NCBI GenBank assembly: GCA_046290465.1
Contig: JBKAGP010000001.1
Location: forward strand, 3,040,001-3,104,000
Origin: Planctomycetota bacterium
Lineage (GTDB): Bacteria > Planctomycetota > UBA1135 > UBA2386
DNA length: 64,000 bases
Direction: 5' to 3'
The translations under genes and the position numbers were made by a program. The notes beneath the pieces are model-generated. The model was not told where the DNA came from. It saw only the letters and a program-made list of their open reading frames with translations, and searched no databases. Below, piece after piece: positions 1 through 64,000 of the stretch (within the stretch, counting starts at the first letter, position 1; each line of letters begins with the position of its first letter).

Positions 1-240
1 GTTGGCGCCGTGCGCAGCATCGCCTCTTCGGGCGAGCCCTTCGGTTGGCACCGAGTGCGGGATGGCCCACCACCTGCCTGTGCCAACTTGATGCCAGGAA
101 TGCCCCCCGAACATGTCCTCAGGTGTCCGCATCGCGTTCACAAGTCGAGTCACGCGGTTCTTCCGAAGCCTCGTCAACATCCTCACTTGGCCGCGAATGA
201 CCTGCGACGTCCGCATCTGCCCGCGTAGCACCCGCCCGAG

Positions 241-285
241 TTCCCAAGCTGAGTGTCGTCGGTTCGATCCCGATCATCCGCTCCA
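241..285 (+). mobile_element. 3' half of tRNA-Gly(CCC); probable att site of a tRNA-integrated element located to the left
   Basis: TTCCCAA anticodon loop, GCTGA 3' stem, T-arm GTCGG-TTCGATC-CCGAT, acceptor strand CATCCGC, discriminator T, CCA. Upstream 236-240 (CCGAG) cannot pair with GCTGA and no D-arm or 5' acceptor strand is present. Confidence 0.8.
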
Positions 286-380
286 TTCTCGCATGGCGAA
301 TACAGTCCAGCATCTTGCGCCCCCGGTCGCCCCAACCTGCGCAACGCCGCAAGATTCGAGGAGAGCCCGACACAGCCTCA

Positions 381-3185
381 TCACCGACCCGAATCCGCAG
401 CCGCCCCCTCAAGCACTCCCGCAAGCCCACGCAACACCTCGGCCAGCACCGCAGCCGATTCGCGATCGGCCTCGATCACCAACCCTCCATCCGATCGCGG
501 CTGCACGCTGAGACCCGCGAGCAGACTGCGGACCCCGGCGAGTTCGAGGCCCGCGCGCTGGCTAGCGACCTCGGGCGCATCCACCCCCTCGTCCACGCCA
601 GCACCACCGGGCGGGGGCTCGCCGACGGAGCGGTCGGCCGCCTCGCGTCCGCGCCCGGTCGCAAGCCGCGCGTCCTTGTCCGCGTCGTCTTCCTCGGTGT
701 CCGCGGCAGCCCCCACACCCACGTCATCGACGAGCTTGCGCGCCGCACGGAGGAACCCGCCCCGCTCCTCGAACCGAACCTCATCGCTGTCGCCGTCGAA
801 CACCGCCGAGAACGCCGCCTGCTTGGTCCGCAGCGCACCTGCCATCCTGGTCTCGATGCTGCATTCACCGACGAGTGAGTAGACGTCGACCTTCTCGGTC
901 TGGCCAAGCCGCCAGACCCGGCCGACACGCTGCTCGAACACCGCCGGGTTCCACGGCAGGTCGAAGTGCACACAGCACGACGCGGCGCGCTGCAGGTTGA
1001 GCCCGACGCCGCCGGCGTCGGTGGCGAACAGGATCCGCGTTGCGGGGTCATCGTGGAACGCGACGATGTTCTCGTCGCGACGGCGCTGCGATTCCGCGCC
1101 CGTGAAGAACTTGCTCTGCACTCCGTGCTGCTGCAATGGCGCGGCGACGGCCCAGTCGGCCAGGCGCAGCGCGCGACGCCAGGCGCTGAACACCACCACC
1201 TTGCGCTCCTGCTCGACGACCAGTTCGTGCAGCAGCGCGCGCAGTTCGGCGAGCTTCGGCATCGCCAGGCTGTCGAGCAGCGCGCGGGTCGGCTGCGCCT
1301 TCTCGATGGCGGGCCACACCTCTTCAAACTCGAACTGGGCCATACCGTTGGCCAGGATCCGCTGCTCGGTGAACAGCATCATCAGCCTGAGGAACTCGGC
1401 GCGCGTCAGCGGCCGACGTTCGGCGCGAGAGAGAATCTGGACGATCGGCTGCGTGCGCTCGTCGTGTTCTTCCTGCTGGACCGCGGTCAGCGGCACATCG
1501 ATGCACGTATCGGTCCGCTCCGGCAGCTGCGATAGCACCTCCTGACGGCGGCGGCGCACCAGCACTGGCGCCAGGCGCTCGCGAAGCACGTCGAGGTTCT
1601 GCATGCCCTGACCGTCCGCCATCTGGTGATGCGGCAGCAACCGCCACATCGGCTGCAGCGGCCGACGGTCGAGCCACTCGAGGATCGAGTCGAGCTCCGA
1701 CAGACGGTTCTCGAACGGCGTCCCCGTCAGCACCAGACGAAACGGCACCTCGAGCTGCTTGATCGTGGCGGCGGTCTTCGTCTGCCAGTTCTTGATGCGT
1801 TGCGCCTCGTCGAGCAGCACGAGGTCGGCGTTCCACTCCTGCGCGATTTCGACGTCGCGCAGGACCTGCTCGTAGTTGACGACGAGGAAGCCCCGCTTCG
1901 TGCGGCGGTAGCAGGCCGCGCGCTCGTCGGGGCCTCCATCGACGACTTCGATCGGCAGGTCGCTGCACGCCTGCCACTCCCGCAGCCACTGCTGCTTGAG
2001 GGGCGCAGGCACGACGAGCAGGCCACGACGCACCGAGCCGTGATGGTGCAGGATGTGGCACGCCGCGATCGCCTGGGTCGTCTTGCCGAGCCCCATGTCG
2101 TCGGCGAGCAGCAGGCGCCCTGTCGCGAGGAAGCGCGCGACCCCGTCGCGCTGGAACGGATAGAGCTCGCGACGAAATCCGCGGGGGCGGGCCGGAGGCC
2201 GGGAGAGCGAGGCCAGGGCAGCTGCGGTCGTCAGGCGTTCCTGCTCGTCGGCGATCCAGCCGCAGAGTGCCGGGTCGTCGGTGCACGACCGAAGCCGGCA
2301 CACCAACTCCGAGCGCCGTCGCACATCGCCCGCATGTGCGGTGCGCAACCGCATGGGGTGCCCACCGGCGCCTGGTGCAAACGCTCGCCGCAGCTCGCGC
2401 CAAGGCGCAGCCGGCTTGCTCCCGCCCTGTGGCCAGTGCAGCTCGATCTGCATCATCCAGTCCCCGCAGCCGGTCAGCGGCTTGCACACCGACCAGCGCA
2501 GCTCCGGCTCGGTCCTCGACGGCAAGGGGTGCGCGCGGGCGCGGGCCAGCACCCGCTTGCGCTTGCTCAGGTCGGCGAGGACCGCGAGCACGTGCTTGCA
2601 CAACCCGAGCGAGTTGCCGCGAAAGTCCGGACAGTCACAGCTCGCCTCCAGCGGAACGAGCCGATAGAGCCGCGTCGTGTAGGGCCGCGGCGCCTGACGT
2701 GGACGCGCCGTGCGGTAGTCGCCAAACGCTCCGTTCGCCGGCCGCTCCCGAACGCGCAGCTTCTCACTGGCGGTGATCTGCATCCGCCGCTCCGTGGCCT
2801 GGGCCGCCGCCCGCAGGATCACGAATCCGGCTTCGCCGTGCAGCGCCATCATCAGGTCGGTGAGCAGGTCGCTCGGGATGCCGGACTTGCGGGACTTCAG
2901 CAGCGCAGCGACCCGGGCCCTTGCTTCCTCGCCAGCCGGGACCAGCTCGCGGCGCAAGGCAGCGGCATCCGAGGACGTGACAGTACGAGGCGGTTCGACC
3001 TCGCGGGCCACGGTTACATCTGAGTTCGGAAGCATGCGACCTGGATGGGGTCGAGACACGGTGCGGGAATCCGAGGTCCACGAGTGGTCCACCGACTGCC
3101 ACCACGTCGAATCGGAAGGGGCTCCTGCCCGCTCCTGCGCCGCCTTTCGGTGCAGGCCCCGCGGAAACCGATGCGACCGGGCCAT
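381..3185 (-). CDS. SWIM zinc-finger SNF2-family (SF2) ATPase/helicase; start may be 3035
   Basis: SWIM CDCPDF...LCKH; SNF2 motifs LLADDMGLGKT, DEAQRIKN, TGTPFEN, GGVGLNL, QRVGRVWRLGQ. Confidence 0.9.
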   Translation of the reverse strand: MARSHRFPRGLHRKAAQERAGAPSDSTWWQSVDHSWTSDSRTVSRPHPGRMLPNSDVTVAREVEPPRTVTSSDAAALRRELVPAGEEARARVAALLKSRKSGIPSDLLTDLMMALHGEAGFVILRAAAQATERRMQITASEKLRVRERPANGAFGDYRTARPRQAPRPYTTRLYRLVPLEASCDCPDFRGNSLGLCKHVLAVLADLSKRKRVLARARAHPLPSRTEPELRWSVCKPLTGCGDWMMQIELHWPQGGSKPAAPWRELRRAFAPGAGGHPMRLRTAHAGDVRRRSELVCRLRSCTDDPALCGWIADEQERLTTAAALASLSRPPARPRGFRRELYPFQRDGVARFLATGRLLLADDMGLGKTTQAIAACHILHHHGSVRRGLLVVPAPLKQQWLREWQACSDLPIEVVDGGPDERAACYRRTKRGFLVVNYEQVLRDVEIAQEWNADLVLLDEAQRIKNWQTKTAATIKQLEVPFRLVLTGTPFENRLSELDSILEWLDRRPLQPMWRLLPHHQMADGQGMQNLDVLRERLAPVLVRRRRQEVLSQLPERTDTCIDVPLTAVQQEEHDERTQPIVQILSRAERRPLTRAEFLRLMMLFTEQRILANGMAQFEFEEVWPAIEKAQPTRALLDSLAMPKLAELRALLHELVVEQERKVVVFSAWRRALRLADWAVAAPLQQHGVQSKFFTGAESQRRRDENIVAFHDDPATRILFATDAGGVGLNLQRAASCCVHFDLPWNPAVFEQRVGRVWRLGQTEKVDVYSLVGECSIETRMAGALRTKQAAFSAVFDGDSDEVRFEERGGFLRAARKLVDDVGVGAAADTEEDDADKDARLATGRGREAADRSVGEPPPGGAGVDEGVDAPEVASQRAGLELAGVRSLLAGLSVQPRSDGGLVIEADRESAAVLAEVLRGLAGVLEGAAADSGR

Positions 3186-3372
3186 GCTGCATCCGCGATC
3201 GCGTCAGGCCGACACGACCCGAGCAACGGACCCGATCACACGGACAGGGGACGGGCATCGCGATCTTTGGACCTTCGCTCGCGAGAGCAGCGCGCCGACT
3301 CCCGCGCGGGCCAGAACCAACCGACCAGCCCCTCACCCCACCGCACCCCCTTGCACCCGCGCACCAGATCCC

Positions 3373-4431
3373 ATGACATGCCCCCCGCCCACCAAGACCA
3401 CCCTCACCGTCGCGCTCCTCAGCCTGCTCCCCGCCTGCGCCCTCAGCGGACCCGGCACCGTCGGCAGCGACCGCTTCGACTACGTGTCCGCCATCGCGCG
3501 TTCGCAGGACCAGCAGCTGCTGCTCAACATCGTGCGCGCGCGCTACGCCGAGTCGCCGATGGTCGTCGACGTCGGCAGCGTCGTGTCGGGCTATGAGTTC
3601 GGGGGCAAGGGTGGGGCGACGTGGGCCAACGTCGGGCTCAGTTCGGACACGCTCGAGCTCGGCGTCGAAGGGCGGTGGCTGGAGCAGCCGACCATCACCT
3701 ACAAGCCGGTCACGGGGCGGCAGTTCGATCGCGTGCTGGTGACGCCGGTGCCGCCGGGTGCGGTGCTCTACTTCATGCAGGCGGGTTGGCCGGCGCAGAT
3801 GGTGCTGCGGATGGCCGTCGACAGCGTCAACGACCACCGCAACGGAACGTTCCTCGCGGGGCGCGGGCCGGCGGGGGACGCGATCTTCGATCGCATGATC
3901 GACGTGCTGACGCAGCGGCTGCACACCGGCTCGCTCGGGCTGCGGCTCGAGCGCGACGAGGACGGTGCCTACACGACGACGATGGCGCTGCTCGACGAAC
4001 GCATCCCACCCGAGGACCGACAGCAGGGGGCGCAGCTGCGGGAGAGCCTCGGCATCGCACCGGACCAGAACGCGTTTCCGATCGTCTACGGGCCGGCCGA
4101 CGGCAACCCGGCGACGATCAACGTGCTGACGCGGCCGCTGCTGCAGGTGCTCAACGAACTGTCGGCCGGCGTGCAGTTGCCCGACGACGACCGCGACCGT
4201 GCGCTCGCCGTCGACACGTCGCGCGACCAGCGGCCGCCGATCCGCATCGCCAGCGGCTCGAGCCGGCCGGGCGAGCGCGCGTTCGTGGCGGTGCAGTACC
4301 GCGGCCACTGGTTCTGGATCGACGACGACGACCTCGAGTCCAGGCAGGCGTTCGGGCTGCTGCTGGTGCTGTTCCACGTGATGGCCGGCGGCGACGCGGG
4401 GTTCGGGCCATCGCAGACGATCCCGACCTGA
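3373..4431 (+). CDS. Hypothetical lipoprotein
   Basis: ATG 3373 in frame of ORF 2773-4431; hydrophobic stretch ending in lipobox-like LLPAC; coding-like codon usage. Confidence 0.75.
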   Translation: MTCPPPTKTTLTVALLSLLPACALSGPGTVGSDRFDYVSAIARSQDQQLLLNIVRARYAESPMVVDVGSVVSGYEFGGKGGATWANVGLSSDTLELGVEGRWLEQPTITYKPVTGRQFDRVLVTPVPPGAVLYFMQAGWPAQMVLRMAVDSVNDHRNGTFLAGRGPAGDAIFDRMIDVLTQRLHTGSLGLRLERDEDGAYTTTMALLDERIPPEDRQQGAQLRESLGIAPDQNAFPIVYGPADGNPATINVLTRPLLQVLNELSAGVQLPDDDRDRALAVDTSRDQRPPIRIASGSSRPGERAFVAVQYRGHWFWIDDDDLESRQAFGLLLVLFHVMAGGDAGFGPSQTIPT

Positions 4432-4477
4432 GGCCGATCACCGCGCCACACCGCCCCCCGGTCGCACACCTCGGGGG

Positions 4478-5785
4478 GTGCCCACACTCCGACCAACGAT
4501 CCGCTTCCACCGGGGCCTGGCCCTCGTCGACGGCTGGCCCGCGCGGCTGGCGACACCGTCCGGCGCGCACCGCGACGGCGCGCGACTCCGCGCCCCCGCA
4601 CGGCTTCGCCATCGCCTGCGCCACGCGCTCGCCCTCGCGGGTGTCCCCTATCGCGACGAGACCAACGCCGCGTCGCCGGCTGCGGCCGCGGCCGGCGGCT
4701 CGGCGCACGCGACCCCACCGGGCCTCGCCCAGGCGCTGCGAACGTCCCGGCACCGCGGCATCCTGATCGGCCAGTCCGAGACGACGTGCGCCGCCGTCGC
4801 CCGGCTGCTGACGCAGCTCACGTCGGCGCCTCCGCTGACCGTCACGCCGGACACCGCGACCGCGCACCGCTGGCAGGCGCGGCCGGATCTGCCCGACCAG
4901 GCCGAACTCGCAAGCGCGACGATCCTCACCATCCAGCGCGCCGCGCGCGACATGCACTGGCTCGGCGGCCGCCACGACACGGTGCTGGTCGACGGCCCGG
5001 AACGCATGCCGGCGACGCTGCTCGACCCGGCGCTCGACCAGTGCGCGGCGCTGGCGCGGATCGGCTTCGCAGGTTCGATGCCGGCGCGCGACGCGGAGCG
5101 CTGGTGCACGCGCATCGGACCGGTGCTCGCGGTCGCCGCTCCGCCGAGCATGCCGCACGGCGCCTCCCTGCTGGTGCCGCTGCCGCCCGAGGCGGAGCGG
5201 CACTACCACGAGGCGTGGAGCACGTTCCTCGGCGCGTTCGACCGCTTCGTCGCGGCGCGCGGCGACGCCGGCTTCGGCACGTTCCTGGCGCAGGCGCGCA
5301 AGGACCCGCTGCAGCGGCCGGCGGTGCACGCGTGGCACGAGGCGATCCGGTGCGCGGCGTGGCACGAGCACAAGGCGCTCGTCGTCGACGACCTGCTGCA
5401 CCGCCACGCCGACCGCCGCGTGCTGCTGTTCACCCCCGATCGCAACAGCGCCTACGAGCTGTCGCGACGCCACCTGATCCCGGCGCTGACCTCCGAGCTG
5501 CCGCTGCGAGAACGCGCCGCACTGCTCGACGCGTATGCCGACGGCACGGTGCGCGCGCTCGCCGGGCCCAAGCTGCTCGACAGCGGCGTCGCCGAGCGCA
5601 GCGCCGATGTCGGCATCCTGGTCGGCGGCGGCTTCGGGCCGGCACAGCGGGCCAGTCGCTGCCGGCGGGTGCGCGCCGACGGGATCGTGTTCGAACTGCT
5701 CTCCCAGGACACGCTGGAGGTCGGGCGTGCGCATCGATGGCATCACGCGGCTGCCGGCACGGCTGCTGTCGTTCACCAGCGCTGA
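4478..5785 (+). CDS. XPB/Rad25-like SF2 helicase homolog with degenerate ATPase motifs
   Basis: Collinear with bacterial XPB-like helicases (RVLLFT, LIPALT..PLRERAALL, LLDSGV, VFELLSQDT.E). Motif I reads GQSETT, II DGPER, III AGS, VI QRASRCRR. Lies directly upstream of DUF790. Confidence 0.75.
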   Translation: MPTLRPTIRFHRGLALVDGWPARLATPSGAHRDGARLRAPARLRHRLRHALALAGVPYRDETNAASPAAAAAGGSAHATPPGLAQALRTSRHRGILIGQSETTCAAVARLLTQLTSAPPLTVTPDTATAHRWQARPDLPDQAELASATILTIQRAARDMHWLGGRHDTVLVDGPERMPATLLDPALDQCAALARIGFAGSMPARDAERWCTRIGPVLAVAAPPSMPHGASLLVPLPPEAERHYHEAWSTFLGAFDRFVAARGDAGFGTFLAQARKDPLQRPAVHAWHEAIRCAAWHEHKALVVDDLLHRHADRRVLLFTPDRNSAYELSRRHLIPALTSELPLRERAALLDAYADGTVRALAGPKLLDSGVAERSADVGILVGGGFGPAQRASRCRRVRADGIVFELLSQDTLEVGRAHRWHHAAAGTAAVVHQR

Positions 5786-6923
5786 CGGCGAACTGGTGCC
5801 GACGTGGTTCGGCGACCGCGATCGGCCGTGGCTGCGCGACCTGCTCCACGACGCCGAGGCGCTGGCGGGGCAGCCGTTCGAAGTGTGGCGTCGACGATGG
5901 GCGCGCGGCGATCCCGACCCGCGCGCAGGCCGCACCCGGCAGCGCATCGCCGTGCACGTGCTCGCCGCGTGGCTCAAGCGCCGCTCGCGCACGCCGCCGC
6001 GGTCGGAGCTGCGACGCACGCTGTTCGAGCTGGGCGCCAGCGGCGTGCCACGCGAGGCCGCGCTCGCCGAGACCGCGAAGCGCCACGGCACGACGGTCGC
6101 GGCGCTGCAGCGGGATCTCTACCGCGACCTGCCCGACCAGCGCCCGGTCGCCTGGCCGTCGACGCCGCCCGACGCCGGCGCGTTCGCCGCCGCGATCAAC
6201 CTGGCGCTCGTGCGCGGCATGCTGCACGGCAGCGACCACGTCGCGATCACCGTGCGCGGCGGCTCGCGCGCGCTGCTGCGCACCGCGTGGCTGCTCGGCA
6301 TGAACGTGCAGGTCGACGGCCGTCGTGACGATCGCAGCCGGATCGTCTGGCCCAGCCCGGCGCCCAGCCCGACGACCAGCGCGACGACCAGCGCGGCAAC
6401 CAGCCCGTCGGCCAGCGCGGCGCGGCGCGGCCCGCTGTCGCTGGTCGCGATGCTGCCGTGGTGCCATCGCTACCGCCTGCAGGCGCGGTGCACGATCGGC
6501 GGCGCGCGCGGCCGGTTGGTCGTGAGCAGCGGCGACCCGATCCAGCCCGGCCCCGAGCCGCGGCGCTTCGACAGCAACCTCGAACGTCGCTTCGACCAGG
6601 CGTTTCGTCGCGAGTATCCGGAGTGGCGCGTGGTGCGAGAACCGTGCGCCGTGCCCACCGCGCACGGCCTGGCGTTTCCGGACTTCTCGCTGCAGGCGCC
6701 AGGGCACGAGCCGTGGCTGTGCGAGATCGCCGGCCTGCGCGATCCGCTGGCGCGCGCGGCCAAGCTGGCGCTGCTGCCGGCGTGCCCGCGGCTGGTGCTG
6801 TGCCTGCCGCGCGCGGCGATGGACGACCGGCTGCGTGCGCACCCGCGGGTCGTGCCGTTCGGGCGCAGCGTCGATGCGCGCAAGGTCGCGGAGGTGGTGC
6901 GGCGCGGCTCGCGCGAGGCGTGA
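5727..6923 (+). CDS. Bax1/DUF790 family PD-(D/E)XK endonuclease
   Basis: GTG 5727 with GGAGG at 5716-5720; LPARLL N-terminus, LYRDL, NLALVRGML, FDSNLERRF, WRVVREP...FPDF...EIAG. Confidence 0.85.
   Translation: MRIDGITRLPARLLSFTSADGELVPTWFGDRDRPWLRDLLHDAEALAGQPFEVWRRRWARGDPDPRAGRTRQRIAVHVLAAWLKRRSRTPPRSELRRTLFELGASGVPREAALAETAKRHGTTVAALQRDLYRDLPDQRPVAWPSTPPDAGAFAAAINLALVRGMLHGSDHVAITVRGGSRALLRTAWLLGMNVQVDGRRDDRSRIVWPSPAPSPTTSATTSAATSPSASAARRGPLSLVAMLPWCHRYRLQARCTIGGARGRLVVSSGDPIQPGPEPRRFDSNLERRFDQAFRREYPEWRVVREPCAVPTAHGLAFPDFSLQAPGHEPWLCEIAGLRDPLARAAKLALLPACPRLVLCLPRAAMDDRLRAHPRVVPFGRSVDARKVAEVVRRGSREA
6352..6423 (+). repeat. In-frame 12-bp tandem repeat x6 (CCAGC[C/G]CGnCnn) inside the Bax1 gene
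   Basis: ccagcccggcgc/ccagcccgacga/ccagcgcgacga/ccagcgcggcaa/ccagcccgtcgg/ccagcgcggcgc. Confidence 0.8.
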
Positions 6924-7011
6924 TCGACGCGCGGACCGCCGCCGCCTGACCGGCCCGGACGCCACGACGCCGGCCCCTGCGAGGCGATCGCCCATCGGCT
7001 ACGCTCGCCGC

Positions 7012-7908
7012 GTGCCGCCCCTTCGCCGTCCACGCCGCGCTGCGCCAACCGCCGCCCCGGGCGCGTGGATCTGCGCGCTGTTTGCAGCCAGCGCCGCCTG
7101 CTCCACGTGGATCCCGGCGCACTCCCCCACGTTCGAGAGCGACGAGACCGTGCAGCGGCGGCACTACCGGGCCACCATCGCCGACGGCCGCGACGTCGAG
7201 GTGTCGTATCTGCGTTCGGGCAACGCCGAGGCCCAGCGCGTCATCTTCGTGCACGGCACCCCGGGGCAGGCGACGGCGTGGCTCGCGTTCTTGCGCGACG
7301 ATCCGCAGCAGCTCGAACACGTGGCGCTCGACCGGCCCGGCTTCGGCGCGACGCGGCCGCTGCAGGAGGTGACGTCGCTGCGGCAGCAGGCCGCGGCGAT
7401 CGAGCCGCTGCTGCAACCGCGCAACGGCCGCTGGCCGATCCTGGTCGGGCACTCTCTCGGCGGGCCGATCGTCGCGGCGGTCGCGGCCTACTACCCCGAC
7501 AAGGTCGACGGCATCGTGATCGCGGCGGGCTCGATCGATCCGGACCAGGAGGACCTCTACCTCGCGCAGTTCCTGGGCGAGGAGCCGCCGTTCGTGTGGC
7601 TGGTGCCGACGCCGCTGCGCCACGCCAACCGCGAAGTGCTCGAGCTCGAGACCGAACTGGTGATGCTCGGCCACGACCTCGACCGGATCCGCTGCCGGAC
7701 GATCATCGTGCACGGCACCGACGACGCCCTCGTGCCGTACGGCAACGTCGCCTACATGCAGGACAAGCTCGTGCGCACGGAGGAGCTGCAGCTGGTCCGG
7801 CTCGAGGGCGGCGACCACTTCCTGCCGTGGAACGCGCAGGACGTGCTGCGCGACGCGGTCGCCCGGCTGGTCGCGCAGGACCTCGGACCGACGGATCCGT
7901 TCCGCTAG
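7012..7908 (+). CDS. Alpha/beta fold hydrolase; start approximate
   Basis: FVHGTPG, DRPGFG, nucleophile GHSLGG, HGTDD, GGDH. Confidence 0.88.
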   Translation: MPPLRRPRRAAPTAAPGAWICALFAASAACSTWIPAHSPTFESDETVQRRHYRATIADGRDVEVSYLRSGNAEAQRVIFVHGTPGQATAWLAFLRDDPQQLEHVALDRPGFGATRPLQEVTSLRQQAAAIEPLLQPRNGRWPILVGHSLGGPIVAAVAAYYPDKVDGIVIAAGSIDPDQEDLYLAQFLGEEPPFVWLVPTPLRHANREVLELETELVMLGHDLDRIRCRTIIVHGTDDALVPYGNVAYMQDKLVRTEELQLVRLEGGDHFLPWNAQDVLRDAVARLVAQDLGPTDPFR

Positions 7909-8022
7909 GAGCGCGTCCATGCAGTGGACGCGCTGCCGACCGTGATCGCGGAAGCGGCGTGTACGCGTGCGGGCGGGGCTTTGCCCGCTACGAGCGCGTC
8001 CAGGTAGTGGACGCGCTCCTAG
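7905..8022. repeat. REP/MITE-like element copy 1 (hairpin-spacer-hairpin, 15-bp terminal inverted repeats)
   Basis: CTAGGAGCGCGTCCA ... TGGACGCGCTCCTAG; first 83 bp match 63161-63243 at 78/83 positions. Confidence 0.85.
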
Positions 8023-8129
8023 CCGGGGGCCGGCGGCCGTTCACGTTGGCGACGACGCGCGGCGGGTCGGTCGCGAGGTGGCGCGCTGGTCGGAGTGGTC
8101 TGCTCCCGGAGCCAGACGATCGGAACCAA

Positions 8130-9026
8130 CTATCGGACCGTCGGGTCGTTGGGGGTTGGTTTGGTGGCGTTGGGGAAGGTCTCGGGGACGGGGGTGGTGA
8201 CCTTGCCGGTTGCGGCCCATTCGGCGCCGCGGACCAGGGTGACCTGGAAGGCGAGGCACTTCATCGCGGTGGCGTCGTGGCCGAGTGCGGTGTGGAAGCA
8301 GCGGCCCGTGCCGAAGTCGATGGCCATCAGCAGCGGTTCGTGCTCGCCGCTGCCGCCGGTCTTCTTGTCGGAGAACGCGGTGGCCAGCACGGTCAGGTTC
8401 TCGGCCGGCCCGCGCAGGCGGTCGTAGAGTTCGTCGGCGCAGTGCAGGAAGCGCGGCGGCAGGCCCTTGGTGATCGGGTGTCCGGCATCGCGCACGTCGA
8501 GCACGAACTCGTGCCGACGGCCGTGCGAGCCGCCGCGGCCGGGCCCCGTGTCGCGCACGATCTTGCCGTCGCGCCAACGCACGTAGGGTCCCGACTTCTC
8601 GTTGCGGCGCCCCCAGCCGCCGACGCCGATCATCAGGTTGTAGTCCTTCCAGTTGGGGAACGCGTTGTCGGCGGCGTGCACGGACACGAAGCCGCCGCCA
8701 CCGCGCACGAACCCGGCGAACGCCTCGCGCGCGGCCTTCGGCCACAGCTGGCCGTTGTAGTTGGAGACGACGACGTCGTAGTCGGAGAACTTCGGCGCGA
8801 ACGCCGCGATCTCCTCCTTGCGAGATGGCGAGGTCGCGACGTCGACGACGAACCGCTCGCTGTTCTCGAGCGTCGCGCGCAGCAGCGGCGTGGTCCGCCG
8901 CCAGTCGTGGTTGTTCTGGCCGTCGACGATCAGCGCCTTCAGGCGCTTTGGCGCCGCGTCCTGCGCGACCACCAGGGACGCCGCGACCAGCGCGACCGAC
9001 AACGAACGGAGCAGACGGTGCATCAT
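8130..9026 (-). CDS. Secreted ThuA-like (class I glutamine amidotransferase-like) protein
   Basis: Signal peptide; [35 protein letters not shown]. Confidence 0.85.
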
Positions 9027-9032
9027 GGGTTC

Positions 9033-10385
9033 CTACTTGCCGCCGATCGTCATCACGCCGTAGTTGGCGACCACCGCACCAAACGTGTTGGCGCCCGGAT
9101 CGAGCGCCGCACCCTGGCAGTAGATCTGGCCACCGAGCAGCTGCGGGTCGTTGGGCAGCGGCCGCGACCAGGTCGCGACGTTGCCGTTGGCCAGGAACGC
9201 ATCGATCAGCACCGGGTCGACCTGCAGGTCACAACCCGGCAAGCCGAACGCGGCCAGCGACGTCGGCAGCGGCCCGTAGAGCGCCGAGTTGGTGTCGCTG
9301 AGCCCGTAGAGCATCAGGCCGATGCCGTTGGTCGGCACCGGCGCGACGTCGACGGTGAAGGTCGAACCGATCCACGGCCGCGCGGTCGGCGTGATCGACG
9401 GCGTGCCGGCCGAGCCGGCGCAGCCGACGCCGCCGGTCGTGAACGTCGGGCTGTTGGTCACCGCGTAGCGCCACATCTCGGGCGTCGCGACGCTGCCGAA
9501 CATCAACACTTCCTCGCGCACGAAGTCGTAGGCGAGGTAGGTGTCGAAGCGCGGCGCCGGCAACGTCACCGGCGTGCGCTGCAGCCAGTCGGTGCCGTCC
9601 CACTCCCACGTGTCGGCCGGCGACACGCCGCCGAACATCACGATGCGATCGCGCACGATGTCGGTGACCATCGTGTGGTCGTAGCGCGCCGGCGGCAGCG
9701 TGGTCGGCTGCAGCTGCTGCCAGTCGGTGCCGTCGAACAGCCACGTGTCGTTGGTCTGGAAGTAGCCGCTGAACAGCAGCAGGCCGCCGGTCACCGGGTC
9801 GTAGGCCATGTCGCTGGCGCGACGAGCCGGCGGCGCGGTGACGGTCGTGATCTGCGCCCAGTCGGTGCCGTTCCACTCCCACAGGTCGTTGAGGTCGCTC
9901 GACGCAGCGCCGCCGAACATCACGACCGTGCCGCGGCTCGGCAGGTAGGCCATCGGATGCGAACGCCGCGACGGCGGGAACGTCGCCGGGATCACCTGGG
10001 TCCAGTCGAACCCGTCCCACTCCCACGTGTCACCGAGCAGACCACCGAACGTGTCGATGCCGCCGAACATGACCAGCTTCGCGCGCGCGGCGTCGTAGGC
10101 CATCGAGTGCGCGACGCGCGCCGGCGGCACGTTGGTCGGGCTCGCCTGGCTCCAGTCGCTGCCGTTCCAGATCCAGGTCTGGTCGCTGCGCACGTTGTTC
10201 TCGACCCCGCCGAACAGGACCGTCTGGTCCAGCGGCAGGAAGTAGGCCATCGAATGCGCGGTGAGCGCGGGCGGCGCGTTGTTGGGCGCCAACAGGGTCC
10301 ATTCGGTCTGCGCCGACAGCGACGCGACGACGGACGAGAAACTCAGCGCCGCTGCGAGCGGCGCGAGACGGGGGCGAGCAGGCAT
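9033..10385 (-). CDS. Secreted Kelch-repeat beta-propeller protein with C-terminal LPND domain
   Basis: Signal peptide; six repeats like PPAR..HSMAYD....LVMFGG....DTWEWDG.DW. Confidence 0.88.
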   Translation of the reverse strand: MPARPRLAPLAAALSFSSVVASLSAQTEWTLLAPNNAPPALTAHSMAYFLPLDQTVLFGGVENNVRSDQTWIWNGSDWSQASPTNVPPARVAHSMAYDAARAKLVMFGGIDTFGGLLGDTWEWDGFDWTQVIPATFPPSRRSHPMAYLPSRGTVVMFGGAASSDLNDLWEWNGTDWAQITTVTAPPARRASDMAYDPVTGGLLLFSGYFQTNDTWLFDGTDWQQLQPTTLPPARYDHTMVTDIVRDRIVMFGGVSPADTWEWDGTDWLQRTPVTLPAPRFDTYLAYDFVREEVLMFGSVATPEMWRYAVTNSPTFTTGGVGCAGSAGTPSITPTARPWIGSTFTVDVAPVPTNGIGLMLYGLSDTNSALYGPLPTSLAAFGLPGCDLQVDPVLIDAFLANGNVATWSRPLPNDPQLLGGQIYCQGAALDPGANTFGAVVANYGVMTIGGK

Positions 10386-10575
10386 GGTGTTCTCCGGTTC
10401 GAGGTGGAACGTGCAATCTACCCGCGGTGGCCGCATCGCGCAGCGCGGCGCCGCGCCGACGGCGTCGCGAATCCGTGCCGGAGGGCCTCAGCCGCGCGCA
10501 TTGCCGTTGTCCATGGCGGACAGGATGCGCCAGCGGCCGCCCGGCAGCGAGCGGCCGGCGCGCGGTGGCCGGCGG

Positions 10576-11235
10576 CTACGCGCCGCCGAGCAGGCTCGCG
10601 AGCGCGGCCAGCCGTTCGGTCCACTGCTCGCGCGCGCGGTCGGCGGACGCCTTGTCGGCAAAGCCGCGGTGCTGCAGCTGCACCTGGCTCTTGCCGGGCC
10701 CCTTGGGCCAGAAGTAGACGTCGAGGCGGGTGTCGTCCCCCCAGTCGAAGCGCATCGACTTCTCGCGGGTCGCGGTGCGGATCCGGCACGTCACGTCGCC
10801 GAGCCACTGGCCTCGCCGCTTGCTGCCGAACGCGTCGTAGAGCACGTCGATCGGCACCGGCAGCGTCTTGCTCTTGTTGACGTCGTAGCCGCCGCCGCGC
10901 CGCTGGCCCTTGTCGCGCAGGCCGCGGATGCGTTCGTAGCCGACGGTGATCGTCTGGCACCACCACGGCGCCACGCCGTGCGCATCGCGCAGCCACCTGG
11001 CGATCTCCTTGTGGGTCTTGGAGGTCGACCCGGCCGCGTCCAGCACGGCGACCCATCCGCGCCAGTCGCGGTCGGTCTTGGCCTTGACGGCCTCGTCGCG
11101 CATGCCCGCCAGTTCGGCGAAGTCGCGACGGTCGTCGTTGGCGCGCACGATGTGCTTGCGCGCGGCGGTGTAGGACTCGCCGGTGCGGTCCATGCGATCG
11201 CGCACCAGGCGCTTCAAATCCTTCTGCTTTGGCAT
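10576..11235 (-). CDS. Hypothetical protein: basic N-terminal KQKDLKRLVRDRMDRTGESYTAAR module, DUF4287-like region, SRPBCC-like C-terminus
   Basis: ATG 11235 with GGAG upstream; HKEIARWL..HGV..WWCQTITVGYERIRGLR. Confidence 0.75.
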   Translation of the reverse strand: MPKQKDLKRLVRDRMDRTGESYTAARKHIVRANDDRRDFAELAGMRDEAVKAKTDRDWRGWVAVLDAAGSTSKTHKEIARWLRDAHGVAPWWCQTITVGYERIRGLRDKGQRRGGGYDVNKSKTLPVPIDVLYDAFGSKRRGQWLGDVTCRIRTATREKSMRFDWGDDTRLDVYFWPKGPGKSQVQLQHRGFADKASADRAREQWTERLAALASLLGGA

Positions 11236-11418
11236 TCTCGGTCTCCAGTCGTCGAGCGAGAACTCCGCACCCCGGCTACGAAGCCCGCGCGGAACGAACG
11301 GAGCTTCTGGATGCCCATCGAGATGGACCCGTCCGGGAGTATGCCTCCCTTTGCCTCGCGAGGATCCATGCCGGGGATGGATCGAAGAGGTTGGGCGTGG
11401 ACCGCGCCTGAGGTGCGA

Positions 11419-11447
11419 AGGATGCGCGGTGCGGGCCGTTCCGTCAA
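11419..11447 (-). promoter_or_regulatory. Putative sigma70 promoter TTGACG-N17-CATCCT
   Basis: Minus strand -35 at 11447-11442 and -10 at 11424-11419, 17-nt spacer. Confidence 0.45.
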
Positions 11448-11487
11448 GCGTCGACGCCGCCGCGCGGTCTAAGATGCCCCACCCACC

Positions 11488-12399
11488 ATGGAACGCTTCT
11501 ACCCCATCGGCACTCCCGGCCAGCCCTGGACCGACGCAGACAAGGTCGCCTGGTTCGAACAGCAGACCCGCAAGCGCAGCTACCGCGAGCAGGTGCTCGA
11601 CAAGATCGACGCGCTGCGCGACCGCTTCGACGTGACGCAGTACGGCGCGCTCGAGGTCGACCCCGAGCGCTACCCGCTGTTCGCGTTCGCGCCGAAGGCG
11701 CCGAAGCCCGATCGGCCGTGGGCGCTGATCACCGGCGGCGTGCACGGCTACGAGACCAGCGGCGTGCAGGGTGCGCTCGCCTTCCTCGCCGAGCACGCCG
11801 AGCACTACGCCGACCGCGTCAACCTGCTGGTCGCGCCGTGCGTCAGCCCGTGGGCCTACGAGATGATCCATCGCTGGAACGCCAAGGCGATCGACCCCAA
11901 CCGTTCGTTCGTCGACGACAGCCCGTGCGGCGAGTCGGCGGCGGTGATGCAGCTGGTCGCGAGCCGGGGCGTGTCCTGGCTGATGCACATGGACCTGCAC
12001 GAGACGACCGACACCGACGAGTCCGAGTTCCGTCCGGCCAAGGCCGCGCGCGACGGCGAGGCCAACGAACCGGGCACGATCCCCGACGGCTTCTACACGG
12101 TCGGCGACAGCGACAACCCGCAGCCGGAGTTCCAGGCCGCGATCATCGCATCGGTCGCCAAGGTCACGCACATCGCGCCGCCCGACGAGAACGGCCAGAT
12201 CATCGGCGCCGACGTCGAGCAGAACGGCGTCATCAACTACCCCGTGCACGAACTCGGCCTGTGCACGTCGATGACCGGCGCGACCTACACGAGCACGACC
12301 GAGGTCTACCCGGACAGCCCGAAGGTCACCGACGACGACTGCAACCGCGCGCAGGTCGCCGCGGTGCGCGGCGCGCTCGACTTCGTGCTCGCACGGTAG
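11488..12399 (+). CDS. M14 family metallocarboxypeptidase / succinylglutamate desuccinylase-like
   Basis: GGVHGYE (HxxE), DPNRSF, DLHET, TTEVYPD. Confidence 0.88.
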   Translation: MERFYPIGTPGQPWTDADKVAWFEQQTRKRSYREQVLDKIDALRDRFDVTQYGALEVDPERYPLFAFAPKAPKPDRPWALITGGVHGYETSGVQGALAFLAEHAEHYADRVNLLVAPCVSPWAYEMIHRWNAKAIDPNRSFVDDSPCGESAAVMQLVASRGVSWLMHMDLHETTDTDESEFRPAKAARDGEANEPGTIPDGFYTVGDSDNPQPEFQAAIIASVAKVTHIAPPDENGQIIGADVEQNGVINYPVHELGLCTSMTGATYTSTTEVYPDSPKVTDDDCNRAQVAAVRGALDFVLAR

Positions 12400-12429
12400 C
12401 GGCGGCCGCGTGCGTCGCGTAGCCGCTAC
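12396..12429. terminator. Inverted repeat between convergent genes
   Basis: GTAGCGGC (12396-12403) / GCCGCTAC (12422-12429) spanning both stop codons; no U-tract. Confidence 0.3.
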
Positions 12430-13814
12430 TGCACCGACTCGCCGAACGTGTTGGTGATCGTCACGCCGACCAGCGGATCGAACACCACACCCTGGTAGTT
12501 GAGCGGCGTGCCGACCAGCGCCGGCACGTTGGGCAGGGCCCAGGTGACGGTCAGCGGGCTCGCACCGGTCTGCGCACCGACCACCAGCGCGCTCGCCGGA
12601 TCGAGGCGCAGCGTGCCGATCGGGCCGAGCGGCAGCACGCCGGCACCGAACGACGCGACCAGCAGGCCGGGGTAGGCGCCGCCGGTGCGGGTGTGCAGTT
12701 CGACCGAGTAGTTGCCGGCGATCACCGGCGGCGCCGTGGCGTCGACGTGGCGCAGGAAGTTGGGCAGGCCGGGCAGGTCGAGGTCGCCGTCCCCGTCGTA
12801 GTCGGCGGCGACGGCGCCGCGGTAGACGCCGAACGACACCTGCTGCGACGACGCGACGAACGTGAACACGCCGGTGCCGTCGTTGAAGCCGATCTCGGCC
12901 GGACGCACCAGGTCGACGTCGCCGTCGTCGTCGACGTCGAACGCGCCGTAGCCCGGCACCGTCGAGGCGACACCGGAGTTGCCGGTGACGTCGACGAACA
13001 CGCCGTTCCCGAGGTTCTCGTAGAGCAGCCGGCCGTAGCTCGCGAACACGTCGATGTCGCCGTCGCCGTCGACGTCGACCAGCCAGTGCGCGCCCGACGC
13101 GGCCGCAGGAAGCTGCGTCGCGGCCGGCGTCAGCACGCCGTTCTGGTTGAGCAGCAGACCGCCGACGCCCGGCACCAGCACGTCGAGGTCGCCGTCGCCG
13201 TCGAGGTCGCGCGCCGGCGGCGCCTGGTAGTACTCGAAGCCGAGGCCGAGCGGCACGTTGAGCAGGCGCACCGCGGTCTGGTCGGAGAACACACCGGCAC
13301 CGTTGTTCTCGTAGTAGCGGCAGCCATCGGGTCCGACCGCGAGCCAGTCGGCATCGCCGTCGCCGTCGAAGTCGGCCACGACGTGGTTCTTGGTGTCGAA
13401 CGCCTGCGCCGGCAGGGCCGTCGCGGTGACGTTGGTGAACACACCGGCGCCGTTGTTGACGTAGACCTCGTTGGACACGAAGTCCTCGTTGCCCATCAGC
13501 AGGTCGAGGTCGCCGTCGCCGTCGATGTCGACGAGGTCGACGCAGTGGTTGTCGACGAACGCCGGCGAGGTCAGGCGGGTGGCGGACTCGTCGACGAAGC
13601 CGCCGTTGCCGTCGTTGATCAGCACTTGCGCCGCGAAGAAGTCGTTGGCCGCGACGAGATCGAGATCGCCGTCACCGTCGAGGTCGCCGCTGGTCAGCTT
13701 GACGGGGTTGAGGTTCTGCGGGAGCGTCGCGAAGCGCGTCGCCCGGAACGGCGACTGGGCCGACGCGGCGGCGCACAGGACGAGGGAAGAGAGCAGGCAG
13801 AGGGGTCGTTGCAT
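12426..13814 (-). CDS. Secreted FG-GAP/VCBS repeat protein with C-terminal LPNV domain
   Basis: Signal peptide; repeated D(L/I/V)DGDGDxD Ca-binding loops. Confidence 0.88.
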   Translation of the reverse strand: MQRPLCLLSSLVLCAAASAQSPFRATRFATLPQNLNPVKLTSGDLDGDGDLDLVAANDFFAAQVLINDGNGGFVDESATRLTSPAFVDNHCVDLVDIDGDGDLDLLMGNEDFVSNEVYVNNGAGVFTNVTATALPAQAFDTKNHVVADFDGDGDADWLAVGPDGCRYYENNGAGVFSDQTAVRLLNVPLGLGFEYYQAPPARDLDGDGDLDVLVPGVGGLLLNQNGVLTPAATQLPAAASGAHWLVDVDGDGDIDVFASYGRLLYENLGNGVFVDVTGNSGVASTVPGYGAFDVDDDGDVDLVRPAEIGFNDGTGVFTFVASSQQVSFGVYRGAVAADYDGDGDLDLPGLPNFLRHVDATAPPVIAGNYSVELHTRTGGAYPGLLVASFGAGVLPLGPIGTLRLDPASALVVGAQTGASPLTVTWALPNVPALVGTPLNYQGVVFDPLVGVTITNTFGESVQ

Positions 13815-14010
13815 CGGACTCCGAGGGGTGGGTCGTTGCCTTGGGGGCGCGCGACCAGGAGCAACTGCCATGCCCGTCCCACCGATGTCCCGGCGCGGAC
13901 ACGACAGCGGCCCGGACGTTCCGCGGGCGTAACGGCAAGGCCGTCGACGCCGGCGATGCGCCGGGCCGCTGGCGCGACGCCCCGGAGGGCGCCGCAGCTT
14001 TGGACCTGGA

Positions 14011-16413
14011 CTACAGGATCACGAAGTCGAACGTGTAGTCGGCACCGAGCGCCGGGATGAAGTCGCCGCCCAGCACGATGCCGGTCGTCGAGCTGCTCAT
14101 GTCCTGGCCGAACGTCTGCGTGCCGAGGCCGAGCACCAGGCGCCAGCCGTTCGACAGCTGCAGCGGGTTGCTCGGGAACACGATCGGGTTGTTCATGCCG
14201 ACCTGCGCCGAGACCGTCGAGCCGATCAGGTTGGTGTCGTTCGGGATCGGCAGCACCGGGATGTTGGACGTCGAGACCGGGTAGATCAGGATCGGCGCGA
14301 CGCGCAGCACGTCGTCGACCTCCGGGCCGAACGGCAGCGCACCTTCTTGCAGACCGATGAACAGGAAGCACTCCGGCTCCGCCGCGGCGAACTCCGCGCC
14401 GCCGAGGTAGATCGTGTAGGCACCGGCCGAACCGAAGCCGCTGCCGTTCCACGAGGCGATCGGGTTGGCCGCACCGGGGCCGTCCGGCTGGCGCTCGACC
14501 TCGAACGGACCGTTGGTCCACAGGTTGTCGCCGTTGGCGTCCTGGGCGTCGTTGTTGTAGCGCGAGACCGCGATCAGCACCGGACCGGGGCCGGTCAGGA
14601 ACTGGCCGGTCAGGGTCGAGCGCAGCGTGCCCGGATCGTCGTCCCGGAACGCGATGCCGGTGCCATCCGGCTTGAACATCCACATCTGCGTGTCGAACGC
14701 AGCGCCGCCGACCGTGCTGGCCGAGAACGACGCGACGTCGAAGACGTTGACCAGGAACATGTCGACGTCGTTGGCACTGTCGAGCGTGCCGCGGATCTCG
14801 GCGATCGCGCCCGCGCCGGTGGTGACGTCGGCCGTGCCCGGCAGCTCACCCGCGTCGGCGACCTCCGAGAAGATCTGGCCAGGGATGTAGTCGATCGAGA
14901 ACAGGCTGATCGCCCCGTCGCCTTCGCTGGTCACCGCCAGCAGCGGCGTGCCGGTCGAGCTCTCGCTCGCCGGGATGAACTGCAGGCCCTCGGGCGCCTC
15001 GGCGCCGATGCCGCTCTCACCGGCGACGTCGATCACGTCGCGCAGGATCGGGTTGTTGGGGTTCTGCACGCTGTAGACCAGCACCGAGTTGGTGCGCTCG
15101 AGGCCGATGAACAGCAGCGGCAGGCCGTTGACCTCGCCGAACACGATCGACTCCGGCTCCGGGCCCTTGTCGTCCGAGCGGCCGTCTTCCCACAGGCCGC
15201 GCGCCAGCATCGTGCGCTCGAACTCGTCGCCCGAGTCGAACACGAGGTTGCCGCCGGTGTCCCAGATCGTGAACGAACGGGCGCCGAACGAGTAGAGCTG
15301 GTCGACGTCGCCGTCGTTGTCGGTGTCGCCGCGGGCGATGTCGTAGTCGCTGGTGACGAACTTCAGGCGACCGAGGATCGCATCGTCATTGAGATCGGCC
15401 GAGGAGTAGAGGCCGGTTTCGGGCGTCGGGTCCTCGGTATCGAGCGTGAAGCCGTCCTCGAGGTCATCGCCGCGCGTCTCGTCGCCGAAGCCCGCGAAGT
15501 CGTCGCGGCCGTCACCTTCGTTGGCCGTCGCGATGTACTCGACGCCGCCGACCGTGAAGCTGGTGATCGCGTCCGGCATGTAGTAGCCGAGGATCGGGAA
15601 GTTGAGGAAGTTGCCGTCGATGCCGTCGTCGTTCGACGGATCGAACGCGTTGCCCGGCAGGTTGTGGTCCTTCTCGCCGAGCGGGAAGATGTCGGTGACG
15701 GTGACGGTCGCGATGTCGACGACGGCGATCGCGTTGTTCTCCTGCAGCGTGCAGTAGGCGGTCGTGCCGGCGGCGTTGATCGTCAGGTACTCCGGCTCGA
15801 CGTCCTGCGCGAGCGTGATGCCGTTGACGTCCGACAGGCGCACCCCGGCGGCCTGCAGCGCGGCCTTCTGCGCGTTGAACGGCACGAAGCTGGCCGTCTG
15901 GGCGGTGCGCGACGCGACGTCGACGACGCTGATCGAACCCTCGGGGTTGTTCAGGCCGGTGGCCTCGTCGGCCTCGCCTTCGTTGGCGGTCAGCACCTTG
16001 CTGCCGTCCGGCGTGAACGCGAGCATGTCCGGCAGCGGGCCGACGGTGACCGAGGCGCCGCTGACGGCACCGGTCGCAGCATCGAAGAACTGCACCTGGC
16101 CGAGGTCCTGCTTGGTCGGGCCTTCGACGGCGACCGCGACGAGGCCGTTGTAGACCGCGACGCTGTTGGGCGCGCCGGCGAGCGGGATCGAGCCGATCAG
16201 CGACAGCTGGCCGGTGGCCGACGACGTGAACACGTCGAGCTCGTCGCTGCCCGGGTTGGTGACGAAGTAGCGGCCGCTGCCGGCGTCGTAGGCGACGATC
16301 TCGCCTTCCTGGTTGGTCGACTGGATCGTCGAGAGGTGCGTGTGCGAGATCTGCGCCGAGAGCGACGCGGTCGCAGCGAGGGCGGCGGCGAGCGCCAGGA
16401 TCCGGATGGTCAT
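14011..16413 (-). CDS. Secreted choice-of-anchor I (alkaline-phosphatase-associated propeller) protein with DVUA0089-like and C-terminal IPND domains
   Basis: PNSVAV, VGPLPDML.F, ANEGE, DVEPEY, LQENNA, YMPDAI, FGARSFTIW, DGRSDDKGPEPE, FIGLERT; later DAGEL...DVDMF...FDTQMWMF. Confidence 0.82.
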   Translation of the reverse strand: MTIRILALAAALAATASLSAQISHTHLSTIQSTNQEGEIVAYDAGSGRYFVTNPGSDELDVFTSSATGQLSLIGSIPLAGAPNSVAVYNGLVAVAVEGPTKQDLGQVQFFDAATGAVSGASVTVGPLPDMLAFTPDGSKVLTANEGEADEATGLNNPEGSISVVDVASRTAQTASFVPFNAQKAALQAAGVRLSDVNGITLAQDVEPEYLTINAAGTTAYCTLQENNAIAVVDIATVTVTDIFPLGEKDHNLPGNAFDPSNDDGIDGNFLNFPILGYYMPDAITSFTVGGVEYIATANEGDGRDDFAGFGDETRGDDLEDGFTLDTEDPTPETGLYSSADLNDDAILGRLKFVTSDYDIARGDTDNDGDVDQLYSFGARSFTIWDTGGNLVFDSGDEFERTMLARGLWEDGRSDDKGPEPESIVFGEVNGLPLLFIGLERTNSVLVYSVQNPNNPILRDVIDVAGESGIGAEAPEGLQFIPASESSTGTPLLAVTSEGDGAISLFSIDYIPGQIFSEVADAGELPGTADVTTGAGAIAEIRGTLDSANDVDMFLVNVFDVASFSASTVGGAAFDTQMWMFKPDGTGIAFRDDDPGTLRSTLTGQFLTGPGPVLIAVSRYNNDAQDANGDNLWTNGPFEVERQPDGPGAANPIASWNGSGFGSAGAYTIYLGGAEFAAAEPECFLFIGLQEGALPFGPEVDDVLRVAPILIYPVSTSNIPVLPIPNDTNLIGSTVSAQVGMNNPIVFPSNPLQLSNGWRLVLGLGTQTFGQDMSSSTTGIVLGGDFIPALGADYTFDFVIL

Positions 16414-16624
16414 GTGGTGTCTAGTTGCTGGGTGTTCGCTTGCGGAATTGCCAGGTCATTGGCGGCGCCAAAGAGACGCGCAACGACGAGGCAGTGAGCA
16501 AACGCCACCGCGAGAAGGGCACGACATGCCGCGATGAAGGAACGCGCAACGAGCCGTGAATCGGAGGTGGGCACCCAGATCAAGACGGCGTGAAGACTCC
16601 CGCGGCGCGACCAAGAGCCGCTCG

Positions 16625-17518
16625 TCAGCCGTCGTAGTCCATGCCGCCGAGACCCGAACGCATGCGGCGCTTGCGGTGGTCGCGCAGGTGGAACCTCGAC
16701 TGGCGCAGGTCCCACTCGCCGCGGCGCAGGGCCTGCAGCACCACCAGGATGTCGTCGCGACAGTTGGGGCAGCCGGCCTTCTCCGACGGCGCCGCGCTGG
16801 CGATCGTCGCCAGGATCGCCGCGTCGACCGTCCGCTGGAACAGCTGCGCCTCGCCGCGCGCGGCGGCGCGGACCACGGCATCCAGCTCCGAACGCAGCTT
16901 GTGGACGTAGCGTGGGCGATGGCCGCGCAGTGCCGCGACGTTGGTCTCGACGTGCGGCGGCACCGGCGCGACCCACGCACGCTGCTGCGACAACAACCTG
17001 CGCGCCTCCTCCAGCACGCCGAGCGCTTCGTCGACGTGGTCGCGCCGGCTCAGTTCGTCGGCGAGCCGGCGGTGCGCCCGATAGCAGGCCGCAGCGGCCT
17101 TCCCGATGTCGTGGCGGTGCGTGCCGGCAACCCGTTCCAGCGGCGGGTGCGACGGCAGCACCCCATACGTGCGGAAGGCGGCGACCTGCCGGCGCAGGCC
17201 GTCGCGTTCGGCGGCCTTGCGTTCGAGGGGCAGGCTGCGCCCGATCTTGCCGATGGCCTCGTCCAGGGCGCCGTCGAGCGCCGCCTCGCGTTGCTTGACG
17301 GTCTCGCCGTAGCTGGCGATGGCTTCGCGAACCCGGCGGTGGAGTCGCCCCAGCTTGTCGGGGGCGGCCTCGTCACCGTGGTGAGCCTTCTCCGTGCCAA
17401 CCTCCGGTTGGCCACCCTGACCCGCGCAGGCGGAGCAGAGCAGCACCATGGTCAGCAGGTTGGTGATGGCCAACGGCCAGCACGGCATCGCGGCCAGAAT
17501 CTGTCGAAAGGGGTTCAT
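16625..17518 (-). CDS. Hypothetical helical protein, possible lipoprotein
   Basis: GAGG before ATG 17518; hydrophobic N-terminus ending LLCSAC; no family recognised. Confidence 0.5.
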   Translation of the reverse strand: MNPFRQILAAMPCWPLAITNLLTMVLLCSACAGQGGQPEVGTEKAHHGDEAAPDKLGRLHRRVREAIASYGETVKQREAALDGALDEAIGKIGRSLPLERKAAERDGLRRQVAAFRTYGVLPSHPPLERVAGTHRHDIGKAAAACYRAHRRLADELSRRDHVDEALGVLEEARRLLSQQRAWVAPVPPHVETNVAALRGHRPRYVHKLRSELDAVVRAAARGEAQLFQRTVDAAILATIASAAPSEKAGCPNCRDDILVVLQALRRGEWDLRQSRFHLRDHRKRRMRSGLGGMDYDG

Positions 17519-17745
17519 CTGTCGTTCCTCGTCGGGACCAGGCAACGCGACGGACCACCGTGGTCCCCGCGCGCTACCCCTGTCGCGCGGGCACGCCGCG
17601 AGGTCGGCACCGGTTTTTCGTCGAAGGGGCTGGCCGCGCCTGCGACCGGCGGTCTACCGGGGCGCGCATCCGCACATCGCCTGCGGTCGCAGCGCCACGT
17701 TCTCGGCCACGTTCTCGGCTGGCAGGGAAGCCGGAGGGATCGCTG

Positions 17746-18132
17746 CTAGTTGGGCCGCCGCAATGGGCGAGTCCGTGGCTTCTGCTTTGCCTGGCCTTGC
17801 TGAGGGAACAAGTACTTCGCGATCACGAGAACGATTCCGTAGGCCTGCACCAGCGTCGCGGTCAGCCAGATCCGCAGAGTGACCGCGTCCAGCTGGAGCA
17901 ACTGGAACGACGCGAGCGCCAACACGCCGACGTTGACGACGGTCAGGAGGCCGATGAGGATGCCGAGCATCCACATCATGAACTTCCCCCGCAGCTCGCG
18001 GTCCTTCTTCTGATCCTCCTCGTCCTGGGAGAGCTCCTTCGAGCGCGTGCCCTGCTCCTGCTTGACCTGGCGCCGCAGACCTGCGAAGAGGGCGCGTTCG
18101 CGATCTTCGTTGGAAGCGTCTTCGCCAGCCAT
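17746..18132 (-). CDS. Two-TM membrane protein coupled to the ImmA/IrrE gene
   Basis: Charged N-terminus, two hydrophobic helices, ends IVLVIAKYLFP; start overlaps the upstream stop codon. Confidence 0.8.
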   Translation of the reverse strand: MAGEDASNEDRERALFAGLRRQVKQEQGTRSKELSQDEEDQKKDRELRGKFMMWMLGILIGLLTVVNVGVLALASFQLLQLDAVTLRIWLTATLVQAYGIVLVIAKYLFPQQGQAKQKPRTRPLRRPN

Positions 18133-18635
18133 CAGGACTTGCGGGCCTTGTCCAGCCTGACGCGGAGCGCATGCGGCGAGACCTTGAACCGTCGGGCAGC
18201 TCTCGCGAGGTCGGCCAGCGACGGGTCACCCCCCAAGTCCTTCAGCAGATCCTCGATGTGCTCGTCCGGCATCAGGAGGCGCGCGGCAAACTCGTTGGCG
18301 TAGACCTCATCCTCGCTGCGGCTCGATTCGCTGCGATAGTCGACGTAGCTGAACTTGCCCTTCTTGTCGTTGTCGAAGAAGTGGCCGAGCTCGTGAGCGC
18401 AGGAGAAGCGTCGGCGGTTTTCGTGGTCACGAACCTCGAGGTAGATGACCGCGTTCTCTCCTTCGCCCTTCTCGATCGCTCCACTGACGTCATCTGGCAA
18501 CTTGACGTCGAAGACCTCGACACCGTTCTCCCGGGCGATCGCAATCGGATCCACGGGCAGACTTCCGTCCCAGTGCCACGTCAGAATGGTGGCTGCATCA
18601 CGCGCTGCGCGGGATCGGGTGTCTCCGGATGGCAC
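18132..18635 (-). CDS. ImmA/IrrE family metallo-endopeptidase
   Basis: PVDPIAIA, RRRFSCAHELGH, EVYANEFAARLLMP, FKVS..ALRVRL. Confidence 0.92.
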   Translation of the reverse strand: MPSGDTRSRAARDAATILTWHWDGSLPVDPIAIARENGVEVFDVKLPDDVSGAIEKGEGENAVIYLEVRDHENRRRFSCAHELGHFFDNDKKGKFSYVDYRSESSRSEDEVYANEFAARLLMPDEHIEDLLKDLGGDPSLADLARAARRFKVSPHALRVRLDKARKS

Positions 18636-18751
18636 GGACGGATCTTAGGACGCGATCTCGGCCATTTGGAAGGCCCATTCAGGCCCCTGGGACCCGCGCT
18701 CGCGCCACTCCCTGCCGTCACGGCCCCGGGCATGCCCTGCAGCTCGTTCGC

Positions 18752-20308
18752 TCAGCGCGGCTGCAGGTCGATGACCACCCAGTTGGCGGGATCGTTGGGG
18801 CGGTCCGGATACACCGCGGTCGCTTCGATCGGCCGGCCCGCTGCGACCTCGCGGGCCATCGCCGCGCGCAGGTAGTCCGCGGTCGTTCCCGGCGGCTGGT
18901 CCGCAGCGGCGTCGGCGATCGAGAACGCGACGAAGCGCGCGCGGAACCGTTCGCGGATCAGGCCGATCGGGTCCGGCGCCCTGGCCTGCTTGATCGCCTG
19001 CCAGTCGCGCCACAGCTCCGGGTGGTGCGACCACATGAACACCGGGTCGATCATGCCGGTGAAGCGCGTCATCTGGTCGCGCGTGTACCAGGTCAACGGT
19101 GAGCTGACGCCCCAGTCCGTCACGAACACCAGATCGCCGAGGTCGGCGCGTTCGCGCAGCCACGCGGCGACCGGCTCGAGCTCGCGGATGCGGTTGGCCT
19201 CGGCGCCCTCGGCGGCGGTCGGCACGTGCACGACGAAGCCGAGCGCCGCGACCGCGATCGCCGCCCACCAGCGCAGCCGGTGGCGCCAGCTGACCGCGAC
19301 GTAGAGCAGCAGCAGCGGCGTCGCCAGCTCCATCATGCGGCGGCTGAGCAGCGCCGCCACGATCATGAACATCGTCGGCAGCAGCAGCGGCCAGCGGCGG
19401 CGCGCGCCGGCCGACCACGCGAGCCACGCGCAGACGACGCCGCCGAGCACGAACGTCCACTCGATCGCCAGCAGGTCGCCGAGGCCGAGCGGCAGCAGCT
19501 CGAACGGCCGCACTTCGAGTTCGCCCTGCAGCGCGGCCCACGGCGTGCCGAGGTTGAGGTCGGCCCAGACCCGCAGATTGGCGGGGAAGTCCGGACGCAG
19601 CGTGCCGGAGATCACGACGCCGGCAGCGACCCACAGTCCGTCCCGCCACGGCAGCGAACCGCGGCCGTTGGCGATGCGCGCGCCGAGCGCCGCGAGCGAC
19701 CACAGCACGATCGGCAGCACGACCGCGCCGTGGCAGTAGCCGAACACCGCCGTCACCAGCAGCAGCCACCACGGCCGCACCGCCAGACGATCCTCCGCGC
19801 GCCGCGCGGCGATCGTGACGACCAGCAGCACCAGTGACGTGCTCAGCAGCATCGTGCGCAGCGTGGTGCAGCGGAACATCCAGGTCTGCGACACCGCCGG
19901 CAGCAGCAGGATCCACAGCGGCGACGCGTCGCGGCGCAGCAGCCGCGCACACCCCCACAGCACGAGCCCCTGCAGGCCGACCAGCGACCAGATCAGCGGC
20001 GGCACGGTGGCCTCGTCGAGCGATCGACCGCCGACCAGCGCGACCAGCGCGTCGAAGCCGAGCTGCTGGTCGCCGAAGTGGTGCTCGAGGCCGGTGAACG
20101 AAGCTGACGGCATCGTCTGCGGGAAGCCGTTCTCCGCCCAGGTGCGCGCGATCCACAGCGAACGGAACACGTCGTAGCCGACCGGGTGGGAGCCGGCCGG
20201 CACCAGGTGGACCATCAACGCGACCAGCGCGCCGACGCCGAGGAGCAGCCACAGCCAGGTGGCGGCGGCGCGTCCGGGTGGCACAACGGGCGACGGGGCG
20301 TCGGGCAT
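18752..20308 (-). CDS. Polytopic membrane protein, GT-C-like glycosyltransferase
   Basis: About 10 TM segments; acidic first loop VGYDVF; C-terminal soluble domain VFVTDW...MIDP. Confidence 0.55.
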   Translation of the reverse strand: MPDAPSPVVPPGRAAATWLWLLLGVGALVALMVHLVPAGSHPVGYDVFRSLWIARTWAENGFPQTMPSASFTGLEHHFGDQQLGFDALVALVGGRSLDEATVPPLIWSLVGLQGLVLWGCARLLRRDASPLWILLLPAVSQTWMFRCTTLRTMLLSTSLVLLVVTIAARRAEDRLAVRPWWLLLVTAVFGYCHGAVVLPIVLWSLAALGARIANGRGSLPWRDGLWVAAGVVISGTLRPDFPANLRVWADLNLGTPWAALQGELEVRPFELLPLGLGDLLAIEWTFVLGGVVCAWLAWSAGARRRWPLLLPTMFMIVAALLSRRMMELATPLLLLYVAVSWRHRLRWWAAIAVAALGFVVHVPTAAEGAEANRIRELEPVAAWLRERADLGDLVFVTDWGVSSPLTWYTRDQMTRFTGMIDPVFMWSHHPELWRDWQAIKQARAPDPIGLIRERFRARFVAFSIADAAADQPPGTTADYLRAAMAREVAAGRPIEATAVYPDRPNDPANWVVIDLQPR

Positions 20309-20338
20309 CGTGCGCCGGACTCTACGTCACCGACCGCA

Positions 20339-21901
20339 TCACCACACCACTTCGCGCACGCCGTCCGCGATCCGCACGTCGTCGATCCAGGTGCGCCGCC
20401 CGTGCGAACGCGACACCCGCAGCCGCAGCGGCCCCTGGCCGGCCGGACCGAACACGATGCAGCGACCGCCGGCGTCGGTTTCGGCGCGGTAGACGATCGT
20501 CGCAAAGCGCGTGGCGGGATCCCGCGACCGCATGCGCAGCTGCTGGCCGCGCGCGTCGTCGCAGCGATCGCGGTGGCGGCTGTTGCCCGGAACGACCACC
20601 TCGACGGTGACCCCGGCGCGCGGCTCGCCGGATGCACTGCGCACGTCGACCTGCATCGGTGCCATCCGTTCGAGCCGCACCACGATCGGCTTCATCCGGT
20701 CGCGCCCGAACACGTCGACCGACGTGACCATGCGCCGCGGATCGTCGGGCACGATCGCCAGCCGCGCCTCGCCGCGACGCACCGGCACGCGCACGCGGCC
20801 CTGCTCGTGACGGCCGGCAAGGCGGAGGCGCGTCTGCCGGTGGCTGGCATCGAACGCGTAGCTGCGCACCGCGAACGCCTCGATCGGCGCGCCGTCCTCG
20901 GCCGCGACGACGTCGACCACCACCTCCGGAGAGCGCTCGAGCTCGAGCCGCAGCGCCGAACTCCCCCACCCGAACGGACCGAACTCGGCGTGCCGTTCGC
21001 AGCGAGCCGGATCGACGATGACGATCGGCACGCGGTCGGCGGCGGGCCCCGACCGCAGGATCGTGAACGCGCCGTGCCGGTCCGTCTCCGCCTCCATCGA
21101 CGGGCCGTAGCGGTTGTTCTTCGCGCGCAGCAGCACCCCGGCCACCGGCTCGCCGAGCTCGTCGACGACCACCCCGGTCAGCCGCGGCAACGCCGCCATC
21201 ACGACGTCGATGCGGCGCGGCGCGCCGTCGATCAGCTGGTAGCGCAGCGCATGCGTCGGCCGCATGCCCGGCGCCGACACCCAGACCTGCGCCCGGCCCG
21301 CCGGCACGCGCCCGTCGACCGAGAACGTGCCGTCGGCGGCGACCGTCGCGTCGCAGATGTAGAGCCGTTCGTAGCGCGCCGTCGCGGTCGGCCCGTCGAA
21401 CCGGACGCGGAACGGCGAACGCGGCGCGTCCGGACGCATCGACGGACCGCCTGGGCGCGATCCCTCGACCGTCGCGGTCACGTGCAGCGAGACCTGCCCC
21501 ACCACCGGCCGGCCGCGGCGGTCCCGGAGCGTGCCCGTCACCCGCACCCCGCGGCGCAGCTCCACATCGAGCCGACCGCTCGCACCGAGCGCCGCCGCAG
21601 ACGCCTCGAACTCCTTGCTGCGACGGCCATCGCAGGTCACCCGCACGCAGACGGTGGCGCCATCGGGCGGGGCCAGCGACAGCTCGAAGGCGCCGAGGCT
21701 CGTTGTCGTTACGGGCTCCGGACGGTGCCCCGACTCGAGCGGCCGGCCGTTGTGTCGGTATGCGACCGTGACGGTCGCCCGGGCGAGCCCGACGCCCGAC
21801 TCCGCAGCGACGCAACGGCCTGTGATCCGACAGGTTGGGTCCTGCGCCCGAGCGCTGGAGGCGGCTGGCTGCAGCGCCAGCGCGATCGCGGTCGGGAGCA
21901 T
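20339..21901 (-). CDS. Secreted carboxypeptidase-regulatory-like domain repeat protein
   Basis: Signal peptide; repeats ITGRCV, VTGTLRDRRGRPV, LTGVVVDELGEPVAG, TDRHGAF. Confidence 0.7.
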   Translation of the reverse strand: MLPTAIALALQPAASSARAQDPTCRITGRCVAAESGVGLARATVTVAYRHNGRPLESGHRPEPVTTTSLGAFELSLAPPDGATVCVRVTCDGRRSKEFEASAAALGASGRLDVELRRGVRVTGTLRDRRGRPVVGQVSLHVTATVEGSRPGGPSMRPDAPRSPFRVRFDGPTATARYERLYICDATVAADGTFSVDGRVPAGRAQVWVSAPGMRPTHALRYQLIDGAPRRIDVVMAALPRLTGVVVDELGEPVAGVLLRAKNNRYGPSMEAETDRHGAFTILRSGPAADRVPIVIVDPARCERHAEFGPFGWGSSALRLELERSPEVVVDVVAAEDGAPIEAFAVRSYAFDASHRQTRLRLAGRHEQGRVRVPVRRGEARLAIVPDDPRRMVTSVDVFGRDRMKPIVVRLERMAPMQVDVRSASGEPRAGVTVEVVVPGNSRHRDRCDDARGQQLRMRSRDPATRFATIVYRAETDAGGRCIVFGPAGQGPLRLRVSRSHGRRTWIDDVRIADGVREVVW

Positions 21902-21991
21902 CCAGGAACGGCAGTGCGCGAACACACCGCCGGTCTGGCAACAACCGCTCCGGCCGAGCTGGCCATTCAGGACATCTTGCAGAGTTCTTGA

Positions 21992-24409
<2,418 letters not shown>

Positions 24410-24440
24410 TCCGGCGGCAGGGCCGCACTACAGTGGGTTC

Positions 24441-25277
24441 ATGCGCTTCGGCATGAACCTGCTGTTGTGGACCACCCACGTCACCCCCGAGCACGAACGC
24501 ACGCTCGCCTTCGTCAAGGAGTGCGGCTTCGACGGCGTCGAGATCCCGCTGTTCGACGGCGATCCCGACCACTACGCGCAGCTCGGCAAGCTGTGCGATG
24601 CGCTCGGCCTGCAGCGCACCTGCTCGACCGGGCTCGCGCCGGAGCACGACCCGATCCACGACGATCCGGCGGTGCGCGCAGCGGCGCTCGAACGGCTGCG
24701 CTGGGCGATCGACTGCACCGAGGCGGCCGGCGGCGACGTGCTGTGCGGCCCGCTGCACTCGGCGTTCAAGGTGTTCCGCGATCGCGGCCCCAACGACGAC
24801 GAGGTGCAGCGCAGCGCCGACGTGCTGCGGCAGGCGGCCGAACACGCGCAGCCGGCCGGCGTGCTGCTGGCCCCCGAGGCGCTCAACCGCTTCGAGTGCT
24901 ACCTGCTCAACACCGCCGCGCAGATGCGGCAGCTGGTCGAGCGCGTCGACCACCCCCACCTGAAGGCGCACTACGACACGCACCACATGCACCTCGAGGA
25001 GCCGGACGCCGGCGCCGCGGTCGCGCACACCGCACCGGTGCTCGGCCACGTGCACTGCAGCGAGAACGACCGCGGCGTGCCCGGCCGCGGCCAGGTCGAC
25101 TGGCAGGGAACGTTCGCCGCGCTGCGCGCCGCCGGCTACGACGGCTGGTGCGTGATCGAGGCGTTCTCCCGCCTCGACCCCGCGTTCGCCGCCGGCATCC
25201 ACGTCTGGCGCGACTACTTCCACGCGCCCGAGGACGTCTGCACCGAAGGCCTCGCATTCGTGCGCGCCGCACTCCAG
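24441..25277 (+). CDS. Sugar phosphate isomerase/epimerase (D-tagatose/psicose 3-epimerase-like); homologous part only, no stop until 27317
   Basis: GFDGVEIP, EALNRFECYLLN, YDTHHMH, HVHCSENDRGVPG, IEAF. Confidence 0.85.
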
Positions 25278-25352
25278 AAGCTCGGACGGCGGTCGCTCCA
25301 ACTGCGGCGCCCTGCGCCGCGAACGTTGGAGGATGGACCGCGTACCGTACCG

Positions 25353-27233
25353 CTACTTTCGGAAGGTGCCGAGCAGGCGTTCGACCTTGGCGGGGTCGAA
25401 GTTCTTGCCGGGCTTGCCCGACTGGTTGGCCTGCAGCGCCTTCAGGTCGGGGGTCTCCGACGGCACCCCGCCTTCGGGAACGTCGACGTCGGCACACCAG
25501 GCGATCGCGTTGAGCACCACGGTGCGGAAGTCACGGTGGCCCCAGTTCCAGTGCACGTGCCCGCCGGTGAAGCCGAACGAGCGGCCGCCGTCGGGACGCT
25601 GGAACGCCCAGCCGACGTGCTGCGGGACCGCGTTGGCGACGTCCTCGCGCACCGCCGGGTTGCCGCTGTGCGGACCGTCCTTGCGCCGCATCGTCGACTC
25701 GGGCGCGACCGCCGACAGGATCGGCGTCACCCCCTGCATGCCCTTCTGGAAGCGCATGTGGAAGTACCACTCGTCGTGGATCGCGAACGGCTGCACGCCG
25801 CGACCGATCGGGTGCTCGGGGATCGCCGTGAACTCGGCGGTCCAGTGCGGATTGACCGACCAGTGGGTCTCGAAGTAACCGCCGAGCCAGTCGACGAAGC
25901 GGTCGCCCGGCCTGCCCTTCGGCACCTCGACGGCGTAGTGGATGCAGACCAGCGACAGGCCGCGCGCCATCTGCGGCGCGAGTTCCTCCATGTGCCGCAG
26001 GAACGGGTGGCGGCCGCCGCCGTCCGCGAAGCAGACCAGCACGTCGGCACGTTCGATCGCCTGCTCGTCCTTCGGCCACTGCACGTGCACCTCGGTCTCG
26101 ATCGGCAGCCCGCTGGAGCGGATCGCGTCGGCGAGCAGCATGCAGCCGGCGCGGTGTTCGTGCGCCGCGTAGCCGTGGCTCGGGCCGCCCGACACGAACA
26201 CCACCCGGCGCGTGCGCTGCGGGTCGTTCTCGACCACCCAGACGTTGCGGTAGGCGACCGGGTTGCCGTGGTTCTGCAGGTAGAGGCCGCCGGCCGAGTC
26301 CGACTCCTTGCGCTTCGCGGCGGCCGTCACGTTCGGCAGCGCGACGTCGTCGTGCACCAGGATGCCGTTGAGGTGCACGGTCATGCGCGCGTCGCGCTTC
26401 TTGACCAGCCCGCTCCAGCGCGCCGCGGTGAACGTGATGTCGTAGGTCTGCCAGGTCCCGGGCGGCAGGCACGCGTTGACGATCGGCTCGGCGATCGAGT
26501 AGATGCCGCCGCACTCGTTCTGCTTGCCGTCGAGGCCGAACGAATCGAGCACCTGGCACTCGTAGCGCCCCTGCACGTAGACGCCGCTGTTGCCGCGACC
26601 CTGGCCGCGCGCCTCCGGCTGGAACGGCGTGCGGAACTCGAGGTGGATATGGTGGTCACCGAAGCGCTGCCTGGAGTCGCAACCGACGCCGAGCAGGCCA
26701 CCCTCGAGCAGGCGGCCACCCTCGAACGCATCGGCCGAAGAACCGTCGAACAGCACCACCGCACCCGCGGGCGGCGTCGCGCCGAGCGTGGGGCTCCGGC
26801 GCGCGACCTTCTTCAGCCGGCCGGTCTCCTCGCCCTCCTTGCCGGCGAACACCAGTTCGCCGTCGACGAGCTTCGCCGACAGCTTGCCCTTGGTGAACTC
26901 CGCGATGCCGTCGACCAGCGGTGCCTCGAAGGTCCGCCGCGGCTCGCCGCGCCGCCACCCCGCACCGGGCAGGCCGCCGAGGTGGAGCACCATCTGCAGG
27001 CGTGGGTTGCCGCCGTCCTGGTCGCACAGCGCCACCAGCTGCGCGCCGAGCGGCTGCGGCCCGGAGCGGCTCGGGTCGACGATGTCGACCTCACCGACGT
27101 ATTCGCCCTGCGCCTGCAGCAGCTGGTCCGTCGAGTCTCGACCAGTCGCGTGCTGGTCCTTCGGGCTTTGGGCGGACGCGCCGACGCACAGCAGCAACGC
27201 CAGCGCCGACGAGAGGAACGAGGTGCGGCTCAT
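25353..27233 (-). CDS. Secreted DUF1080 (3-keto-glycoside hydrolase-like) + ThuA-like fusion
   Basis: Signal peptide; AVVLFDG, GNSGVYVQGRYECQVLDS, WQTYDI, LQNHGNPVAYRNVWV; then GGPSHGYAAHEH, DEWY, GRSFGFTGGHVHWNW. Confidence 0.88.
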   Translation of the reverse strand: MSRTSFLSSALALLLCVGASAQSPKDQHATGRDSTDQLLQAQGEYVGEVDIVDPSRSGPQPLGAQLVALCDQDGGNPRLQMVLHLGGLPGAGWRRGEPRRTFEAPLVDGIAEFTKGKLSAKLVDGELVFAGKEGEETGRLKKVARRSPTLGATPPAGAVVLFDGSSADAFEGGRLLEGGLLGVGCDSRQRFGDHHIHLEFRTPFQPEARGQGRGNSGVYVQGRYECQVLDSFGLDGKQNECGGIYSIAEPIVNACLPPGTWQTYDITFTAARWSGLVKKRDARMTVHLNGILVHDDVALPNVTAAAKRKESDSAGGLYLQNHGNPVAYRNVWVVENDPQRTRRVVFVSGGPSHGYAAHEHRAGCMLLADAIRSSGLPIETEVHVQWPKDEQAIERADVLVCFADGGGRHPFLRHMEELAPQMARGLSLVCIHYAVEVPKGRPGDRFVDWLGGYFETHWSVNPHWTAEFTAIPEHPIGRGVQPFAIHDEWYFHMRFQKGMQGVTPILSAVAPESTMRRKDGPHSGNPAVREDVANAVPQHVGWAFQRPDGGRSFGFTGGHVHWNWGHRDFRTVVLNAIAWCADVDVPEGGVPSETPDLKALQANQSGKPGKNFDPAKVERLLGTFRK

Positions 27234-27280
27234 GCGGCGATTAGACCGGCGAGCGGGCCACGCGACCAGCCGCCGGCCGA

Positions 27281-27832
27281 CTACGGGGTCGACGGCCGCG
27301 GATCCGACAGGTCGTAGAGGGTGTCGCCGTCGAGGTACGGGGTCAGCCGTGCGCCGCGGCGCAGCCGGTCCTCGGCGTCGGGGCCGACGTGGTAGGACTG
27401 GATGCTGCGAGCCACCCGGTGCACCTCGTCGACCAGCACCTCGCGCGCCTGCGCCGCCAGCTGCTCGCCGGGCACGAGCGGGACCTCGCCGGCGATCACC
27501 GCGAGCGAGCCGAACGCACCACCGGGGCGGACCACGAAGCCGGTGGGATTGCCCAGGCGGTCGACGATCCGGCGCTCGCCGTGCGCCCGTCGCTCGGCGA
27601 CGCGCGCCACCGGCTCGACGTCGCTCGGCAGCACCAGCCACTGCGGGTTGCTCGACGGGTCGCCGGTCGGCGCGACGCCGAAGTCGTCGACGTCGGCGAT
27701 GCTCGACCAGCTGGTCGGCTCGCCTTCGACGGCACCGACGCGCACGTAGCGCACCGGCAGCTGCCGTTCGAACGCGGCGGTGACCCGCAGCCAGTCCGCC
27801 CGCGTCAGGTAGACGTGCAGCGCGCCGCTCAT
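27281..27832 (-). CDS. Hypothetical protein
   Basis: ATGA overlap with the upstream gene; normal codon usage; no family recognised. Confidence 0.65.
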   Translation of the reverse strand: MSGALHVYLTRADWLRVTAAFERQLPVRYVRVGAVEGEPTSWSSIADVDDFGVAPTGDPSSNPQWLVLPSDVEPVARVAERRAHGERRIVDRLGNPTGFVVRPGGAFGSLAVIAGEVPLVPGEQLAAQAREVLVDEVHRVARSIQSYHVGPDAEDRLRRGARLTPYLDGDTLYDLSDPRPSTP

Positions 27833-29337
27833 CGCGTCTTCGACAGCGTGTAGTAGACCTTGGTGCCGAGCAGCGGCCGACCGCTGCGCGATCGGACCTT
27901 GCCGAGGTCGATCGTGTCGACGTGGCCCGGCCGCAGCTTCGCCCCCGACAGGAAGACGTTGGTGGCCGCCGCGTCGGGCCCCGGCTCACCGGTCGGCACC
28001 GGCCGTTCGTCGACCTTCGGGGAGCCGTAGGCCTTGTGGTAGTGGTAGCGGTGCTCGCGCAGCGTGATGCCGTCGATGCTGTTGACGTCGACCGGCTCGG
28101 TGAAGTGCAGCCGGAAGCCGTTGCGGACCGTCTCGACCTCGTCGACCGCGAACATGCCGGCGGCCTCGCCCTTCCAGCGCACGCGCACCAGCCCTTCGGC
28201 GCCGGCCCACGACAGGTGGGTCTTGCCGATCCACAGCGAGCCATCGGGCGTGAATGTCATCCGGTGGTTGCCGGCGCCGAGCGCCTCGCTGTCGAAGAAC
28301 GGCACCGCGGCCCCCTGGGACACGTCCCCGATGCAGTCCGGCAGCAGACGCACCAGCGACTTCTGGTTCATCTCGCCGATCAGCGTCTGGCCGGCGAGCG
28401 GACCGAACACCCCGGCCGGGATCGCGATCGGCTGCGTCGGCGAGTTGGCCAGCTCGCCCTGCGGCAGCAGCGCCATCGCCGGCGTGCGCAGCGCGTCGAG
28501 CTCGGCGACCGGGACCTGCAGCGGGTCGCGGTCCCAGCCTTCGCGCCAGACCAGCGACGCCGGGTGGCCACAGAACCGCCCCGCGCGAACGTGGTGCACC
28601 TTGCTGGTGCCGAGCCAGTCGCCCTGGTTGTCGGTCACCAGCAGGCGGCCGTCGGCATCGAAGCCGATGCCGTCGGGAGAACGGAAGCCGCACGCGAACG
28701 GCTGCGCGTCGCTGCCGTCCGGCGACAGCCGCACGACCCAGCCGCGCCACCTGACGCGCGAATACATGCGACCGGCGGCGCCCTTGACCTTGCCCCACTC
28801 CTTGCCGCGCACGGCCATGCGCGCCCGTTCGACGCCGATCTCGCTCCACTCGCCGCGGATCTCGTCGCGGATGCCGGCGCCGTTCGACGCGGTGTTGAGC
28901 GCGACGTACAGGTTGCCTTCGGCGTCGCGCGCGGGGCCGAACGCGAACTCGTGGTAGTTGCCGGTCATGCCGAAGCCGTCGAAGACGGTCTCGTACTCGT
29001 CGGCGACGCCGTCGCCGTCGGTGTCGCGCAGCCGCGTCAGTTCGCAGCGCTGCATCACCAGCATGCTGGACTCGCTCTCGACCAGCAGCCCGAGCGGCTC
29101 GTGCAGCCCTTCCCCGAACTGCGCCCACGCGCCGTTCTTCGGGTCGTAGGTGAACACCTCGCCGCGGTGGAAGCACATCGCCAGCTTGCCCGACGGCGTC
29201 GCGTCGAGGCCGCCGATCTGCGGATCGACGCCCGGCGGCAGCTCGATCCGCTCGATGTCGAAGGCCTCGGTCCAGCGGTCCTGCTGGCAGACGAGCGGCG
29301 CGAGCAGCGCGCCGAGCACGATCGCTGCGCGCATCAT
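27829..29337 (-). CDS. Secreted glucose/sorbosone-dehydrogenase-like beta-propeller (PVC-type)
   Basis: GLHEPLGL, RLRDTDGDGVADEYE, GNYHEFAFG, GFRSPDG, DNQGDW. Confidence 0.8.
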   Translation of the reverse strand: MMRAAIVLGALLAPLVCQQDRWTEAFDIERIELPPGVDPQIGGLDATPSGKLAMCFHRGEVFTYDPKNGAWAQFGEGLHEPLGLLVESESSMLVMQRCELTRLRDTDGDGVADEYETVFDGFGMTGNYHEFAFGPARDAEGNLYVALNTASNGAGIRDEIRGEWSEIGVERARMAVRGKEWGKVKGAAGRMYSRVRWRGWVVRLSPDGSDAQPFACGFRSPDGIGFDADGRLLVTDNQGDWLGTSKVHHVRAGRFCGHPASLVWREGWDRDPLQVPVAELDALRTPAMALLPQGELANSPTQPIAIPAGVFGPLAGQTLIGEMNQKSLVRLLPDCIGDVSQGAAVPFFDSEALGAGNHRMTFTPDGSLWIGKTHLSWAGAEGLVRVRWKGEAAGMFAVDEVETVRNGFRLHFTEPVDVNSIDGITLREHRYHYHKAYGSPKVDERPVPTGEPGPDAAATNVFLSGAKLRPGHVDTIDLGKVRSRSGRPLLGTKVYYTLSKTR

Positions 29338-30239
29338 TCCTTCTCCTCCATGACGATCGTGAACGACGCGGCCTTGGCCTTGCTCGGCGTGAACACCAGC
29401 CCGTCGAAGGTGCCGTCCTCGCTGGTGTAGGTCATCTTGTCGGATGCGGTCAGCGTCAGCCGGAAGCCGGCCGGCGCCCCCTCGAGCGTGAACTGCCGCG
29501 CCAGCCCCCATCCGTCGAGCAACGGCGTGATGCGCTCCTCGACCAGCACCTTGCCCAGGCGGTAGCGGAACGTCGGCAGGCCGTCCTTCATCCGGTAGCC
29601 GAGGAAGCGCGGCCGGGTGCCCTGCTTGCGCGGCAGCGGCGAGGCCCGTTCGCGCAGCACGACGTCCCCGACGACCTTGGCGAGCGCGTTGCCGTTGGCA
29701 CGCCAGACCGGCCAACCGTCGATGAAGTCGCCCTTCCAGACGTAGCGCAGCCGGCACGGTCCGGCGTCCCAGCAGTAGTGCCACTCGTCGTTGGTCGCAA
29801 CCGCGATCGCGGCCGGGCCGGCGCCCGGCATGAAGATGCGCTGCACCAGCGGCCGACGCCGCATCGACGGCGACGCGCGGAAGCGGTCGCCGCCCTTGAC
29901 CTTCACCTCCTTCTTGCCCTTGGTGCTCGACACGATCCACGCATGGATCTTGCGCAGGTTCGCCTTGTCGACGTGCGCCATCGACGGCATCTGGATGACG
30001 CCCTTGCGCTTCTGCTGCGGCTCGTGGCACCAGGCGACGAACTCGTCGGGCTTGCTGCCGTAGAGCTTGCCGACCTCGATCAGCGACGGGCCGACGTGGA
30101 AGCGATCCGGCAGGTGGCACGAGGCGCAGAAGACCTTGTAGAGGTCCTGGCCCTGCTGGGCGCACAGCGCCGTCGACACCAGGCCGGTCGGCAGCAGCAG
30201 GACGAACGCGAACAGAAGGCGCGAGATGGGATGGTACAT
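29334..30239 (-). CDS. Secreted c-type cytochrome domain protein
   Basis: Signal peptide; CASCH heme motif, VGPSL, distal MPSM. Confidence 0.85.
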   Translation of the reverse strand: MYHPISRLLFAFVLLLPTGLVSTALCAQQGQDLYKVFCASCHLPDRFHVGPSLIEVGKLYGSKPDEFVAWCHEPQQKRKGVIQMPSMAHVDKANLRKIHAWIVSSTKGKKEVKVKGGDRFRASPSMRRRPLVQRIFMPGAGPAAIAVATNDEWHYCWDAGPCRLRYVWKGDFIDGWPVWRANGNALAKVVGDVVLRERASPLPRKQGTRPRFLGYRMKDGLPTFRYRLGKVLVEERITPLLDGWGLARQFTLEGAPAGFRLTLTASDKMTYTSEDGTFDGLVFTPSKAKAASFTIVMEEKE

Positions 30240-30286
30240 GGGCGATCGGGAGGGCGTGCAGACGATCGAGCGCCGCGCGCCGACCG

Positions 30287-31471
30287 TCAACCGGCGTTCG
30301 CAGAACCCGACGGACCCGATGCGCGCAGTTCGTGGGCGCGTGCCGCGACGTCGACGATCCACGGCTGGCGGCCGGCGTCGACCAGCACGACCTGCTCGGC
30401 GAGATTGACCGTCGGACAGACGTGGCGCGGCACCAGCAGCAGTTCGGTGCCGCGCGCGGGCCGCTCGCCGCTGCAGCGCATCGGCAGGTGCTCCTCGCTC
30501 GGAGCCATCGCCGCGAGCCCGCCTCGCCCCAGCACGAACGCACACGGATCGCCGGCTTCGGCCGCGACCGACTTGGAGCCGGCATCGCACGTCGCGATGT
30601 CGCTGGCCGGGTGGCTGATCACCCGGGTCAGCACCAGCGCCGCCGGCACCAACGACACGTCGGGGTTCTCGAGCTCGCTGCGCGCGTCGTGGAACACGAC
30701 CGTGCCCGGGCTGACGCGGTGCACGAACGGCACGTGCGCGAAGCCCTCGAACCCGAGGGCATGGTGGAACGCGGGCGTGCCCGCGGTCACGACCTCGGCG
30801 ACGCTCACGCCCTGCACGTCGAGGCCGGCGACGATCTCGAGCAGCTGCCGGTAGCCGTCGAAGATCCGTTGCCGCCGCTGCGCGAGGTCGGGCTCGTGCA
30901 GGTGGCCGTCGTAGAAGTGCAGCCCGCGGAACCGTTCGGCCGCGCCGCGCGCGATCGCGAGCACCTGGTCGAACGCGCCGATCGGCACCCCGGTGCGGTT
31001 CATGCCCGGGTTGACGTCGACGAACACGCCGAGCTGCGCCGGCAGTTCGACGACCAGCGACGGATCCTCGACCAGCACCGACAGGTTGGCGTGCGTCGCC
31101 GCCGCTGCGATCTCGCCGAGGCGATGCAGCGACGGGCCGCGGTGCGGGTACGCGACCAGCAGGTCGATCTGCTCGCCGGCACGCGCCGCGACGTCGGCCA
31201 TCACCGCCGCCTCGCGGGTCGTCGCGCACTTGAACTGCCGCACGCCGGCGCGCAGCAGTTCGCGCCAGACCTCCGGGATCTTGGTCGTCTTCAGGTGCGG
31301 CCGCCAGCGGTCGACGCTGCCGCAGTAGTCGATCATGCGCTGCAGGTTCTCACGCACCCGCTCGAGGTAGACGACCAGCGTCGGCGTCTGCAGGTCGTCC
31401 AGCAGGTCGCGCGGCAGCTCGTAGGCGGTCGTCGCGCGCTGCGCGAACGGGTTGGCGAGGTCTTCGGACAT
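30287..31471 (-). CDS. Fold-type III PLP enzyme (D-threonine aldolase / D-serine dehydratase-like)
   Basis: WRPHLKTTK, GMNRTG, YDGH, AGTP, SEEH, HVCPTVNL. Confidence 0.88.
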   Translation of the reverse strand: MSEDLANPFAQRATTAYELPRDLLDDLQTPTLVVYLERVRENLQRMIDYCGSVDRWRPHLKTTKIPEVWRELLRAGVRQFKCATTREAAVMADVAARAGEQIDLLVAYPHRGPSLHRLGEIAAAATHANLSVLVEDPSLVVELPAQLGVFVDVNPGMNRTGVPIGAFDQVLAIARGAAERFRGLHFYDGHLHEPDLAQRRQRIFDGYRQLLEIVAGLDVQGVSVAEVVTAGTPAFHHALGFEGFAHVPFVHRVSPGTVVFHDARSELENPDVSLVPAALVLTRVISHPASDIATCDAGSKSVAAEAGDPCAFVLGRGGLAAMAPSEEHLPMRCSGERPARGTELLLVPRHVCPTVNLAEQVVLVDAGRQPWIVDVAARAHELRASGPSGSANAG

Positions 31472-31486
31472 GACCGGATTGCAGCG

Positions 31487-32203
31487 TCAGGCGGGCTCGT
31501 TGGCCAGTTGCGGCAACGATCCCGGCGCGGGCAGTACGATCCAGCCCTCCTCGGCGGCCTCGCCGTCCGGACAGCGATGCTCGTCGAGCACGTGCCCGGC
31601 CACCTCTGCGCGCACCGCCAGGCTCGCCAGCAGCGCATCGAACGCGTCGTCGCTCGACCGGACCATCGCCTCGAAGCGGGCCGACAGCGACAGCCACCCG
31701 GCGTGCGCGCACAGCGCGTCGACGCGCCGACCGAGCTCGTCGCGCTTGCGCGGCCCCTTGTAGCCGCGCGGCTCGATCCGCCACTGGTGCAGCGCGACTG
31801 CCGGATAGACCTCGAGGCACGATCGACCCGCCGCCGAAAGCCGCGCCAGCAGGCCGCGGCAGCGCATCGCGACCACCCCGATCAGGTCCGACGAGACGCT
31901 GAGCGGCCACAGCCCGGTCGCGCGATGCACGAAGCGGTCGGTCTCGCGGTAGCGCAGCAGGTTGCGTTCGCCCGGCCACGCGAACGGCCGCGGCGGCTCC
32001 TGCAGCATGCGCACGAACGCGCGCGGCCAGCCGAGCGGCGCGTCGACGCCGACGTGATCGACCGCCGCCGCGGCGGCCACCAGCGCCTCGTCGTCGGCGC
32101 CGACCTGCAGAGCGCTCACCGCCGCCGCGCCGGCCGACCATTGGACCGAGCACCATGCGGTCTTCTCGGCCGCCGAGGCCAGGTCGATGCCGAGCGTTTT
32201 CAC
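31487..32203 (-). CDS. DUF429 (RNase H-like predicted nuclease) protein
   Basis: GTG 32203; LGIDLA, GVDAPLGWP, RETD, LEVYP, DDAFDALL, EGWIVLP. Confidence 0.85.
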   Translation of the reverse strand: MKTLGIDLASAAEKTAWCSVQWSAGAAAVSALQVGADDEALVAAAAAVDHVGVDAPLGWPRAFVRMLQEPPRPFAWPGERNLLRYRETDRFVHRATGLWPLSVSSDLIGVVAMRCRGLLARLSAAGRSCLEVYPAVALHQWRIEPRGYKGPRKRDELGRRVDALCAHAGWLSLSARFEAMVRSSDDAFDALLASLAVRAEVAGHVLDEHRCPDGEAAEEGWIVLPAPGSLPQLANEPA

Positions 32204-32204
32204 G

Positions 32205-33992
32205 TCATCGCCCCCGCCGCTGCAGGCGCTGCAGCTGACCCGAGACCTGCTCTGCGATGCGGGCATCCCCTTCGCGTCGCGCCCGTTCGAGCACGCGCTC
32301 GCCGAGCCGGATCGCGTCGGAGCGATCGCCGCCCAGCAGCATCGCACGGAACAGCACCTGCTCGTCGACCAACGACGGCCGTTCGACGTCGACGAGCTGC
32401 CGCGCGAAGCGCAGTGCCCGGCGCGGGCTGCGCACCGACGCATCCGGAACCTGCGACAGCACCACCGCCAGGTTGCGCAGCAGGTCGCGGTTGTCCGGCG
32501 CCCGTTCGTGGCCCTGCTCGAACCAGCGCAGTGCCTCGGCGTAGTTGCCCTGCATGCCGGCCATCGCGCCGAGGTTGTTGTAGGTCAGCGGATCGTACGG
32601 CCGGACCCGCAGCGCCACGTCGAAGCGCCGCCGCGCCTCGTCGAAGCGCCCCTCGCGCGCCGCGTGGTTGCCGAGTGCGTTGTTGGACTCGAACGCATCC
32701 GGGTAGATCTCGACGGCGCGCCGGTGGTGATCGATGCCGGCGCCGGCACCGTGACGCTGGTCGAGCAGGTTGCCGAGGTTGGCGTGCGCCAGCCACGCAT
32801 CGGGCTCGCTCGCGATCGTCGCGCGCCACAGGGTCTCGACGTCGCGGTAGATCCCGACGCGCACGAACGTCATCGCAGCGAGGCCGAGCACGACGACCGC
32901 TGCCAGCGCGGCCGCCGCCCGGCCAGAGCGCAGCAGCCACGCACCGCCGCAGCACCCGAGCGCGATCGGGCCGAGGCTCGGCAGGTACTGGAAGTGGTCC
33001 GCCGTGAACGCGTAGCGCAGGTAGTAGTAGTCGACCAGGCCACTGATCGGCAGCAGGTTGGCGACGTAGATCCACAGCGCGCAGGCCGCGGCGACCGCCC
33101 ACGGCCGCCGGCCGAACGGGCTCGCGACGAGCGCCGCCAGCAGCACCACCGTCGGCAGCCAGCCGACCATCGTCCCGGCCTGGATCTCCCACCTCGCATA
33201 GCTGAACGACAGCCCCGCCGGCACCAGCAGCTTGCCGGCATAGGCCCCGACGACCTGGCCGAGCAGCGCCAACCGCTGGCCTGCTTCGAGGCTCCAGTCG
33301 TGGCCGACCGCGCCCTCGCCCCGTTCGCGCACGATCGTCACCACGGCGAACACCAGCGCCAACACCGCAAACGGCACCAGCGCCCGGCACGTCGCGAACA
33401 CCCGCCGCCGCTGCCACCACGCGATCGCGAACAGCGTCACCGGCAGCATCAACGTCGCGGTCTTGGCGAACAGCGCCAGCACGAAGCAGCCGAGCGCCAG
33501 CGTCAGGGTGCGCCGCGACGGTCGCTGCAGCTGCGACCACCACAGGTGGCACGCGCCGAGGTAGAACGCGGCCGACAGCACGTTCTTGCGTTCGACCATC
33601 CACGCGACCGACTCGCTGTGCACCGGATGCACCAGGAACACCAGCGCGGCGGCGATCGCACCGGGCAGCGCCATGCGCCGCAGCAGCAGGCCGAACAGCA
33701 GCGCGTTGCCGGCGTGCAGCAGCACGTTCTCGACGTGCAGCGCCCGGGGATCCAACCCCCAGACCAGGTGGTCGAGCCACCACGTCGTGTAGGTCAGCGG
33801 GTAGTACTGGATCACCGCGCCCGGCTCGAACCAGATCCGCCACAACCCCGACCAGCTGCGCAGCGCCTCGTTGTCGCGGATCCAGTCGGTGTCGTCCCAC
33901 AGCCAGTCCCCGCCGAGCGCCGGCGCGTAGACCAGCAGCGCGGCCGCCGCCAGTGCGGCGTAGGCGATCAGGATGCGGCGGAGGGACGGCAC
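32205..33992 (-). CDS. TMTC-like GT-C membrane glycosyltransferase with TPR repeats
   Basis: WLWDD, YYPLTY, HPVHSESVAWMVERKNVL, ADHFQYL; C-terminal TPRs. Confidence 0.85.
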   Translation of the reverse strand: MPSLRRILIAYAALAAAALLVYAPALGGDWLWDDTDWIRDNEALRSWSGLWRIWFEPGAVIQYYPLTYTTWWLDHLVWGLDPRALHVENVLLHAGNALLFGLLLRRMALPGAIAAALVFLVHPVHSESVAWMVERKNVLSAAFYLGACHLWWSQLQRPSRRTLTLALGCFVLALFAKTATLMLPVTLFAIAWWQRRRVFATCRALVPFAVLALVFAVVTIVRERGEGAVGHDWSLEAGQRLALLGQVVGAYAGKLLVPAGLSFSYARWEIQAGTMVGWLPTVVLLAALVASPFGRRPWAVAAACALWIYVANLLPISGLVDYYYLRYAFTADHFQYLPSLGPIALGCCGGAWLLRSGRAAAALAAVVVLGLAAMTFVRVGIYRDVETLWRATIASEPDAWLAHANLGNLLDQRHGAGAGIDHHRRAVEIYPDAFESNNALGNHAAREGRFDEARRRFDVALRVRPYDPLTYNNLGAMAGMQGNYAEALRWFEQGHERAPDNRDLLRNLAVVLSQVPDASVRSPRRALRFARQLVDVERPSLVDEQVLFRAMLLGGDRSDAIRLGERVLERARREGDARIAEQVSGQLQRLQRRGR

Positions 33993-33999
33993 GGCGAAC

Positions 34000-35202
34000 T
34001 CACAGCACGCGGTCGAACGCCTCGATCAGGCGCTGGACCTCGTCGGGCGTGTTGTAGTGCACCATGCTCGCGCGAACGACCCCGTCCCCCTCGTGCAGCC
34101 CGAAGCGCGAGCAGAACCGGTGGGCGTAGAAGTGCCCCCAGCGCACCGCGATCCGCTGCGCGTCCATCTTCGGCGGGATGTCGCTGGCCCGCTGCTCGAG
34201 CGGCACGAACGAGATCGTCGGTGCCCGCCGCGCATCGGCGACCGGCCGGCCGAGCAGCCGCACGCGCGGGTGCTCGTCGAGGAACTGCAGCAGCGGCGCC
34301 GCCAGCGCGCACTCGTGCTCGGTGATGCGATCGAACGCGCCGTCGACGGTGCCCGCGCCGCCGTGGTGGCGGTCGAGCTCCTGCAGGTACTCGACGATGC
34401 CGGGCAGCGCCGACGTCAGCTCGTGGTTGACGTTGCCGGGCTCGAGCTTGTAGGGCCCTTCATCGTTGCCGATGAAGAAGTGGTTCTGCGGCGCGGCCAT
34501 CGCAATCAGCTCCTGCCCCATGTGCAGCGCGGCGAGGTGCGGGCCGTAGACCTTGTAGAGGCTCGCCACGTACATGTCGGCGCCGAGTTCGTCGACGTCG
34601 ACGCGTCGATGCGGCGCGTAGGCGACCCCGTCGACGTAGACCAACGCGCCGGCCTCGTGCACCTTCTGGCTGATCGCCGGCACGTCCTGGATCTCGCCGA
34701 CCAGGTTGGAGCAGTGCGAGAACGCGACCAGCCGCGTGCGTTCGCCGAGCAGCGGCTCGAGGTCCTCGACACGCAGCTCGAAGGTGTCGGGGTCGCACTG
34801 CCACTCGCGCACGACCAGGCCGGTCGCCTCGAGGTTGCGCCACGCGCCGATGTTGGCCTCGTGGTCGAGGTCGGTGACGACCACCTCGTCGCCTTCGTTC
34901 CACAGCGGCCGCAGCGCCGCCGCGGCGATCCGGGTCAACAGCGTCGACGACGACCCGACGACGACGTCACCTTCGCCGGAGCCGAACAGCTCCTCGGCCG
35001 CCCGGTGGCCGAGCCCGACCCGGCGGGTCGCCTCGGCCGAGACCCCGTAGCTGGCACCGAGCTGCACCATGCAGGTGCGCATGTAGTCCTGCACCCGGTC
35101 ACAGACACGGCCGAGCGGCACGCTGCCGCCGGCGTTGTCGAACAGCGTCCAGTCGGTCGCGAGCGCGGGGAACTGGCCGCGCACGAAGTCGAGGTCGAGC
35201 AT
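34000..35202 (-). CDS. Class V aminotransferase / cysteine desulfurase-like protein
   Basis: FDNAGGS, DHEAN, SNLVG, DGVAYAPH, SLYKVYGPH. Confidence 0.9.
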   Translation of the reverse strand: MLDLDFVRGQFPALATDWTLFDNAGGSVPLGRVCDRVQDYMRTCMVQLGASYGVSAEATRRVGLGHRAAEELFGSGEGDVVVGSSSTLLTRIAAAALRPLWNEGDEVVVTDLDHEANIGAWRNLEATGLVVREWQCDPDTFELRVEDLEPLLGERTRLVAFSHCSNLVGEIQDVPAISQKVHEAGALVYVDGVAYAPHRRVDVDELGADMYVASLYKVYGPHLAALHMGQELIAMAAPQNHFFIGNDEGPYKLEPGNVNHELTSALPGIVEYLQELDRHHGGAGTVDGAFDRITEHECALAAPLLQFLDEHPRVRLLGRPVADARRAPTISFVPLEQRASDIPPKMDAQRIAVRWGHFYAHRFCSRFGLHEGDGVVRASMVHYNTPDEVQRLIEAFDRVL

Positions 35203-35213
35203 GGAGGGTGACC

Positions 35214-35531
35214 TTAGCCGCTGATCGCCACGTTGTAGTGCCCGACGCCATCGTCGTACCGACGCAACAGCCGCTGCGCCGCCGGCGGCACCACGGCGAC
35301 ATCGACGGCCTCGCCCGCAAACGCACGGATCGCGTCCATGCTGGCCCAGCGCGTCTGCACGACGAACCGCACTTCGTCGTTGCCCAGTTCACGACGGAGC
35401 ACCTCGATGCCGACGAAGCCCTCGATACTGCGCAGGTGCGGCATCGTCTCGCTGCGCAGATGCTCGAGGTAGGCGCCAGCATTGCCGGTGGTCGTCACCC
35501 CGCCCCACGTCCGCACGATCAGCTCCCCCAT
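35214..35531 (-). CDS. Antibiotic biosynthesis monooxygenase (ABM) family protein
   Basis: IVRTW.G, WASMDAIRAFAG, AVVPP. Confidence 0.8.
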   Translation of the reverse strand: MGELIVRTWGGVTTTGNAGAYLEHLRSETMPHLRSIEGFVGIEVLRRELGNDEVRFVVQTRWASMDAIRAFAGEAVDVAVVPPAAQRLLRRYDDGVGHYNVAISG

Positions 35532-35896
35532 CAGATCCGCTCCACGTCTTCGGGTTCGATCGTGCGTGCGTCGTCGACGTCGCCGGTGTTGCGCACCGTC
35601 GCCGGCTCGAACAGCACCAGGCTGACCAGCTGGTTTGCGACCGGACGGTGCTCGACGCCGCGCGGCACGATGAAGAACTCGCCGGGCCGGAGCGTCACCG
35701 TCCGTTCGCGCAGCTCGAGCTGCAGCTCGCCGTCGATGACCAGGAACATCTCGTCCTCGTCGGCGTGCGCGTGCCATACGTATTCGCCTTCGAGCTTGGC
35801 GACCTTGACGTGTTGGCCGTTGAGTTCTCCGACGACCTTGGGCACCCAGGTCTCGGAGAAGCTGTCGAGCTTCTGCTGCAGGTTGACGACATCCAT
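35531..35896 (-). CDS. Cupin domain protein
   Basis: WHAHADEDEMF...VPRGVEHRP. Confidence 0.9.
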   Translation of the reverse strand: MDVVNLQQKLDSFSETWVPKVVGELNGQHVKVAKLEGEYVWHAHADEDEMFLVIDGELQLELRERTVTLRPGEFFIVPRGVEHRPVANQLVSLVLFEPATVRNTGDVDDARTIEPEDVERI

Positions 35897-35932
35897 GAGC
35901 CGAGTGTACGCATGGGAGCGAGGTCTCCCCAG

Positions 35933-36352
35933 ATGCGCCCCCACTTCCTCAAGCACTGTGACCGCCGGATCCGAGACGGGCTCGCGTGGATCTGGGACTT
36001 CTGGTTCGGCCCGGACCGCGAGCTGCTCGCCTACTTTGAACGCCCTTGCGCAGGACGCGCATGGCGCCGCGCGTTCCCCGAGACGAACAAGGACGACCTC
36101 CGCGACTTCCTCGAGATCCTGACCGACAGCATGTACTTCCCGCTCGGGAACCGGCTGAAGTTCCGCCCGGACGACGACCTGTTCGACATCTATCGGTCGC
36201 GCTACGGCGACGAGACGCCGTCGCGCGACGACCTCGAGTGCGAGACGTTCGTCTGGGGGATCTGCGAGCGCTTCGGTCTGGATGAAGCCGTGGTCGACAA
36301 GGCGTGCCAAGAGGATTCGACCTTGGGAGCGCTGTTCGCGGTCTGCAGCTGA
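35933..36352 (+). CDS. Hypothetical protein
   Basis: ATG 35933 after GAGG; coding-like composition. Confidence 0.6.
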   Translation: MRPHFLKHCDRRIRDGLAWIWDFWFGPDRELLAYFERPCAGRAWRRAFPETNKDDLRDFLEILTDSMYFPLGNRLKFRPDDDLFDIYRSRYGDETPSRDDLECETFVWGICERFGLDEAVVDKACQEDSTLGALFAVCS

Positions 36353-36364
36353 GGCGCTGGCGAC

Positions 36365-36766
36365 ATGGACGGACTCTTCCGCTTTCCCGAGGCCGTGTCT
36401 CGCTCACCCGACGTCGACTCGTGGTTCGCCGAACGTGACGACGAGCTCGGCACGCTCGCGCGGCGCTGGTTCGACGAGCTGCGTAGCCTTGGCGAAGACG
36501 TGCGTGAATGCATGCATGACGGACAGCCGACGGCGTGCGTGCAGGACACGGCGTTCGCCTACGTCGCGGCCTACAAGGCGCATGTCAACGTCGGCTTCTC
36601 CCGCGGCGCAGAGCTGCCGGACCCTGCCGAGCTGCTGGCAAGAACCGGCAAGCGCATGCTGCACGTCAAGCTGCGGCCCGGTGAGTCGATCGACGAAGGC
36701 GGCCTCACGGCGCTGCTGCAGTTCGCCTACCAGGACATGCAGCGCCGCGTCGCCGCGGGATCGTGA
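36365..36766 (+). CDS. DUF1801 domain protein
   Basis: HVNVGF.RGAELPDP..LL..TGKRMLHVKL. Confidence 0.85.
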   Translation: MDGLFRFPEAVSRSPDVDSWFAERDDELGTLARRWFDELRSLGEDVRECMHDGQPTACVQDTAFAYVAAYKAHVNVGFSRGAELPDPAELLARTGKRMLHVKLRPGESIDEGGLTALLQFAYQDMQRRVAAGS

Positions 36767-36808
36767 CCGCGGGTTGACGGGCGGCGGCGCGTCGGCGGCA
36801 ATGCGTCG

Positions 36809-38467
36809 ATGCGCGACGCGATCCTTCGCTGCTTCCCGTTCTTGTTGCTGTCCCTGTTGGTCGCCGCGCAGGAGCGGCCGGGCGACGGCGCCGACGACTC
36901 GTGCACCGACATCGTCGTCGGCCGGCTGGCATCGACCGACGGCTCGGTGATCAACTCGCACACCGGCTGCTGTGACGAGTGCCGGGTGCACGTCGTCGAG
37001 GGGCGGACGTTTGCGAAGGGTGCGATGGCCGACGTGCACTACGGCCTGCAGGACTCGCGCACGGAGCTGCGCGACTACGGCCAGGTGATCGGCCAGATCC
37101 CGCAGGTCGAGCGCACCTACACCTACTTCCACACCGGCTATCCGCAGATGAACGAGCACCAGCTCGTGATCGCGGAGAGCACGCTGAGCCAGCGCGACGA
37201 GCTGAAGTGCTCGTTCGGCAACTGCAAGCAGATCATGACGATCGAGCAGGCGCAGGTGTTCGCGCTGCAGCGGTGTCGGACGGCGCGTGAGGCGCTCACG
37301 GTGATCACCGAGCTGGTCGACACCTACGGCTTCCTGCCGTCGTGCGGGCCGGAGTCCGAGGCGCTGTGCATCAGCGACCCGAACGAGGCGTGGGTGCTCG
37401 AGGTGTTTGCGGTCGGGCCGGACTGGGATCCGGACAGCGGCAAGGCCGGCGCGATCTGGGCGGCGCAGCGCGTGCCGGACGACCACGTCTGCATCGTGCC
37501 CAACTGGTCGATCATCAAGGAGGTCGATCCGAGCAAGCCGGAGACGTGGCGCGCGTCGAAGAACCACCGGCAGTTCGCGATCGACCGTGGCTGGTGGAAC
37601 CCGCGCATGGGGCCGTTCGTGTGGCAGAAGGTCTATGCGCCGCAACCGCGCGAGTGGGCGGTCGGGCGGCTGTGGTTGTTCTACTCGACGTATGCGCCGA
37701 CGCTGCGCGCGTGGCCCGACAAGCGGCAGCTGGCGTCGATGGATTCGTACGACGCCTACCATCAATACGTCGAGGACATCTCGATCTACCCGTTCTCGGT
37801 CGCGCCGGAGCGCAAGCTGTCGGTGCAGGACGTGATCGCGTTCCAGCGGTCGGTGTTCGACGGGACGATCTACGACATGACGACCGACCTCGACTGGCTG
37901 GTGCCGGACGGCGAAGGCGGCATGAAGAAGAGCCCGCTGACGACGCCGTTCCCGACGCGCGACATGCGGCAACTGCTCGACATCGTCTACCGCCGCATGG
38001 TGTCGCGCGGCGGCTACGGCATGGTCGCGCAGTCACGCAGCTGGCTGCCGGACGCGATCGGCGGCGTCTACTGGCTCTACCTGGACAACCAGTACACTTC
38101 GACCTACGTGCCGATCTACGCCGGTGCGCGGCGCATGCATCCGACCTACCAGACGTGGAACCCCGACCGGTTCGCGGAGACGTCGGCGCGTTGGAACATC
38201 GACATGGTCGACAACCTGCTCTACCTCAAGTGGCAGGAAGCGATCGAGGACCTGCGCGCCGTGCGCGACCCGCTGGAGCAGAGCTTCTTCGCGGGCCAGG
38301 CGCGGTTCGAGAAGCAGGCGCTGAAAGCGATGCAGCAGGATCCGGCGCAGGCCGCGCTGATGCTGACAGAGTACACCAACGCGTGCATGGCCAAGACCGT
38401 GCAGATGTACCGCCAGCTGCGCGGCACCCTGATCACCAAGTACACCAACAACAAACAAGGCGTCTGA
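36809..38467 (+). CDS. Secreted C69 family dipeptidase (Ntn hydrolase)
   Basis: Signal peptide; SCTDIVVG..ASTDGS nucleophile Cys; NEHQLVIAEST; WAAQRVPDD. Confidence 0.85.
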   Translation: MRDAILRCFPFLLLSLLVAAQERPGDGADDSCTDIVVGRLASTDGSVINSHTGCCDECRVHVVEGRTFAKGAMADVHYGLQDSRTELRDYGQVIGQIPQVERTYTYFHTGYPQMNEHQLVIAESTLSQRDELKCSFGNCKQIMTIEQAQVFALQRCRTAREALTVITELVDTYGFLPSCGPESEALCISDPNEAWVLEVFAVGPDWDPDSGKAGAIWAAQRVPDDHVCIVPNWSIIKEVDPSKPETWRASKNHRQFAIDRGWWNPRMGPFVWQKVYAPQPREWAVGRLWLFYSTYAPTLRAWPDKRQLASMDSYDAYHQYVEDISIYPFSVAPERKLSVQDVIAFQRSVFDGTIYDMTTDLDWLVPDGEGGMKKSPLTTPFPTRDMRQLLDIVYRRMVSRGGYGMVAQSRSWLPDAIGGVYWLYLDNQYTSTYVPIYAGARRMHPTYQTWNPDRFAETSARWNIDMVDNLLYLKWQEAIEDLRAVRDPLEQSFFAGQARFEKQALKAMQQDPAQAALMLTEYTNACMAKTVQMYRQLRGTLITKYTNNKQGV

Positions 38468-38491
38468 GTTCGGCCCGAAGGTAGGGACCGG

Positions 38492-40048
38492 TCAGGCGAG
38501 GGCGTCGGTGGCGACGTGGTATTGGGGATCTTCGATGACGTTGACCTCGACCATGTCTCCGGCCTTGCGCAGCAGCTTGCGGCACTCGGGGCTCAGGTGG
38601 CGAAGGTGCAGGGTCTTGCCCTGCGCGAGGTAGCGCTCGGCGAGGGTGTCGATGGCCTCGATCGCAGAGTGGTCCGAGACGCGCGCGTGCTGGAAGTCGA
38701 TGACCACGTCGGCCGGATCGTCCTTGGGCGTGAACAGCTCGAGGAAGCTCTTGCACGAACCGAAGAACAGCGGCCCGCGCAGCGAGTAGATCTTGCTGCC
38801 GTCGTCGTCGGTGCTCTCGACTGCGTGCACGACCTTGGCGTGCTTCCACGCGAACACCAGCGCAGACACGACCACCCCGACCAGCACCGCGATCGCGAGG
38901 TCGGTCGCGACCGTGACGCCGCTGACCAGCACGATCACCAGCGCATCGGTCTTCGGCACCTTGTTCAGCACGCGCAGGCTCGACCACTCAAACGTGCCGA
39001 GCACGACCATGAACATCACGCCGACCAGCGCCGCGACCGGCACCATCTCGATCAGCGGCGACGCCACCACCACGAACAGCAGCAGCACGACCGCGGCGGT
39101 GATGCCGGACAGGCGGCCACGGCCACCCGAGTTGATGTTGATCATGCTCTGGCCGATCATCGCGCAGCCGCCCATGCCGCCGAACACGCCGCAGACCATG
39201 TTGGCGGCGCCCTGCGCGACGCACTCCTTGTTGCCGCGGCCACGCGTCTCGGTCAGCTCGTCGACCAGCGTCAGCGTCAGCAGCGACTCGATCAGGCCGA
39301 CCGCCGCGAGGATCACCGAGTACGGCAGCACGATGCGCAGCGTCTCGAGCGAGAACGGCACCGCCGGCAACGCGAACGCCGGCAGGCCGCCGGCCAGCGA
39401 CGCGTTTGCATCGCCGCTCATGTTGCGCAGGAAGTCGACCACGGTCGGCGTCTCGATGCCGAACAGCAGCGTCGCGCCGGTCACGCCCGCGATCGCGACC
39501 AGCGACGCCGGCACGGCCTTGGTCAGGCGCGGCACGAAGTGGATCACCGCCATCGTCACTGCGACCAGGCCGAGCATGGTGTAGAGCGGCGCGCCGCTCA
39601 TCCACTGCCGCTCGCCGTCGGCGCCGACCGCCTGGAACTGCCCCAGCTGCGCCAGGAAGATCACGATCGCCAGCCCGTTGACGAACCCGAGCATCACCGG
39701 GTGCGGCACCATGCGGATGAACTTGCCCAACCGGAACAGCCCGGCGAGCACCTGGATCACCCCCATCAGCAGCACCGCGGCGAACATGTATTGCACGCCG
39801 TGGTCCTTGACCAGCGCGACCAGCACCACGGCCAGCGCCCCGGTGGCGCCGGAGATCATCCCGGGGCGGCCGCCGAACACCGCCGTGATCAGGCCGACCA
39901 TGAACGCGGCGTGCAGGCCGACGATCGGGTCGACGTTCGCAACAAAGGCGAAGGCAACGGCTTCGGGCACCAGAGCGAGCGCGACGGTCAACCCGGACAG
40001 GAAGTCCGTGCGCAGGCTCTTGGGGGACTGGGTCAGGAGGTTGAACAC
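38492..40048 (-). CDS. SulP family anion transporter with STAS domain
   Basis: [35 protein letters not shown]. Confidence 0.95.
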
Positions 40049-40177
40049 GCTGGCGGAGGGGGTCTGCGGACTTTTTCGGAGTGGTGCGAACCCCGCAGAC
40101 TAACGACGGACCCGCCGCATGCACGCGCCGAATCGTGCGTTCCTCGCCAACCGTCGAGGAAGGCCGTCCGGCCCCGG

Positions 40178-41167
40178 CTACCGGATCAAGAACCCGTCGC
40201 GCAGCGGATCGTCCGGGTCGAGCCAGTACTCGGCACGCCCGGTGACGAACGCGCGGCCGCGCACCTCGGGCAGGATCGCGTTGGCATCGCCGATTCGGGT
40301 CGTGCCTGCACAGCGCACGTCGAAGCTGGTGCCGAGGATGCTCTCGATCGTGATCCAATCGTCGCCCAGCTCACCCCGCGCATGGTGGATCGCGGCGCGG
40401 CCGCTGACGCCGGTGCCGGTCGGCGAACGGTCGACCTCGCCGTCGGCGAAGATGCACACGTTGCGGCTGTGCACGCCCGGCTGCGGCGCAATGAAGATCG
40501 TGCCGTAGAGGAAGTCGAGGTCCTCGTGGCCGTCGGGATGGCGCAGCTGGCACGCGTCGGCCACCGCGCGCTTGATCGCCATGCCCTGCTCAATCAGTTC
40601 GCCGGCATGTTCGGTGTCGAGCTGCAGGCCGAGCGGACCGGCGTCGACGTAGACGTAGAACGCGCCGCCGTAGGCGATCGTGCCGCGCACGCGACCGAGC
40701 CGGGGCACCGCGACGTCGACCTCGCGATCGACGAACGACGGCACGTTGACGAACGACACCCGCGTCACCCGTTCGCCATCCAGTTCCGCCGACGCGACCA
40801 CGCGGCCCGCCGGCGTGTCGATGCGCACGTTGCCGGGATCCGCCTCGAACAGCCCCTGCTCGATGCCGACCTTGGTCATCGCGAGGATGCCGTGCCCGCA
40901 CATGGTGCTGTAGCCCTCGTTGTGCAGGAACAGCACGCCGACGTCGCCGTCGTCGCTCGCCGGCGGCAGCAGCAGCGCGCCGTACATGTCCGCATGCCCG
41001 CGCGGCTCGAGCATCAGCATGCGCCGCAGATGGTCGAGGTGCCGCCTGGCGTAGGCGCGCCGCTGCAGGATCGTCGCGCCCGGCACCTCCGGGTAGCCCG
41101 ACGTGATGATGCGCAGCGGTTCGCCTGCCGTGTGCGCCTCGATGGTCGTGATCTTGTGCATGCTCAT
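40178..41167 (-). CDS. Proline racemase family, Cys/Thr type (trans-3-hydroxy-L-proline dehydratase-like)
   Basis: HTAGEP, EPRGHADMYG, MCGHG, DRSPTGTG. Confidence 0.85.
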   Translation of the reverse strand: MSMHKITTIEAHTAGEPLRIITSGYPEVPGATILQRRAYARRHLDHLRRMLMLEPRGHADMYGALLLPPASDDGDVGVLFLHNEGYSTMCGHGILAMTKVGIEQGLFEADPGNVRIDTPAGRVVASAELDGERVTRVSFVNVPSFVDREVDVAVPRLGRVRGTIAYGGAFYVYVDAGPLGLQLDTEHAGELIEQGMAIKRAVADACQLRHPDGHEDLDFLYGTIFIAPQPGVHSRNVCIFADGEVDRSPTGTGVSGRAAIHHARGELGDDWITIESILGTSFDVRCAGTTRIGDANAILPEVRGRAFVTGRAEYWLDPDDPLRDGFLIR

Positions 41168-42141
41168 TGCTGGAGTCCGATCGTCTGGCCGACGCCGAGG
41201 GCCTCGGCACGGTCGATGGCTGCGCGCGCGGCGAACAGGTCCTGCACCGCGTGGCCGACCGACTTGAACACGGTCACGTCGTGCCCATCGGCACGGCCGA
41301 GGGCCGGCTCGGCGAGCAGCGCGCCGAGCTCGACCCAGTCCTCGGCGCGCGTGATGCCGGCATCGCGGGCGGCGACCAGCTCGCCTGCCTCGTGCAGCGC
41401 CGACGCGCGCAGGTCGACGACGATCCGCCCCGCCCGCCGGATCGTGTGCTCGTCGAGCTCGCGCATCGCCAGGCGGAAGCTGCCGACCCCGTTGACGTGC
41501 GCGCCGCGCAGCAGGCGCCGGCCGTCGAGCACCGGCGTCGTCGAGCTGGTCGCGACGCTGACGACGTCGGCGCCGTCGATCACCTCGTCGCTGGACGCGG
41601 CCGCCACGACGTCCGCATCGACCCGTTGCCGCGCCGCCGCGACGAACGTCTCGAGCCGCTCGCGGTCGCGCGCGAACACCCGGACCTGCTGCAGCGGCCG
41701 CGCGCACACCATCGCCAGCAACTGCGTCCAGGCCTGGCCACCGGCGCCCAGCACGGCGCCGACGCTGGCATCCGCGTCGGCGAGCAGCTCGGTCGCGAGG
41801 CCGGCGACCGCACCGGTGCGAATCGCGGTCAGGGCGCCGCCGTCACAGATCCCGACCGTGTGGCCGGTGTCGGGATCGATGACGGTCACCACCCCCGTCG
41901 TCGTCGTCAGCCCGCGAGCGGCGTTGGCGGGGAAGATGTTGACGACCTTGGCGATGCGGCCCCCGGCCCCGCTGGCCGCCATCAGCAGCGTGGTGCGATC
42001 GGCCTCGACGAGGTGCACGCGCGGCGGCGCGATCACCGTGCCGGCGGCCAGCGCCGCGAACGCGTCGCGCATCGCGTCGATGGCGGCGCGCATCGGCAGC
42101 GCCGTGTCCAGGTCGTCGGCCGTCAGGACTCGCGTTCGCAC
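41164..42141 (-). CDS. Ornithine cyclodeaminase / mu-crystallin family (pyrroline-2-carboxylate reductase-like)
   Basis: LTAIRTGA, GAGGQA, NGVGS, FKSVG.AVQD. Confidence 0.88.
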   Translation of the reverse strand: MRTRVLTADDLDTALPMRAAIDAMRDAFAALAAGTVIAPPRVHLVEADRTTLLMAASGAGGRIAKVVNIFPANAARGLTTTTGVVTVIDPDTGHTVGICDGGALTAIRTGAVAGLATELLADADASVGAVLGAGGQAWTQLLAMVCARPLQQVRVFARDRERLETFVAAARQRVDADVVAAASSDEVIDGADVVSVATSSTTPVLDGRRLLRGAHVNGVGSFRLAMRELDEHTIRRAGRIVVDLRASALHEAGELVAARDAGITRAEDWVELGALLAEPALGRADGHDVTVFKSVGHAVQDLFAARAAIDRAEALGVGQTIGLQQ

Positions 42142-42262
42142 GCTGCCAGCCTACGTTGCACGGAGGCGCGCACCAGCCCGCCGGCCATTCATTCGCAGTG
42201 CTTAACGATCCAGACAGAACGATTCGCACCACATTTCCAGCCGGAACCCGATAGTTGGCGAC

Positions 42263-42904
42263 ATGGAGACCACTGCCACCAGGATCCCGCTCGCCGCCAA
42301 GCTCGGCTTCAGCGCGTTCATGGCCGTGCTCGTGCCGACCTACTGGGTCAACTACGGGCCGACCAACTTCCTCTACTTCTGCGACGTCGCGCTGTTCTTG
42401 ACCCTGGTCGGCATGTGGACCGAGAAGGCGCTGCCGATCGGGATGGCTGCGGTCGGCATCGTGCTGCCGCAGATGCTGTGGGTCCTCGACTTCGTCTGCG
42501 AACTGTTCGGCGTGCCGCTGGTCGGCATGACCGCCTACATGTTCGAAGAGCAGAACCCGCTGTTCAATCGCAGCCTGTCGCTGTTCCACGGCTGGCTGCC
42601 GTTCCTGCTGCTGTGGCTGGTGCGCAGGACCGGCTACGACCGCCGATCGCTGCTGGCGTGGACCGCGACGGCCTGGGTGCTGATCGTGATCTGCTACCTG
42701 TGGATGCCGCCGCCGCCGGAGCCCGGCGCGATCGTCGATCCCAACCTGCCCGTCAACATCAACTACGTCTTCGGGCCGGATGGGCGCCAGACGTGGATGC
42801 CGGAGCTCGCGTGGCTCGCGGTCTGGCTGTTGGCGCAGCCACTGGTGCTGGCCGGGCCGACGCACCTGTTGTTGCGTCGGCTGGTGCGCGCGCCAGCGGA
42901 ATGA
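42263..42904 (+). CDS. Integral membrane protein
   Basis: 5-6 TM segments; YGPTNFLYFCD, LSLFH, NINYVFG. Confidence 0.8.
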   Translation: METTATRIPLAAKLGFSAFMAVLVPTYWVNYGPTNFLYFCDVALFLTLVGMWTEKALPIGMAAVGIVLPQMLWVLDFVCELFGVPLVGMTAYMFEEQNPLFNRSLSLFHGWLPFLLLWLVRRTGYDRRSLLAWTATAWVLIVICYLWMPPPPEPGAIVDPNLPVNINYVFGPDGRQTWMPELAWLAVWLLAQPLVLAGPTHLLLRRLVRAPAE

Positions 42905-42937
42905 GCGGCGCGCTGGCGCGACTGCAAGCGGTCTGGA

Positions 42938-43276
42938 CTACCAGCGGTCGCCGCGACCGCCGCCGCCACCACCGCCGTAGCCACCACGGCCACCGCCGCC
43001 ACCGCCACCGCCACCGCTGCGCGGACGACGCTCTTCGGCTTCGTTGACGCGCAGGCTGCGGCCGTCGATGTCCTGGCCGTCCATGGCCTGGATCGCGTTC
43101 TGCGCTTCCTCGTCCGAGTTCATCTCGACGAAGCCGAAGCCGCGCGAGCGGCCGGTCTCACGATCGTTGAGGATCGAGACGCTCTTCGGCGTGAAGCCGG
43201 CCTGCTCGAAGGCACCCTGCAGGATGTCTTCGGTGGTGTTCCAAGAAAGGTTTCCGACGAACAAACGAGTTCCCAT
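42938..43276 (-). CDS. RRM RNA-binding protein with Gly-rich tail
   Basis: RNP2 LFVGNL, RNP1 RGFGFVEM, LRVNEA, GGGGRGGY tail. Confidence 0.95.
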   Translation of the reverse strand: MGTRLFVGNLSWNTTEDILQGAFEQAGFTPKSVSILNDRETGRSRGFGFVEMNSDEEAQNAIQAMDGQDIDGRSLRVNEAEERRPRSGGGGGGGGGRGGYGGGGGGGRGDRW

Positions 43277-43587
43277 GTCTAACTCCGACCCTCGCGACTC
43301 GAACGGTCGGGAGCGCGACGATCGTCGCGGTTCTCGCTTCGGCTGCGAACGCCCGGCTCGACGAGAGTCGGACGACCGCGGCACCGACAAGCAGGCGATG
43401 CGGGTCAACCAGTCGATGAAGTCTCCGGAGGCGTCGACTGGGCCGCATTCCAGGCCCACACGTTAGGCGACGAACCCGCCTGACAGCCAAAAAAATCCGG
43501 GACTTGTGATGCGCCCGGCGGCCAGCTGGCGTGCCCCGGCGGGCCGGTCCGGAGGCCCGGGAGTGCCGGGCGGCGAGGCCTCAGCAG

Positions 43588-43696
43588 GTCCCGGGGCCCG
43601 GTCCCGGGGCCTGTCCCAGGAGCCCGTCCCAGGAAGTCCGTCCCAGGAGTCCGTCCCAGCAAGCCCGTCCCACGGGCCGGTTCCCGCGGCCGGTCC
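43588..43696. repeat. Degenerate 12-14-bp tandem repeat (about 8 GTCCC-anchored units)
   Basis: gtcccggggcccg/gtcccggggcct/gtcccaggagccc/gtcccaggaagtcc/gtcccaggagtcc/gtcccagcaagccc... Confidence 0.7.
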
Positions 43697-44820
43697 TACG
43701 GATTGGGCGCGGCGACCTGCGCCTGCGCCATCGCCTTGCGGATCCGGCGCAGCTGCCCCCAGCCGACCAGCTTCTTGGAGGCTTCGTCCCAGAGGCGCAG
43801 CCGCAGCGACCGGAAGCTCGACCAGAACGTCATCACCCGCACGCTCGAGAACAGCGTGTTCGACGCGTGGCAGCGCTCGAGGTTGTAGTTGGGGATGCGC
43901 GGGCTGAGGTGGTGGATGTGGTGGAAGCCGATGTTGCCGGAGAACCACTGCAGCACCTTGGGCAGCCGCAGGAACGAGCTGCCCTCGAGCGCCGCGACCG
44001 TGTAGTCCCAGTCCTCGTGGCGCTCCCAGTAGGCCTCCTCGAACTGGTGCTGCATGTAGAACAGCCAGATGCCGATCGCGCCGGCCCCCATCAGGATCGC
44101 CAGCTGCAGGACCAGGTAGGGCCCGAAGCCGAAGATCGTGCCCATCACGCACAGCATCGCGAACAGCGCCAGGTTGGTGTTGCGCACCGAGCGGCGTTCG
44201 GCGTCGCTGGCCGACGAGCGGGCAAAGCGGTGCAGCACGAAGAACATCACGAACGGGGCGACCACGAACAGCGCGAACGGGTGGCGCGCGACGCGGTAGG
44301 CGAACCGGCGCCAGCGCGACGACGCGAGGTATTCGCGCACCGTCATCGTCCAGACGTCGCCGACGCCGCGGCGGTCGAGGTCCCCGGTGGCGCCGTGATG
44401 GATCGCGTGCTCGGCCCGCCAGTGGCGGTACGGCGTGAACGTCAGCACCCCGGTCAGGCCGCCGACCAGGTCGTTGGCCCTGCGCGACGGGAAGAACGAG
44501 CCGTGCGTCGCATCGTGGAAGATGATGAAGGTGCGCACCAGCAGGCCCGAGCCGAGCACGACCAGCGGCAGCGCCAGCCACCAGCTGACGGCGATCGCGA
44601 AGTAGAGCAGCACCCACGTCGCCGCGTAGAGGGCGAGGGTCGTCACCAGCTGCCAGCCCGCCCGCCAGGAGTTCGGCCGCGTGAACTCGGCGACCAGCGG
44701 CCGCCAGTCGGAAGCGTTCCACTTCGGCAAGCCTTCGTCGCGTGTAGCATCCGACGGGGGCGAGAGGCGCGCCTTGGACCGGCTCGGGCAGGCGTCGCGG
44801 TAAGGGTTGGTTGTCGTCAT
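43696..44820 (-). CDS. Membrane fatty acid desaturase (Des-like); start approximate
   Basis: His boxes HDATH, HAIHH, HHIHH; IPNYNL. Confidence 0.92.
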   Translation of the reverse strand: MTTTNPYRDACPSRSKARLSPPSDATRDEGLPKWNASDWRPLVAEFTRPNSWRAGWQLVTTLALYAATWVLLYFAIAVSWWLALPLVVLGSGLLVRTFIIFHDATHGSFFPSRRANDLVGGLTGVLTFTPYRHWRAEHAIHHGATGDLDRRGVGDVWTMTVREYLASSRWRRFAYRVARHPFALFVVAPFVMFFVLHRFARSSASDAERRSVRNTNLALFAMLCVMGTIFGFGPYLVLQLAILMGAGAIGIWLFYMQHQFEEAYWERHEDWDYTVAALEGSSFLRLPKVLQWFSGNIGFHHIHHLSPRIPNYNLERCHASNTLFSSVRVMTFWSSFRSLRLRLWDEASKKLVGWGQLRRIRKAMAQAQVAAPNP

Positions 44821-45050
44821 ACGAAACCGTCCGCCAACCAGCAGCGCGCCGCCGACCGTCGGACGAGAGGGGTTTGGGCTACAGAACCTATCGACCACAG
44901 GGGCGGATCGGCAGAACCTTCCTCGAAAGTCGTCCGCCCCTGCACGCCGGATCTTCACGAGGCTCACACATTGCCCATCACCTCCGCCGCCAGACTGCTT
45001 GCGCGGAACCTGCGCAGAGCCGCGCCCGACCGCATCGTCAACCACCCCGC

Positions 45051-46064
45051 ATGCCGCCTTCCACGCTCGAATCCGACCTCGAGATCGACGCCCCGATCGG
45101 CCCGACCGACGGCCGCACGAGCGATCCGGAGGCGCCGGTGAGCAAGCCGTCGCGGTGGCAGCGCCTGCTCGGCCAGGAGGACCTGAACTTCCTGCTGACC
45201 AACCGCATCCCACGCCGGCTCAGCACCCGGCTGATGGGCTGGTTCAGCAAGATCCCGACCGGGCCGCTGACGCGCCTGTCGATCGCGACCTGGAAGCTGT
45301 TCGCTCCGGACCTCGATCTCAGCGAGGCGAAGAAGGCGCGCTTCCGCAGCCTGCACGACTGCTTCATCCGGGAGCTCAAGCCCGGCATGCGCCCGGTCGA
45401 CCCGCGGCCCGAGATCCTGACCAGCCCGTGCGACGCGCTGGTCGGCGCGCACGGCCGCGTCGAGGGCACCCGGGTGTTCCAGGCCAAGGGCTTTCCGTAC
45501 TCGATCCAGGACCTGCTCGGCGACGACCAATTGGTCGAGCGCTACCGCGACGGCGTGTTCGTCACGCTGCGGTTGAAGTCGAGCTTCTACCACCGCTTCC
45601 ATGCGCCGTGCGCCGGTGCGCTGAAGCGCGTGGTCTACATCAGCGGCGACACCTGGAACGTCAACCCGATCGCGCTGAAGCGGGTCGAGAACCTGTTCTG
45701 CAAGAACGAACGCGCGGTGCTCGACCTCGAACTGCCCGAGCAAGACCAGCACGTCGCGATCGTCGCGGTCGCCGCGATCCTGGTCGCCAGCATCAAGCTG
45801 CACTGCCTCGGGCCGACGCTCGATCTGCAGTACCGCGGCCCCAACCTGCTCCCCTGCGACGCCGTCTTCGACAAGGGCGACGAGCTCGGCTACTTCCAGC
45901 ACGGCTCGACGCTGATCGTGTTCGGCAGCCAGGGGTTCGAGTTCTGTGACCACATCGCCGAGGGCGCGATGGTGCGCGTCGGCCAACCGCTGATGCGCCG
46001 CCCGCGGGGCGACCGACGAGACCAACCCGAGCGACCGCTCGAAGACCCGAAGACGAAGCCATGA
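45051..46064 (+). CDS. psd: Phosphatidylserine (archaetidylserine-type) decarboxylase proenzyme
   Basis: F.RELKPG.RP, SPCD, QAKG..YS, YHRFHAP, LFCKNER, cleavage motif HGST. Confidence 0.85.
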   Translation: MPPSTLESDLEIDAPIGPTDGRTSDPEAPVSKPSRWQRLLGQEDLNFLLTNRIPRRLSTRLMGWFSKIPTGPLTRLSIATWKLFAPDLDLSEAKKARFRSLHDCFIRELKPGMRPVDPRPEILTSPCDALVGAHGRVEGTRVFQAKGFPYSIQDLLGDDQLVERYRDGVFVTLRLKSSFYHRFHAPCAGALKRVVYISGDTWNVNPIALKRVENLFCKNERAVLDLELPEQDQHVAIVAVAAILVASIKLHCLGPTLDLQYRGPNLLPCDAVFDKGDELGYFQHGSTLIVFGSQGFEFCDHIAEGAMVRVGQPLMRRPRGDRRDQPERPLEDPKTKP

Positions 46065-46732
46065 CCCAAGCCGCCGTTCAGGCCGACCGCCCGGCCACGT
46101 TCTACGAAGCGCTGCAGACCCAGCGTTGGGACGACCACCGCTTCTACCACCACAGCCGCATCAACCAGTCGCTGCACTTCGTCAGCGCGCTGAGCTTCCT
46201 GTGCGCCTACGTGTTCCTCGCGTGCGGCTGGGTCGTCACGGCCGCCGCGCTCGGCTGGGGCGTCTCGATGGTGACCCGCCAGTCGGGCCACTTCTTCTTC
46301 GAGCCGAAGACCTACGACGACGTCAACGACGTGTCGTTCCAGCACAAGGAGGACATCAAGGTCGGCTACAACCTGGTGCGCAAGTACGTGCTGATGGCCG
46401 CGTGGGCCGCGACGACCTTCGTCCCCTACTTCACGCCGACGATGTTCGGCATCTACTCGCAGCCCTACTACGCCGACGAGAGCGTGATGGTCTACGAGTA
46501 CTGCCACCGCGTCGCGTGGCTGTGGATGGCGACCGGCGCCGCCGCGATCCTGATCCGCACGACCTGGCTGTGCGTCAACGTCGAGGTGCGCCACGGCCTC
46601 GTCTGGATGACCAAGATCCTGACCGACCCGTTCCACGACGCGAAGATCTACTGGAAGGCGCCGCTCAAGCTGCTGCAGGGAGAACGGCTGGACCCGATGA
46701 CCGACTGGCCCGAGCCGACCCGCCGCGTCTGA
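46061..46732 (+). CDS. Mpo1/DUF962-like membrane protein
   Basis: YHHSRINQSLH, RQSGHFFFE; TM segments; ATGA overlap with psd. Confidence 0.6.
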   Translation: MTQAAVQADRPATFYEALQTQRWDDHRFYHHSRINQSLHFVSALSFLCAYVFLACGWVVTAAALGWGVSMVTRQSGHFFFEPKTYDDVNDVSFQHKEDIKVGYNLVRKYVLMAAWAATTFVPYFTPTMFGIYSQPYYADESVMVYEYCHRVAWLWMATGAAAILIRTTWLCVNVEVRHGLVWMTKILTDPFHDAKIYWKAPLKLLQGERLDPMTDWPEPTRRV

Positions 46733-46806
46733 TCGCGGCCGCGCCCGACCTTGCTGTCGCCATGCGACGTGTCGTCGACGAGCCTGGCGGGCTACGCTCT
46801 GCGGCG

Positions 46807-47268
46807 ATGAACATGGACAGAGAGAAGGTCATCGCCGTGCTCAACGAGATCCTCGAGATCGAGCTGGCCGGCGTCGTCCGTTACACGCACTACTCGCTGA
46901 TGATCTTCGGGCACGCGCGCATCCCGATCACCAAGTGGTTCCGGGACGTCGCGACCGAGTCCCACCAGCACGCGATCCAGGCCGGCGAATACGTCACCAG
47001 CCTCGGCGGCCACCCGTCGCTGCAGATCGGCCCGCTGCTCGAGACGCACAAGCACGACATCGACGCGATCATGGAGGAATCGATCGCGCACGAACGGGTC
47101 GGCGTGCGCAAGTACCGCGACCTGCTCGAACTGGTCGAGGGCAAGGACGTGCGGCTCGAGGAGTATGCGCGCACGATGATCATGGACGAGGAGAACCACC
47201 TCTGCGAGATCGAGAAGATGCTGCGTCGGCCGGGTGAGACGACCCCGGTCGTGATGCCGGAGAGCTAG
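46807..47268 (+). CDS. Bacterioferritin-like ferritin-fold protein
   Basis: LNEILEIELAGVVRY, ESHQHA, E..RTMIMDEENH di-iron ligands. Confidence 0.85.
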   Translation: MNMDREKVIAVLNEILEIELAGVVRYTHYSLMIFGHARIPITKWFRDVATESHQHAIQAGEYVTSLGGHPSLQIGPLLETHKHDIDAIMEESIAHERVGVRKYRDLLELVEGKDVRLEEYARTMIMDEENHLCEIEKMLRRPGETTPVVMPES

Positions 47269-47269
47269 G

Positions 47270-48115
47270 CTGTCCGCGGCCCGGACCCTGCTGCTGACGA
47301 GCCTCGCGCTGGTCGCGTTCGCCGGCAACTCCGTGCTGTGCCGGCTCGCGCTGCGTGACGGCGCGATCGATGCCTGCAGCTTCACCGCGCTGCGGCTGGT
47401 CAGCGGCGCGCTGCTGCTGGCCCCGCTGCTGCTGCCTTGCCGCAGCGAGCAACGACCACCGTGGCGGCCGGCCGCCGGCCTGGCCCTGTTCGCGTACGCG
47501 ATCGCATTCTCGCTCGCCTACGTGACGCTGCCGGCCGGCAGCGGCGCGCTGCTGCTGTTCGGCTGCGTGCAGCTGACGATGCTGGTCGCCGGCTTCGCGC
47601 GCGGCGAACGTCCGTCCGCGCTCGGCGCGACGGGCATCGTCGCCGCGATGGCCGGCGTCGTCGTGCTGGTGCTCCCCGGGGTGCAAGCACCCGATCCGCT
47701 CGGCGCCGCGCTGATGGCCGTCGCGGGAATCGCCTGGGGCGCCTACTCGCTGCTCGGCCGCGGCGCGCGCGCACCGGTGACCGCGACCGCCCGCAACTTC
47801 GCCATCGCGGCCCCGCTCGCGGCCGCCGCGATGCTGGTCGCGTCGGCGAACGCCAGCTGGAGCACGACCGGGGTGCTGCTGGCGGTGGCTTCGGGCACGA
47901 TCACCTCCGCCGTCGGCTACGTGCTGTGGTACGCCGCGCTGCCGTCGCTGACCGCGACCAACGCCGCGGTCGTGCAGCTGGCGGTGCCGGCGATCGCGGC
48001 GATCGGCGGGGCGCTGGCGCTCGACGAAGCGCTGGACCTGCGCCTGCTGTCGGCTGGCGGGCTGACGCTGGGCGGCATCGCGGTGGCGATCCTGGGCCGA
48101 CCGAAGCGCCGCTGA
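47270..48115 (+). CDS. DMT/EamA family transporter; probable CTG start
   Basis: About 10 TM segments; LALVAFAGNSVLCRLAL, FSLAY, GYVLWY, QLAVP. Confidence 0.85.
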   Translation: MSAARTLLLTSLALVAFAGNSVLCRLALRDGAIDACSFTALRLVSGALLLAPLLLPCRSEQRPPWRPAAGLALFAYAIAFSLAYVTLPAGSGALLLFGCVQLTMLVAGFARGERPSALGATGIVAAMAGVVVLVLPGVQAPDPLGAALMAVAGIAWGAYSLLGRGARAPVTATARNFAIAAPLAAAAMLVASANASWSTTGVLLAVASGTITSAVGYVLWYAALPSLTATNAAVVQLAVPAIAAIGGALALDEALDLRLLSAGGLTLGGIAVAILGRPKRR

Positions 48116-48299
48116 GCGCCCGTTCCTCGCGGAGACGGAGACGGACGTCCACGAAGCGTGCGACGCCGCCGAGCAGCGCCGCTTTCGGCCGGATGATGTG
48201 TACGCAAATCATTCGATGCCCGTGGCTTGCCCCAGACCTTCCAGAACGGCATGCGTCGAATTCCTTTGCATGCGAACCATTCGCCTACAAAGTAGGGGC

Positions 48300-48854
48300 G
48301 TGCACGAGAACGAGCCGGAAAGCATGGACCTCGAAGACCTGATCGTCGCCGCCGTTCGCCGGCTGATGCGCGCGGTCGACCTGCACAGCAGGCGCCTGGT
48401 CGACGAATACGGCCTCACCGGTCCCCAGCTCGCCACGCTGCAGACGCTGCAGCGGCGGGGCCCCACCGTCGCCAGCAACCTGGCGCGCGCGGTCCATCTG
48501 TCGGGAGCGACGATGACCGGCATCCTCAACCGACTCGAGAAGCGCGGCTTCGTCGAGCGGACCCGGGGACAGTCGGATCGGCGCACCGTGCAGGTCAGCA
48601 TCACCGCCGTCGGCGACGAGGTGCTCGCGCGCGCGCCGTCGCTGCTGCAGGACCGGTTCCGCAAGGAGCTGTCGCACCTCGAGACCTGGGAGCAGCTGAT
48701 GATGCTCGCCAACCTGCAGCGCATCGCGTCGATGATGGACGCCGAGCAGCTCGACGCCGCGCCGCACCTGGTCAGCGAGGCCGGGGCCCTCGACCAACCC
48801 ACCACCGACCTGCCGCAGCCGCCTTCGAGCCCCGAAGACCCGCGCCGCAACTGA
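48300..48854 (+). CDS. MarR family transcriptional regulator; start 48300 or 48324
   Basis: GLTGPQL, LSGATMTGILNRLEKRGFVER, DRR. Confidence 0.92.
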   Translation: MHENEPESMDLEDLIVAAVRRLMRAVDLHSRRLVDEYGLTGPQLATLQTLQRRGPTVASNLARAVHLSGATMTGILNRLEKRGFVERTRGQSDRRTVQVSITAVGDEVLARAPSLLQDRFRKELSHLETWEQLMMLANLQRIASMMDAEQLDAAPHLVSEAGALDQPTTDLPQPPSSPEDPRRN

Positions 48855-48867
48855 AACCGCACCGCTG

Positions 48868-49824
48868 ATGAAGACCAACCGGGCCAACGACGCGAAGGCC
48901 GACTTCGACTCGATCTACACGCAGCCGACGCCGCATGCGTACTTCCGCCAACTGAGCCAGCTGGACTACAGCATCTGCGACGAGATCCGCCCGTTCTGCC
49001 TCGCTGCGCTGCGATCGGTGAGCCAGGACCGGCCGATCCCCCGCATGCTCGACATCGGTTGCAGCTATGGCATCAACGCCGCGATCGTGCGTCACGGACT
49101 GTCGTTCGCGGAACTCAATCGCCTGCTCGAGATCAACCTGCCCGAACGCGAACCCGAGGCCGCCGCCGAGGCGCTGCGGCTGGCGCTGACCTTTGCCGGC
49201 CCGGGCACCAAGCTGCAGTGCGATGGCCTCGACGTGTCCAGCCCCGCGGTGCGGTTCGCGCAGAGCGCCGGCATCCTGGACCACGGCATCACCGCGGACC
49301 TGGAAGCCGAAGGCAGCTCGCTGCCGCCGCAGCACCGCGCGCGGGTGCGCGACACCGACCTGCTGCTGTCGACCGGCGCCTTCGGCTACGTCACCGAGCG
49401 CACCCTGCGCAAGCTGCTGGAGTGCCTGCCCGAGGACTCGGCGACGCGCATGATGTTCACCGTGCTGCGCGTCTTCGACGCCAACCCGATCCTGCGCACG
49501 CTGCGCGAGTTCGGCTTCGAGTCGGTGTTCGTCGACGACACCCTGCTGCCGCAGCGCCGCTTCCGCTCCGAACGCGAACAGCGCGAGATCGTCGACCTGC
49601 TGGAGCAGCAGGGACTCGACGCCACCCGCGAGCGCCGCGGCCGCCACTTCGCGCGCCTGCTGATCGCGGCGCGTCCCGCCGACCTCAACGACTACCTCGC
49701 AATCATGCAGTCGATCGCCGCGCGGCGTCCGACCCTCGCCGTCCCGATGACCGGGGGCGAGACCGAGACCCCGACCGAGACCGACGCGACCGAGGCCGAG
49801 CAGAGCGGCGACGCCGAGCGCTGA
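48868..49824 (+). CDS. Class I SAM-dependent methyltransferase-like protein
   Basis: FDSIY..PTP..YF, LDIGCSYGINAA, STGAFGYV. Confidence 0.75.
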   Translation: MKTNRANDAKADFDSIYTQPTPHAYFRQLSQLDYSICDEIRPFCLAALRSVSQDRPIPRMLDIGCSYGINAAIVRHGLSFAELNRLLEINLPEREPEAAAEALRLALTFAGPGTKLQCDGLDVSSPAVRFAQSAGILDHGITADLEAEGSSLPPQHRARVRDTDLLLSTGAFGYVTERTLRKLLECLPEDSATRMMFTVLRVFDANPILRTLREFGFESVFVDDTLLPQRRFRSEREQREIVDLLEQQGLDATRERRGRHFARLLIAARPADLNDYLAIMQSIAARRPTLAVPMTGGETETPTETDATEAEQSGDAER

Positions 49825-51573
49825 TCAGCTCGCCGCCCGTTCGCCGACCTGCATCGCCGGGGCCGGCTCGGGCTCCGGGCCACCCGGCGAGGGCCGCAGC
49901 GGCGCCGGTTGCGCCTTGCGCTTGCCCTGGAACGCCGCGGCGAGCATCTCGCGCATCACCTGCTTCTTGATCGACTTCGCGGTCAGCTCCGCCGAGGTCC
50001 ACCACCAGCCGTCGGCCATCATCGCCTCGCCGGCGCGCACGAAGCGATCGCAGAAGTCGGCGAACTCGTCGTCGCTCAGGTCGTGCGTGAAGATGAACCG
50101 GCCGGTGCCGATCCAGCTGGGCGCGACGCCCTCGAGCCGCAGGTAGTACTGAAACATCCAGCTGTAGCGCGACGGCTGCGTGAACAGCGTCGTGAAGATC
50201 GACACCATGTTGGCGACCTGCAGCGGCAGGCCGGCCTCGGCGCAGCGCCGGTCGAGCAGCCGCGCCCGACCGTCCCAGCGCGCGTCGATGCCTTCGTAGG
50301 TGGCGAGGATCTCCGGACGTTCGAGCTGCAGCAGGAACTCGTTCATCGCCGTCATCACGTACGGGTGCGAGTTGAACGTGCCCCGCGCGAAGCAGATGTC
50401 GGTCGGCGAGTCGTCGCGGAAGCGCCGCATCAGCTCGCGCTTGCCGCAGACGACGCCGACCGGCAGGCCGCCGCCGAGCGTCTTGCCGTAGGTCACCAGG
50501 TCGGCCTTGACGCCGAAGTACTCCTGCGCGCCGCCGACCGCGAGACGGAAGCCGAGGAACACCTCGTCGAAGATCAGCACGATGCCGCGCAGCGAGCAGA
50601 CCTCGCGCAGCTCCGACAGCCACGCCGTGTAGGCAGCCTTGTCGTAGCTCGCCGTGCGTTCGCCGGTGACCAGCATCGAGTCGCTCGGCGCGTTGCCGTT
50701 GGGATGCAGCGCCTGCAGCGGGTTGATCAGCACGCAGGCGATGTCCTTGCGCGTCCGCAGAACCGCGAGGGTCTGCTGCGACATGTCGTTGAGCGTGTAG
50801 ATCTCGTGCGCCGGGCGCGGGTTGCCGACGCCGGCCTGCACGCCGTCCCACCAGCCGTGGTAGGCGCCACAGAATCGCACGACGTGCGACCTGCGGGTGT
50901 GGTAGCGGGCCAGGCGCACCGCCTGCATGACGGCTTCGGTGCCCGACATGTGGAACGAGACCTCGTCGAGGCCGGAGATCCGGGCCAGGCGCCGCACGTT
51001 GTCGGCGATCACCGGGTGATACGGCCCCAGCACCGGACCGAGTTCGCGCGCGCGCTCGACGCCGCGATCGATGCAGCCCTTGTAGAAGTCGTAGCCGAAC
51101 AGGTTGGCGCCGTAGGCGCCGGTCACGTCGACGCTCCAGTTGCCGTCGAGGTCGCGCACCCGCCGGTTGTCGGTCTCGGCCACGACGCAGCCGAGCGGCA
51201 GTTCGCGGCGGACGCGGTTGCGGAACTGGAACGGCACCCGGTAGTGGTTGACGAAGCGCACGTCGGAGATGCCGTGCTCGAGCTCGTCGCTGGCGGCCAG
51301 CGTCTTCGGGGCCTTCTCGCGCAGCCGGCGCGAGATCCCGTCGAACGCCTCGCGGCGTCGCTGCACGACCTCTGCGGGGGCACCGTCGCAGGCGAAGAAC
51401 TCGTCGTCGGCGTACTCGTAGAACGGCACGAACTTCGCCACGCGCCGCGCCATCTTGGCGTGGCCGCGGAGCGACGGGTGCTTGGCTCGCGACAGCTGCA
51501 GGCGGACGACGATCTTGCGGATCAGCCAGAATGCGGCCAGCGCCGCCAACGCGTAGAGCAGGTATTCCATCAT
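49825..51573 (-). CDS. Membrane-anchored class III PLP aminotransferase (GSA-aminomutase-like fold)
   Basis: N-terminal TM helix; SGTEAVMQA, YHG, LIFDEVFLGFR, YGKTLGGGLP, GTFNSHP. Confidence 0.88.
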   Translation of the reverse strand: MMEYLLYALAALAAFWLIRKIVVRLQLSRAKHPSLRGHAKMARRVAKFVPFYEYADDEFFACDGAPAEVVQRRREAFDGISRRLREKAPKTLAASDELEHGISDVRFVNHYRVPFQFRNRVRRELPLGCVVAETDNRRVRDLDGNWSVDVTGAYGANLFGYDFYKGCIDRGVERARELGPVLGPYHPVIADNVRRLARISGLDEVSFHMSGTEAVMQAVRLARYHTRRSHVVRFCGAYHGWWDGVQAGVGNPRPAHEIYTLNDMSQQTLAVLRTRKDIACVLINPLQALHPNGNAPSDSMLVTGERTASYDKAAYTAWLSELREVCSLRGIVLIFDEVFLGFRLAVGGAQEYFGVKADLVTYGKTLGGGLPVGVVCGKRELMRRFRDDSPTDICFARGTFNSHPYVMTAMNEFLLQLERPEILATYEGIDARWDGRARLLDRRCAEAGLPLQVANMVSIFTTLFTQPSRYSWMFQYYLRLEGVAPSWIGTGRFIFTHDLSDDEFADFCDRFVRAGEAMMADGWWWTSAELTAKSIKKQVMREMLAAAFQGKRKAQPAPLRPSPGGPEPEPAPAMQVGERAAS

Positions 51574-54242
51574 GCGCCCGCAGCCCAGCCCTGGGCGTTC
51601 GTCTCGCGGTGATCGACCAGGTAGCTGTCGACGAACTCGTCCGAGCCCTGCCGCGCTGCCGCCTCCATCTCCGCCTGCACCTTCTTGGCCTTCTTGACGC
51701 GGCGCCGGTAGGCGTCCGAATCGAGGATCGCGGAGAACGGCTCGTCGATGCGGCCGGCGACCGCGTAGGCGCGCGCGCTCGAGCTCATCCGCCGGCGCAC
51801 GTCCGGGTCCATCAGCCGCTGCATCGCGGCCAGCAGGTCGTCCTCGTCGCGGCCGCGAACCTTGATGCCGGTCACGCCGTCGACCATCAGTTCGTGCGGC
51901 CCGCCCTTGTCCGAGACCACGACCGGCAGGCCGGACGCCTGCGCCTCGAGCGGCGCGTTGCCCCACGTGTCGGTCGTGCTCGGGAACAGCTTGACGTCCG
52001 CCGACGCGAACGCGGTCAGCAGGTCGTCGCCCTCGAGGAAGCCGGTGAACGTCGCCGGCATGCCGGCCAGCCGCTGCTGCAGCGCCTTGCGATACGGACC
52101 GTCGCCGACCACGCACAGGTGCGCGTCCGGGTGGGTCTGCAGCAGGCGCTCGAACGCCGACGCCATGATGTCGAGGTTCTTCTCGAGGCCGACGCGGCCG
52201 ACGTAGAGGAACCGGGTGCTGTGGTCGGTATCGGCGATGCCGTGCTGCTGCCAGAACGTCGCCGAGCGGCGCTCCGGCGTGAACCGTTCGGTGTCGACCC
52301 AGCGGTCGAGGATCAGCAGCTTGCGGTTGCGCAGGCCGCGCTCGTGCAGCAGCTTGGCGATGAACTTCGACGGCACCACGACCTCGTCCACCGAGTGGTA
52401 GAAGAGGATCATGTAGCGCCACGTCAGCGCCTCGAGGCTGATGTCGCGGGTGTAGTCCTCGACGTATTCGGGGAAGCTCGTGTGGTAGGTCGACGAGGTC
52501 TCGATCTGCAGCAGCTTGGCCGCCATCAGGCCGGCGACGCCGACGCTGCCCGGCGTGCTGATCTGCATCTTGGTGAAGCCGTTCTCCTGCAGCCACTTCA
52601 GCATCTCGAGGAACGGCGGCACGCGGACCTGCAGCCCCTGGTACTCGGGGAAGTCGAAGTTGATGATCGACCGGAAGATCTTCAGCTGCCCGTTGTCGAG
52701 GTAACCGCGCACGGCCGGATCGGCGACCGCCTCGTCGTATTCGCTCTCGCCGAGGCAGGTCACGACGGTGAAGTCGATGCCGCGGCGCTCGGCCTCGCCG
52801 ATCATGCGCTTGATGGTGCGCGCGACGCCGTTGATCTCGAAGAACGTGTCGGTCAGCAGCACCAGCTTGACCTTCTCCTCGATGCCGAAGCTCTTGTGCA
52901 CGTCGCGCACGATCGCGCGATCCGACGACTGGTGCAGGTAGGAGAACAGGTACGGCAGCGACACGAACAGGTTGGAGGACACCATCGCGACGGCCTCCTT
53001 GATCACCCGCACGATGTTGCCACCCGAGGCTGAGCGCAGGCGCGTGACGTAGCGCGTGAAGATGCAGTTCACCAGCGAGCTGACGACCTTGAAGATGCGA
53101 TCGTCGGTCTTGTCGAGCGCGGCCAGCTCCTGCTTGAACTTCTTGTCGCCGAGCAGATTGCGGGCCTCGCTCGCGAGGATGCGTTCGAACGGCTGGTCGG
53201 ACGCGTTGCGGCGGCGGCCGGCGCGCGCGTCGATCAGCTTGTGGAACCAGAGCTTGCCCTGGAAGGCGAGCTTCTGGCGCAGCTTCAGCGAGCCCGACTC
53301 GAACACGAACTTGAGCAGCGAGTTGATCGGCCCGCCCATGTTGACCAGCTGCTTGCCCTGCAGCTCCTTGCTCTTCACGCGGTGCCCGTCGTAGACGAGC
53401 TTGACCAGCGCATGGGCCAGCGTCACCGGGCCACCGTGCGCGCCGGCGGGCTGCGTCTCCCGGCGCCACAGCGCGTCGATCAGGTCGTTGGGCTGCGGCT
53501 CGCGGCCTTCGACCAGCGGGAACTCCGTCCAGGTCTGGCCCGGATTGATGCCGCAGTGGTCGTCCGAACCCGACACGACCGACTTGAGCCACGGCGTCTT
53601 GCCCTTGGGCAGGATGCCGTGCTTGTTGGCGAGGCGCTCGATCGTCTCGCGATCGAGCGACGTCACCAGGCGATGCGTGAACTCGTTGAGCGATCGGGTG
53701 CGGGTGCCGTTGCGGACCTCGATGCAGTTGAACAGCAGCAGCGCCTTCTCGATGTGCTCCGCGTTGAGCGCGCCCTCGCGACCGTAGGGACGGTTCTGCG
53801 TGCTCATCAGCGGGTGCGTCATGAAGTAGGCGATCCGGTTGCCGTCCGGCCGCTCGTCCTGCGCCGCGATCTGGGCATCGACGTAGTCGACCATCTCGTA
53901 GACGTTGCAGCGCAGCCGGTCGACCTCGCGGAACTGCTGCTCCGTCATGTTGGCCACCGTCACGTGCACGTTGCAGCCGTCCTCCGGGAAGGACGCGGTC
54001 ATCTCCGCGCTCATGAAGACGCCCGGCAGGCCGCGGTCCAACAGCTCCTTGACGCCGTCGACCGAGTTGTGGTCGGTCAGCGTGACGAGCGACATGCCCT
54101 GTCGCTTGAGCTGGTGGTACAGCGCCACCGGGTCCGAGTAGGACTCGGGAATCGCGAACGAGTTGGCCGCGTAGTAGTCGGTGACGTTGGAGGCGTAGGA
54201 GTGCAGGTGGAAGTCCACCTTGCCAGGGCGTCGGCCGGTCAT
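51570..54242 (-). CDS. PHP phosphoesterase domain + GT4 glycosyltransferase fusion
   Basis: PHP motifs DFHLHS, LTDHN, GSDDH; GT4 motifs INGVART, YVGRVGLEKNL, DTWGNAPLEAQASGLPVV. Confidence 0.88.
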   Translation of the reverse strand: MTGRRPGKVDFHLHSYASNVTDYYAANSFAIPESYSDPVALYHQLKRQGMSLVTLTDHNSVDGVKELLDRGLPGVFMSAEMTASFPEDGCNVHVTVANMTEQQFREVDRLRCNVYEMVDYVDAQIAAQDERPDGNRIAYFMTHPLMSTQNRPYGREGALNAEHIEKALLLFNCIEVRNGTRTRSLNEFTHRLVTSLDRETIERLANKHGILPKGKTPWLKSVVSGSDDHCGINPGQTWTEFPLVEGREPQPNDLIDALWRRETQPAGAHGGPVTLAHALVKLVYDGHRVKSKELQGKQLVNMGGPINSLLKFVFESGSLKLRQKLAFQGKLWFHKLIDARAGRRRNASDQPFERILASEARNLLGDKKFKQELAALDKTDDRIFKVVSSLVNCIFTRYVTRLRSASGGNIVRVIKEAVAMVSSNLFVSLPYLFSYLHQSSDRAIVRDVHKSFGIEEKVKLVLLTDTFFEINGVARTIKRMIGEAERRGIDFTVVTCLGESEYDEAVADPAVRGYLDNGQLKIFRSIINFDFPEYQGLQVRVPPFLEMLKWLQENGFTKMQISTPGSVGVAGLMAAKLLQIETSSTYHTSFPEYVEDYTRDISLEALTWRYMILFYHSVDEVVVPSKFIAKLLHERGLRNRKLLILDRWVDTERFTPERRSATFWQQHGIADTDHSTRFLYVGRVGLEKNLDIMASAFERLLQTHPDAHLCVVGDGPYRKALQQRLAGMPATFTGFLEGDDLLTAFASADVKLFPSTTDTWGNAPLEAQASGLPVVVSDKGGPHELMVDGVTGIKVRGRDEDDLLAAMQRLMDPDVRRRMSSSARAYAVAGRIDEPFSAILDSDAYRRRVKKAKKVQAEMEAAARQGSDEFVDSYLVDHRETNAQGWAAGA

Positions 54243-54465
54243 GTGTGGGTCCGAATGCACAGACCCCCCGTGTCCGGGCCCTGCACGAGATACCCCGGGA
54301 TACCGCCTGGGCCGGGGGTGCAGGACGTTCGTCGTCCGGGTCACAGGAATCTGCAGGATGAAGGATCCACTCGTTTGTTCAGAATCCGTGATGACGTCAT
54401 CAAGACTGTCGATCGGGGGACTCGATGCTTCCGCCGGTCCGCGGCCCGCCGTTACCTGATGCTCC

Positions 54466-55074
54466 ATGACGACGACGGCCACGACGGCGACCTCGCGCGG
54501 ACTGTTCTTCTTCAAGAGGTTCCTCAGCAACCCTCGCGAGGTCGGCGCCCTGTGTCCGAGCACGCGCCACCTGGCCGCCGCGATGGTGCGGGACCTCGAC
54601 CTCGCGGCCGAGGACGTGGTCGTCGAATACGGCGTCGGCACCGGCTCGTTCACCCCCACCATCGGCCGACTGGTCGAAGCGACGCCGTTCGCCCGCTACC
54701 TCGGCATCGAACGCGAACCCGGCTTCGTCGACATCCTGCGCGAGCGGTTCCCGCGGCTGGAATTCGCCAATGCCCAGGTCGAGCAGGTCGAGCAGTTGCT
54801 CCGAGACCACCACATGAAGGCGCCGCGCGCGGTCCTGTCGGGGCTGCCGCTGATCCTGCTGCCGACGATGGAGGAGATCGTGCGCACCACCGAGCGGGTG
54901 CTCGCGCCCGGCGGCGAGTTCCGCACGTTCAGCTACCTGCAGTCCTACCCGACGCGCGCCGCCGGCCGCCTGCGCCGCCTGATGAAGCAGACGTTCGCCG
55001 AGTTCACGATGAGCCGGCTGGTGCTGCGCAACTTCCCGCCCGCGTTCGTGCTGCGCGGCCGCAAGGCGGACTGA
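54466..55074 (+). CDS. PmtA-like phospholipid N-methyltransferase
   Basis: F...FLSNPREVGALCPST..LA, EYGVGTG.FT, SGLPL, NFPPAFV. Confidence 0.8.
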   Translation: MTTTATTATSRGLFFFKRFLSNPREVGALCPSTRHLAAAMVRDLDLAAEDVVVEYGVGTGSFTPTIGRLVEATPFARYLGIEREPGFVDILRERFPRLEFANAQVEQVEQLLRDHHMKAPRAVLSGLPLILLPTMEEIVRTTERVLAPGGEFRTFSYLQSYPTRAAGRLRRLMKQTFAEFTMSRLVLRNFPPAFVLRGRKAD

Positions 55075-55080
55075 CCGCGG

Positions 55081-55641
55081 CTACTTCTTGGCGGCCTTCT
55101 TGCTGGCTACGCTCTGCTTCGAAGCCTTGCGGGCGACGACCTTGTTGGCCGCCTGCTTCGACGACTGCGGCCGGCGCGATCCGCTGGTGCCGACCAGGTT
55201 GGCCTCGTAGGTGTGGATGTAGCGCGGCGACGGCATGCGTCGGATCGCCTCGGCGACGACCTCGAGCGGCACGTCCTCGATCTTCTTGAAGCGCACGCAG
55301 GCCTTGCCCATGTCGAGCTTCCGGCCGGTCGCCTTCCACGCCTTCTCGAACCACTGGACGTCGTCCTTGTCCATGTAGAGCCCCATCATGTAGAGCGACA
55401 TGTGGTTCTTCTGCGACGCCAGGCCCGCGTAGGGCAGCGGGATCTTCGGGTCGCAGTGGTAGCCGTCGGGGTAGGCCTCGTGCGACACGTGGTAGCCGAT
55501 CATGCCGTAGCTCATGATCTCGACGATGTCCTCGTCGACGTTGTCGCGGAACACCTTGCGCAGCTCCTCGAGCGCCGCGCGGCGGTCGGCCGGCAGCTCC
55601 TTCAGGTACTGGGCGACGGTCTTGGCCTTCGATTGCACCAT
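55081..55641 (-). CDS. DUF1801 domain protein
   Basis: TVAQYLKELPADRR, YGMIGY, ASQKNHMSLY, LDMGKACVRF. Confidence 0.88.
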   Translation of the reverse strand: MVQSKAKTVAQYLKELPADRRAALEELRKVFRDNVDEDIVEIMSYGMIGYHVSHEAYPDGYHCDPKIPLPYAGLASQKNHMSLYMMGLYMDKDDVQWFEKAWKATGRKLDMGKACVRFKKIEDVPLEVVAEAIRRMPSPRYIHTYEANLVGTSGSRRPQSSKQAANKVVARKASKQSVASKKAAKK

Positions 55642-55660
55642 GCGCGGATCGTAGCTGCGC

Positions 55661-57304
55661 TCAGTGCACGCGCACGCTCTTCGGCGCGGATCGGCCAAGG
55701 TTGCCCGCCGCATCGGTCGCCTCGACCACCAGCGTCAGGTCCGCGAGGCGCGCCGCCGGCACCTCGGCACGCCACAGGTACTCGCCGTACCACTGCAGCG
55801 GCAGGCGCCGCTCCTGCTGGCCGTCGCGCACCAGCAGGTCGACCCTGGTCCAGTCGTGCGGCATGCACGGGCTCTTGCGGTCGTGCACGCGCACGCGCAC
55901 GAGCACCCCGCCCTCGCGCGGCAGAGCATCGACGACGCCGACGAACGGCGCCGCGGTGTCCTTCGCGATCGCCTTGCCGAAGAAGACCTTGTCGGCCTCG
56001 GCGTTCTTGACCTCACCCTCGGCGTGCACGCAGTCCATGCGGCCGTCGCCGTCGAGGTCGGCGATCGCGAGGCCGAGCGTGGCGCGGGTGCGTTCGCCGT
56101 CGAACACCGGCGCGGCGGCGGCGAACGAGCCGGTGCCGTCGTTGACCAGCAGCCGGTCGACGCCGTTCAGCGAAGCGATCAGGAAGTCGGCATCGCCGTC
56201 CGAGTCGTAGTCGAGGAACGCGATCATGTTGTCGTCGAACCGCGGGTTGTCCGCCTCGGGCCAGGCCTGGTCGGTGGCGTCGACGAACCCGCCGGTGCCG
56301 TCGGCGCGGAACAGGTGCTCGGAGAACCGCCGCTTGCCGGCGCCGTCGTTGATCGTCACCAGGTCGAGGTAGCCGTCGCCGTCGACGTCCATCGGCTCGA
56401 ACTCGTAGTTGTTGGTGAACTGCGGCAGCCGGCTCGCGCTGACGTCGGTGAACACTCCGCTGCCGTCGTTGTGCAGCAGGAACGAGCCGCTCGAGCGCTT
56501 GCTGCTGACCAGCAGGTCGAGGTCGAAGTCGTTGTCGACGTCGACGAACTCGAGCTCCCAGCAGAAGCGCACGCGGATGTCGGGCACGTAGGTGTCGCTG
56601 ACGTCGACGAACCGGCCGCCGTCGTTGCGCCAGATCCGCGGGCGCGCGCCGTCGTTGCGCATCGGCGAGCCCGGCCCCCAGTCGGCCAGCACCAGGTCGA
56701 GGTCACCGTCGCCGTCGATGTCGCCCCACTCGACGTCCCCAACCGACAGCGGGATCTTGGGCAGCAGCAGGTCGGTCATGTCCTCGAAGCGACCGCCGCC
56801 GCGGCCGAGGTAGAGGCGGCTCTGCGTCTGGTAGGTCGTGCCGACGAACAGATCGCAGTGGCCGTCGCCGTCGATGTCGCGCGCCTTGACGACACGCGCG
56901 TAGAACGTGCGGTCGCCGAACACCGCCCGGGTGATCTCCGGCCAGCGCCGGTCGCCGAGGTTGCGGAACACGCGCGTCGGCACCGCGACCCCCGGCTTGT
57001 CGTAGTCCCCGCCGTTGGCGAACAGCACGTCGACGCGGCCGTCGCCGTCGAGATCCGCCAGTTCGACCTTGTTGGTCCATTCGGCGGTCTCGCCGATCGT
57101 CGCCGCAGTCACGTCGTGCCACAGGTCGTTGGGCAGCTGCAGCGAAGCCTGCCACTGCGGCCGGCGCCGCCGCTGCTGCGCACCCTGCTTCTGCGGGTCC
57201 TGCTGCTGCGGATCCTGCTGCTGGGGTTGCTGCGCCTCCTGCCCCAGCGCGACGCCGGCGAGCAGGAACAGCAGCGAGAACGACACCGGGCGGGAGCGGC
57301 TCAT
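55661..57304 (-). CDS. Secreted FG-GAP/VCBS repeat protein
   Basis: Signal peptide, Gln-rich linker, seven D(L/I/V)DGDG loops. Confidence 0.88.
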   Translation of the reverse strand: MSRSRPVSFSLLFLLAGVALGQEAQQPQQQDPQQQDPQKQGAQQRRRRPQWQASLQLPNDLWHDVTAATIGETAEWTNKVELADLDGDGRVDVLFANGGDYDKPGVAVPTRVFRNLGDRRWPEITRAVFGDRTFYARVVKARDIDGDGHCDLFVGTTYQTQSRLYLGRGGGRFEDMTDLLLPKIPLSVGDVEWGDIDGDGDLDLVLADWGPGSPMRNDGARPRIWRNDGGRFVDVSDTYVPDIRVRFCWELEFVDVDNDFDLDLLVSSKRSSGSFLLHNDGSGVFTDVSASRLPQFTNNYEFEPMDVDGDGYLDLVTINDGAGKRRFSEHLFRADGTGGFVDATDQAWPEADNPRFDDNMIAFLDYDSDGDADFLIASLNGVDRLLVNDGTGSFAAAAPVFDGERTRATLGLAIADLDGDGRMDCVHAEGEVKNAEADKVFFGKAIAKDTAAPFVGVVDALPREGGVLVRVRVHDRKSPCMPHDWTRVDLLVRDGQQERRLPLQWYGEYLWRAEVPAARLADLTLVVEATDAAGNLGRSAPKSVRVH

Positions 57305-57355
57305 ACGCGCCGGACTGTAGCAGACCGGCCGTGCCCATCGGCGCCCGCGCCGCGC

Positions 57356-58486
57356 TCAGACCACCAGCTCGAACTGCGCGTCGGCTATGACCTCGCCGTT
57401 GACGACCAGTTCGACCCGATGCACACCCGGGTAGTCGCGACGGGTCGTGACCTTGCGCAGCGAATGCCGCTTGTCGAGCGCGCGTCGCTCGCCGGCATCG
57501 AGCCGCAGCTTCCAGCCCTTCCACGTCTTGGCGCTGGTGGTGCCGTTCTTCTTGACGTGGTGCACGACGTAGTCGACGACCAGGTCCTGCGCCTGCCTGG
57601 CGCGCGACCGCAGGCCGACCTCGAGCGCCACCTCGCCGCCGACCGCGACGCGCGCCGGCCGGATCGCGAACGTCACCTCGCCGCGCAGCGGCCGCCCCAG
57701 CCCGAATGCGCGCAGCACCCGCTTGTCGCGCTGCTTGATCAGCGTGCGCGCCGCGTGCCGCAGCAGCCGCTGGCGCGTCGGCGGCGCGTCGGGAAGGTGT
57801 CGCTCGAGCCAGTCGGCGACGATCGCCGGGTGGTCCTTGGCGATGTCGTTGAGGTGGTTGGCGACGCTGCGACGCACGTATTCGCTGTCGTCGTCCTGCA
57901 GGTGTTCGAGCATCGGCAGGCACGGGCTCGGATCCTCGACCAGATGCTGCAGGCGGATGCCCCACGGCAGGCGCGGCCGCGTGCCCTCGCTGACCAGCCG
58001 CCGAACGTGCGCACTGCGATCCTCGAGCCAGCCCCGCAGCGTCGCCATCGTCACGTCGCGGTGCTCCACCAAGAACGGCCGGATCGCATACTCGGCCGTG
58101 TTGCGCTGCGTCATCGCGTGCAGGGCGCGCAGCGCCCGCTTCGGGTGCGCGAGGCCGCGACGCGCCACGAACTCGGTCATCGGCCAGACGATCCAGCCGG
58201 CCAGCCCGGCGTCGGACGGCACCAGCGCGCCGAGGTCGGTGTCGGTGCGCGCCGGCGCGAGCGACCGTTCGAGCACCGTCGCGGCGTCGCCGAACGACTC
58301 CGGCAGGCACTGGGCGAGCACGTCGGCGACGTGCACGACCCGCGCCTTCAGCTCCAGCTCGTCGAGCCCCGCGGTCGCCCGCCGCACGAACCGCTGCCGC
58401 GGAAACTCCGGCCAGGCGCGTTCGAGGTGCCGGCCCGCGGTGCGCAGCAGGTCGGGGTGGATCAGGTTTTTGAACGGCTCGGCCAT
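57356..58486 (-). CDS. DNA alkylation repair protein (AlkC-like)
   Basis: AEYAIRPFL, HVRRLVSEGTRPRLPW, YVRRSVANHLNDIAKDHP, TTRRDYPG. Confidence 0.88.
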   Translation of the reverse strand: MAEPFKNLIHPDLLRTAGRHLERAWPEFPRQRFVRRATAGLDELELKARVVHVADVLAQCLPESFGDAATVLERSLAPARTDTDLGALVPSDAGLAGWIVWPMTEFVARRGLAHPKRALRALHAMTQRNTAEYAIRPFLVEHRDVTMATLRGWLEDRSAHVRRLVSEGTRPRLPWGIRLQHLVEDPSPCLPMLEHLQDDDSEYVRRSVANHLNDIAKDHPAIVADWLERHLPDAPPTRQRLLRHAARTLIKQRDKRVLRAFGLGRPLRGEVTFAIRPARVAVGGEVALEVGLRSRARQAQDLVVDYVVHHVKKNGTTSAKTWKGWKLRLDAGERRALDKRHSLRKVTTRRDYPGVHRVELVVNGEVIADAQFELVV

Positions 58487-58552
58487 CGTCGCCGCATGAT
58501 GGCGCAGCATTCGGCGACAGGACAGAGCCGAGCGGCGGCTACAGTCGGCACC

Positions 58553-60217
58553 ATGATGTCACGCTGCGCCACGGTGATCCTCTCGGCCGCCTGCCTCCTG
58601 CCCGCCCAGCAAGCGGGATCGCACGATCGCACGCAGGCTCCGACCAAGGGCCTGCCCGAGGTCCAGCCCCACATCGTGATCGAGACGGTCGGCCCCGACG
58701 GCTGGCGCGCGCGACTCGGACCGACCAACCTCGGGGTGATGCTGGCGTCCGAGCAGGGGCGCGAGCTGTGGCAGCCGTCGCTGCGACCGCTGTTCGGCAT
58801 GTGGCAGTCGATCGCCGGCAGCGAGGAGGCCTACCAGCTGGCCAGCGAACGCCTGCTCGGCTACGGCGGCACGATCCGCGTCGCTGCGCACGTCAACGAA
58901 CGCAGCGCCGCCAACGTCGCGATCGTCTTCGACGGCGACCGCGACACCGACCTCGATGCAGTCGCCAAGGACGTGCGCCGCCTGATCGAAGGCCTGCTGC
59001 CCGGCGAGTGGCAGCAGCGCGAGGTCCGAGGCGGCGAACTGACCATCCGCAGCGACGGCCCCGACTTCGTCTCGGCCCCGCGCGTCGAGGGCGGCCGCCT
59101 GATGCTGCTGCTCGGCGACCGCGACAAGATCGACAACGCCGTCGGCCTCGGCGCCTGGCTCGCTGCGCGCCCCGCGACGCTGTCGACGCCCAAGCCCGGC
59201 AGCCCGGCCGCACGCCTGACGTTCGACCTGCCGCGGCTGATCTCGCTCGGCGACGGCGGTCGCGAACGGGCGATCCTGAAGGCGCTCGGCCTCGACGGCC
59301 TCCGGGAGTTGACGCTGACGCTGTCGGCGGCCGGACCGCGGGTGCAGTTCGGCGCCGACGTGCGCATCGAGGGCGCGCCGCGCGGCGTCGTGAAGGCGTT
59401 CCTGCCGACCAGCCAGGGCATCTCCGGGCTGGTCGCGCTGCTTCCGCAGAAGGTCAGCGCCGGCAAGGTCGGCCGCTTCGACCTGCATGCGCTCTATCAG
59501 GGCATCGTCGACGCACTCGAGGCGGACATCGCCGACGAGGACGTGCGCGAAGAGATCGAGCAGGAGCTCGGCCTCGACCCCGGCCCCGACATGCTCGCGC
59601 ACCTGACCGACGAGATGCTGGTCGTCGGCTCGCCGTTCCAGGACTTCGACCGGGCCAGCGAAGCCACCTGGATGCTCGCGTGGCGCGTGCGCGACGAGCC
59701 CAGGTTCGTCGCCGGTTTCGAGAAGCTGATGCGCGGCGCCAAGCCGGTCGTGCAGACCAGCGAGACCGTCGACGTCGACGGCGTCAAGCTGCGCCGCTAC
59801 GGCAACCCGTTCGGCTACGACCTGTGGATGGCCGCCGCCAACGGCGTCTGGGCGATCTCGGGGGGCCGCGACGCCGAGGAGGCGATCACCGCGCTGCTGA
59901 AGCAGGCCAAGGGCCAGCCGTTCGCGCCGCTCGCGGCGCCCGCCACCGGCTTCGACGGCCTCGCGCGCAACCTGCCGGCCGGCGTCAACGGCGTCGCCAC
60001 CGCCGACCTCGGCTCGATCGTCGGCATGCCGGTCGACTTCTGGCTCGAACTGCTGACCGAGGTGGTGCCGTTCCCGCTCGGCCCGGGCGGTGACGGCGAC
60101 CAGAGCGAGGAGCAGATGGAGGCGATGCGGGCGCTGCTGAAGCAGCACAACCTGACGCAGCTGCGCTCGGCGACCGGCTTCGCCGCCGACACCTGGCGCT
60201 GGCGCCTCTACTGGTAG
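58553..60217 (+). CDS. Secreted hypothetical protein
   Basis: ATG 58553; signal-like ILSAACLLPAQ; coding-like composition only from this point of the long ORF. Confidence 0.7.
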   Translation: MMSRCATVILSAACLLPAQQAGSHDRTQAPTKGLPEVQPHIVIETVGPDGWRARLGPTNLGVMLASEQGRELWQPSLRPLFGMWQSIAGSEEAYQLASERLLGYGGTIRVAAHVNERSAANVAIVFDGDRDTDLDAVAKDVRRLIEGLLPGEWQQREVRGGELTIRSDGPDFVSAPRVEGGRLMLLLGDRDKIDNAVGLGAWLAARPATLSTPKPGSPAARLTFDLPRLISLGDGGRERAILKALGLDGLRELTLTLSAAGPRVQFGADVRIEGAPRGVVKAFLPTSQGISGLVALLPQKVSAGKVGRFDLHALYQGIVDALEADIADEDVREEIEQELGLDPGPDMLAHLTDEMLVVGSPFQDFDRASEATWMLAWRVRDEPRFVAGFEKLMRGAKPVVQTSETVDVDGVKLRRYGNPFGYDLWMAAANGVWAISGGRDAEEAITALLKQAKGQPFAPLAAPATGFDGLARNLPAGVNGVATADLGSIVGMPVDFWLELLTEVVPFPLGPGGDGDQSEEQMEAMRALLKQHNLTQLRSATGFAADTWRWRLYW

Positions 60218-60258
60218 CCCGCGCCGACCAGCCGCGCCTCCCAGCCGCGAACCCCGGC

Positions 60259-62175
60259 TCAGCGCGGCACCGATGGCGTCAGGTGGTCCTGCAGGTCTCC
60301 CGAGCCGAGGCTCGCGAAGAACTCGACGATCGCCCGCGAGGCCGGCCACTCGAACGGCCGATCCTGCAGCAGGCGCGGCCGCTGTTGCGCACCCGGCCAC
60401 GCGTGGCCGCCGCCCTCGAGCGTGACGACCCAGACCGGCGTCGGCTGCTGGTCGCCCTTCTTGCGCACGTACTTCGCGACGCGAACGCCGCCGCGCGCGG
60501 CTTCGTCCGGGTAGGCGAGCAGGCCGTTGCGCTCGACGTAGTAGTCGACCGCGTCCTGCAGCGACGCGTCGACCCGACGGCTGCGACCGGCGCCGGTCTC
60601 GCCGCCGCCGATGCGCACGTGCTCGTCCTTGCTGCCGTGGATCATCAGCACCGCGATCGGCGTCGACGCGTCGACCCCGGTCAGGTTCATCGCGCCGGCG
60701 ACCGGCGCGATGCCCTGGAACACGTCGGCCGCCTCGCGCGCCAGACGATGGCACATCATGCCGCCGTTGCTGTGGCCGGTGACGTAGACGCGGCTCGCGT
60801 CGATCGCCACGCGCTTCTGGATGTCGGCGACGACCGTCTTGCAGAAGTCCACGTCGTCGATGTCGTTGCGCGCCGCGTAGACGTCGATGCCGCCCGCGTT
60901 CCAGGTCAGCAGCTTCTTCGGCAGGCGCCCGGTGCCGTCCGGGAACGCGACCACGAAGCCCTTCTCGATGCCGACCTTGTCGAGGTCGGTGACCGCGCGC
61001 GCGTGCTCGCCGTTGCCGCCGCCTCCGTGCAGCACCAGCAGCAACGGCAGACCCGCCTGGTTCTGATCGTGCGGCGGAACGTGCAGGTGGTAGCGACGAT
61101 CGCGGCCGCCGTGACGGAGCTGCACGGTCTCGGCCGTGCCGACGACCTGCGGCGAGACCACCGCCGCATCGATCGCCTCGAACACCGGCCGCAGCTGCCG
61201 GCGCACGACCGCACCGCGGTCGCGCACCGCGAACACGCCGCCGTGGCTGCGATCCGGCGCGATCCACGGCGTGAAGCCGAACGCGCCGGGATCGCTCAGG
61301 CGAACGACCTCGTCGCCGTCCATCTCGATCCACGTGCCGAGCCCGTAGCGCGCGTCGTCGGCACCGGCGGGCGCCCGCACGACCACGCGCGGCGGCACCT
61401 GGTCGCGCAGCATCTCGTCGATCGCCTTGCGCCCCAGCACCTGCTCGCCGTGCCAGCGGCCGTCGGCGAGCAGCATGCGCACGAAGCGCGTGTAGTCGTT
61501 GAGCGTCGAGACCGCACCGCCTGCGACCCACGGCAGCGCCGCCTTGCCGGGTTCGGCCGCGATCGGATGCAGCGCGCCGAAGTGCGTGTCGCGCATGCCG
61601 AGCCGATCGCCGATCCGCTTGCGGAACAGCTCGTGCCAGCTCTCGCCGGTGGCCCGCACTGCACACAGCGCGACGACCTGGAAGCCGACGCCGCCGTAAC
61701 GGAACGCGTCGTTGGGGCCCGTGCGCAGCGCCTCGTCCGCAGCCTCCTCGGCGAAGCGATCCATGTCCCAGCCGCGCATGCGGTCGTTCATCCGCGCCGG
61801 CAGGCCGCTGACGCACGACAGGCACTGGCGCAGCGTCACGCGCCGCTTGTCGTCACGGTCGAACTCGGCCACGTAGCGCGCCACCGGATGCTCGAGCTGC
61901 AGCGTGCCGTCCTCGACCAGCGTCATGATCGTCGCGACCGCCAGCCACTTGCTCGCCGATGCGATCGGGATCACCTGGTCGGCGGCGAACTGGCCGTGCA
62001 GGCTGCGGTGCAGTTCGCGGCCGCCCCGGAACACGGTCAGGCCGGCGCCGTCGGCGCGCAGGACCTTGACGGCGCGATCGGCCGCGGCGCGCACGCCTTC
62101 GAGTTCGGTGGACTGCGCGGCGAGCGACAGCATGGTCGCGAGCAGCGAACAACAGACGGTCAGGATGTGGCGCAT
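60259..62175 (-). CDS. Beta-lactamase-like serine hydrolase fused to PHB-depolymerase/LpqC-like esterase
   Basis: SxxK in IASASKW; second domain LVLHGGGG, GHSNGG, HGSKD, GGGHAWPG. Confidence 0.85.
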   Translation of the reverse strand: MRHILTVCCSLLATMLSLAAQSTELEGVRAAADRAVKVLRADGAGLTVFRGGRELHRSLHGQFAADQVIPIASASKWLAVATIMTLVEDGTLQLEHPVARYVAEFDRDDKRRVTLRQCLSCVSGLPARMNDRMRGWDMDRFAEEAADEALRTGPNDAFRYGGVGFQVVALCAVRATGESWHELFRKRIGDRLGMRDTHFGALHPIAAEPGKAALPWVAGGAVSTLNDYTRFVRMLLADGRWHGEQVLGRKAIDEMLRDQVPPRVVVRAPAGADDARYGLGTWIEMDGDEVVRLSDPGAFGFTPWIAPDRSHGGVFAVRDRGAVVRRQLRPVFEAIDAAVVSPQVVGTAETVQLRHGGRDRRYHLHVPPHDQNQAGLPLLLVLHGGGGNGEHARAVTDLDKVGIEKGFVVAFPDGTGRLPKKLLTWNAGGIDVYAARNDIDDVDFCKTVVADIQKRVAIDASRVYVTGHSNGGMMCHRLAREAADVFQGIAPVAGAMNLTGVDASTPIAVLMIHGSKDEHVRIGGGETGAGRSRRVDASLQDAVDYYVERNGLLAYPDEAARGGVRVAKYVRKKGDQQPTPVWVVTLEGGGHAWPGAQQRPRLLQDRPFEWPASRAIVEFFASLGSGDLQDHLTPSVPR

Positions 62176-62343
62176 ACCCCCTCCTTATCGGCAGGTCGCC
62201 CCGCGGGGACGGAGCAGTTCGAACAGCTTCGCAGCCATGGGCGGAACGCGACCCCGGCACCTGCGCTGGGCCGCCCCGGCCGTCGGCCACGCCCGGTCTC
62301 TTTGGCCCGTCAGCAGCGCCGACACAACCCCACGAACCGAACG

Positions 62344-62478
62344 ATGTCGTCTTCCCGGCGGATCTTCCGCATCGCCGTCCTGGCCATCCTCGGCCTGTCC
62401 CTGACCGCCTGCCACTTCCACCGCCACGGCTGCGGCCGCGGCTTCCGCTACCACGCTCCGGCCCGCATCTGTCGTTGA
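62344..62478 (+). CDS. Small (44 aa) putative lipoprotein
   Basis: Basic N-region, hydrophobic core, lipobox LTAC, His/Arg-rich mature peptide. Confidence 0.55.
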   Translation: MSSSRRIFRIAVLAILGLSLTACHFHRHGCGRGFRYHAPARICR

Positions 62479-62504
62479 CCGGCCCCTCCCCGTAGCCTGC
62501 GCGC

Positions 62505-62900
62505 ATGCAGGCAACCCCACCTCGCAGCGCCGGCTTCGCGCTGCCCACCGGCGCGCTGCTCGGCGGCCTCGCCGTCGCGCTCGGCGCCTTCGGCGCCCAC
62601 GCCATGAAGAGCAGCTACGACGAGGTCGCGCTGCGCACGTTCGAGGTCGGCGTGCGATACCAGATGTACCACGCGCTCGCCCTGGTCGGCTGCGGCGCCC
62701 TGCATGCGCTCGGCTTGCGCACCCGGGCCGCATCGCTGCTGTTCGTCGTCGGCGTGCTGCTGTTCAGCGGCTCCCTCTACGGCCTGGCGCTCGCCGACCT
62801 GCGCTGGCTCGGGCCGGTCACGCCGATCGGCGGCGTCGCGTTTCTGGCCGGCTGGATCGCGCTCGCGATTGGGGTTCGGAAACGTGCGGACGCGTCCTAG
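62505..62900 (+). CDS. DUF423 membrane protein
   Basis: GAFGAH, YQMYHALAL, LFSGSLY, GPVTPIGG. Confidence 0.92.
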   Translation: MQATPPRSAGFALPTGALLGGLAVALGAFGAHAMKSSYDEVALRTFEVGVRYQMYHALALVGCGALHALGLRTRAASLLFVVGVLLFSGSLYGLALADLRWLGPVTPIGGVAFLAGWIALAIGVRKRADAS

Positions 62901-62910
62901 ACTCGCGGTC

Positions 62911-63144
62911 ATGCACGTGACCATCGAATACTGCGTGGTTTGAAACTACCTGCCGACGGCGTCCGGTCTGGCCGCCGCGATCGAGTCCGCGCACCCGGAT
63001 GCCACCGTCGAGAAGATCCCGGGCGGCAAGGGCGACTTCGTGGTCAAGGTCGACGGCCGCGAACTGTGGGACAAGCGCGCCCACGCAGAGACGCGGTTCC
63101 CCGAGCACGACGAGATCCTGTCGCAGCTGGCGCCGGGTTCGTAG
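62911..63144 (+). CDS. Rdx/SelW-like selenoprotein (CxxU), 77 aa
   Basis: MHVTIEYCVV-TGA-NYLPTASGLAAAI...IPGGKGDFVVKVDG..LWDK....RFPEHDEI, TAG at 63142-63144; SECIS-like hairpin after TGA. Confidence 0.9.
62958..62976 (+). promoter_or_regulatory. Bacterial SECIS-like hairpin
   Basis: GGCGTCC-GGTCT-GGCCGCC; loop starts 21 nt after the TGA at 62941-62943. Confidence 0.7.
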
Positions 63145-63160
63145 CGGCGCGCGGCCGCCA

Positions 63161-63247
63161 CTAGGAGCGCGTCCATGTAGTGGACGCGCTGCCAACCGTG
63201 ATCGCGGAAGCGGCGTGTAGGCGTGTGGACGGGGCTTTGCCCGCTAG
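63161..63247. repeat. REP/MITE-like element copy 2
   Basis: 78/83 identity to 7905-7987; bounded by CTAG at both ends. Confidence 0.85.
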
Positions 63248-63930
63248 GGCCGACGGAACCGCAGAAAGTAGTTCTCCTCGAGGCCGAGCGGCACCTCCTC
63301 CTCGAGCACGAAGCCGGCGTCGGTGACCTCGCGCACGACCTGCTGCTTGCCGCAGCGCACGTGGTCGAGCAGCCATTCGCGCGTCTTGCCGGGGATGCGT
63401 TCGAAGTCGACGATCACCAGCGAGCCGCCGGGCCGCAGCGCGCGGTGGATCGACGCCAGCGTCGCCGACGGATACTCGAAGTGGTGGTAGGTATCGCACG
63501 TGAACACGGTGTCGACCGACCCCTCCGGCAGCGACACGTCGCGGTCGGTGCAGAGCACGGCCTCGACCATCGGCTGGTTGCGTGCCCTGGTGCGCTCACG
63601 CAGGTTCGCGACGAACTTCGGCGAGATCTCGACGGCGTAGACCTTGCCGGCGTCGGTCACGTCGCGCGCGAAGAAGTCGAGGAACAGGCCGGTACCGGCG
63701 CCGACGTCGGCGACCGCCATGCCGGGCCGCAGCCCGACGGCACGTGCGATTGCGGTCCGCCTGACGAACACCTCGCGGTTGTCGGCCTCGAATCGGGCGA
63801 CGAACTTGTCGACCTCGAGGTTCGGATCGAGGAAGTTCGTGTTGATGCCGGGCTTGGCGCTCTGCTCCTCGGGAGCCGAGCTGCAGGCACAGAGCGCGAT
63901 GGCGACGAGCGAGGACAGCATGGGGCGCAT
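63244..63930 (-). CDS. Class I SAM-dependent methyltransferase with lipoprotein-like signal
   Basis: VADVGAGTG, VYAVEI, DTYHHF, ALRPGG; N-terminal VAIALCAC. Confidence 0.88.
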   Translation of the reverse strand: MRPMLSSLVAIALCACSSAPEEQSAKPGINTNFLDPNLEVDKFVARFEADNREVFVRRTAIARAVGLRPGMAVADVGAGTGLFLDFFARDVTDAGKVYAVEISPKFVANLRERTRARNQPMVEAVLCTDRDVSLPEGSVDTVFTCDTYHHFEYPSATLASIHRALRPGGSLVIVDFERIPGKTREWLLDHVRCGKQQVVREVTDAGFVLEEEVPLGLEENYFLRFRRP

Positions 63931-64000
63931 CCGCAAGATCGTATCGAGGCCGCTACGGATCTCGATCGTAACGCCCGCCGAACGCGGCAGCCGCGCCGGC

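Follow-up and report, generated by a model that had tools for sequence, protein, structure and literature searches.

A 64,000-nucleotide stretch of a Planctomycetota genome (the window) encodes an XPB protein without the residues of its ATP-hydrolysing motor (pseudo-XPB), coupled to a Bax1 nuclease (DUF790) in which the cutting residues are kept. In our leading reading, on which our own judgement is evenly divided, pseudo-XPB would act as a clamp, independent of ATP, that places Bax1 on DNA junctions which other machines have opened; these would most likely be recombination intermediates formed during natural transformation. The features of the locus are the following, in window coordinates.

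4443–4472, forward strand: place of the clade's promoter-like motif, degenerate in the window (GCGCCACAC-N-CACACCTC), which does not pass (score −2.8 to −5.8, versus at least 12 in 24/28 loci).
4478–5785, forward strand: pseudo-XPB, 435 residues, with the DRD-HD1-thumb (ThM)-HD2 order of archaeal and bacterial Bax1-type XPB and the ATPase residues lost (alignment, phmmer, AlphaFold2, Foldseek).
4700–4792, forward strand: sites of the lost Q motif (residues 75–80) and Walker A motif (98–105, GQSETTCA), from alignment counts.
4991–5077, forward strand: what is left of Walker B (D172-G-P-E175) and of motif III (A198-G-S), from alignment counts.
5183–5371, forward strand: thumb domain, in which F266 is the counterpart of S. 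tokodaii F278 (the wedge) and W286 that of W298 (alignment, profile match).
5372–5737, forward strand: HD2, with motifs IV and IVa kept, the predicted Bax1 interface (Y326, L333, T338, E340, E345) and the motif VI remnant S393-R394-C-R-R397 (alignment, predicted complex).
5716–5721, forward strand: GGAGGT, resembling a Shine-Dalgarno site, within the pseudo-XPB frame and 5 nt upstream of the GTG of Bax1 (sequence, orthologue starts).
5727–6923, forward strand: Bax1/DUF790 nuclease, 398 residues, without the archaeal C-terminal domain (PF05626, Foldseek).
6582–6764, forward strand: nuclease triad Glu (6582), Asp (6681) and Glu (6723), equivalent in the alignment to AfBax1 E275/D305/E318 as numbered in PMC7293015, with the helix Lys (6762) and a clade-specific GLR in place of GFWT.

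The uninterrupted 435-residue frame described in the first-pass annotation is present, and its assignment to the SF2/XPB fold was borne out by structure prediction and comparison. By phmmer it matches A. fulgidus XPB (2fwr, E 3.3e-21), a profile match to 6p66 spans residues 7–427, and the AlphaFold2 model (pLDDT 87) returned archaeal XPB in each of the top ten Foldseek rows, with a TM of 0.71 to 6p4f. An assembly artefact was rejected, as a single contig from a different public run extends across the whole stretch, differing at 59 letters and with gaps in-frame only. A second Bax1-type XPB-Bax1 pair, in particular a canonical one, was sought in the window's genome and is absent, a single DUF790 gene being present; the other XPB of this genome (contig C1, at ~696.7 kb) is of the Helicase_C_3 type, has intact motifs and its own coupled 622-residue partner, and belongs to a type that also occurs in genomes without Bax1.

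Motif registers and counts come from aligning the 59 clade proteins that remained once seven near-duplicate rows were removed with 46 canonical relatives, in which the ATP sites are invariant (46/46 for the Q-motif Gln, the Walker A Lys and the loop glycines). The Q motif LRxYQ reads AHATP in the window's pseudo-XPB, and its Gln is found in 0/56 clade members; Walker A LPTGSGKT has become G98-QSETTCA, with C104 at the place of a Lys that likewise occurs in 0/56 of the clade, where the loop glycines survive in 1/56 and 2/56. DExH is reduced to D172-G-P-E175 (clade Walker B Glu 1/57, His 0/57, Asp kept in 47/57) and the motif III TAT to A198-G-S (clade Thr/Ser 7/57 and 8/57). Motif VI, QRxGRxxR, aligns with S393-R-C-R-R397-V-R-A400, and across the clade its Gln (0/59), Gly (1/59) and last Arg (5/59) are lost while R394 (58/59) and R397 (59/59) are kept. 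The replacements first read from the sequence for Walker A (GQSETT), DExH (DGPER) and TAT (AGS) are therefore upheld by the 59 + 46 protein alignment, and orthologues share the loss; the remnant of motif VI, in contrast, had been given as QRASR, three residues out of register. The statement that every ATP motif is replaced is slightly too strong because R394, R397 and the Walker B Asp stay. The retained motif VI arginines went unseen in the first-pass annotation, as did the remodelling of Bax1 and the link to competence genes described below.

Position 175, at the Walker B His site, is acidic (E or D) in every clade member and may pair with the retained motif VI arginines. Together with the Walker B Asp and an Arg that occupies the Walker A Lys site in 46/56 clade members, these arginines would suit a protein that binds a nucleotide or phosphate ligand without hydrolysing it and acts as a switch. 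We consider such a switch very improbable, given that the Q motif and the P-loop glycines are gone, that an acidic residue occupies the Walker A loop in 41/56 clade members, that position 175 is always acidic and that the Lys site is Cys or His in the window's own subclade. The RED motif is absent too, being variable in the clade and equally so in the 46 canonical bacterial relatives, and the HD1 contacts to DNA are changed, with the motif Ia Thr replaced by Asp in 53/56 clade members and the motif Ib Ser kept in 6/56.

The motorless proteins form one clade nested in bacterial Bax1-type XPB (FastTree support 1.0; SH-aLRT 100 in an IQ-TREE tree built on 71 of the rows, stem 0.79), and their named records are mostly Planctomycetota MAGs. 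Within the window's Planctomycetota family, 32/91 genomes carry a Bax1-type XPB, 3 of them canonical and 29 motorless (one of the 29 assigned on score alone) and none with both; about two thirds of the family is without the pair in the assemblies searched. The DUF790 loci examined outside the family have either a canonical XPB or no XPB adjacent. Codon models on 31 full-length genes, run over HD1, ThM and HD2, showed purifying selection on the clade (2dL 468–722 versus omega = 1); omega was 0.15–0.26 per domain (0.15–0.17 under GY, 0.19–0.26 under MG) and 0.14–0.29 for subclades, although high GC and saturation blur the omega values. Neither of the outcomes named as refuting in the first-pass annotation, a neutrally evolving copy whose close orthologues keep GKT/DExH or a fold other than SF2, was observed.

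Canonical pairs show a lower omega (0.05–0.08) than the motorless clade, and the window's copy has lost its promoter motif, as might be seen in a decaying pseudogene. To this origin of pseudo-xpb, largely refuted for the clade, we attach almost no probability: frames are intact across 36–67% identity, omega lies far below 1, and the strain differences in pseudo-xpb comprise 12 synonymous against 5 non-synonymous codons among those listed (40 of 73), with gaps in-frame only. Among the same 40 of 73 listed, bax1 shows 6 synonymous and 9 non-synonymous differences, six of the latter within a Ser/Thr/Ala linker, and comparison of the window copy with its closest sequenced relative gives an uncorrected pN/pS of 0.66/1.08/0.46.

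Downstream of the pseudo-XPB frame, the overlapping DUF790 gene is present as described at first pass, ending at 6923; it most likely starts at GTG 5727, because GGAGGT lies upstream and three orthologues begin at that residue. PF05626 matches the gene above the cut-off (E 3.3e-25, profile positions 2–386 of 387), and 8/8 Foldseek matches of its model at E ≤ 0.001 are Bax1 structures (NTD-CRD-NUS fold). With three near-duplicate rows removed, each position of the E/D/E triad is kept in 34/34 paired Bax1 proteins, as is the helix K/R (34/34), which is expected for DUF790 (PMC1913061); in database homologues the triad is found in 87/88, 88/88 and 88/88. The paired Bax1 thus retains its cutting residues and may be active. 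The N-terminal acidic pair (Af D133/E135) keeps its Asp in 35/35 proteins, and its second acid is Glu in 8/35 versus 13/14 canonical proteins, in a register defined by the bacterial alignment only. GFWTxxY has become GLRxxA in 33/34 paired Bax1 proteins, and the Cas2-like loop GPxxLFRRTxxYG is shortened and replaced in 34/35. As these two elements and the HD1 contacts are altered, DNA binding may be reduced. The deepest-branching clade member for which DNA was available has a Bax1 that keeps GYWT and the long loop; this one genome suggests that motor loss preceded Bax1 remodelling.

Pseudo-xpb and bax1 overlap by 59 nt in the window, and the pair overlaps or abuts in 32/33 measurable loci, the remaining one having two genes inserted. 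A conserved third gene was sought around the clade loci and none was found, neighbours recurring within lineages only. The predicted pseudo-XPB-Bax1 complex scored 0.71, against 0.00 for the best control, passing a mark reached by 116/157 solved pairs and 2/215 mismatched pairs; runs agree in at least 89% of contacts, and partner pLDDT is at least 79. The predicted contacts join HD2 to the Bax1 N-terminal domain (NTD), as in solved XPB-Bax1 complexes, and the pass may reflect likeness to those structures. On this model, pseudo-XPB is predicted to bind Bax1 as a heterodimer through HD2 and the NTD.

The thumb aromatics F266 (59/59) and W286 (58/59) are conserved across the clade; their S. tokodaii counterparts wedge into and grip the fork, as described in PMC7672443. 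Mean identity within the clade is 0.37 in HD1, 0.56 in ThM and 0.60 in HD2, versus 0.54, 0.28 and 0.51 in canonical relatives, indicating that constraint has shifted away from the ATP lobe and towards the thumb and HD2, which contact Bax1 and the fork in the solved structures of PMC7293015 and PMC7672443. Many invariant HD2 residues fall within the predicted Bax1 interface. Their placement there, together with the Asp that replaces the motif Ia Thr and the block on one Bax1 activity that PMC7293015 describes for archaeal XPB, could also be expected of a pseudo-XPB that no longer reads DNA and serves as a folding partner or safety catch, keeping Bax1 soluble or silent until release. We think this unlikely: the DRD and HD1 are whole and selected (omega 0.15–0.29), even though AfBax1 binding in PMC7293015 is tighter with the C-terminal half on its own, and the wedge aromatics are invariant or nearly so. 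For a clamp that still engages DNA, the archaeal pair offers a precedent. In PMC7293015, where the buffer as listed contains no ATP, AfXPB-Bax1 cut a preformed bubble at its second (far) junction, and this cutting depended on D305 and on XPB binding, so that a steering role may not need a motor.

A promoter-like motif, TG(C/T)(A/C)ACCG-N16/17-CAC, lies upstream of the clade loci, 34–37 nt before the start codon, a spacing that we take to be that of a leaderless alternative-sigma promoter. With a first matrix built from pseudo-XPB upstream regions alone, 7/21,957 candidate starts in the window's genome score at least 13, versus 0 in the shifted control, and these starts include comEC, comM, radC (listed twice) and dprA; a rescan of the genome adds recA and a DUF669 gene. 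In relatives, the same matrix scores at least 9 upstream of dprA in 17/23 and of comM in 18/27, versus 0/23 for rpoB and 0/20 for the other XPB. Conversely, a second matrix from the dprA/comM sites gave a score of at least 12, a level reached by 0.1% of random windows, at 24/28 clade loci (among them one pair of duplicates and one pair at 95%). As those dprA/comM sites were first found with the XPB matrix, only the direction from XPB to dprA/comM is free of circularity. Genome by genome, the −35 variant of xpb goes together with that of dprA/comM (6.15 versus 5.69 of 7, p 0.003, n = 17, related genomes not being independent).

Both scored canonical copies of the same family carry the motif as well (at least 12), so the promoter link predates motor loss. 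On canonical pairs of other families the matrix gave 0/11 scores of at least 8, and the dprA/comM regions of those genomes mostly fail too. The window's own copy, in which the motif is lost, may be expressed otherwise or weakly; its closest sequenced relative also fails (−9.9), one further locus fails and one is weak. Because the pair in its relatives sits behind the promoter-like motif of DNA-uptake genes, the two proteins together probably hold and cut branched DNA in natural transformation, with no motor of their own. Of the family genomes, 85/91 have YraN, which PMC13663708 gives as the known nuclease partner of ComM, and on this basis we rejected the pair as its replacement. There is no gap for the pair to fill, and its activity would be accessory.

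The same promoter could instead mark a damage or recombination response rather than competence, with the pair as a general repair nuclease for stalled forks and lesion bubbles. Archaeal XPB-Bax1 has been proposed to act in excision repair, and recA, which bears the motif along with the DUF669 gene, fits a broader recombination/damage regulon. Nonetheless, the best-scoring motif targets are comEC, comM, dprA and radC, and no uvr gene is among the motif matches listed, though uvrB and uvrC are present. On the cellular role of XPB-Bax1, archaeal deletions are reported with little or no damage sensitivity (PMC4471258; PMC7690668), that of xpb and bax1 mutants being none or marginal in PMC4471258. 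A general repair role is accordingly one that we regard as quite improbable.

The XPB and Bax1 trees agree more closely with each other (Mantel 0.68) than either does with RpoB (0.44 and 0.09; one aberrant RpoB row was dropped, and 6/30 genomes gave no RpoB), and 9/12 supported XPB clades conflict with the RpoB tree. The better mutual agreement indicates that, within the family, the two genes travel together. Its patchy occurrence (29/91), the concordance of the two trees, variable neighbours and the few loci that adjoin AbiEi, type IV restriction, DndE or Uma2 genes would all accord with a mobile module for defence or DNA disposal, which would break down foreign or non-homologous DNA such as phage forks or DNA from competence uptake. 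We give this rather little probability, however: 0 PADLOC 2.0 families match either protein at E ≤ 1e-5, most neighbours are unrelated to defence, and the pair was sought in viral contigs and in plasmids and found in neither.

For the clamp, we propose the following sequence of events. Pseudo-XPB, lacking the residues for ATP hydrolysis, would pair with Bax1 through HD2 and the Bax1 N-terminal domain. In a competent cell, D-loop ends and non-homologous flaps would be opened by RecA and extended by ComM, and the thumb would wedge into such a pre-existing single/double-strand junction, whether the end of a RecA D-loop or a flap. The Bax1 nuclease domain would then nick one arm, at a site set by the pseudo-XPB thumb and HD2. 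Strand opening, which in the ancestor came from the XPB motor, would here be supplied by RecA and ComM, leaving pseudo-XPB with what we infer to be a scaffold role. More speculatively, and with less than even conviction, we suggest that XPB-Bax1 is here a third nuclease system of natural transformation under a competence sigma factor, rather than one of excision repair; XPB would have shed its motor once RecA and ComM opened the strands and become a counterpart of the dead helicase of XPF, with Bax1 re-tuned afterwards.

Compared with the archaeal XPB-Bax1 of A. fulgidus and S. tokodaii (PDB 6P66, 6P4F, 6P4O, 6P4W), the window pair shares both folds, the domain order, gene coupling, the thumb wedge, the predicted HD2-NTD interface and the E/D/E nuclease triad. 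It differs in lacking the ATPase residues and the RED motif (unconserved in canonical bacterial relatives too), in a Bax1 without the C-terminal domain, with an altered Cas2-like loop and with GLR at the place of GFWT, and in the competence-type promoter motif found on clade pairs. The helicase-like module of eukaryotic XPF (XPF-ERCC1) is alike in that, according to PMC7048804, an SF2 shell without ATP-binding residues both engages junction DNA and regulates a structure-specific nuclease; XPF, however, is a single chain fused to an ERCC4 nuclease, whereas here a separate XPB-derived chain meets a PD-(D/E)XK nuclease, and the parallel is one of analogy, not of homology between the systems. CoiA (with RadA) and YraN (with ComM) are likewise PD-(D/E)XK nucleases on transformation intermediates, CoiA being junction-specific in the account of PMC13663708, but they belong to other families and work with helicases that have active motors; YraN and ComM coexist with the pair here. 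The pseudohelicase Utp25 also has a helicase fold with dispensable motifs, as described in PMC9539457, yet it is eukaryotic, DEAD-box-like, acts in ribosome assembly and has no nuclease partner. In its working the pair would resemble XPB-Bax1 and the inactive module of XPF, yet it lacks the ATPase features of an XPB helicase. Searches of an open-access library listed no paper that describes an XPB without its motor or ties XPB-Bax1 to transformation.

A natural, selected XPB without a motor separates the clamp role from the motor role, and two small proteins make both testable. It would be a prokaryotic parallel to the origin of the inactive helicase module of XPF. The shared motif suggests that the pair works in natural transformation, and it provides this Planctomycetota family with a first candidate for a competence promoter.

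The gene pair examined here, encoding a motorless XPB-fold protein (pseudo-XPB) and the overlapping Bax1/DUF790 nuclease, lies 4 kb outside the last of two putative tRNA-Gly islands. In the window's genome, an intact tRNA-Gly(CCC) gene is followed downstream by two copies of its 3′ half, which likely mark the right-hand boundaries of two islands, about 77 and 30 kb long, integrated in tandem.

Window 241–288, + strand: 3′ half of tRNA-Gly(CCC), repeat copy
Genome contig C1, 2933119–2933193 and 3010590–3010637: tRNA-Gly(CCC) gene/repeat sites
Window 381–3011/3185, − strand: gene for a SWIM-SNF2 helicase, immediately beyond the att repeat

The SWIM-SNF2 protein gave generic matches to the ZorD, DpdE and DrmD profiles, all below the cut-off, and the presence of its gene beside the pair is not conserved in relatives.

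Within the window's Bax1, the Cas2-like loop contains a repeat linker.

Window 6357–6425, + strand: Ser/Thr/Ala repeat linker in the Bax1 Cas2-like loop

This linker is longer than that of every relative (42 versus 19–32 residues, measured span), and its length differs among strains (−12, −24 nt). Unusual arrangements of the pair were observed in two related genomes. In G036 (L171:10580–12692), pseudo-XPB and Bax1 are separated by two inserted genes; about 5 kb upstream, the pseudo-XPB C-terminus occurs again as an incomplete copy, and a 2OG-Fe(II) oxygenase gene follows Bax1. In G004 (L170:8885–12058), there is no stop between the Bax1 frame and a 3-hydroxyacyl-CoA dehydrogenase/enoyl-CoA hydratase gene, reflecting either a lost stop codon or an assembly error.

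Elsewhere in the window's genome, an IS91-like Y2 transposase fragment (C1 5623463, + strand; L206) is preceded at the right distance by the competence-type motif, and YraN shares an open frame with a sugar transferase.

L312:1–1968, C1 about 462–464 kb, − strand: YraN (UPF0102) and sugar transferase (CoA_binding_3 + Bac_transf), one open frame

Across many genomes of the family, open frames of about 650 aa recur, and a conserved fusion is possible.

DUF790 genes were also found more widely in the phylum. No XPB was detected within 1.5 kb of those at L105–L111, L117 and L121, from several genomes. DUF790 is present in all 23 sampled genomes of another family, f21; in the 12 of these examined (L135–L146), the FDS, PDF and EIxG patterns are mostly unmatched, and the adjoining XPB, where present, is canonical. 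These loci are possibly a mirror case of the pair, in which the nuclease would be dead and the motor live. Walker A is broken in seven more XPB homologues (P0090, P0114, P0115, P0121, P0149, P0151 and P0153), each a single cluster and one from Ca. Tectomicrobia; their dispersal across the tree suggests that motor loss in XPB may have happened repeatedly.
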